A DNA stretch of 64,000 bases from Pocillopora damicornis (lineage: Eukaryota): NCBI RefSeq assembly GCF_003704095.1, contig NW_020845831.1, forward strand, positions 1-64,000. Reading direction: 5' to 3'. Positions 1 through 64,000 of the stretch are shown here, one piece after another. Position numbers and translations under genes: made by a program. The first letter of the stretch is position 1. Every line of letters starts with the position of its first letter. Below the pieces are notes generated by a model. That model was given only the letters and a program-made list of their open reading frames with translations, was not told where the DNA came from and did no database searches.

Positions 1-2357
<2,357 letters not shown>

Positions 2358-4694
2358 AAAAAAAAAGAGATATTTGTATAGTTGAACTTTTAATTTGGGT
2401 CAGTGAGGCTGTGAATGAATTCTTTTAGCAGCCGTAGTCAAGGTTATAAAATTATTTCAAGTACAGTAAATAGAAAAAGTGTTATTGCTATATTTTGTGG
2501 TTAGTAATTAACTTGCTTTGGTCAGCAGTCATAATGTTTAAAGTACATGTATATTTTTGTTGCAAGCAGGCTGCTTTGCTGAATTCAATCAAAAGTCTCA
2601 TTATTCCAATGAGAGCTTAATTGCCATGACAGTAGCTCAGTAGACAAACTTGAAGTAATCAATGTTGAAAACTCGATCAGTTATGCTCCCTTCCAAAGGT
2701 GTTATACCATCCTTTCATCCATTTACTTCCCTCTAGCTGATATAAAAAGTACTCAGATACTGATTAATTCTGGTTCTCAAAGGGTTTAAGCCATACTTCA
2801 CTTAGGGGTCACTCATTTGGGGGAACTTTTTCTCTGTCCAACCATTTTCTTGCTTTAGTATGAGTTATCAGGGTCAACATGGCTGTTGTTACTACTGATA
2901 ATATCTTGCATTATCTTCATGTAGGTTAACATTTTGATTCTATAGAGTGAACAGTATTTAATTATCTTCAATTTGTAATACATTGTTAAAGTTCAGATGA
3001 TGAGAATGAGGAAAATTATAAAATATACACAGAAGTTATTGTGTTCATGTAATAACACATAGCCAGTGAAGAATTTTCTGCTTGTTAACCAAGGGAATTA
3101 CTGTCCTCTCAGCTCCCAGAGGTAGTTCTGAAATGTACCATGACAGCTGAAACAGAGCACATTTTCAATTTACACCGTGAAACCACCACCTGGATCTTCC
3201 CTTCAGTGGAATAACCAGGTGCCCCCTTAGAAATATGGGGTTTCCAAAACAGTAGTTAGTTGCCTGTGACACCCTAGTGCTGGTGAAGCACAGCCCAAGA
3301 ATAGGTTCAACAATCACTGTTTAATCCCTTGCACATATATGACCTTGAAAAGTTTGCAGCATTTCTGATGAATGATCTTTAGTTTTTTGTTGGTTACCGT
3401 GTCCTACATATCTTTCTCATCTGCTGCCACTTTAAGAAGTTACATGTATTTAGAGATAAAAATCTGTTATGGTGTAGATTATCTGCAATAGATCTCTTTA
3501 CAACTATGGTGGTGTGAAAGTTGTCCCTTCCCCTCTGTCCATTTTATTTTAATGATTATCAATAAATCAATTTGTTGACCAATATAATTTTTGGTAAATG
3601 GGTTTTATCCTAAGATAGCTGAAGACAGTTTTGGACAAGGGTTTTAAACTGTAAAGAAACTAGGACACTTTGTATCTGTCCATTTGAATTCTTAAAACCT
3701 GGAATAAAGAAATTTAATATCATCAATTCAAACGATTGGTGTGTTGTTATTGTTATACATATCACAATAATGAATAAAAATATAAACCTTGAGATTGCGT
3801 ACTTGAATTTCACCTCTAAGTATTTAATATATTGTTTCTGACTACTGAAGGGTCATTAGGACCTGTACATACAAGAAGTAGGGTTATGAGAAGATTCCCT
3901 CTTGCCTGTATGACTGTACTGTAGTACATTTTCAGAACACTATGTCCAATGCAGAGCTGAAATTTAAGTAAAATATTTTCAAGGAAACAATAAAGTTTCT
4001 GAAGCAACCATCTCTTTCGGTTGGGTACTTGTATCAACCCTACTTCTTGTATTACCATTTTCAGCAGTGTGGAGGTTGAATTGTATTTTAAGAGTGAAGA
4101 AGCTGAGATTCCCCATAAAAGTACTTGAGAGGCAGCTTAGTACGTGAGTAACGGTAGGGGCAACCTGAGGCGTTTACGAACTACCCCCTTCTTCGCGTGC
4201 TTCGGTAGCCGGTCTCTACGGGAAGATAAGTGGAGGGTCAACATATTGGGACGTAGAAAACGTGTACTCTGTAGACTTGAGAAAAAGCAGAAAGTTGAAA
4301 TGGCTTGATTCGATTACAGGGCTTTCACTTATCATGCCAGAATTGGGTGTTGTGCAATAAGATCAGTGTTATTTTACCACCGTGTCTCTTTGCTTTATAG
4401 GCTGGAAACGGCTAAGGAAGAAAAATGTGTTCAGATTTGAAGCCGAGCCCCTGAGAATTTGATAGGGGAAACTTGGGTACACGACTGAGAGCTTCCTATA
4501 GAGTAACAATGAAGGAGGGACCGGGTTGAGGATTTAAGAAGACAAAAACTAATAGTGGCCAGGCAACCAAATTTCCTATAATTCAACATGTTTTTACATC
4601 ATCACTTAAATGCATCAGCTTTAAGCATTTTCTAATTTACGTTCTTTAATTCAAGAAAGATCAAGGACATTTTGCAGGAGTAAAACTATGAAGG

Positions 4695-5444
4695 TTAAGC
4701 ACGATAATTGTCACTATGGCAAACTGTTCCGGTCTCGCTACCGGTCCGTATCATTGTTAAATCTGGTACACTTTGCCGTTTAGTTTCCCTGAAATCATTA
4801 TTAGGGTAAACCATTTCATTTTCGCTATGAGGTTGTTCCGTGGTCTGGTCTGGCACGCTTTCCCACTTAGTTCCTCTTCCATCCGCACAGTTTCTACGAG
4901 ATAGAGGCACTAGGATATGCGCAGTACTTTTTAGCTTTTGAGGGTTGCGGCGGGTCTCGTCATTCTTTAAGGGTGGTGTCACTCTTTGCGCTATGATTTC
5001 TCCGTTTTTCGCCCCCGTCATTTTTTCCGCGCACTCCTTTGTTGAATTCCTGTCATCGAAATCTTCAAGGAACGTATCACCGATTGTGCTATGTGTGACA
5101 GCTCCATCCTTGGACTGATTACCTGTGATATCCTCGTCACCAACCACCGAGCCCGCCAAAGCTTGAGGGCTATCATCTGGAAGGGCAGCAAACGGGACAG
5201 ATTTCCTGGAGACTATGGTATCAAGGCTATCAAATATATCCCATGGATTGCTTTTCGTTGCTTTGAATTGGAAAAATGCTGTTTCGGTCCGTTTTGATGT
5301 GCTTTTTCTACCCTTGCTTGTTTTTCCTTTCGTGCGTTGGTTCAAGAATTCATCATTTTCGCCATTTGACTCTTTGGTGTCAATGGAATGAATATACTTT
5401 GCTTCAGCTGTTCGTCCCGATGAACGTGAAAGAGAAACACCCAT
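4695..5444 (-). CDS. Intronless uncharacterised 249-aa hydrophilic protein with N-terminal myristoylation motif (MGVSLS)
   Basis: 750-nt ORF in AT-rich DNA with ATG start, Gly2 and Ser6. Composition is S/T/K/E/D-rich and disorder-like; CpG-rich upstream region at ~5500-5700. No recognisable domain. Confidence 0.6.
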   Translation of the reverse strand: MGVSLSRSSGRTAEAKYIHSIDTKESNGENDEFLNQRTKGKTSKGRKSTSKRTETAFFQFKATKSNPWDIFDSLDTIVSRKSVPFAALPDDSPQALAGSVVGDEDITGNQSKDGAVTHSTIGDTFLEDFDDRNSTKECAEKMTGAKNGEIIAQRVTPPLKNDETRRNPQKLKSTAHILVPLSRRNCADGRGTKWESVPDQTTEQPHSENEMVYPNNDFRETKRQSVPDLTMIRTGSETGTVCHSDNYRA

Positions 5445-5807
5445 CTCTTAACATGAAAAAACCCTCGCTACTCAGGTTGTGAAAATCTCTGCTAAAAGTC
5501 CTTGCGACTTTGCGTCATAAACACGCAACTCAGTTACGCGAAATGCTACGTAACACTTTCAGCGCGCACAAATCTTTAGGTAGCGGGTGACATTGCTACG
5601 ACACGGCCGCAGCGACTGTTCTCTTCGCGTCACTTCGTCAGATAGGTTCCGAAAAAAATACGATCCTTTATGAGGGGACCAGAGAACGTTTTTCAAAGGG
5701 TGTCCAAGTTTGTTTTGTGCGAGACCATTGTGGTGGAACAATTACTAAGTACAGTAACCGCACCTTTCTATTAATATAAGTTAGGAAGTAGGTTAAGAGT
5801 TTTGGTG

Positions 5808-5964
5808 GGTAATTTAGTGTTAACAACTAAGTTGAAACGTAAATTAGCCACCGTAAAGGGTAGTGGCTGATTTACGTTTTCAACTCAGTTGTTAACACTA
5901 AATTACATGCAATACTCTCCCACCGACGCAGCACCACAGTTTCGTTAGAAACTTACCCCTTTAT
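5808..5964. mobile_element. Short hairpin-forming interspersed element with 15-bp target-site duplication
   Basis: Flanked by identical TTAAGAGTTTTGGTG at 5793-5807 and 5965-5979. Internal inverted arms at ~5809-5851 and ~5863-5906. Related copies at ~10176-10365 and ~28727-28870. Confidence 0.8.
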
Positions 5965-6813
5965 TTAAGAGTTTTGGTGCACTGTCATTCCTTGCCAACA
6001 AATTGTTTTAAAACCAATGTTTTAGGAACCTTAAAACAATTACTTATTGAACAAGTACTCGATTGTTAGATTCGAAATATCAAGTGGATGCTAGTATAGC
6101 CAGCGATGGAAACTCAGTTTCACTGAGAAACTTAGAAAAGCGGGTACATTTGACACCAACAGGTCATTTGAGGGGCCATCTGAGTACTGACAACTCACAA
6201 AAAAGTTCAAATGTTCCGATAGAAAACGAAGAATCCAAACCGAAGAATAACTCGCAATCGTATTATAGCAATTTTATTCGATCTGAAATCAAATTAATAC
6301 GTTCAAAGATTCTACTCACTAAATGCAATCTCATAATTAATAGAAGGAACTACAAAAGCGAAACAAATGCCCGTGAGAGCTAAGAATGGATGTAAGCGAA
6401 CCTATGGGGTTCTTAAAACAAGCCTAATTACAAATGCTTTAAACTCCATTGGGTAACCGAGAAATCTAATCCTAACTTAACAATTCAATAATAATTTTCG
6501 GTTCATTTACTTCTATGGCGAGTTTTCTTAAATTTCCTTGAATACAGCATATATAAATCCGCGCAACAGGTAAGCAGTAAAAATTCTGATCATTTCAGTA
6601 CGACTGTCGGCAAACGGTTGTCAAGTTTGTAGTACACATTGGTTATTATTCTATACTGGCAATCATATAGCCAGAAGTAGTGGATACATTTTACAACTAC
6701 AAGTTAACTTTTAACATAAAAAGGAAAATTTACACCAGTTGATCACCTTAAATAACCTCCTCACTAGAAAGGAAGTGTGACAACTTATATGTAGATTGAT
6801 CACAATTAGTGAG

Positions 6814-9800
6814 TCACTCTGTATCAATGTCCATTGGGGATTGGAATGGCTCCCTGTTTGAGTCCAAATGTGGCCAGGTTGGAAATTGTTGTGGAACCTG
6901 TTGTGCTCTATCATCAGTCATCTCTTGAATCCCTTGAGCTGAAATTAAAGCCTCACCACCAGCCTCTGTAGTTATGACAATGAGATAACAACAACACCTG
7001 GATACTGCAGTGTATAGCAACTCTTTAGCACATCCATTGCTTTCTGAATCATCTTCGTATGGAGGATTATACAAGATGACCACTTTAGATTCAAGGCCCT
7101 TGAAGCACCTAATGCTTTCCACCACAATCTTGTTGTCATTCTTCTCAACTAAGTTGTCTGCAGTTTGGGTTTCAACGCTATTTTTTGAAAGTGCCTGTCT
7201 GAAAGATTTTCTTTCGGCTACTGTTTCAACAAGAATACAAATGTCCCTTTCTTGAACATGTTCTCTACGTAGATCTTTCAAATGAGGAATGATTGTGCTG
7301 GCACCTTTGTCGTCTGAGATCACTTTGCTTTCCAGAGAAGTATCCCATTTGATTGGTAAGCCATATTCTTGATGACCAAGTGTAATGCCATTTTCAGATG
7401 TCATCAATGATTTAAAGTACTTCTCTGACTGCTTGAAAATATTTCCTGTGTTGCGAAGCACTTCCTTGAGCTCTGCACTGTTTTGGAGATATCTAGAGAA
7501 CAATTTAAGCAGCTCTTTAGAGAAGTATAGGTACTGATTTGTGTCATACACGACCCAGAAAAAACCAGTAGGCTTCATCCAATCTTCTAGCTCAGCCTCT
7601 TCATTGAAATTAGGTGTCACAGAGCTCTTGTGCATCAGTTCAAGAAGATCTGGCCACTTACTTCCAAACAAGTCTTGACCTTCATCTACCAAAATGTGGT
7701 CATACTTTCCATAGAAATCTGATGTCTGGGTTGAGAGCAGCTCGAAGGCAAAGCTAACAGCCGCCTCTTTCTCGTTTCTACTTAATGGAATTCGGGGTAA
7801 GCCAGTAACATCAATGATAAGTTTAGAAAATGTTTTAATATCTAAGAAGTTCCTTAACACACTTTTAAGACCAGGACACTTTACTAGTTTGGTTTCAAGC
7901 ACTGACTGTAACTTCTTGCATAACACAGCATTGAAGCATACAATAAGAATATTCTTTTTTTTTATGCTCTAGAATGGAACTTGCCAAAGATTCTGCCTTC
8001 TCCAGCAATAGCATTGTCTTGCCACTTCCAGCGGGTCCCCTAATCCACAATTTGGGAGGATAATGACCAACCAGCAACTCCACTTGTTCTACTGTTTTGA
8101 ACATCAAAGTCTCTTCAACGCGGTTAATGCAATTGTCAAGGAGTGGACTGACATGGACCATGCCAACAAATCTAATTGAAAAAATGTACAAAATGACATT
8201 ATGTTCATGTTAACATGCATGGTCAGACACTTAATGTGCAATTTGTTTTTTATAACCAGTGGCTTGTGCTTGTATCAATGTATGGTATGGTTATAATCAT
8301 TAATGTCTATCACACAATCCTCAATATTAATCAGAGTTCACACATTTAAAGAATTCAAATTTAATGTGCATAAGTACTAACAATTACTATGCTCTCGCAA
8401 ATACCTGTATTTGAGCAAAGTTTGCAAAATATGTTATTTACATTTCTAAAGTTATTTTTTGATTAATCTTTTTTAATCAAAATTTATGATGTCATGACAT
8501 TCCACATTAGCATGAAACAAAAACTTGGATATCTTGGAAACAAAAGAACACACTTTAAAAAATATAAACACCATTTTTGTTTTTTTTTTAAATTCTTTCA
8601 AATAAGAAGCAATTGTTTTGCAATGTCTTTAAGACTAATGGATGGAAAGGTATGAAACCCCAGTGCATGTCAAGAAATCAACATTGTCTAGCCTCTGTGC
8701 TCCATTTTTTTGTCATTGAGAGTAACAGAAAGCGAGCAACATGTAATTTATAATCAAACCATATCTGATAACTGGTGATAACTGGTGTTTTGAGACAATC
8801 ATGCAGCACAAGATAACACCAAATGCTTGTGAAAAAATGCGCCTTCTATATTTTACTTGTTGTCATATTTTATCTTCAGACTAGCATTCTTGAGCAAGGT
8901 GTAGATGCTCTATTCCCCAAAAAACAAGAAGAAACAAGAAAATCCTAAACACAGTTTTTTAGTTCAAAACGTGCAGATCAAGTTCCTATGAAAAACTATA
9001 TTAGGTTTTGATTTAAAGTGTTGTCAAATAAAACTGTCTTTAGTTGTAAAATGTCTCGCATGAAAAAATAAGCTCTGCCAAAACTGTTAAAGTAAGTTAA
9101 CATCCAAAAACAACATTAACATTATTTTATCAATCTTAAAGAAAATGTACACTTTTATAGGGAAAGTGTGAAACAATGGCATGCTATTTCTGTTTGGCTA
9201 AAAGATGTAACAGGTTGGTTAAAATACAGCACTCACCTCATTACCAGGTACTCATAGATGGTTTGATCAATTTCTGAATGTTCTTCACTCACTGGGAACT
9301 TGCCGTACCACCATTCAGAAAATACTTCTGCATTGGTACAGTCCTCTTGATAAAGTACATGGTCCTGTGCACAAAGTGACTGGCCTCACTGAGTATTTGG
9401 CAATACCACAAATGCTGGAAATTTGTCGAATGTTTTGCCCACTTGCTTATTGGATATTATCCCAGCTTCCATCATTTTTTGGCAAAATCTTTCCAAGGAT
9501 ACTTTGTCTTTTTTAATCTGACTGTCAGCTTTATGATGTCCACCTGAAGTTTTTGTTGCTTTTACTTGGAAAAACACAACCCCATGGACATGATGTACTA
9601 TAACAAAGTCATGTTCACCCATTACCCAAGTTGACATCTTAGTACTTGATATCTTACCAGACTGTCACATGGGAATGTACTCACTAAACTTATAGGAATG
9701 AATAACAAACATGGGTTCCTTCTTAATTTCACCAAATTCTTTCAAAATGTCAAAGAAATGTTTTTCTGTAATTTCCCCTAAATTTGGGTTTTTTGCCTTA

Positions 9801-9955
9801 GATATGAAAGAGCGAGGGACCATGTGAGTGCTTTTGGGAGATTTCCAGTCTGGATAGTAATCACATAGGCGGGAACAAATTTCCTCATCTAAATCACGTC
9901 TTCCATTATCTTGCAGATCTTTCTCTCCACAGGATCTCACTGGATTGTGATACAT
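6814..9955 (-). pseudogene. NERD-like PD-(D/E)XK nuclease fused to Schlafen/UvrD-like superfamily-1 helicase; disrupted; coding exons 9955-9237 and 8171-6814
   Basis: Nuclease-like motifs GEITEKHFFDIL and GEHDFVIVHHVHGVVFFQVKA. Helicase motifs GPAGSGKT (Walker A), ILVDEGQD (Walker B), VYDTNQ, LRNT, ESIRCFKGLESKVVIL, LYTAVSRC. Phase-2 GT-AG intron 9236-8172. In-frame TGA at 9667-9665 and 9388-9386; frameshift in the A9 run at 7955-7963. Confidence 0.8.
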
Positions 9956-10177
9956 TTTGAAAACCTATGAAAATTAACAAAAGTCAATATCAGCAAGCTG
10001 AAAAAATATTTAAAATACAGCAAGTAAATATGTGTTGCTGCAACTCCATTCCTAAAAGTGAATTCTGAGTTTTCACAGAAGCAAGTGAAATCTTACAGTG
10101 TAAACATGCACAGTTTTTAAGTGTCATTTTGATAAGGATAACAATAGTTCCCCAGTAATTTGTTTAAAATTAATAAA

Positions 10178-10208
<31 letters not shown>

Positions 10209-10645
10209 TGTCAGTGGGGAGTATAACTAGATAATTTTGGTTTTATCAACTGAATCGATTGTGCAAACTGACCACCCTGAAAAGTATCAAAGCTTTAAAC
10301 CTCTTTACAGTTGCCAATTTACAGTATAATATCAACTAAGTTTAAAAAATCAAATTTATCTTGTTTAAAATTACTTTGCCATGTTTATATTATGTGACTA
10401 AGTTTGTGAGAAAATTTTCTTGACTGAAAAAGTGAAAGAGAAAAACTCTGTTCTCACTGAATCACTTTTAGGGGACACAGGAAGAATTGAGACTGCCACT
10501 AAAATAGGTGTATTGTTATTGACATACATGTCATTATCATTCTCTAAAAGAATTTTCAAAATCAGAGGGTATGGATCATCAGGTCCAGCTGCTTTATGAA
10601 TAAACAATCTGTTCAGCAGTTGATCATTTTTCTCCCAATCTGCAA

Positions 10646-10843
10646 TTAACCCTTTAACTCCCAGAAGTGATTTATATGTAACTTCTCCCAACAATATCCC
10701 TCAAACACATACTGAGATTACTCAAACTCATCAGTTAGAGGTTATCATGATATAACACCAAATTCTGGTAACTAAATTACAAGGAAATGTGTAAAAGCTA
10801 AATGGGAGAATTAACAACCAAATCTTGGGAGTTAAAGGGTTAA
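10646..10843. mobile_element. piggyBac-type MITE (TTAA target duplication)
   Basis: TTAA-CCCTTTAACTCCCA ... TGGGAGTTAAAGGG-TTAA; perfect 14-bp TIR, ~190 bp, no ORF. Confidence 0.85.
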
Positions 10844-11077
10844 GAGGCCAATATTCTGACAACATATTTTATTCTGGTTTGAGGACCATGAAGCAATAAA
10901 AGGGTACTACTTATACTCTTTGGATGGGATGGCAGTAACCATTGTTAAACTTCCTATCCCTATATGGCTTCACATGTAGGTGGTACATAAACTTTGTGTG
11001 TGGGCTGTGTGTAATGCCTGGTATGCTGATGAAACCCCATGAATATTTTCAGTATAAATGTACACGTGTCTATATCC

Positions 11078-11325
11078 TACATTCTCCCTAACATAAAGGG
11101 TGTATCTGAGGTTCTTTGCTGCTGCCTACAACATCAAGGCATATGAACCAATTTTCAAGTTGAACACAACACTTAGATCTCACTTAGTACAACCTAAAGA
11201 CACCCTGGAACCATCGAAACAAGACGGTGTTGTTTACAAGATCCCATGTGAATGCGGCAAAGTGTACAACGGTGAAACTGGGGGATCAATGTGAGAAAGG
11301 ATAAAAGAACATGACAGAGACAACA
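11078..11325 (+). mobile_element. Penelope-like element remnant (end of RT, linker and GIY-YIG endonuclease)
   Basis: Degenerate LPNIKGVSEVL...TTLRSHLVQPKD...QDGVVYKIPCECGKVYNGETG..*ERIKEHD matches the PLE GIY-YIG signature GVVYxIxCxCxxxYxGETxR...RxxEH; contains stops and a frameshift. Confidence 0.85.
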
Positions 11326-11694
11326 CAAAAACACAGCTCAAAATAATTAATGCATCGCTGAAGAGGAAATGTGACATTTATAGAAAACTTGTTTCAGTGC
11401 CCGCCTTATAACTTGAGCCCCATCTAAAAACACAACTATCTCAATTTTCGTATTTTGTAGTCTTTGGTATCCTTTTGAACAAAAAAGGGACCTCCAAACA
11501 CAAATTTCCTTAGAATTATCAGGTTCGCGCGCTTCTGGAAGTTGAGTTTCCTTGAAATTCATCGTCAGAGGAAAAATATTTCCACTCAATTTACCTCTTC
11601 TCTTTCCCTCTTTTTCGATGAAGATGAAGTAGAAACTATTAACCACTTTCTGAGAACATAAATCGCTTGGGTAACTACCGATTACAGTAATTAA

Positions 11695-11885
11695 ACTTAC
11701 TTTTCACAGAGGAACCACCAGGTCCCGACACTTAACTTTCCCGCTTGTTCAACATAAATGGAGAGTTCGCTTGCGCACTTGGAAACGAGGCCAAAATGTG
11801 ACAATTATCCCCAGGCTGCCTCCATGATTCGACATTGGTAAAGGAACGACTAAGTTTAAACTGAAGAATAGATAGATGTCCTAAG
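11695..11885. promoter_or_regulatory. Putative bidirectional promoter and non-coding first exon of the nuclease-helicase gene
   Basis: Minus-strand GTAAGT donor at 11700-11695 can pair with the acceptor at 9966-9965, just upstream of ATG 9955. Plus-strand ATG at 11886 is <200 bp away. CpG-rich patch within CpG-poor DNA. Confidence 0.5.
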
Positions 11886-14800
11886 ATGGGCGAAGAATCG
11901 GTCGATATAAGCGTTATAGAATACTTCAAAACTGGAGAATCACTGGATAAGAAGAAGAAAAGGAAGATTCTTGACTTGTTCAAGTTTTTAGGGGGAGGAG
12001 AAAGCCCTACCGAAGCGGTGGAATTGACCGTCCGTCGAAATTGGAATCTTCGCGAAGCACAGCTGAAGGCCGTATATGAAATGGTAAAGCTTGTTGAAAA
12101 TCCACCAAGCTTGGTAAGTTTTAAGAGGAAAATATTTCCAGATTTTATCTCACTAAGAAGTGATTTATATAATTTACTTTCTTTGCGATACTTGGCGATG
12201 GATTTCAGAGTTCCTGGAAATCTATGATTGTGCGAAATTTAAATATAATCCGATGGAAGGTGCGACCCTCATGAACAACACGAATGTAAACTAACTAAGG
12301 AACGTTTGATCTGTTAGCCTTACTATGCAGTGCTTTTTAAAGATTTATGTCGATTTTCTTCCTTTAGATAGAGCGTGTTTTTATGAAAGTAAGAAAACGC
12401 AAAACTCTTTTTTGTGCCGATCATCCACCAGTAATCTAGATTTAGCCAACGATACATTCATAAGCTTTCAATTGAAGATATTCGAACAGTAAAGAGAAAA
12501 TGTTTTGCGTTCCTTTTGAGATGCAACCAAGACAAATACAGAATGTGGAAACTGAAATGGTGAACCATTGATGTAAGCATGTGTGGTCTCTTCATTTCGA
12601 AAGTTACGTACTGCAAATTGTTTAAATATACATGTATTTGCATGACGAATTACAAGAAATTGGTTTCAGTTTTACAGTGGCTGTGATATTGTTACTATGT
12701 ATAATGTACCCATTCATTGGTATGATTACCTAACTGGAAGAAGAATTTTAAAAGAGTTCACCAAAGGTGACTTTTGTGTGGAATAGCCCTCACATCAAAG
12801 AGCTTGAATAATTATTGAAAGAAGACAAAACAACACAGAATCAGTCTGGTTGTCTGTTTGAACCTTGGAGGATGTAATGGGCATTTTCCATTAATTGAGA
12901 TATCCTAATATCTGACAAGGCTTCAGTATTATAATAAGGTACATTTGTAATTAATTGAGCTCAAGGTTAAATGATGATATTGCTCCTTGCATGTCAAAAG
13001 GGAGTTCATACCTGAATAGTTCAACAATGAAATTTGAGCCGCAATTGCTATGTATAACCATCTGCATCAAAAAGAAACCTTGACAAATAATGCTCTAAAT
13101 TGGCGTGACTACTGTTCTGCACGCAATAGAGAGGTCCATCTTATTCGTAATGCCAAGTGCTCTTTTTACTGAAACTCAACAACAACCTTGAAAATCATAA
13201 AAATCTTTGGTGCATTATTTGTAGTCTTGCACCCTCCAAATGTTCCAAATTACCAAATCATCAACCATTGATGATAAGAACTATCATGATTATTATGATA
13301 TTGCCTACCTTTATAATGAGCACTTTGCCAATATCTTTTCCTTGAGGGCCTTCTATTACTTCCGTTAACACTCAGTTGAATGAAGTTGCTAGAACTGTAT
13401 CTACCTGAGCTGACAATAATCGTCATTCAACACTTCCAAAAGTAAATCTGTACTCCTTACGACTCTGTAGAAATGCAGTACTCTAACCAGCTCAGTGCTC
13501 AATGTCCAGATAGGTGGTAGATATATTGAGCAAGGGGACCATGCCAAGTTGCTTGGTGTAATGATAGATGGTAGCATGTCTTGGGAGCACCATATCAATA
13601 CAATCTGCTGCATGTTTAGCAGTAGGCTTTCTCTTCTCTGTGGTATCAAATCTTATCTCAACTTTGGTTCTGCTTTAAGATTCTATAACTCTTGTGTTAA
13701 CAACTACTTTATTTATTGTTCTGCTGTGTGGGAAAACTGCTTCCACCATCTCTTCTTATGACTCCTGTGTCTTTAGAAGCATGCTGGGTGTATAGGCCTT
13801 GATGCTGACTTCTCTTCGGCTTCTCTTTCTTTATTTCTGAAACTGAAGTGGATCCCCATTTTTGATCTCATTAAATACAGGAAACTTTTTCTTCTTTTCA
13901 GCATTCTCCTTAATACGAACGCTTCTAATTGCCTCAGGAACAGATTTCAGTTTCTTTCTGATTTGCATGGACCTTTGGGCTGTTATACAAGAGCCTCTCT
14001 CTATGACTTAAAAGGTGCTATACCCACATGGTAACTCTGGGAAATGCACACTTGCCTATAGTACTACTAAACTCATCAATGAACTCAGTTCTGACCTAAA
14101 AGAGTTCTCTACTTCTTCCTCTCTGTTGACATTCAAATTTCTTCCCTCCTCTCTCAAATCTAAATTACGAAATCTATTTCTCTCACATCTATCCTCTTCT
14201 GAGCATTTAGAGGATCTACTGTGTTCAATTTGCTGCTATTGTATTCATTGTTAATGTTCTTCATAATGCCAACCACAACCCCTGTTGAGTATTTTGTACA
14301 TATTTCACTCTCTTTTATCAATTTATATATTACAATTACGTGTTTTTAAGTTTTTAGTCAATTTAGATTTTAGAATTTTATTGCGTGTTATAGTTTATTC
14401 TACTTTAGATATCATTTCTCTTGTATGTATATTAAAATTTATTTTTGAGGGCTGTACGTTAGGAAACTAATAGGTTATTGCATTGCCCTTATTCATTCAT
14501 CATTCATTATCCAAGGGGAATCTGGGGGCATTTAATTTTTAGCATTCTTGGCTTTGAAAGGAGTACCAATCATAATAATTTTTATCAACCACAAAATTTT
14601 TTTTTTTGAACAAAAAGTTTTTCCTTAGATACTGTAGGCAGAATTGCACTTTGAATACCTTCCCAGCCTCTTATCTATTTTGTAACTCTCAGAAAATTTT
14701 GAAGCTCACGGTTTGTAATATACTTATTAAATGATCATTAATGAACAGCTAATAGGAAAAGAAGAGCAATCGGTTAGATTTTATGGGTATCCATGACACT

Positions 14801-17800
14801 GCTCACAGGCTAAACAGACTGCAGTAGAATGCTGATAACTAGCTTTTATTGAAACCCCTGTTATTGATGTCTTACTTTTTTGTCTTTCCCTCTTTTTTTT
14901 AGAAAACTGGAAGTCCTGAGAAAAAACTGGTTCTTAGTGTCCTTATTAGCTCAAATCTTCTCAGCTTTGTGGTTAGACTTCTTTGGATACGTGTTCCTAA
15001 TGAGTGCACAGAGAACAGTGAACCTTGGAATGCAGGATATTTTAATAGCCTGGTAGTCTTGAAACACATTTTGACTCTTCCTCAATATACTCAAACAAAC
15101 CGATCACAAATTACAGAATTGAATACTGTAGAAGCTGTGTTGGACTTCTGTGATGCTGACCTTGATCTTTTAGCATGTTATCCAGCAGTATGTGCGTTAA
15201 AAACTTTGAGTTGTTTGCACCGTGAAACTTGTGACAAAATCATCTCATTAAATGCACTCCCAAAGCTTGGAAACTTGATTTCAAAAGATAATTGTCAAAA
15301 AATGGTTGTCAAAGCCTATAGGCGAGGAGTACAGCCATATGAAAAACGTGTTTTACGTGATCGATATGATCAGTCTGAAGAAAACTTCAAAGATTTCACC
15401 GTTCCTTCCATTGCTGATAGAGAATTGAATGTTTTACGATCCTGGAGCTGGAAAATGCAGATGTCAGCTTCTATAGTAATTCTACAGGTAGGAGTACAGT
15501 ATTAAAGTGGATAACTTTGTAATTACTATGAATTTTTAAAATCTTTAAAATTATGTTCTGTGCTGGTAGAGCTGGAAACCCTCAAATTTGGAAAAATATA
15601 TCAGATAACCTACACCTGTATGATGGCAATGAAGTGTTGCACAACTGTCTGTAGTCTCAAAACTCAAATTTTGCTAAAGGTTGGCAAACATTTTTTGTTT
15701 TCACTGAACACAGGTATCCAAATAATACTCATAGAGCTTCTTGAGCGCTCTGGCACCAATAGCATCTGGCTTTTTATACATATCTTCAAAGGATCTAAAG
15801 GTTGATGCAAATTTCGAGCAAAGTGGTGTTAATTTACTTCATGATGCTAAAAGCAAGTGAGCTGGTGAATGTTGCAAACTGTAAGTTGTGTGTATACCAA
15901 AATTTATTTTTGATTTATTAATTTTCTTTCAAGGTTGCAGAACAGAGTGATAAATACAGAAAACTTGTTTATAAAGATAAAACAATATTAAAGGTAAGTT
16001 GCATTAAGTGAAATACCTACTAGGAGACTAGAACTTTAAATTGTTTTTGGTGCCTTGAGTATTATGTGTGTACTGTAGAATTCATCAGTTAAATTTCTGC
16101 TATAGCTGTACTGGTGCATAATGTACATGTAGGTGTACATAAATGGAAGTGTTCAAGCTGCATGCAGAAGTATGGGTGGTCAGAAAGTTAAAAAGGTTAA
16201 AGAACTTTTTGAAGTTGATGGCTAAATCATCTCAGTAGCAGAAGATACATTAGACATCTTCAGTAGCAGTAGAAACAGTAGACACAGTAGAGACTTCAGT
16301 AGCAGAAGACACAGTAAATATCTCAGTAGATTTAGTTACAGTAGACATAGTAGAGACTTCAGTAACAGAAGACACAGTAAATATCTCAGAAGCAGGAGAC
16401 ACAATAAACACCTCAGAAGTAGAAGACAGTCAACAGACATCTCAGTAGCAGAAGAGAGTCAATAGCAATCTCAGTTACTGTAGCAGAAGACACTGTACAC
16501 ATCTCAGTAGCAGGAGACATGGTAGACACCTCAGTAGCAGAAGACACGGTAGACATCTCAGTAGCATAAGGCACAGTTAAAGAATAAGAATAAGAAAGTA
16601 CCCTTAGACTGTACAGTTGTACCCCACATCTGAATGAAAAAATGTAGAGGGCCAGGCAGATAAATCTTTTATATTATCCAAAGAGTTGGCACTCTGGCCT
16701 GTGGTGTCCAATGAACACTCTGCCTTAGGTAGATGCTACACATGTTGTCTAAATGGAGTGGTTTGCCAACTTCAGGCACAGGTGAAATTTCTGGATATGT
16801 TTGTCTTTTAGGCCTTATTAAAACGGTTTAAAACTCCTGCAATAACTGCAAATGACTGCAACATGAGTGCAATGAGCATGAAGGTTGTTGGCATGTTGGG
16901 CCTGAGTGAGGAGTTATGTTGGCAGTTGATGGATGTGAATGGTATCATTAGATACCTGGAAGATGGAAGTATGTCAAATAAATATTGTTTTTCTTTCTAA
17001 ATGTGAATGAGAATATTCATAAATTTTTAATCATTGGCATTCAGAGATAAAATTTGCATTCATATGGTAGCCATACATTCTAATTATATTAGAGACAGGG
17101 AAACATGTAAACTTTCATCCTCCACTCCTTTTGAAGTAGATCACAATTTGATATTGCACGTGAATGGGTCATCAGTTTGTGAATGCAGGGTAAAACCCCT
17201 AATTGACAGAGCCAGAATAAACTCTTTCAGAAGGTGGGAAATCTTGTCCTTTTTCAACAAATTGTCTGGGGAATTTGATGATGGTACTGGGGGGGGGGGG
17301 AAGAACCTGCAAGGCTAGTGGCATTACTTGCAGAAGGAGCACTAGCACTTTCAGATGTATAATTCCCTAAATTTGGAAATGGCAATTATGGGGAGGTAGG
17401 CTTATAATATTAATACTTAAAAGGATTGTCAGAGATTTTGTTTGCATTAAATATGATTCTCAGATCATATAATTAAGTCTCAATGAGAATAATAAATTGT
17501 TGTGTTGTTATGTATGAGTCCAATCCATTGCCAGTTGCTGTCTCTACCCAGCAATTTAAAGACCCTCCTATATGATTGTTATTAGTTTTTCTTTAAAGAA
17601 ATATGACTGTGAATTATGTAATCCTTGGTCTTGAGATTGTTTTAATGTGTTCATCATCATCATGATAAAGAGGGATTCCTCAAGTGATAAAATATGTTTT
17701 CTTCCCTCTAAATTTCTGTAGTCCTTTTGCCTGACAATGGACCACTAAATTCATATTTGGAGACAATACTGCAGATGTCCACACACAGTGGTCGCTGTAG

Positions 17801-20800
17801 AAACAGATTACTGGAGAGTGAGGTAAATGCAAAGCTGAACCTACATGTTGCAACTGCTTGTAGTGAAATGTTCAGTTCTTTTTATGTTCGACTTTGTGAA
17901 ACCATTGTGAATTACTGACTAGCAATGTTCATTCTTTGTCCTCAAATACGAACCAAAAGTATGAGAAACCAATTACAAGGTCTTACCTTTTTATAAACAG
18001 GGTGATGAAGATCAAATCTTATTGTGGTAGATGTAATGCTCAGCTAATCTTTTTCTTTCAGTGGAGAATGTACTTTTCAGTAACTGTAGAAACTGTGCTC
18101 CATTTTCTCAATCCGTACTCCACAGAATTTTTGTAGATGTTGTTTCAATTGTGTTAATACATTTTGTAACATCACTGCAGGAAATTATCCATGCACTTGG
18201 AAGATACATGTTCTCTTTCCACAAGGAGGTAAGTACATGTACCATTCTTTTTTTTCTAGGTTTCTTTACTCCTGTTCAAATTGAATAGTCAATGCTTTCT
18301 GGACATACACTTTTATACCAGATGCTCTGGCATTTTCTTTTCTTTCAAGAACCTCCATTCAGATTCTATTTTTTGTAACTTTGTGTTCTCTCATCAGCCA
18401 GCACCAGTTGTTTCAGAGTGCATTCTCTTATCTCTGGCTTTAACTTTGAGATTTGATCGATTTATAACTTTTTCCAACCATACCAATACCTTCTAGTGAA
18501 GTGATGAGAATTACATTAAGCGAATATATCAGATAAAAAAGTGTTATCTTGATTTAATACCAAATTATGTCCTTATCTTTGAGGTAATGCATGGCAGGTT
18601 GAAAAGGAGAATTCCATTTTAAAGGGTTGTGAAGGAGCTTTCACTGTTCTTCATTTTGAGTCCAAAACAATTCAAACATGAGTGAATCAAACGGGGTTTG
18701 CATACTATTTCCATAATCTCTCATGTGCTGCAGATTGAAGGCCCAGCCCTACGTACCATTGCAAACCTGGCAGAGTCTGAAGACCTGGCTAAGAACTTAA
18801 TAAAGTGTGGTGTAACTCCAAAAAGTATGGCCATAGTCATCACTTACCATCAGGTATCAGCACTGGAATTTGCATTATTTTTTTATTTATTTTTAATTTG
18901 AAGACTTTGTATGAGTCTTGCATATAAATGGACATTGGTAAAATGTAACATTTACCTATGCTGTCTTAATTAGACTACACATGTGAGCGTCAGTTTATCC
19001 ATTGATTATGGTTTTTTTTATTCTTAAAGCATTCTTCTCGCCAAATTGCTGAAAAGATAGAAAAAATCCTGCAGCGTACCTGTGAAAAGTAAGTCAAGAT
19101 TTAGATTACAACAGTCTTCCTCTGCTCACAGGTGTTGCACTTAGTAAACCCTATAGGTGATCAGATTGCTTTCAGGGAACTATGAACTCATCATAACAGG
19201 CCTCACTCCCAATGCGAGGCTTCGTTTCGCTTTGTAGCTCAGGTGGTAATAACACCTCTACAACATTTGGAAGGTAGAGGTGCAATCCCTTTTGAGGGCT
19301 GCATTTTTTTCAGAGCCTCTATATTTTTTGCAATGTTTTCAATCGCAGTTCGGTCATCACTTGCAATGCTTTTCAAGGTGGTTTGATAACTAGCTGTAAA
19401 TACCTAGATGTTAAGCATGTTGGATCTTACAAGCTGTTAACGAGAGGGTGAACCAGTTTTTTCATGTACTTTTGAAGCTCTCAGGTTACAGATTCAGGTT
19501 AAAGTGGCAGTATAGTCAGTGCGTCAGACTCCATAAGCAGTAGTCTGGTTTTGAGTCTTGCAAAGGTCATCGTGTTGTGCTCCTCACTAACAGTTTGTTC
19601 AGAAAAGCACGCTGTAACAAAAACGGGAGATTCGCCATTTTGTTTTAGCCAAAATCAGCTTGGCAGAATCAACGATTTTGACGAATTTTAGTCAAATTCG
19701 TCAAAGCGAAATTATCTTGGCAGATTTGACGATTTTGACGAATTTTCGCCATTTCGTTACTGCTCGCATTTTTGGACTTATCTCTTATTCTTTAGCCAAA
19801 CACTTCACTCTTGCAGTGCCCTTCACCTCTAAGGAGTATCAATGGGTATTAAAAACCCCTCTGGGAAACCTGACAAAATCTTGGGCGGTTACCTGCGATG
19901 GACTGGCTTTCCTTGTTGGGGGAATGCTATTACTCGCCGTCGCTTAGTGATACAGAAATGGGCGATCACGACAGGGAGATGTGTGTTACTCGGTTCTAAG
20001 ATACAACCTCGCGATAGAGAGGTAAATTTGTTTGGAATTAACATTTTCCCACTTGGAAATCTCTTTATAGAGAATGGAAAGAAGAGGAGGTAGCATTTGG
20101 TAGCAAACAGCGTATTGAATTCTTCTCACGTCTGGACGAAGATCAGGCGCAAAGTCTAAAGGATCAAGGCAACAAAAAGTTTAAACAGGGCTCGTTTGAC
20201 GAAGCAGTGAAACTTTACACTGAAGCATTGAACTGTGTTCCTTACTGCTTAGAAGTGAACAATGCTAGAAAAGATGGATCACGTTGGTAAAGAAAAATTT
20301 ATTTGTTTTCCAACGCGTGGAGAAACTAATAGTTTTCGTTTATGGAGTCGTGAGATTCATGTTAAGGTCTGCCCTCGACGGCAATGGTCTTTACGTTGTG
20401 TTCCTAAACACAGTTTTTAAACTCAGGATAGTCCGCCTCTCAACTCAAGTAGTTTGCATGAAAGCAGCTCCTGGCGAACTTGATGACATTTAGTTTTTAC
20501 GTTAAGTTTAACCCTTAAACTTCAATGCGTTACCAAGACAGAATTTCTCCTTACATTAAAAATTCTATGTCGAGCAGACTAGTGATAAGAATGAATAGCA
20601 GTATCAATTAGGGGATTATTAGTTGATCCAATACCAAATTCTCCTAACGAAGATCATAAGAATTGTATGGCAAACTTTTAGGAGAATCCCGATTTTATAC
20701 TGGGTGTGTTGGGGAGGGGGAAGCATGAAGAAAGAGTTCGTCAGGCTGTTAGATAGTGTAATCTCATCGCCAGGACGAGAGAACTAAAGCAAAAGTCATA

Positions 20801-22484
20801 ATTTGCGTCAAGAGACCCAATTAATGCCAATGATCACCTCTGCTTAGGTGAACGAATTACATGTGTATGTAATTGAGAAAGTCCCTTTTGGGACCACGGG
20901 ATAAACTGGTGCTCCTGAGTTGAAGCTATTTTACTAATTGATTCTTAATCTGTCATCGACTTTCATATCTGGCCGAAAACTGACGAGCTAGAGAGTGGCA
21001 TGCGAAATCTTCAGTCGTTGTTTATCTTTTTCTTTTTTTTTTTTTCCTTCCAGGTGGGTTTTACCAGCCGTGTTGTACAGTAACCGTGCGCAGTGCCATT
21101 TGAATAACTCTGACTGGGAGAGTGCCTTGAAGGACTGTAACGAAGCAATGGCAAGGTGCCTTGAAGGTGCATAGCAAATAACTAATGTTGGCTCGTTCGT
21201 TTGTTTTCTTGACATTTTGCGCTTCTTTCTTTTCCTTTTTTCCTTTTTTTCTCAGTTTCCGTTCATATGTCTGCTTGCTCTTTACTATAGTCCGGTGAAA
21301 GTGTAGAAGATCTGTTCCATTTAATAATAGACATCAGCCTGTGAGGTCTTTAACTACTGAATATTGACATAAATTTAACACAAGCTCGTGTGTCCCAGGT
21401 CGGTGAATAATTACGACAATAAATTATCGTCGACTAGAAGCATTAATTCAACTGATATTTAAGTTTCTCTAAACTTTTATTTTCAGACAACGATGAGTCC
21501 GAAAAAATACTTCTAAAAACTATGTTCCGTCGCTCTAGAGCATGGATGGAATTAGGCTATCTCTTCAGAGCACTGAATGATATTTCTCACTGTCTGAGAA
21601 ACCAGACGCCCGGTGAAAGTAATTTCCAGTCATATTACTGGGAGGTGAGAATGACAAACATGCATTATTATCTTTACGAAAGATATCAATGTCTTGGCAG
21701 TTGAGCGGGGATTGTGCAGTGGTAGCCAGAAGACAGGGGTAAATTTTAGCGTTTTTCCGGCCAGCGGAGGTAGTTGTTAGTGCGACGCCAGTGCGAGGTG
21801 TGCGCGAGGGAAGAAGAGGAACAAAATACACCCCTCCCACCCTCTCCCTAGCGCTCCTCCTGCTCGCCCAATTAAGCTAAAGATGGCGCGTGTTTCACAG
21901 GGTAGTGCTGTGATGAAAGAGGTCAAATCACGTGTTGAAGCCGCGCAAAGACTAGTTCCTCCTTGATAATGAGGGGTGGAGACACAGTTAGGGTAGTTGT
22001 AAGAAATTGTCAACCCTTTACTCCGTAATATCAGTATGCATATTCTCCATTCTGTTCTCCATATATTCCCCTAGGCACTGATAAGGAGAATTTGTTTAAC
22101 AATAAAGAGCTTCTTTCCATGGATCGCGCGACCTTAGTGTATGATTCAGGGGTGACATTGTCGAGAGAAATTAGATGCTGGTCACTCGAAGGAGCCCAAG
22201 GGTTAATAAAACAAGGGAACACATTGTGATTCTTGTGGTTTTTCCGTTATTTCTTCCTCTCCGTGATTGATGAAATGGCAACGCTAATGTTTGTTCATAT
22301 GTTCCAGATTATGGTCAAGTACCGCAGTACATGTGGCATAGAACCTATCCGTCGCTGTGGTAACTGTGTTGGTGGAGAAGGGGACAAGTTGAAAAGATGT
22401 GGAAACTGTGACGAGGTCTACTGCAGCCGTGAGTGCCAAGTGTTTGCTTGGGAACTGGGTCATAAGACTTATTGCAAAAAGTGA
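11886..22484 (+). CDS. ~690-aa protein: ARM-like helical repeats + 3 TPR motifs + C-terminal MYND zinc finger; exons 11886-12113, 14903-15487, 15934-15993, 16812-16968, 17722-17822, ~18126-18228, 18734-18853, 19030-19088, 20071-20286, 21054-21166, 21487-21644, 22308-22484
   Basis: TPR1 AQSLKDQGNKKFKQGSFDEAVKLYTEAL, TPR2 LYSNRAQCHL, TPR3 KTMFRRSRAW. MYND CGNC-x10-CGNC-EVYCSRECQVFAWELGHKTYC. ARM-like ALRTIANLA and AVCALKTLS. Splice phases are consistent except at the 17822/18126 junction. Confidence 0.8.
12950..14508 (+). mobile_element. Degenerate non-LTR retrotransposon (L2/CR1-group LINE), 3' RT portion, in intron 1
   Basis: HAKLLGVMIDGSMSWEHHINTIC...LRFYNSCVNNYFIYCSAVW is typical of the L2/CR1-group RT C-terminus. 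Many stops; ends in an (ATTC)n-like tail at ~14490-14508. Confidence 0.8.
16225..16580 (+). repeat. Intronic minisatellite, ~27-bp unit CTCAGTAGCAGAAGACACAGTAGACAT, about 12 copies
   Basis: Directly visible degenerate tandem units. Confidence 0.9.
19180..19370 (+). mobile_element. tRNA-derived SINE remnant
   Basis: A-box-like TAGCTCAGGTGGT and B-box-like GGTGCAATCCC followed by TTTTTTTCAG; related copies at ~51405-51530 (+) and ~45590-45690 (-). Confidence 0.6.
19500..19995 (+). mobile_element. Second tRNA-derived (CORE-like) SINE interrupted by a ~200-bp insertion (~19590-19790)
   Basis: Head GGCAGTATAGTCAGTGCGTCAGACTCC...GGTCATCGTGTTGTG resumes after the insertion as CACTTCACTCTTGCAGTGCC...GGAGTATCAATGGGTA...CCTGCGATGGACTGGC. 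Confidence 0.5.
20507..20706. mobile_element. Degenerate piggyBac-type MITE (family related to 24167-24377)
   Basis: Starts TTAACCCTTAAAC; shares GACAGAATTTCTCCTTAC and GTTGATCCAATACCAAATTCT with the 24167 copy. Confidence 0.65.
22010..22206. mobile_element. Degenerate piggyBac-type MITE (reverse orientation relative to 23322 copy)
   Basis: Ends AACCCTTTA...AAGGGTTAA; internal sequence is reverse-complement-like to 23322-23534. Confidence 0.65.
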
Positions 22485-22788
22485 GAAAAACGGAAAAAGA
22501 GACAGTAAGATTTCCGGTATACACTTGAAATAGTAATACCTCGAAACAACTATCGTTGTTAACCACCGAAAATTGTTCTTTGCGGCCGGATATAAGATTT
22601 TTCGTGTTTAAAAAACTCAAAAAAGATATGTTTAAGTTTTAAGATAAGGGAAAAGCAAAACATTGAAAAAATCTCACAGGACTAAGGAATCTACACTATC
22701 GCTGCTTGCTTTTACCGGTGAACTAAAAGAAGGTTAGTTCTTTTTATTCGAGAAAACAAGAACTCCTGAGGTAAATTTCATGCGCATG

Positions 22789-23030
22789 CTAGAAGCGCCT
22801 ATGATGCGGCTTTTGATAGATGGGAGTAGATATGGCAACTAAATGTCGGCCACTGTGACCTTTACCAGGCGTATTGATAGTAAACGGACGCAAAAATAGC
22901 ATGGGGTGAAGGAGGGAGGTAGGTTTTTTTGGGTCGCGGAAGGAATGCTTCTTTGTCGCGGTGTTTGTCGCTTTGTTAGTCGCGGTGACTAACAATCTAG
23001 ATGGTGGGAACATCTTTTTGCATGGTACTA
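22789..23030 (-). mobile_element. Possible non-autonomous Helitron-type element
   Basis: On the minus strand it ends AAGCCGCATCATAGGCGCTT-CTAG, a GC hairpin immediately followed by CTAG, as in Helitron 3' ends. 5' end not well defined. Confidence 0.4.
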
Positions 23031-23164
23031 CCTGGAAACGTTATCTTTATTTAGCGAATATGACTTTTCATTTTCATTTTGTTCATTGCTTAATTTGTTT
23101 GCTGTAATTTTAATTTAGTTATGGAGTATCCAAAGTCATTGATACGATCATTAGTCAATAGGAT

Positions 23165-23660
23165 TTATATAATAGGCTACATTTTGATTGCTTTTTACTT
23201 ATGATATTAGAGTACGGACGCATAGATGACGTCACCATCGACACATTTCGCTTCTATACTATATAAGTGAAATAGATTCCAGGTTGCCGTGCTTCTGTTC
23301 AGTCATAGATCACTAAAGACGTTAACCCTTTAACCCCTAAGAGTGACTAGCATCTAATTTCTCCCTACAATACAGCCCTTGAAACAAACAGTAAGGTCAT
23401 GAGAATAGCGGAAATGATCACTAACTAAAGCGGCTACTGATTATTAAACAAAATTCTCTTTGTCAACACCTTTGTAAATGTTTAATGAATAGTATGGAGA
23501 ATATTGATACTGATGTTAGGGGGTAAAGGGTTAACATGTTTTGAAACATCAGTGATACATTCAGCTTCATGTTACTTTGTTTTTTTTTCCTACCGCATTT
23601 TGACGTCGTCCGTGATCTGTTACTGAAAGACGGCACGGAAACATGGCATCTGTTTGTTAC
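23165..23660. mobile_element. Palindromic non-autonomous element interrupted by a piggyBac-type MITE at 23322-23534
   Basis: Host arms AGATTCCAGGTTGCCGTGCTTCTGTTCAGTCATAGATCAC (~23275-23315) and GTGATCTGTTACTGAAAGACGGCACGGAAACATGGCATCT (~23612-23651) are inverted. The inner element has TTAA on both sides and CCCTTTAACCCCTAA/TTAGGGGGTAAAGGG TIRs. Confidence 0.75.
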
Positions 23661-24100
23661 TGTTGAGAGTACTGCCAGCAACTGAACGGGACGTTGCTCT
23701 AAAATGTGGTCGATTCATTTAGCAGTTCAGCATTTGGCATTTGGATATTGGGCGTCGTCTGTCCATATTTCCTGATAATTTCAGTTTTTTTTTTACGTTT
23801 GTGTTTGTAAATATATATAGCCATGGATATGTAACTAAAAACGTCATCTCCTAAAGCCTATTTGATTGCCAACGACTGGGCCTCCCCTCAGGGATGCATT
23901 CAATAACTTTGCTTTACCACAAAAGTGAGCTTTTAGTGGAACAATTGTTCCTAGGAGCCACTCGGCCGTAGGCTTTACGTTTGATTGAATTGTGTTACCT
24001 TAGTGTAGACGTTGGTATCGTTGTTAACAGGCAAGGCTTAGTGTTCTATGATACATTGTGACTCAACTGAAACACGTCAGTTCGTGTACCGAAGTGGTTC

Positions 24101-24496
24101 ACCATTTTAACCCTAAGAGTGATCAGCATCTTATTTCTCCTAACAGTCGTACTGCTGAATCATTCATTAACCTTTAACTCCCATGAGTGACCAGGACAGA
24201 ATTTCTCCTTACAATAACAATACAATATCAAGCAGACAAGTGACGAAAATAAAGACAAATATCAATTTGTCTTTATATAAGTTGATCCAATACCAAATTC
24301 TGAAAACTAACATCACAAGAACAGAATGGCAGATAGTAAGGAGACTTGCTAGTGAGATCTTGGGAGTTAATGGTCAATGATCGCCAACCTAAGAAGCTCA
24401 GACTGTTGAACGAACTCCTCTTGTTAGTACTGAACGAAACGTACAGAGAAGTGTTGGAGAATATAAATACTGACGCTGGGGTGTAAAGGGTCTTAA
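24101..24496. mobile_element. Nested piggyBac-type MITEs (inner 24167-24377 inserted at an internal TTAA of the outer)
   Basis: Outer matches the 23322 and 36348 copies on both sides; inner starts TTAACCTTTAACTCCCA and ends TGGGAGTTAATGGTCAA. Confidence 0.75.
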
Positions 24497-24798
24497 AAAG
24501 CTTCGTTTAACAACATGATTAAAGGTGTAAAACTTAGAATGTGGAGAGAATAAATTGATTTCAAAAACGAAGACAGTCTTTCAAAACGACCTTGACCCAT
24601 TGTATCCGACTGACTGTAGATTTGTTTGGTGTTGTGTTTTAACTGCTAGAAGCTAACCAAGTGATAGGATGAGTTTTCCACCAGAAAAAGAAAAAAAAAA
24701 GGAATGCAGGGTTCAACATCAAGAACGAAATTTTTTTATCATGCATTTTATTAAGTGAATTCGCATTCCACTGTCGTGACTTGATATCATTTATGGGA

Positions 24799-27717
24799 TC
24801 ACCCTGAAAGACAAAAACTGCATATGTAACGGACTGGACACTTTTAAAATCTTTCTAACCACATTAATACAGCCAATCACTGTTGAAACTTATAGTGATC
24901 AACTTTGCTGAGTAGCGTGATGCCAATGACTTTTTTTTTCGTAGCAAAAGAAAACAGCTTTATAGAATTAGGCTTTTTGCATAGCACAGATCGTCAAGTT
25001 CCCTGATATATTGACTTTTCTCACTTCTTTTATGAAGTTGGACGTCACAACATTAGAGTTGTTTTCAACTGAGCGTCTTAAACCAAAACAAAAATAATCT
25101 GAGCGACCAATCAGAGCAAAGGTTACATCATCATTGGCCAACGAGGACTCGGAAAAGAAAAACAAGCGGTGCTTAAAGCGCAGGAAAGCGCTGATGAACA
25201 AATCGTTTTTGGTTGAGAGGATGGCGCGAGGTTTCTGGACCAATCAAAGGGCGAGGTGAAGTAAAACCAAAGTAATCTAGGATTACTTCGACAAGCAAGG
25301 AAAACAAGCAAGGTGCTTGAAGCGCGGAAAAGCGCTGATGGGCAAATCGTTTTTCTTTTGCATGTCATTGATTAAGAGGATGGCGCGGTTTCTGGACCAA
25401 TCACAGGGAGATGTGAAGTCAAACCAAAGCAATGCAAGATTACTTTCGACGCTTTAAAACTTGCCCTAAGATCCACTGAAGTAGGTATCTAAGTTATCGA
25501 TTACAGAGTTCAGTCTTGCTAAAAGAAGCGAGAAAACTTCCCAATCAACTTCCTTTTTAAGAGCTTTCCACGTACCATAGAGCGACCTTATCCCATCAAT
25601 GTCGTCCTGATGCAGCTTGGGTGTACCTCGACTTGCAGTCGGCCACATCACTGTGCCCTTCACGTCAGAGTGTCTAAGTCCTAAGGCGTGACCAATCTCG
25701 TGCACAGCAACATAAAGTAGGCTCTGTGATCCATTCCACCATGAACCAGTCTCGGTGAAGTATTCATCATCGTCAAAATGAAGTCGACCATCTTGTGGAT
25801 AAAAAGCATGAGCCAGAACCTTGCCTTTACCATCAAAGTCGGAATAACACTGCCTTTCGCCTGGGACACCAGAGTGCTTTCTTTTACCAAAACTGAAAAT
25901 GAATTACCAGTCAGTAGCTTGTGATAAAGAAATTTTGTTTGATATGCCAACACCGATAATTTAACAGGGTGTAATTTTCTTTTCAGATGTCGTCGAAATT
26001 TCAGTCACAACAACGCATAAAATTTGGCGAAATTAATTTGCATCATTTATGCAGCACAGCATTGTGTGTATTTTGTAGCCTGTTTCAGAAAACTAAAATC
26101 ACCAGGCAGAAAAGCAACGACAATCCATGTTTGAAGGTCAGCAACTGACCAAACAAGCAAAAAATAACTGCCATAAAGAAAACAGTTGCTCATGGAAATT
26201 TATTGGAACTTGGAACTTTATCGGAACATGGAAATAATTGGAACCAAGTTTAAAGGTCAGCAACTGACCAAACAAGCAAAAACAAATCGCCATAAAGAAA
26301 ACAGTTGCTCATGGAAACAACCAATCGAAGCTCAAAAGAAGAAAATGACCAAAAAAAAAACAAAAAAAAACTCGACAGACAGGCGAAGAAATGAACAAGC
26401 TCTCTGACTAAACTGACTGACTGACTGATTGACTGAATAAATGATCGATTGATCGATCAACGCGATGAAAAAATGGATTGTGAAAGAAAGGAAGGAAAGG
26501 AAAATGAAGGAAAGGGAGGAAGAGAGATTGAATGAATAACAATAAGAATCTAAGTGGATAGATAAAAAACTGCTCGGACGAATAAATGCGAAGTTAAATT
26601 GATGACAGTAAACCTGATTCTGAAGTCTGCATTCGAAACTGAAAGAGTTCTTGTAAACCTCAGCTTAGATGCAACGGCGCTCCACATTTGAAATGCCCGA
26701 GCCATAACTCTAGCCTGATCCGCTTCTGACATGTCTTCGCCAAAAGACAAGTAGTACTTGAGATCTGTTTTACGCCACTTTCCCCATGTACTGAATCGTT
26801 TAATGCGCAAACGCCCGCCATTTTCATCAACATCTGGGACCCCACATCGTGGTTTCTTCATTTGGTATAAAGTTTCTTCGTCTAATTCGCCAGTCACAGG
26901 CAGACCAAAGAATTTCTGGAAGTTCTTTAGCGCGGTTTTTACGTCATGGTTGCCTGATCTGCTTGGCGAGAGGTAGTGATAGTCTGATAGGTACTTCTGA
27001 AAGTCGGAGCACATCAAACAAACAACGTCGATATTACTCTTCAGGATTTCAAAGGCATAGTCAGAATTTTCTATGTACAAGTGACATTACGCTTCGTAAT
27101 ACTCTTCTAATTGAGTGACACATTACATTCAGGGATAAAAGGGAAGGGAAACTAAAAGGAATTTGAAAGTTTTTTAGGTATGAAGGACCTATCTACTTTT
27201 TTTTTTTTGCGATGTTGGTTTTTCAAAGCATACGCCGTTTATTCTGTCTGCGGTGAGCTTTTATCTTTGGCCTTTTATCCAGTGGCAGCACGCTATATCC
27301 ATTTACAAAACTATATCAAGAAAATCCCTTCAACAATTGAAAAAGAAATTTACTTAATAGACATTAACAGTCACGGGAAGTTGAATTTCAATTCAGTAAA
27401 TACCCGCCTAATTTAGAAAACTGGTTGATAGGAAAAGAACGGAGGAATAACAATTATGAAGCTTTTTTTCATAGTGAGTCGTTTTTGGCATAACCTCATG
27501 TCTTTAGAATACAGCACTTGGATTTTCATGAAACAATGCAAAGCACAAATCGGGTAAAGTCGGCTTCAGTGGGGTTTAGTAAAGTCTTTGCATTGTGTTT
27601 ATGGAGTCCTTCTAGTCTTACCATTGCAAATTCACCATCAGTTGATTCCTCCTCACAAGAGGCGCCATGAATGATGACTGAGGTCACAAATAATACAAGA
27701 TGAAACCACATGATCAT
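24799..27717 (-). CDS. Matrix metalloproteinase (M10A) paralogue A, minimal (no C-terminal domain); exons 27717-27622, 26996-26614, 25892-25576, 24803-24799
   Basis: Signal peptide MIMWFHLVLFVTSVIIHGASC, Cys switch PRCGVPD, furin site RIKR, HEIGHALGLRH and Met-turn VMWP. The last exon encodes G-TGA, followed by AATAAA at ~24752-24747. Confidence 0.9.
25054..25468. mobile_element. MITE-like repeat with internal tandem duplication (~25160-25292 / ~25301-25450)
   Basis: Duplicated AAAACAAGC..GTGCTT.AAGCGC..AAAGCGCTGATG..CAAATCG..GAGGATGGCGCG..TTTCTGGACCAATCA; a reversed relative at ~31780-31985. Confidence 0.6.
26134..26317. repeat. Intronic ~65-bp direct duplication
   Basis: AAGGTCAGCAACTGACCAAACAAGCAAAAA...GCCATAAAGAAAACAGTTGCTCATGGAAA occurs at ~26134 and ~26253. 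Confidence 0.85.
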
Positions 27718-28870
27718 TAGTAACTTTCACTCTGTTTGAGGAAAGTGATAGAATGCAGTACGTTATAACTTTGCGTAAAGGAAACCTCCTGATTTCAGCT
27801 TTCAGGTGCTGTAACTCAGCTTTTTTGCAAAATAAATAAGCAGTCCCATTGGTTATGAAAAAAAGAAAAAAAAATCACAGCACTATTCTTTTTATTGATT
27901 AATTCGACCAGCGGATCAAACGAGGTGTATTTTTACTTCAGTTCCTTTTTGAAGCATTGTTCATTTTTGCAATCAGGCAAAACTGGCACATGTTTATTCA
28001 GCATTGGATAATGGATCTAAAGAGATAAGGCGAACAACTGAGTAAAACGGGCGGCTTATCAAAAACGTCTTGTATATAAAAGGAATTATTTGATTTGTGA
28101 TATTCACCTGAGATTCTATAGTCGTGGATCTCCCATTTGTGAAAACTAAAAGGAAACAACTATTATCAAATTATGTAGTCTCATTCATTGAAATATATGA
28201 TCTTGGTCTGTGAAAAGATGTACAAGTCGAAAGAGGCATATCTTAATTCGTTAATATTGTTATTTATTATTTTTTTTAACTAGTTAAAAGCCGGACCCAA
28301 TATCAACACAACCAACAAAGCATTTACATTTCTTTTCTCTCTTTTAAGCCTCGTTCTCTACCAAGTTTTCAAAAACAAAAAATGTTAATTATCATAGTTT
28401 TAATTCCACAGTAGATTCTTTCCTTTTCTTTCTTTGTAATTTTATTAAATCCATTTAAGCGGTCGCTTGGCAAATTCATGTGATTTAAATTTAATTTGAT
28501 CCATTGATTTATTGATTGATCCATAGTTCGATCAGTTGTCGAACTCTCTTCACCGCCACAACATCCATACAGCAAGCTGATGATAAAAGCGAGTAAACCC
28601 AGGTACACGTCTTCCATTACACGACAGCAGTAGTCCGAGGGGCAATGTCCTAAATAAACTAACAAGGTTGTTTACAACAATTGTTCTGGTGTACATTTTC
28701 ACAATATTAATATCTGTTAATTGAATAAAGAGGGCAAGTTTTTAAAGAAACTGTGGTGGTGCTGCGTCGTGGGAGCGGAGGGGGTGTATTATTACAACTT
28801 AGCTGAGGATGTAAATCGGCCCCCGTAAAGAGTGTCTAGAGCTGACGTCTCGAGCGTCAGCCCTTTATGA

Positions 28871-29233
28871 GAGGGCATTTTCGGTTACGCGGTTTTGGTT
28901 TTTTTCATAGATCAGTTTTTCGGTTTTGGTGTTCATTCCGGTTTGCAGATTCCGTTTTCTTAGCATTTGCTTTCGGTTTTCTTAAAAACACGAATTGGTC
29001 TTTGGATTTGGTTTTCGACTTTTCCTATTTGGGTTCCGATTTCTCTTTGATCTGAGCGGCAATTATGCACCTCTACTAATCTCGAATAGCCGTCAAACCT
29101 CTGTATACTCCATTTGTCACTGTTTTGATAACTGGGATGTAAAAAATTATCGATTTTGATGGTTTTGCATGCAGTTTTCGGTTTTGATCGATTTTTCGCG
29201 GTTTTGCGGTCTATAATAGACCCCAATGCCCTC
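28871..29233. mobile_element. MITE with GAGGGCATT/AATGCCCTC ends and repeated CGGTTTT motifs, inserted into a hairpin-family element
   Basis: Short TIRs and many internal (T)CGGTTTT repeats; the host element starts at ~28727 and resumes at ~29240-29285. Confidence 0.6.
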
Positions 29234-30802
29234 TTCCTTTGTCATTAGGTGTGGCGGAGTGCAAATTCTCAAAACGTCAGATTTGTTAATTGAATTTTAA
29301 TATCTTCATGTTCTTCATGTTGTTATTCAAAGTACCGTTTGTGATTGTAAAAAGAGAATTCAGACTCGTTTCAATCACATGCCTAATCACCAATGTGTGC
29401 TCGTGCTCTATTGCTCATTGGACAATCAAAATGCGCCGCGAGAATGATGTAGGAGACAAGAAAACCGTTTTGGTTTCATCAATAGTACTACCGACAAATG
29501 AAACTATAACATAATTGCCGAACGTGATTGGTTATCACCAGCTCGGTTTGAGCACTAAGAGGACTCTGTACTCGTCATGCTTATGTAATTGGACATTATG
29601 CATCATGTACACGTGCTATTGTCACACATTTCGCCGAGTTAACTGTTGCTTTTTATGAAACCGTATACAACATGGTTATTTTTTTTACCCAATTTTGTCA
29701 TGCAGTAAAGTAAACTAACAAATTATTAAGATAGTTTTGTGCTATTTAGTTTTGAGAACATTTTCTTTGAAACGTTGGCATTGCATCGAGATTTTAACGA
29801 ATTTCTTGGCTGTCGCTTGCTACTCTACGAGTAATCTGAAGTAGTAAGGAAAACGAAAACCTCATTCAGTTTATTTATAAAATCTGTTCCACATGTACAA
29901 ACGACTAAAACTATCGGCTAGAATAATCGCTAAGTGTCAGAAACGAGGCGAGTTCGTCAGCGATTTAAAAATTAGTAAATTCTGCGAAATGATGATCTAA
30001 GTTTCCAAATTTAATTGTGTGACCTACCGAAAAGATCAACCCCTTTTTTCCGAAGAAAAATGCGATGTCAAAAAGCAAGTTCGTGACCAACAGGAGTATT
30101 TTTAAATTGTATCGAACGGTTTTCAATTTTCAAATGTCACTTGTTAAGTTAAATGCAAACAATGGAACTATCAAACATAATCTTAATTACACTGACTTGA
30201 TCACGTCCCAAATTGTAGATAAATCGCTTGTATCATGAGCACATGAAAATTCTGTCGGGAAACCAAACAGGAAAATCTTAAGGGGTACACATGTATGCCA
30301 TGAAACTGCCAAGAGGTGTTTTCCCCGCTAAAGAACATTATTGTTACCGAGAGTTAGTGTTTTGGGTTGGTCATCATACGTTTTATATTTTGGATTTTGC
30401 GCAGCAAGTGGCAAAAATGAGTTAAACGGGACTCAACGCAAAGTCAATAGAGAATGTCGTAAACAATGAAGTAATATGGAATCTCGCACAAAAGACTTAT
30501 TTGAGTAGCTGTAACAGCTTTTTTTTTTCATGTTAAAGTAAACATTAACTTGCACTTTTACTTGTTAAGCTGGTCGGAGAGAATCATTTGATACCCGCAA
30601 CATACAGTAGGAAATGTATTTTGAAGTGTGGCTCTATAAAATACAATAAGAAATAGTTGTCGTAGTCAATTTTTCTCTCTCCATTTTTATGACATTTTCA
30701 AGGTTCCTTTTTTGCCGTATACCCTTTAAAATAAGCAAGCCACTTTTGAAATGCTCACTATTTTCAGTGATTTAGTAGATTTTCTGCGGCGTAGTTGCAA
30801 AG

Positions 30803-33800
30803 ATGTTGGCTGTCGCGCTTCTAGTAGCATTTTTTATTCAAGTTGGTGTCGGTGATGAAGACCTAACTGAGGGCTTGGTAAGTTCGAAATCAAACTGAGT
30901 TTTTAAGACTTAAGCAGGAGATCATGCTTAACCTAATCATGTACGAGGGAAAATTTCTTAACTCTTGTTCCTCTTCTGGTATATCCTTCTTTCAGTCATC
31001 ACCGAACTAGTCAGGGTACCGAAAATTAACAAATTGTTAGCGTTCCCTAAAAAAAATCAAATTTTGGTATTAGATTTTTTGTCAATTCCTCTGCCCAAGG
31101 CCTTCATGTCTTCAAAGAAGATGCATAAAACATCAAACATCAGTTTAGTAAAAATCAGATTTTGATCTGTGCTCATTATCTATTGCTTCAATGGTCAATT
31201 TTTCAGTTGGTCCTTTGCAATTTTCGTTGGATTTTTAGTCATTTTCGTACCAATTAAATGTTTACTTTTAGTTTATCACAAAATCGTCCAATTAGCGCGT
31301 CAAAATTAGGATAAGAAGGGCGCTTGATGCATGGACAGCACTTAGATAACTTTTCCCAAATCGAAGCAAAAAGAAAAAATTGCAGAGAAACGCTAACAAG
31401 GTAAAAGGCTCCTTAAAATATTTCATTTTCCCTCACAAATAAGGAATTCCTCAACCAATACGGGTACATATCACATACGCGAAGCGGCAACCACGATGTA
31501 CCCACCGCCATCAGAAATTTTCAGGAGTATTTTGGCCTTCCAGCCAGTGGTAAACTCGATGACTCGACAATTAGACTCATGAAGAAACCACGCTGTGGAA
31601 TGCCTGATCCAACTGGAGAATCTCGAAAGCGAAGATATGTCACCAGAAGCAAATGGTACAAGACTGAGTTAACGTATTACGTACAACCTGGCCTGGATCT
31701 ACCAGCGGTAAGTAACATCTACTTGGGGCGGGGTTACATTTACCATCAGTTCATAGAAATAAACAAAACCGTGCAACGAGAATCTTGAGCGAAATTTAGT
31801 TCAGAAAGTAATACGAGATTGCATTAGATTTGCTTAACTTTGCTTTTTGATTGATCGAGAAAACTCTCACCCCCCCCTATGGGTCCTCATACGCTCCTTA
31901 TCATATTCCTTTTGTTCTGATTGGCTTTTGCGATTCTTTTGGTTGGTCTGGCATTACGATATTCCTTGGAAGGCGTTTTATGACTGTAAGTTATTACTTA
32001 CCCTTAAAAAAATGCAAAAAGCAGCATCAGCCAAGGAGAAATAAAAGCAAACAGAAAATAATACACAAACATAAAAAAACCCCGAAGAACACAAAGAGAG
32101 GCAAGAACAAACAGAAATTAGAAAAAGACATGGCTTATGCAGAATATTTTGGAAGAAAATACAACAAAACATTATGTGAATTCATGACTTTGAAAAAGAG
32201 TGAATTATCCCGACACCCTCACGTAAATGTGCTACCTCGTTTCTCTCTTAACCTTTTTGAATGTCCCCACAATTCTCTGCGATCAATTTATGCCTATCAA
32301 AGGAGTATACAGCCAGCAGCTTTTTCGAACAAGACTATTCCGTTTTGGAATATTTTTTAAAAATCCTGTAATTCTTATGAATTCAAAACAACTCATAGAA
32401 ATCGAACTCTTTGCACAGGAACAACAAAAAGAGATATTTGCTAAGGCACTGCAGTACTGGGCTGACGTTTCCAAGTTATCATTCAGATCAGTTGAAAGTC
32501 CCAGTGAAGCTGACATCAAAATAAGGTAATCTAGACACGAGTTTAGCTGATTATAGATTAGTTAGATATGACTGTGATTTATCTGATGGATCACCTCCAT
32601 GTACCTAAGATAAGAAGAACTTCACTACTCAACCAAAATACATGATCGCGAATGGTGTATGTTATAATCTGTTTCAGCCAATCCAGAGAAAAATTGACTA
32701 TTTTTCGGCTTTAAGATATGCGTTTTACCAAGCAATGAAGACATGAAACCATATTGCAGACGAAGCCTACCGAAGTCGCTTATGGGAAAGTAATTTTACA
32801 AAGAAGTTGTAGTCTACGAATGACGAAATTATAAATCGTTGATAATTTTTCTTGAAATAGCTTTGGAACGTACAGCCATAATGGTACAAATGGAGAGAGA
32901 ATATGCCCCTATCCGTTCAGAGGCGCTGGAGGTGTGTTGGCGCATGCCTATTACCCTCGAGATGGTCGAGCCCATTTTGACGAGGATGAAACTTACACAC
33001 ACGACACTAAATATGGCGTCAATCTTCTGTGGGTGGCCACGCACGAATTTGGACATTCCCTTGGCCTTGACCACACAAATGTCCAGGGTGCGATCATGTA
33101 TCCCTTCTACACAGGCTATGTACCAGATATGAAGCTTCATTCAGACGACATTGCTGGGATACAATATCTGTACGGTAAGAATTATGATGACTAGCGCTTT
33201 CATACTCGAAATAATTTTCCTGATATTGGCTGATGTGCTCTTGAATTGTTCTATTTTCCAATAGTAATGAGCAAGGATTTTCAACATTAGCTATTCATCG
33301 TAAACTATTTTTCTCTTATGGTCAGAATAGAAGTGCACCCAAGAAAAGTAATAATCACACTTTATATGATAGTAATAATAACAATAATAACTAGAGTTTT
33401 TAAGAACGTATTCTACATATAAATGTCTCGATGCTTTTTACAACTAAAAGAAAGAGCTCTCACGAAAAAGTTACGTTTTCAATGCCCTTTTAAAACTATC
33501 AACAGAGTTACTTTGTCTAACAATAGCAAAAATAATAAATGTGATATTCGATGGTAATAGTGATGATGTTAATGGCACTTACTTTAAATTCATAATATAT
33601 TATGATTTATGGCATTACATAAATTTCAATGCTTTTCAAGTGTAACCAGTTCCCTATCGACATGTACAGATAGAAAACATCAAGTATGTATGTCTACAAT
33701 TTATACAAGATCCAATTACAGTGGATTAAATATAATTTCTATGGGTGTGATCAAGGTTATCATGAACCTCTGAGACTAAACCTATTAAACAAGGAGGTAT

Positions 33801-35887
33801 TTCCAAAATAAATGGGTCTTTAGTGAGGATTTTAAAATTGTCAATGACTGAGAGTGCCAAATGTTAATTCGTAATATTGACGATTATAACGATGTTTTTG
33901 ATGTTGATAACGCTGTTGATGGTTGTGATTACGATGATTCATTTTAAGAAACCTTTTTATTTTGAAACTGAAATTTCTAAAGTGGTCGCTGTCATGATCA
34001 TCGTGCTTTTAAAAACAAGCTATAGTATTTCAAGATACAAGTTTTGTAGTTTGATTCTTAAACGCTTCACTGACTTGTGTTCGTTACAGGTTCAAACGAT
34101 GGTACTGATGCTGGAGGTGGCGGCCAGACCCCTGCTCCACCTTGTAAGTTATGATAACTAAAGAGCTATTTGTTAAATTCTCAACTTCGGATATCACATT
34201 TATAGAATTGTGATTGGTTCATGTAGTACGGGTTATCAAATCGTATACAGTCTTATCTACTAAAGAAGTCACCCCTCCAGATGTCAGTCACTAAGCTGAA
34301 TTTCTTTTTCCGTTTGAGACGAACGATTGATCGAAAGTAAAACAAATACCAGTCATTCGATAACATTCCGGACGTAATGATAAAACCCACGAAGTGTAGT
34401 ATATATATGATGCTATCTAATGGTACCTATCTTTTAAGCATGGCTTATATGTCCAAGATATTGCTCCTGAAAAAAATGTTTCACATCCTCAAATAAATTA
34501 TAACAACAACATAAATAAGAGCCAGTTACCTTCAAAATTTAAGGATGATTTGCAAATCGTAACAGAAGGAGGACTTCAAAATATATTGGACTTTTTCCAC
34601 GAGAGATCAGAGCCCAAACTCTGTTTTGAAATTTCTGCACTTTGCAAGGACCCTTTTTTTCCAAAGGTTCATTTGTGATATCCACACCAACAGACATAGT
34701 GCTGGTTTTTTGCGTTCGATTTCACACTGCAAAAAAATTTTTGTACACAGAGCTTCTCGAAGAGCTTGAGGACTTGACATCTCAGAAAAATAAAAAAACT
34801 GAAACTGAAAGCATGTCTCACTAAGTTTGTAAAGCTGAGAGCGATAAATTAAGTTAAAAATATTTAAACGAAAGCTTTTCTTCATCCCATCCTTCGCTCA
34901 GTTTCACTCAACAAAACATTTGTGCAGCTGTGTACAAAATTTACGTGTGACAATGCGGTAGAACTCAAACATGCTCCTTATCTCGAAAATATCTTACCTC
35001 GCGCCCTTGCGCTTTTGTAGAAAGTGTTGTATTTTGTGTAAACATTCTTGTGCGGCTTTGTAATTTGTTAGAGATTATATTAATTTTGCATAATGAACAC
35101 GATGAGTGCATATGATGCGACCATGAAAGTTTTATCCACTTTACTTCCAGCAGATATAAACATAGTCTGCGTAATACCTGGGGAGGTTAATGACAAAATT
35201 AATTACAAAAGCCAAGAAACTCCTGTTTAAAGTACCGCAAGGAAGTTACTGATGACTAGTTTATTAGATTGGCTAATCCTTGTTAATTCAAATTATAATT
35301 GATTTTTTTAATACCTTCTTTTTTGTCGATGAAGCTGACTGCGATGATAGGTTGGCGTCATCTTGCCAACCATATGTTGAGGCTGGTTATTGCGACGCTT
35401 ACCCTTCCAATATGAAGTACTGGTGCGAGAAGTCGTGTTCTAAATGTGAGTTCTGATTGCTTAATCAGTCGTTTAAGAAACTCACTTGCATTTACGAGGA
35501 AAATAGCGCTTTCATTTTTGTTAACCTTTCTGTACTTGCATTTTACATTCTTCTGGATTTTAAGACACTTCTTCAACCAATGCATTAGCAGTAGTATCCG
35601 CACAGTGCAGATAGTGCCCGTTAAAGTTAAAACAAAGAAGAAAAAAAAGAAGGGAAAATTTGCTTAGGGTGAACTACTGGACTTCAGTTTTGAAGACAAT
35701 CACTAGCCGACCTGTCAAGTGATAAATTAAATACGGTACTACCCACTCGAAACATGATTTACGCGCAATATGATTTGTTCTGAGAATGCATCAATAGCGG
35801 ATTGGCAAATGAAATTTAAAGAGAATTTGGACATTGTGGTCTGTCCTCAGCCTCATTCTTTTCCTTTCTTTCATTGCAGGTCAGTGA
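30803..35887 (+). CDS. MMP paralogue B with C-terminal ShKT domain; exons 30803-30877, 31444-31707, 32419-32525, 32861-33174, 34090-34143, 35335-35445, 35880-35887
   Basis: Signal [43 protein letters not shown], linker [18 protein letters not shown] and Sh[45 protein letters not shown] at ~30635; AATAAA at ~35977. Confidence 0.92.
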
Positions 35888-36347
35888 CATGTCTAGGCAG
35901 TGAAATCAAAGAGTTTACCGATATTCCCAGCCTTTGTTTGTCATTATGTCTGAAGTAACTTAGCAATGAATTACGAAATAAAGTTTGGCATCGTAAATAA
36001 TTTGGTAGTGTGTGACCTTATTTATTAACGGGGCTTGTCTAAATGTTCAAGATGCAAAGGTCACAGAAGGCAATCTTTCGCGTTCACAATGACAGGATTT
36101 TAATTGGAGATAGTTATTAGGTGCTCTTTCTTAGTCAGCTACTTAATTCGTTTTCACAAAAAAGGACCATTCGGTCGCATTTTTATTATTTAGAGCAAAC
36201 TTCAAGCCATAAGTCACTTCCTTTTGACGTTTTAAGTTTAGTCTACGTAAAGGTCTTTTCTGTTCTTTTTTATCAAGAAGAGAGAGCCGTGCAAAGTTAA
36301 CAGTCACATGGCTCTAGCCTCTACATGGCTCTCACTTGCTTCTCGCT

Positions 36348-36553
36348 TTTAACTCTTTTCTAAGTGATAAGCATATACTTTCTTCAAAAATTATCACCCC
36401 TGAATCACACATTAAGGTCACGAGAATAAAGGAAATGATCACGAACTAAAGAAGCTCTCAGTTGCTAAACAAATTCTCCTTGTCAGCACTTACAGAATTG
36501 TAGAGAAAACAGTATGGAGAATTGCATATTGATATGAGGGTGTAAAAGATTAA
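36348..36553. mobile_element. Degenerate piggyBac-type MITE (uninterrupted relative of the 24101 outer element)
   Basis: Contains TGAATCACACATTAAGGTCACGAGAATAAAGGAAATGATCAC and ends GGGTGTAAAAGATTAA. Confidence 0.65.
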
Positions 36554-38141
36554 AAGAATGGTATCCCTCCGAGTATTATGATTTCTATTTTTCTTTTCGA
36601 GAGGAATACATGGAATAAGGCTGAACTTCAGAAGACTTGTGGCACAGACACGTTTAATCTCTACAGAAGAACAGCAAAGATTTTTTACCTACGGCTAATG
36701 CAAACTGTTCCTTTTTTGTGCATTAACAGCTGAAAACAGGAGAAAAGAAGTTTCATTGTTGCTGTCTGCTGTTTGCCACAAGCGTCATTCAGAACCTCCT
36801 TATTTTTATTTAGACAGTTACTCGCTCTCATTATTTTAGTACGCAATTCAAGACAATAGCGCTTTATTCATTTCTATAAAAAGCTGAAATTAGGTTTGTA
36901 CAAGACTTGAAACATAAAAAACTCAGGGAACACTTCGAAGCAAAACAATCCATGTGAACATGCAGTTGTATTAGCAGCTCACCTGACTTGAGTGTTTTTT
37001 TTTTCATAACATGGTTCGTACAGCATTGACTAGCGTTAACACTTATCAGTGAACAGCTTCCCTTCGTGAACCAAGACCACTGGGAGAATTGGGTGTTGGC
37101 TCTGTTAAGAGCGTGATAAACGAATGTCTTTGTGGGACCAGTCATTATGAAACGCCAGAAGGGGAGGGGTGAAGGGGTTGAAGGATTTTCAGGTTTTGTC
37201 ACGAAAAAACTCATGATTCCCCTAAATACTGGCAAATTAAGCGCGTGAAAAATTAAATTACGAAGTCAGAGTCGGTGTCGTTTTTTCAAATGGTCGATGA
37301 TCAGCAGATGAGAGCTCGATTTTTGAGCGCATTGTCTGAGCAACAGATCTCGGTGCGTAGGCAGCACACTGAATATAATCGCCTATATCTCAAGTTAAAT
37401 TTAAACACTACCGAAAATCCTTAATTGTGAACATACACATACCAAAATGATTACTCATAACAGATATTGGTGACCTTTAGCGACGCTTTTACATCCATAT
37501 GCAGCAAAAGCAACAATGGAACGCTGATGAATTTTGTTTTCGTGTAGAAAACTAGCATACAATCTCTTGTTCAAAACTAGAGCAAGTGTTTACGTCTAAC
37601 AACGCAAACAGCAGAAAACAGATGACAGGAATTTTAAATGTTGCTTTTTACCACGTGCCGCAGACGTAAATAATATAAATGTTCTCTATTATTATTTTGA
37701 GTGACTTGCTGTCAAATCTTCATGAGCAAACACCGTTATTAGTTAAGCTGCAGAAACATTTCACAGAACGAGGAACTGATTACATACTCATAAACAATAG
37801 TTTCGCATTTATTCCAATAGAAAGCTCAAGGAAGGTTTGAAGAAGACCTGGAAAACGAGAACCTTAGAAAAACCCAAAACAAAAACATCCATTTAAACAT
37901 TTGTATGAACAGGTCATCTAAACATTAGTTCTTTGATAACCTAACACAACAGACTATGGAATTTGTTTCTATAGGTCTTAAAATTAACAAAAAAATTATT
38001 TGCTGAACAGTCAAAACATTTTCCAGGTAGTATTTGTTTCTATTGTCTCGTTAGTGAGACATCTGCCCCAGATAAAGATACTTAAACCACATTTCAGAAG
38101 GCTCAATTCTGTTGGAAGCCTTCCACAGACTTTTCACGGAA

Positions 38142-41100
38142 ATGTTGCATTTGGCATTATTTCTGCCTTTTCTCGTCAATTTTGTTACTTGTGAAGATGA
38201 CCAAACTATGGCCCTGGTATGTAGACATAAAGATTCATTTTCTTGGTAGGAAATGACTCGTTTGTCGATAGCGCAAATGAGTGAAAAAAGAAACGTGAAG
38301 GAATCCTTGCAAACTTAACGTAAAATGTTTCAATATAGGCTTACATTTGAGTATCACTTACTGTCATTACACGCCTCCTTTAAAAGTTGGAAGGGCTTAT
38401 TACTATGCAATACTAATGATTCAAATCCCTTAAAAATGGGGCAAATATCCTTCTTAATGACTGTTTCTAACTTTTTCGTTGGGTATGAAAAGGGTATTTT
38501 TTTTGTTCTAAAGTGGTGCTTCAAATCAAGTGTTTTTACTTTAATTAGCAGGGTTTACGCAGTCTTGAAATCTTTTATTTTAAATTTGCCCCGTGTACTC
38601 TTGCTCAAATACGAGGAGAGGAGATTCCTGAAAGATGTCTGCAAATTTCAAAACCTACTGTAAAGTTGATTTTTTGATGAAAGAGGTCCTCTGAATAGCT
38701 GAAGCTCCTCGAACGCTGGATCTCCTTTTCAAAAAGGTGTAAAAGAGATTTGATCGTACAGTCTTGACACCCATAATTGACCATGATCAAACAACCCATG
38801 AAGTTTCATACACCTCACTTAACTTTGATCCTTTTTTAGCATCTAAATATTCTGATTAAAAAAAAACCTTGTATTTGCGTGACATTTCGTCTAAGATAGG
38901 GGAAAAATTGGATAGTTTTTCAGTTATGTCAAAAGGAAGAAACATCACTGTCGTTACACATAACGCCTGCATATTTCCACTTTCCCTGGTCAAAGTCGTA
39001 AAGCGTAAATTTTTCACATTCAAGATTAAGAACTACATTTGTACAGAGTAATTTCTTTAACCTACTTTCATATTCTAGAAATTTCTAGGCCATTATGGAT
39101 ACATCTCATCCTCACGAAGCGGTAACCACGATGTAGCGACCGCTATCCGAGGGTTTCAGAAATTCTATGGTCTCCCAGTGAATGGCGAGCTCGATGAAGC
39201 AACAGTTAGTCTCATGAAGAAGCCTCGATGTGGTATGGCAGACCCTGTTGAGGAGGGCAGACGCGTGCGAAGGTACGCTACTAATGGAGAGTGGAGAAAG
39301 AATCATTTGACTTATTTTGTGCAGCATGGCTACGATCTACCCAATGTAAGTAGCAACCCGCTACACCCTAATATCAATATGCAGATTCTCCATTCTATTC
39401 TCTACACATTTCCTTTGGTACTAAGTGAATTTTTTTAACATAAAAAGCTTCTTGAGTCGGCGTTCATTTCCTTTTTCTCCCAATCTAAATATTTAATAAA
39501 GGAGCAAAAGTGAAAAGACAGGAGAAACTAGACGCTAGTCACTCGAAGGGGGGAGGAAGAGGTGAAAGGTTTCATGAAAATGCTATTGCACGATAACGAT
39601 GTTTTTACAGTACTTTTTAAGGGAATGTAATTTCAGAGAACTACCTGTACCCACGAAATTAATCCTTTTTTCTTTTGTATATATGAATAGGCTTGTGCTT
39701 CACGTATGACAAGCTTTCCTCCTTCTCTCCCTTAGGATCAACAAACGGTCATATTTGGTCAAGCATTTAAGTTCTGGGCTGATGTGTCCGGAATGTCATT
39801 TAGCGAGGTCATGGATGCCAACAGCGCAGACATCAAGATAAGGTACATCGATTTACGCTGTTAATGTTAAGCAAGAGTCATGGGATGAGCAAACCACAGG
39901 TACAACTGTAAGCCTTAGGTTGAGTTAAGAAAGCTGATTTCATGTTTAGCTTAGAATGTTTTATTCACACAATCACTGTTTAGTAAAGACTATTAGCGCA
40001 CACGAGAAAACAGACATTCACATGCAAATAAATACGGAAACATTGAAAGAGGAAAAAAGCTTCGCTATTCGCATTGAAGGAATAAACTGTTTCAACCATC
40101 ATTAAACTCCAAAGGAAAAGCAGAGAACAGATTGGTTAACCTCAATAACCAAAGACAGGTTTCTCTTCAATAAACTCCTCCATGTAAACTGGACACTTCT
40201 TTTACTTCATAGTTTTGGACGGTACAGTCACGAAGGGACTAGTGTGGAAAGAACTTGTCCTTATCCCTTTGACGGAGCTGGAGGTACTTTAGCGCATGCG
40301 TACTATCCTTCTGACGGACGAGCTCATTTTGATGAGGATGAAACGTTTACTCATGACACATCTAGTGGTACCAACCTTCTGTGGGTGGCAACCCACGAGT
40401 TTGGTCATTCTTTAGGACTGGCTCACTCTAATGTCCGTGGTGCCATCATGTACCCCTACTATACAGGCTATGTACCAAATATGCAGCTTCATTCTGACGA
40501 CATTGCAGGGATACAGTATTTATACGGTGAGTACAAAGCGATTTTAGTTTTTAACATTATTCCATGATAGGGATGTAGGAGATCACTATGCGGTGAGAAA
40601 GATGGACGTTATCGCCGCGTATGGCTCAATGAAACTGGTGTTAGCCATTGCTAAAGAGTTCTCTACTGAGTAGTCCAGAAACTATGATGGGTAATTGGGT
40701 TAGCGTCTATTCGATAGTTAGTCGACATACATGTAAAAGCTCTCCTTATTGGTGGAAAGCATACATGCTCGTCGGATCCACTCAGAAGAGTCATTTCCAT
40801 ATGTTGATTTTCATGTCAAGCTCATAATGGATTTTATTAGTGGATGTTATTTCTTTGACCTGTTCGGGTGGCAATTTGCGCAAAGTTTTATATTTTTGAA
40901 TGATCATATGACTCGTCCGGCCTTCCCCGCGTGCGACTTTTTTGATAAACAGTAGACAAAAGTCCTCGTATGACGTCTATACGTGATGGCTTGAGCAGGG
41001 AGGCAGAGAGCCGTGCAGCGCTTTGAGATGCAAGCTAAAAGAAGACGGGATCAAACAAAGAGAGCGACTTAGTCAACGAGTACATGATATTTGATGGATT

Positions 41101-42632
41101 GCTACAAAATATTGTGGCAGAAGTTTTCTTGGGAAGATCTGCTCAGATAAGTCATAAAGTTTTATGGTTGTCACATAAACGATTTTTCAATTTCCCTTTT
41201 TGAAATGTACGTGTGCTGTAGAAGGCCACCTTAAAACGCATAGGTTTAGTTACACTGTCTTGAAATTTTATTGTCCTTTTCCTTTCAAACAGGCCCCAAC
41301 ACTGGCGGTGGTGGTGGAGTACAGACTCCTATTCCTAGCCTTGCTCCCACTACTCCTGCTCCCACAGATTCAGGTAAGAGACTGTGCTTAGAAAAAAAAA
41401 TGTCGTTTGGTGATGTTATTGATGCACAGAAATAGAGAAGTGTTAAAAACTTTCCAGGATCTATTGTATGTGTTTATAGAAGTATCAAGATCCTCAAGCA
41501 TACTTGTCTTAAACAGTATTGAGATAATAGACTGTTCTTACAAAAACATATTGTAAGTGAACAATTCACTTTACATGATTGAATTTGTGATCAGAAAACC
41601 TGAAAGTCTTAAATGTATTGAAATAGAGAAGTTTTAAAATTATTCAGGATGTATTGTGTGTGTTTACACAAGTGTTAAGGTCCTCTGGCATATCTGCATT
41701 AACTAGTATGGTGAATAAGCTTATCTAGTAAATATGCCCCTTTAGACGGTTGGATTATCCGCTGATAATTTCCGCGGCTGAGATATTGTCCGAGAAATGA
41801 ATATTTCGCTGAGAAGCCAAGCTTCGAAGGCAAATGTGAAATTTTGAAAACAATCTCTCAGCCAAGATCAGAGACCAGTTTATTAATTTCATTACCAGTG
41901 GACTCTGCAAAATGAGTTCGTTTTTCTTCCATATAACTTAATAGAGATAAAAAGTGAAACTCTCTAATTATTTAGTTTATTAATAATGTTAATTAATAAT
42001 AATTTATTTAATAATATATTAATAACATTTATTTATTTAATCATTTAGTATATCAATGTCATTGCCAATGGACTCTGAAAAATGAGTTCGTTTTTCTTCC
42101 ATATAACGTAAAAGAGATGAAAAGTGAAACTTTTGAGCTGATTTTTCTCACCGGCTTTGCTTATTCTCGACAGAACTAATCGAAGAACAAATATAAACGT
42201 AAATGGGGATATTGCGTGATCACTATCCACTGAATTTAAACCACGTGACGTAAAATAGCCAATAAAGTCGCGCGAAAATTAATGGGTGGGTTATAACCAG
42301 AGATATTTACCGGTTCGGTTTGGGCTCATAGCTGATGTCAATTATATGATGACATACCATGCAGGTACGTGCAGCGACAGAATGGGATGCAAACCTTATG
42401 TGGATGCTGATTATTGCCGAATATACCCCGATAATATGAAGTACTGGTGCCCCAAGTCCTGTTTCAATTGTAAGTTGTACACCAACTATCAGTTATTAAA
42501 TTTATTCATTCAAATCCATTCATTCAATTGTTAATTGGTTCCCTTTCTTTCTGTCTTTCTTTCTTTTTTCTTTTTCACTTTTATTGCTTAGTAAATGATG
42601 GGAGCTTTCTTTTGCTTGCAGGTAACGTGTGA
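38142..42632 (+). CDS. MMP paralogue C with C-terminal ShKT domain; exons 38142-38216, 39079-39345, 39736-39842, 40213-40526, 41293-41373, 42365-42469, 42622-42632
   Basis: Signal [43 protein letters not shown], Gly/Pro/Thr linker and Sh[36 protein letters not shown]; AATAAA at ~42705. Confidence 0.92.
41715..42296. mobile_element. Non-autonomous element with ~75-bp internal direct duplication, in intron of MMP C
   Basis: GGACTCTG.AAAATGAGTTCGTTTTTCTTCCATATAAC...AAAGTGAAACT repeated at ~41890-41962 and ~42060-42132 around an AT-rich low-complexity patch. Confidence 0.5.
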
Positions 42633-44239
42633 ACGCCGAAACTAAGTGTCACGTGAGACGCACTCTACAAAATCATTGATGTAGAAGTATGTCAGATACA
42701 ACTCAATAAAAAATACATAATTGCATTTGGTAAATTTGGTAAATCTTAGTATTTGCTAAAGAAGAGAAAAAAGACAGGCTAATTTATGTTACTTCATAGA
42801 GAACCCTGGGTGAATGACGACGATCAGGGTCCCAGATTAACTTCGATGGTGATCAGTTGAAATCATTTGAACTCAGGATATATTTTGATACGGCCCAGGA
42901 TCTCGCACTTTCGTCTCTACTTTCGAGCCAAGAGTCTTTCCGTATTCTTTGATCGAGAGCCTAGCACAGACTCGTTATAACAGATTTCCCTTGTTTAAGT
43001 GCGTAGATATATTTGCTACAATAGGGGATGAATTACGGCTTTATATTATGATTTTGAAATTGTGCAAAATTATTTAGTAAACACTAAAATAGAAACAATG
43101 AAATATTGGGTCGGTCAATGTTTGAGAAATTCGTAACTGGCTGCCAAAATTATTCCGGGGTTAAGATAATTTTTCTTGAAGTCTCAAATCTCAAATTTCT
43201 TGGCCTGCATCGTCCCGAGTTTTGAACAAACATTTAGTTCTAATTGGTACTTGATCATTTTTCTGACAAGCCGTTGTGATAACACAATTTTTTTACTACA
43301 CACGGTCGAAAAGCGCAATGCATGGGGTTAAAGAGAGGAGCTTGACTGTTCTTTGACGATTTGTGCCTCAAATTCTTGCCTATACTATATCAGGACGAAC
43401 AGCATCAAAATTGCAACCATACAAAGCACTCAGGACCTACTGCGTTCATTTGAATAGTCCGTTTAATCAATCATTCGTTCGTCTAAGCTACAGTGCTACT
43501 CATGGTCAAAGCTAACGATTTTTATGCTTTCAAAAGGTGCTCCAGATGTCGTTCCTTTCAAATACCTGTAGTTTGGATGTGAGTACCTATATGATCGGGA
43601 TAAAAATCATAAAATAAGGGATGATATAAATAAACAAAATAGATTTTACTAAATGCATCGAATAAAATGGTAATGATTAAAAACTATCGGCAAAAACTTT
43701 ATGCCCTGTACTCGTCGAAACATAATTTAAACGTTTGACATCATCCTGAAAGTAAGTCATTTCGCCTTTCTATCAAAGTATCCAGAATAGACAAAGAAGC
43801 CAATCAGAAGAGTGTTTTAATTAAAGCATTAAGACAAAAAAACAGAATAGCGACACGATTATGATATTGAATAAATTTAGTAAATAAAAAAGTTAAAAAA
43901 AAGGAAAATAAGAGACAAATAGCAGCAAAAATCTAACGCCTGGTTCCTCTCGTCAGTTCTGATCAGTCTCATTATTTCCACTTGGTTTAACTTAATCTAA
44001 ACGCAAAGGCAATTTCGCCTTTCTATTATGATTTCTCTAGCTAACTTAACAGATAAGGTCGCTGATTAGATGAGTACATAAAGCATAGAAGAAACAGAAC
44101 AACAAGACAAAATTTGACTTGGAGAAAGGTCTGATGAGTTTAAGACCGTGCACAGCCAACAAAAAATTGGAACTTTTATTTTTGCACTTTTTTGAATCAG
44201 TCATCCTAATCTTCCTGCAGCATTAACCTCCCCTCGGAC

Positions 44240-44520
44240 ATATATGTTATTCACCAGAAGGGAGGTCCGTATTGGGAAAAACTGTGCCCAAGGTCTTGGA
44301 TGCCGCCAAGATACACAAGACAGAGAGCACAGTTTTTCCCAATACGGACCGACCTTGGCTGGTGAATAACATTTTTATTTTTTTCTAAAACCTAACAAAT
44401 GGCTGCGAAAAAAACCGCCCGCTGTGAGCGGGCAGGATGGGGAGAATACTGCCCGCTCTCGGAACCAATCAGATTTCAGGAGTTGTAGAATACCGCCCGC
44501 TCACGAACTGAGAAAAAAAT
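44240..44520. mobile_element. Palindromic non-autonomous element
   Basis: Long inverted arms ATGTTATTCACCAG..GGTCCGTATTGGGAAAAACTGTGC and GCACAGTTTTTCCCAATACGGACC..CTGGTGAATAACAT (44244-44373). Confidence 0.75.
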
Positions 44521-44631
44521 AACAAGGTCTTACTGCCCTCGGACCAAGGTCTTACTGCCCTCAGACCAAGTTCGCACTGCCCTCGGACTCGGACTAAGGT
44601 CTAACTCATTACATATCACGTACTTTCCAGT

Positions 44632-47620
44632 TCAGCAAAATCTGCATGTTTTCCGACAGTTAGCCTGGACATATCTGTTGGAGCGGCAGTATCTGGTCCA
44701 TCCACGGCAACGTCGATCCTTGTCTACACAGCCTGAAAATGAAAAAAAGGTTATCATTCCTGTTTCCCAAAGGTAGAATGAATCAGAAATAAACTGTTAA
44801 CCGGGTCCTCTTACTTGTATGGGGCACCTCCATAAGCTTAACTTTTTTGGGTGACTGGGTGCAATTTCTTCGAGGAAATCACTGCTTGAAAATTTAATGT
44901 AACTGCCCATTCACATCTTGGTCATTATAGCTCGCTGAAAATTTGGTTTAAATTTCATAACAAATCTCCTGGAGGTATTATGAGAAAAAAGGCGAATGGT
45001 GTAGCAATTTCTGTTGACGTGAAGTATTACAAGTTCTTAAGATCCACCGAATGAAAGATTTACTTTGAAGAAGCAGTTTATATCTAAGCCCTTTTAGATT
45101 TGATAATTTTGGAAATAGTGGTTCAGCAGAAATGGGGTGTCTTGGAAAAAAAATCTATTTTAGGGACAAAAACGAAATAAGACCTGTTCGGCTATTTTGG
45201 ATTACGAGACCAGTATCCAAGGGCGTACATAGTTGAAATGACTAACTCATAATCCTTATCAAAGGGAAAAGTATTCCAAGAAATTGTGTCAAAAAAAATG
45301 AAAATGGGCGAAAATCGAGGAAGGGTTTCAGCCCACCCCTTCCCTCCTTACAACCTAGCGAGGGTGTCACTTTCGTGTTACTTAAAAGGTAGAATAATTG
45401 ATCGATGTCTCCCCTCTCCCGGATGCTTACCTCCGCCACCGCCACCTCCACCTCCACCGCCGCCTCCACCTCCGCCCCCACCTCCACCTCCGCCGCCAGA
45501 TCCTATATGATGATGACACAAATAGGAAATATCAGTCAGTGAGCTTTTTAGAAATAAAAGGAATTTATTTTAATGTGTGAATAATATGGGAAAAAATGAT
45601 CCTGACACAAATTCAGGCTTCTACAGGGCTCGTTCTCCTGCCTCCCTTTCGCCAGTAAGACACTTCTCTCAACTCTGCTAAATGTACGAAGCAACATATT
45701 GCACTTAACTCCCACTCGTGACCATGCACTTGATCACTGTAGGTTGTAAAATAGAGCACCATAAAAAATTATCTTTGTGGCGCACGTATCAACATCATCT
45801 TCGAATTAAAAGGCCTATGGCTTGAATTTAAAGCTATGATTGTTGCTGAAAAGTTCTTAAAGATATCGGAAAATTAAATTCCGCTCTGGAGGAAAACAAA
45901 CTCACATGCTTTTCAAAATTCGGGCTAGTATTTCATCATGGCCTAAAAGAATGCCTACAATGTTAACTACTGTAATTAAGAGAAGCTATGATAAGTTTTC
46001 TCTCCCTCACCGTAAAGTGAGCGTATCCCTGCAATGTCATCAGAGTGAAGCTTCATATTAGGAACGTAGCCAGTATAGTAGGGGTACATGATTGCACCTT
46101 TGACGTTGGTGTGTTCCAAACCGAGTGAATGCCCAAATTCATGGGTGGCAACCCACAGCAAATTTGTTCCCCTTGATTGCCCGTCTGTGTATGTTTCATC
46201 TTCGTCAAAATGGGCGCGGCCGTCCGAGGGGAAGTACGCGTGTGCCAGAACCCTACCCGGGCCGTCGAATGTACTTCCACATGTTCTCTCAGCACTGGTT
46301 CCTCCGTGTCTTCGGGTTCCAAAACTAAAATCAGGAAAGGTAAACTGAACAAATTAACAAACATACACATAGACCATAAACAACCATGCAATTTGTATGT
46401 GAACAGACAGATAAACAAACAGGCAGACATACATCCATCATTTTTTGTTACTCTTGTCTTTATCTGAAGATGACCATTTTGATAAAAAGGTTTTCGTTGA
46501 AGACAACGCTTTACCTGATTTTCAAATCAGCTTGTCCTGCATTGTTCACTCTCCTAAACGAGAGCGATGATACGTCAGCCCAATATTGCAACGCCTTAGC
46601 AAAAATACGGTCTTGCTGATCTCTGCTGAGGTCGCGGCCATGTTGGATGTAGTACGTCAAAGAAGTCTTCCTCCATTTTGAGGCTGTTTTATAGCGGCGA
46701 AAACGGTTACCGCTTGCCACTTCATCTGGCATTCCACACCTCGGTTTTTTCATCAAAGTTAGAGTAGGTCTGTCCAGACGACCAGTAACATCCAAGCCAG
46801 CAAAACGCTGAAAGTTGCTGATGGCTTTCTTCACATCATGGTTGCCAGATCTTGATATTGAAAGATAGCTGAACTGGTTGAGATATTTCTGTTACGATAA
46901 AAGTTAAAAAACGTGATCACTCAGTGGCTCATGTAAAAAACTAGAGAAGTGTCATATGTTTTAGCCGAATTTGTTAGCGTAAGATTAAAGTTCAATTTGA
47001 TAAAATATCTGAAAAGGAAGTAGAAAGAACGTATTCACGCCCAGGAATCATGCTTTACAGGAGTACCAAGTATTAGTACCAAAGACACACATTTGCACGT
47101 AAAATCATTTCATAGCTAAACAAAGAGTACGAGTCCCAGCAAATTCTATTTTCACGCGCCCAAAAATGACCGAGGCATCTCCTGTTTGGAAAGGAACAAA
47201 GGGGCTGATTCTCCGAAATAAAAACAAAATTCGTAAGTCCTGAAACGATGCCGGTAAAGTATAGAAAAAGCTGCGACATATTTCTTAAATGTATGCAAAC
47301 CTTTTTCATTGAACTCAGATATTTCATTTTCAAATAATTTTGTAGTCATAAATGATATTGAAAAACTCCAACTTGATGGAGTATCATTGATTTCCTTTGC
47401 TAAAAGCTGGAAATAAGCTGTTGGGTTAATCATCCTAGTTACAGTTGACTAATACGTTCTTTGAAACTGGTTTTTACTGCAGCTTTTTCAGAGCTGGTAA
47501 GATTCCCAATAAATCCTCTCCATTATAAATCTTTCTTCCTACCAGCGCAAATGATTCTTCGTCTTCTGCTTGGACGACTCCTAATGCCACGATTGTGGCA
47601 AGGAGCGGTAGCGACCACAT
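44632..47620 (-). CDS. MMP paralogue D with poly-Gly linker and cationic ShKT domain; exons 47620-47543, 46888-46515, 46324-46011, 45502-45431, 44732-44632
   Basis: Signal [44 protein letters not shown], a linker exon of ~22 Gly and Sh[34 protein letters not shown]. Confidence 0.92.
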
Positions 47621-49158
47621 GTTGTCGACTTCTTCTTCTAGCAAACCGTCTGGTCTCGTGGTACTCTTTTATGCCTAACATAAGCTTTAAGCTAAATCTC
47701 TGTTCAAACAAATCAAAATGACCACTTCTCAGTTGTCCAGATGTGCAAAACTGTTAGATTAACTTTTAAGGTTCTTATTGAATCTTCTTATTGTATACAG
47801 TATCAGCTGGTTAGACTTAAGAGCAGAGACGCTATAAACTGATCAAATTATGTCATGTTACCTTCCCTCGAAAGTGCAGTTGTGTAAAGATGCTGAAATA
47901 AAACTTCACATTCATAGTGAATTTTTTTACCAACATCAAGCTGATCAAATAAAAACTGCAACTGCTAAATACTTTTGATATTCACTCTTCAGTTCATATC
48001 AAATTTCGTGAATTTTAATACCAACATAAAGCCGTTGACAAAAATAAAAGCAGCCAATGCTGAAACCTGTTAAAACTTACCCTTCAATGCATATGAAATT
48101 TCGTTTTAAACTTGTCTGAGGTATTTTCTCTTAGAAGAACATTTTCTGATGAGTCTTAATGAGAGGGAAACGTTATGACAAGAAATCCCTTAAAAAATAC
48201 GAATCTCCTTATTAAGTATTAATGTTGCATTATTGGAACAAAAAATATCGATTAGCTTTGTTTGCTTCACATATGGAAAAAATATAGTCACTCCTACATT
48301 AAACAACAATGTATCTTTGGAGTTATAAAATGTTTTAGCATATGTTAAAAACAGTGGTAAGCGTTGAAAGTGAGCTCTGATTGGCTAATCAAACTCCGAA
48401 TATCCTACGCCATTCAACTCCAAGAAACTCGCGCGGGATTTGTGCCATAAAATATTGCAAGTTTTTTTAGGAATAAATAAGTTAAAACCATATCTTTGTG
48501 TCGTATTATCTTATTTTTTTAGTATACATTGAAATCGTGTCGCCACTTCGCAGCTCAGTAAATATCCACCACTAGCCACCTCCATCTCGGTGAATGGGGA
48601 GGGGGTGGGGCTTTTTTTCTATGTTATACTGTACCGAATGATTAAACTTTATACCAAGTTGATATTATGACATTTCATATTTCATATTGCGGAAGGTGAT
48701 ATGTCTTCAATATTAAATTTTTTAAAATAACTGCTGGAAAGGAAATAATGATCAAAACATCTTTTTTCGGACAGGCTTGCAGACGTTACCATACTTTAAT
48801 ATACCGGAATGCGCAGCTCTCTTCTTGAACCAGATATCCTGTCGAAAATATCTAACAACATCCACTCTCGATTCACTTCTTGTATAAAAACATATAAAGA
48901 TATGAAATTTAGGGGACATTCAGTTGTGCAAACATCAGTTTGAGTTTTTCTTCCTCCTGATGTAAACATAGATATTACTTTTATTTCGAAAGATTACATC
49001 ACATTCACACTGAGCAAAGTAAAGCTCAATTCTAAAAAAGCAATTTCATATTTGTTGAAGTCTGTATTATCATAGCTGTCCAAGATGTACAAATGACACA
49101 TGAAAAAACTAATACGTAAAAAAAGAATCGCCATTATCTTCGAGATTTCTCGAACACT

Positions 49159-52100
49159 ATGTTGTGGCTTCTAGCTCTCTCCTTTGGGGCGCTGGCCCTG
49201 ACCCACGCTGAAGATGATGCTACAGAGGCTATGGTAAGGCGTCTTGTTTTTGCGTTTATATAGGATAAGAAAGAAAAAGTCTGTATGCGATTGCAAGTTG
49301 CACAGCCGCCTAAGCCTATCACGTTTCTGAGTGTAAAACAACTCGGTGGTTCAAGGGTACATTCACACTCTATCTGACTGGCATTCATCCGTGGGCAAGC
49401 AACCCAAAAGTGTTTTGTAAGGTTTCGCTGCCACCATTAATACTCCTGGGTGGATGAAATGGGCTGTTAAGGTATAGTGCACAGTCCAAAATGTAGCCAC
49501 TATCACTAGGTTCTACAATTCTATTGTCAAGCGAACTCAGTAACCAGTCCGTGTCTACCACAGGTGGTGAGGTGGGAGATAAAACATAATCCAAACGTAA
49601 ATATGCCACCATGTTCTGTTACCACTCGAAAATTCAAGTCGACCTTTTGAAACTCGACGGCAAATTAACCGTGTTCTCGTAGTATCCCCTCTTTGAAAAG
49701 TACCTTCGTTTTCAGTCTGCTGGTTTTACAAGATGGTGAGAAGGAGCAACTCGATCGGGAGAGTAAATGTAAAATCGCTGGTTTCAAGTGGCTCGCGCGA
49801 GATTCCTAGAACCATCGCCAGGATCTGACTGTTATTGCTCTTTACACTAAAACTACTATCCACCGTGTCTTTGTCCATTAAGGATCACAATCTCATTACA
49901 AAAAAGATACACTGAATTTACATACATATTTGATACCTATACCATTCATTGACTAACAGCTGAAGTTATGTTTCCGTGGAAAATCTTCATTCTTCTTCTT
50001 CGTTGATAACTCGTTATTTCCTATTAACTTGTCTTTGTTATAGAATTTCTTAAGCCAGTACCATTACCTTTCGACCTCAAGGTCTGGAAATCATGATGTG
50101 AACACTGCAATCAAGAACTTCCAGCGTTTTGCGGGGCTTAAGGTTACCGGCCGACTCGATCGTGCAACAGTAACGCTTATGAAAAAACCGCGATGCGGAA
50201 TGCCTGATGATGTGGCAGCTAGGAGTCGCGTAAGACGTTATAAGACTGGCTCGAAGTGGCGTAAAACACATTTAACGTATTTTATCCAGCATGGTAGAGA
50301 TCTGCCTCATTCGCAACAAGATCGCATTTTCCAAAGAGCTTTACAATACTGGGCTGATGTCTCAGGCTTGTCCTTTTCCAGATCCTCCAGTTCCAATGCC
50401 GATCTTAAAATAAGGTGGGAGGATGTGAAGGAAAAAATGACGATTTTGGCATCAGCCACGACAATCTTAGGGATCAGTCATGATCTATCACCCTGGACTT
50501 TGGGAGGGGGGTGTTTGATGATAAAAAGAGCATTAAGGGGGACTATAGAAAATTGACCGCCAATTTACTGCAAAGGGGGAGGGGTAGGGGAGAGGATCAT
50601 AAGAATGATACGGGGCCTTATGGGGGCATCAGATAAATTTATTGTGACACAACCAAAGTCCTCCTATCCCTACCCACCCTGACTATTAAAATTTTGTCAA
50701 AAGTCAGGAATTAAAGCGAAAAAAGTAATTTAAGGAGCCCGTCAAGATTTGTATATTAACCACAAAACTCTGAACAGATAAAGGCTAGACCAAAACTTTT
50801 TTAAGTCGGTAAGCATATTCACTTTACGTTTTCGTTTTAATTTATTAAGCGTCCTAAGTACTTTACCTCTAACTGTAACTATACTTCTGTATCTCCAAAG
50901 TTTTGGATCCAGATCTCATGGAGGAGTATACGGTGAAAGGAGATGCAACTTCCCTTTTGACGGGCCGGGAAAGGTCTTGGCACATGCTTTCTTTCCATCA
51001 GATGGCCGTGCCCATTTTGACGAAGATGAAACATACACAGACGGGCAGTCAAGAGGAACAAATTTACTGTGGGTTGCCACCCATGAATTCGGTCATGCTC
51101 TGGGTCTTGAGCATTCTGATGTGCGCAGAGCAATTATGTATCCTTATTATACGGGATACGTTGAAAACATGCAACTTCATTCTGACGACATCAACGGCAT
51201 TCGATCTCTCTATGGTACTCGTCTTGACTGTTGATGATAATGCTGTCGTTTTGTGTTGTTTGATTTTCACCTCACCCTCGTTATTCTCTTGGTTCATCAT
51301 GTCTGTACTATTTTTAATTTTGCCATCTTAAGTTAGAAACGTGATCTTTTATTTTTTACAATCGTGATTAGCTTTCGCTACGGGAACGAAGGACCATCTT
51401 AACTTTGCCTCACTTCCAACATGTAGCTTCGTAGATAAGTTGGTAGCAGAAACAAATACATCTAAGGCTTAATTTTTCAGGCTTCATTTCTAAATTGCTT
51501 TAATTGTAGTTCACCTGTGATAATCGTTTCTCGGCTTTTTAAGTCAGAGGCATGTGTTATAATTATGATTTAGTTTAGTGGCATGTCTGTTCGTTTTGGG
51601 GTTCATGATATCTTTAAGTCCTGGGCGTCGTTAGTGCAGCTAAATGCTTCTTTGTTAGACGATAGTAGGTTGGTTCTTTTGACCTTCACCGTGCACACCG
51701 TTTAACTCTTCAACTCCCCGACAAGTTCTGATTATTAATTCTCCTCTGGCCGCCACACATATCCTTGAGAATTAGTAACGAGAATTTGGTGTTAGATAAA
51801 GATGAAAACCTCTACTTAGTACGTTTGAGTATTCTCATTGGCTATTTACTGGATTACGTGGGGATAATTAGGGAGAGGTTACATGTTGACCAACTCTTAG
51901 AGTTAAAGTGTTAAGAGCATTTCAACCGTAATGAAACCACTGACCAACAGCAACTTCCCATAAATTTATTTAGACCGAGGTCTCATAGCTATATTTTCTT
52001 CCCTGTTTTCAGTCCCCCAAACAAATGCTCTCCATAGCTGCACGGATTACTGTCTTTTCTTCCTTTTCAGGTTATGGCAGTGGTGGAGGGGGTCATGTGG

Positions 52101-64000: not shown

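Follow-up and report, generated by a model that had tools for sequence, protein, structure and literature searches.

A transcribed pseudogene in a reef coral belongs to an ancient animal family of NERD-helicase fusions

The window analysed here is the whole 64,000-nucleotide stretch of Pocillopora damicornis contig NW_020845831.1. It carries a minus-strand gene (ATG 9955-9953 to stop 6816-6814) whose GEITE helix, GEHDF...FFQVK motif, full SF1 motif set, and phase-2 intron were all found where the sequence-only reading had placed them. The coding exons of that reading stand, and RNA contigs revealed a further 5' exon that it had missed. The main features are as follows.

~11701-11743, minus strand: 5' untranslated exon, minimum extent (RNA contigs X15 and X17)
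11700-11695, minus strand: GTAAGT, donor of the 5' untranslated exon
9965-11700, minus strand: 5' intron, acceptor AG at 9966-9965 (RNA contigs)
~10167-10300, in the 5' intron: copy of a high-copy repeat of ~125 nt; read depth rises about 1000-fold at 10167
9237-9964, minus strand: coding exon 1, NERD / PD-(D/E)xK domain, ATG at 9955-9953
9778-9764, minus strand: GEITE helix, exon 1
9619-9605, minus strand: GEHDF, exon 1
9574-9560, minus strand: FFQVK, exon 1
9520-9506, minus strand: QIKKD, exon 1
8172-9236, minus strand: phase-2 GT-AG intron of 1065 nt, donor GT at 9236-9235, acceptor AG at 8173-8172
6814-8171, minus strand: coding exon 2, SF1 helicase, stop at 6816-6814
8038-8015, minus strand: Walker A GPAGSGKT, exon 2
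7686-7672, minus strand: DEGQD, exon 2
7548-7534, minus strand: YDTNQ, exon 2
7461-7447, minus strand: VLRNT, exon 2
7125-7078, minus strand: motif V region, exon 2
7020-6994, minus strand: LLYTAVSRC, exon 2

Two studies supplied poly(A) RNA contigs in which the splice from 9237 to 8171 was read directly, with exactly 8172-9236 skipped. The intron, described from the sequence as clean, thus has its exact junction in RNA, and it splits an Arg codon (donor after its AG) in ...LVMR/FVG... Past 9964 the X15 contig extends by 43 letters and that of X17 by 30, matching 11701-11730 with 1 mismatch. With exon 2 as the only query, the match to an orthologue had E 1.9e-221, and 37 proteins reached E <= 1e-30, a similarity far above chance. 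Together with the untranslated exon at ~11701-11743, the region 6814-9964 makes up a transcribed and correctly spliced nuclear gene, single-copy, from a coral of pocilloporid type. An Rfam search of 6000-12500 gave no match. An ARM-TPR-MYND gene lies head to head on the plus strand (ATG 11886), ~140 nt from the 5' untranslated exon, and is the only neighbour relation seen. Apparent transposon-derived ORF fragments also lie within the 5' intron.

The spliced exons do not hold an uninterrupted frame at this locus, which contains two TGA codons and one frameshift.

9665-9667, minus strand: lesion 1, in-frame TGA where the intact haplotype has TGG (Trp)
9386-9388, minus strand: lesion 2, in-frame TGA where the intact haplotype has CGA (Arg); the stop is common to haplotype L017
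7957-7965, minus strand: lesion 3, frameshift in a nine-T run, a net 2-nt deletion relative to the intact haplotype at exon-2 codon 72

The copy might nevertheless be functional, with every family-invariant residue still in place, if the lesions were rare somatic variants or had arisen in sequencing or assembly; one of them does lie inside a nine-base homopolymer, and such runs are a classic site of error. Yet the window letters at lesion 1 and the run length at lesion 3 were found in the DNA runs X1 and X2 and in the RNA run X15. The X2 contigs, which come from a different study, carried the two stops and a run of equal length, and the X1 DNA and the X15 poly(A) RNA were identical to the window, in X15 across both exons. 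The codon-189 stop also recurs in L017, an independent TARA haplotype. The three lesions are therefore real, and we consider the functional-copy explanation largely refuted and very improbable. Since RNA and two independent DNA runs all show them, the window copy is a transcribed pseudogene, and its earlier description as a protein-coding gene has to be given up. It is an inactivated, unitary or segregating pseudogene that encodes no full-length protein; it can yield at most a 96-aa N-terminal fragment, and its mRNA would be expected to undergo nonsense-mediated decay.

Other haplotypes at the locus are intact or broken elsewhere. In the RNA run X17 the letter at 9665 is C, so that the codon of lesion 1 is TGG, and at lesion 3 this run has a TT insertion together with two substitutions, its frame staying open; X17 and the TARA contigs L010-L012 are intact. 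A TAG at exon-2 codon 182 interrupts L013-15, indels interrupt L016, and L017 has the codon-189 TGA only. Among the related coral metagenomes there is an intact haplotype along with three or more that are broken in different ways; as metagenome contigs, these haplotypes may be chimeric or come from a mix of species. The window locus was searched exon by exon, as pieces between stops, and in place of a lesion-repaired window protein the analysis used full-length relatives and orthologous exons that are naturally intact (L010). In its intact form, known from these metagenomes, the protein has ~690 aa, with an N-terminal NERD domain (the L010 exon 1 encodes 239 aa) followed by an SF1 helicase and the phase-2 intron between them.

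The fusion of a NERD-like nuclease to an SF1 helicase, proposed from the sequence, was borne out by profile comparison. Pfam NERD (PF08378) gave nothing at E <= 0.01 for the window pieces or the coral full-length members, and the five window pieces had only sub-threshold Pfam matches (Cap4_nuclease 0.02 for piece B, UvrD_C_2 3e-4). Members of the animal clade from amphioxus, octocoral, and annelid did exceed the Pfam gathering cut-off of 22.1 bits (P0153 26.2, P0178 26.3, P0180 23.5, and P0170 23.9 bits). When the animal N-termini were aligned by hhalign with those of bacterial NERD-helicases, which themselves match Pfam NERD at 1e-12 to 8e-14, the probability was 98% (E 2.1e-13, 145 columns), and reciprocal hmmsearch gave E down to 1.8e-10. 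In the predicted model the N-terminus adopts the restriction-endonuclease-like alpha-beta-beta-beta-alpha-beta fold anticipated by the sequence-only reading. A Foldseek search with a NERD-only model returned nothing at E <= 0.001, and a wider structure search had to be used. The N-terminal domain is a NERD domain, a putative nuclease of the restriction-endonuclease-fold PD-(D/E)xK type with the signature E...D...QxK.

The Gln in place of the usual Glu had been noticed earlier and proved to be widespread in the family: the window copy, like most animal members, has Q at position 129, and E stands there in P0153 and in the C2502 and C4052 paralogues. Some PD-(D/E)xK families, for example Mrr, tolerate QxK, and here it is a conserved variant of the family and not a sign of decay. 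The animal NERD could instead lack catalysis and serve in nucleic-acid binding or regulation, the proteins acting as helicase-type sensors or adaptors, as with the apparently inert linker of Schlafens. We think this unlikely, although it deserves some weight: E63, D115, K131, and Q145 are invariant across 18 animal sequences, and the restriction of position 129 to E or Q is the pattern that would be expected of a live active site. One amphioxus member, P0152, has lost the Lys.

The helicase is of the SF1, DUF2075 / Schlafen-group-III type. The motifs GPAGSGKT, DEGQD, YDTNQ, VLRNT, the SIRCFKGLES region, and YTAVSR occur in this order in the window copy, and the helicase resembles solved members, the closest structures being SLFN11, SLFN14, and SLFN5. 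The Schlafen analogy of the sequence-only reading holds for the helicase, which is truly Schlafen-like, and does not extend to Schlafen identity. Neither the window pieces nor the family members gave a match to AlbA_2 (SLFN_AlbA_2), and the same genome contains a separate true Schlafen-like gene (G000:C3883, L009) with AlbA_2 at 8.8e-10, SLFN_GTPase-like at 1.5e-16, and a helicase; membership of the window family in the Schlafens was ruled out on these grounds. Unlike group III Schlafens (SLFN11, SLFN5, and SLFN14), the animal NERD-helicases have neither the AlbA_2 RNase core nor, at the sequence level, the SWAVDL linker, and a PD-(D/E)xK NERD stands where those proteins have the Schlafen RNase. 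When the family alignment was compared by hhalign with the linker exon of the coral Schlafen, the Walker A region only was aligned, so that an equivalence of NERD and the Schlafen linker is without sequence support. The bacterial NERD-helicase profile also matches SLFN11 best (1.2e-23), and the similarity to Schlafens therefore belongs to the whole NERD-helicase group and indicates no special animal link. The UvrD/PcrA/Rep SF1A helicases and Gabija GajB differ in other ways: their large 1B/2B inserts are absent from the animal family, which has a fused nuclease, ~310-345 residues align of the ~640 in UvrD, and their sequence scores are below that of SLFN11.

The nearest non-animal sequences are the bacterial NERD-helicases. 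Those represented by RTasNERD-Hel (PDLC03813) and NERD+UvrD (C3a187) are found beside UG34 defence reverse transcriptases (PMC9226505) and type I-G Tiamat (preprint). The window exon-2 piece matched these two PADLOC models at 7.9e-13 and 2.3e-11, respectively. Two family members matched the PADLOC NERD-helicase profile in the same domain order, amphioxus P0150 over its full length (5.8e-31, positions 5-514 of 519) and P0087, from Oculina, over positions 49-509 (3.1e-20). Domain order, the GExDF...(E/Q)VK core, and the helicase subtype are common to both groups. The animal proteins differ by an extra conserved N-terminal segment (YPDW...MVP), mostly Q for E, spliceosomal introns, the lack of operon partners, and lineage-specific additions, namely a C-terminal extension in corals and, in a single amphioxus model, CARD and TRADD-N. 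They also branch as a clade of their own. The defence proteins Nhi (nuclease-helicase immunity) and AbiO likewise combine a nuclease and an SF1 helicase in one chain, and have weak PADLOC matches to the helicase part. Membership in Nhi or AbiO is not supported, as the animal members match them marginally (E 1e-2 to 6e-6 over short stretches).

Named members of the family came from Stylophora, Acropora, Oculina, Dendronephthya, Owenia, Darwinula, Saccoglossus, and Branchiostoma, that is, from corals, an octocoral, an annelid, an ostracod, a hemichordate, and amphioxus. The homologue searches gave no named matches from vertebrates, insects, or nematodes, and only a few marine invertebrate groups are represented. 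The coral's own genome has the window copy, an intact paralogue of 39% identity, a divergent paralogue of 953 aa, and no more; copy number is lineage-specific, with at least five in amphioxus and several clades in corals. In the helicase tree the animal members fall on one side of a branch that separates them from the bacterial sequences (SH-aLRT 99), and an intron at the same position and in the same phase 2 is present in the window gene, the C2502 paralogue, and an amphioxus homologue. The single clade and the shared intron mean that the family has long resided in animals and was neither recently transferred nor carried in by a transposon. It is an uncharacterised animal clade of NERD-helicase fusions, already present before the cnidarian-bilaterian split. 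As to the earlier suggestion of a horizontal origin followed by domestication, a recent transfer is contradicted, and any transfer must precede that split because the intron position is shared.

Some features of the locus do recall the cargo of a transposon or integrated virus, a recent bacterial transfer, or a contaminant. A 47-nt inverted repeat (5919-5965 and 10172-10218, 94% complementary) flanks the coding exons, the 5' intron holds the transposon-like fragments mentioned above, and the closest non-animal relatives are bacterial. The arms, however, are two copies of the ~125-nt element, for which a first look at the genome gave at least 1530 candidates, and the transcription unit passes one arm, to 11701 and further. 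The window gene is single-copy with syntenic flanks 99% identical in other coral samples, its spliceosomal introns are confirmed by RNA, one of them being common to amphioxus, and the animal members form one clade. Neither target-site duplications at 5919 and 10218 nor many near-identical copies with the same termini were seen. Transposon cargo, which would have spoken against the immune reading, was rejected, and we give recent acquisition by any of these routes very little credence.

The members of the family are not single-copy, slowly evolving genes; the family is multi-copy, patchy, and fast-evolving. Against other coral samples, identity was 94-95% in exons, 97% in the intron, and 99% in the flanks, and nonsynonymous divergence exceeded intron divergence (p 0.0007-0.04). 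The dN/dS of 0.7-2.4 was obtained among mostly broken haplotypes, for which a value near 1 also fits plain relaxed constraint. Fast amino-acid change, lineage-variable copy number, and recurrent loss-of-function alleles characterize the family. A nuclease-helicase of DNA repair, recombination, or replication (Dna2-, AddAB-, or HelD-like), of which the window copy would be a decaying redundant duplicate, would hardly be expected to occur in few marine invertebrate groups, to vary in copy number by lineage, to have at least four independent loss-of-function haplotypes at one locus, and to diverge in amino acids beyond its intron. The best bacterial profile matches, moreover, are the NERD-helicase models of PADLOC, an anti-phage defence library, and we regard the housekeeping explanation as improbable.

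All of this is probably best explained by a transcribed pseudogene of an ancient animal NERD-helicase family whose intact members are nucleic-acid-targeting nuclease-helicases. In such members the helicase would load on nucleic acid and translocate along it. Its target would likely be foreign or aberrant DNA or ssDNA, which has also been suggested for SLFN11 and the bacterial NERD-helicases; the helicase would then feed the nucleic acid to the NERD nuclease, or license it, and NERD would cleave. In one amphioxus gene model, a predicted isoform, CARD and TRADD-N are joined to the NERD-helicase and may link sensing to death or immune signalling; this model spans 21.6 kb with introns of ~10 kb and 3 kb and may merge two genes. 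The architecture first proposed from the sequence is supported; the immune role of the family we infer from analogy, this one predicted fusion, and the evolutionary pattern.

To our knowledge, NERD-helicase fusions have been known only as little-studied parts of bacterial defence islands. No description of the animal proteins was found in the literature searched, which left most subscription journals out of reach. The animal clade, with introns, an age at least that of the cnidarian-bilaterian ancestor, variable copy number, and fast amino-acid change, adds a candidate to the immune modules common to bacteria and animals and provides, within animals, a concrete relative of the Schlafen group III helicase that is itself not a Schlafen. 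More tentatively, it is possible that the animal NERD-helicases are an ancient eumetazoan nucleic-acid immune module derived from bacterial-type NERD-helicase defence, kept in corals under an arms-race or balancing regime in which intact and null alleles coexist, and that the C-terminal half of group III Schlafens (linker and helicase) came from the same two-domain module, the linker being a degenerate NERD / restriction-endonuclease-fold domain. The window copy on its own is an ordinary transcribed pseudogene and the interest lies in the family; the coral locus, with intact and several independently broken haplotypes, offers a natural experiment on balancing or fluctuating selection in reef corals.

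The minus-strand NERD-helicase gene of the window is built as the sequence-only reading had described it: the phase-2 GT-AG intron, the N-terminal motifs and the SF1 motif set were all located, and the splice was backed by RNA.

Features of the window gene and its surroundings (motifs read from the sequence)
around 11701-11730, minus: untranslated 5' exon (43 nt or more) from RNA contigs, followed by a 1736-nt intron
10167-10300 and 5919-5965, opposite orientations: copies of an interspersed repeat, from repeat comparison
9955-9953, minus: start codon ATG, opening a 239-codon ORF stretch up to the donor
9778-9764, 9619-9605 and 9574-9560, minus: exon 1 NERD motifs GEITE, GEHDF and FFQVK
9667-9665, minus: lesion 1, in-frame stop TGA
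9388-9386, minus: lesion 2, in-frame stop TGA
9236-9235 (donor GT) and 8173-8172 (acceptor AG), minus: phase-2 intron of 1065 nt inside an Arg codon (...LVMR/FVG...)
8038-8015 and 7686-7672, minus: exon 2 SF1 motifs GPAGSGKT and DEGQD
7957-7965, minus: lesion 3, frameshift in a T-run

The donor stands behind two bases of the Arg codon and the acceptor restores the frame; position 9237 is spliced directly to 8171 in poly(A) RNA-seq contigs of two studies (X15 and X17). Exon 2 also carries YDTNQ, VLRNT, a motif V region of the SIRCFKGLES type and LLYTAVSRC, and ends with the stop at 6816-6814. Because the X15 and X17 contigs extend past 9964 into letters present at 11701-11730, next to which lies a GTAAGT donor, the gene has one more untranslated exon at its 5' end, starting less than about 150 nt from 11886, where a divergent gene on the plus strand has its ATG. 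Two ORF fragments in the 5' intron (10398-10694, minus; 11100-11294, plus) look transposon-derived by eye, one with a reverse-transcriptase-like 'AAGPD' and the other with a GIY-YIG-like 'CECGKVYNGETG'. About 1.4 kb downstream of the gene, on the same strand, a 249-aa Ser/Thr/Lys-rich ORF (4695-5444) is a called gene in every TARA coral-metagenome scaffold of the locus and had no match in Pfam.

The three lesions that had been read from the sequence are present, and database searches of the gene were run on its five open pieces separately. Neither the X15 RNA contig nor the X1 DNA contigs differ from the window, but X1 is a possible source sample and X15 comes from that sample too, so neither is independent of the assembly. 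Independent support came from X2, a DNA run of a separate study, with both stops and an equal homopolymer length. In the X17 RNA the two stop sites read TGG and CGA and the frame stays open, and this intact form is also found on TARA scaffolds L010, L011 and L012 (239 aa encoded by exon 1 and 449 aa by exon 2). L013-L015 have a single TAG at exon-2 codon 182, L016 combines two deletions, of 2 and 28 nt, with an insertion of 299 nt, and the codon-189 TGA of L017 is the sole lesion that it has in common with the window. At least four independent null haplotypes occur at the locus alongside one intact. Since the lesions were confirmed in X2 DNA and both intact and differently broken haplotypes exist, the window copy is, with near certainty, a transcribed pseudogene with accumulated hits. 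It retains all the family-invariant residues, so the inactivation is recent. Taken by itself, the locus is an unremarkable pseudogene, albeit a well documented one.

Compared with the intact haplotype, the window is 93.9% identical over exon 1 and 95.4% over exon 2, against 97.1% for the intron and 98.7-99.1% for the flanking sequence, and in all comparisons of five haplotypes the intron was less divergent than the exons. Pairwise dN/dS among haplotypes was 0.7-2.4, and nonsynonymous divergence per site exceeded intron divergence (Fisher p 0.0007-0.04, the pairs not being independent). The pattern fits diversifying selection or very deep allelic lineages, plus repeated loss of function. Relaxed constraint could also produce it and is not cleanly separable from selection, because the haplotypes are mostly broken and the contigs metagenomic.

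The coding exons are bracketed by a 47-nt inverted repeat, which consists of two oppositely oriented copies of an interspersed repeat of about 125 nt. This repeat has at least 1530 first-look candidates in the genome, and read depth rises about 1000-fold there. The possibility that the gene is transposon cargo was rejected, since the arms are copies of this short repeat with more than 1500 candidates and the transcription unit reaches beyond one of them.

In the coral genome examined (234.35 Mb, 4393 contigs) the window gene has one copy. Related loci are listed below.

Related loci in the same genome
L007 3933-4424, 5337-5690 and 6345-7793 (contig C2502): intact paralogue, 39% identical to the window gene in the helicase
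L008 4612-7470, minus in L008 (contig C4052, about 202611-205469): intronless 953-aa ORF, a divergent relative with a NERD-like N-terminus and SF1
L019 (contig C1899, 849178-849561): stand-alone NERD ORF in a 352-aa open frame, Pfam NERD 66.5 bits
L009 (contig C3883, 1885000-1894999), exons at about 2195-2677, 4579-5424, 5754-6056 and 6225-6932: Schlafen-like gene of group-III type, from profile matches

The C2502 paralogue has the canonical FFE/VK, with an extra intron splitting the ExK motif; about 1.5 kb upstream of the paralogue there is a fragment of a reverse transcriptase. The C4052 ORF reads GESDF...LLEVK at its N-terminus (Pfam NERD 18.9 bits, under the cut-off), which some 250 inserted residues separate from a divergent SF1 helicase (GGPGSGKT). 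The ORF forms a very long branch in the tree and may be either a retrocopy or a paralogue that diverged long ago. The C1899 ORF is much nearer the bacterial consensus than are members of the helicase-fused family.

Pfam on the window pieces was uninformative for the N-terminal domain. The motif GExDF(8-20 residues)h-x-(E/Q)VK is common to the animal members and to bacterial proteins of about 560 aa that match Pfam NERD at 1e-12 to 8e-14. With an HMM built from the bacterial N-termini, those of the animal members were recovered at E 1.8e-10 to 5e-3 (scaled to a nominal one million sequences), and hhalign aligned the two over 145 columns (98% probability, E 2.1e-13), including an upstream AE..VY..L helix, the counterpart of the GE-x-x-E helix noticed earlier. 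Members of the same animal clade from amphioxus, an octocoral and an annelid pass the Pfam NERD cut-off. When the intact orthologous exon 1 was modelled with AlphaFold2 (pLDDT 77), its elements followed the canonical order helix(E63)-strand-strand(D115)-strand(Q129, K131)-helix, and together with the profile homology this supports the proposed restriction-endonuclease fold. QxK is a family variant and not decay: it is the majority state among animal members, with ExK in one amphioxus paralogue and both other copies of the same coral genome. By analogy, the intact members are probably catalytically active nucleases.

The window exon-2 piece matched the PADLOC profiles RTasNERD-Hel (8e-13) and NERD+UvrD (2e-11), and full-length relatives match the PADLOC NERD-helicase profiles end to end (P0150, 6e-31, positions 5-514 of 519). 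Among solved structures the best match of the family profile is human SLFN11 (1.4e-17), followed by SLFN5 and SLFN14, with PcrA (4e-9) and GajB behind; Foldseek with a full-length model (pLDDT 80) also gave SLFN11 as top match (7e-18). The bacterial NERD-helicase profile likewise ranks SLFN11 first, so the Schlafen likeness is a property of the whole NERD-helicase group. The earlier Schlafen-like reading stands for the helicase, but the protein is no Schlafen: it lacks the AlbA_2 core, whereas the separate, true Schlafen-like gene on C3883 has SLFN_AlbA_2 (8.8e-10), the SLFN_GTPase-like linker (1.5e-16) and an SF1 helicase, to which the window exon-2 piece matches weakly (E 4.4e-4, 27% identity).

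An exhaustive HMMER scan yielded just 140 representatives at E <= 0.001, the strong matches being animal proteins and the weak ones bacterial NERD-helicases, for instance a 'NERD domain-containing protein' of Thermomicrobium. Named members, all annotated as uncharacterized, come from stony corals, the octocoral Dendronephthya, the annelid Owenia, the ostracod Darwinula, the hemichordate Saccoglossus and three Branchiostoma species, with at least five paralogues. The closest sequences are the Tara Pacific coral-metagenome scaffolds, and among named proteins the nearest are from stony corals, Stylophora included, which points to a pocilloporid coral as the source. The helicase tree, built on 96 sequences, has the animal-type rows on one side of a branch (SH-aLRT 99), and the window-gene orthologue lies in a coral-only subclade apart from that of the in-genome paralogue. 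The window gene shares its phase-2 intron, within the Arg codon that precedes FVG, with the C2502 paralogue and with a homolog from Branchiostoma lanceolatum, identically placed in all three; this places the gene in the cnidarian-bilaterian common ancestor and excludes a recent transfer. Full-text literature searches found animal NERD-helicases nowhere described. The animal clade is new, as a variant and not as a kind, since the kind of protein is already known from bacteria. Coral paralogue clades (P0028, P0034, P0080, P0103, P0254, P0255) extend beyond the helicase by a conserved C-terminal segment of about 200 aa (...LLEPGD...IRN...IEY.VY..RR...Y...LK.EI...), which is absent from the window gene and had no Pfam match at E <= 0.01. 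One Darwinula stevensoni gene model (P0155, 1947 aa) contains three tandem NERD-helicase units, probably because annotation merged a tandem array of genes.

In intact members the helicase would engage and translocate on nucleic acid, which the NERD domain would cut. Bacterial NERD-helicases occur in defense islands beside UG34 reverse transcriptases (PMC9226505) and, according to a preprint, beside type I-G Tiamat; SLFN11 is reported as an ssDNA sensor and restriction factor (PMC11615386, PMC9482658). An immune or conflict role of the family is slightly more likely than not. A Branchiostoma lanceolatum model named 'DEDD' (P0152), a predicted gene of 21.6 kb with long introns, has CARD and TRADD-N upstream of the NERD-helicase module. 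If real, this fusion would fit the expansions of TRADD-N-linked nucleic-acid enzymes in marine invertebrates (PMC8195603).
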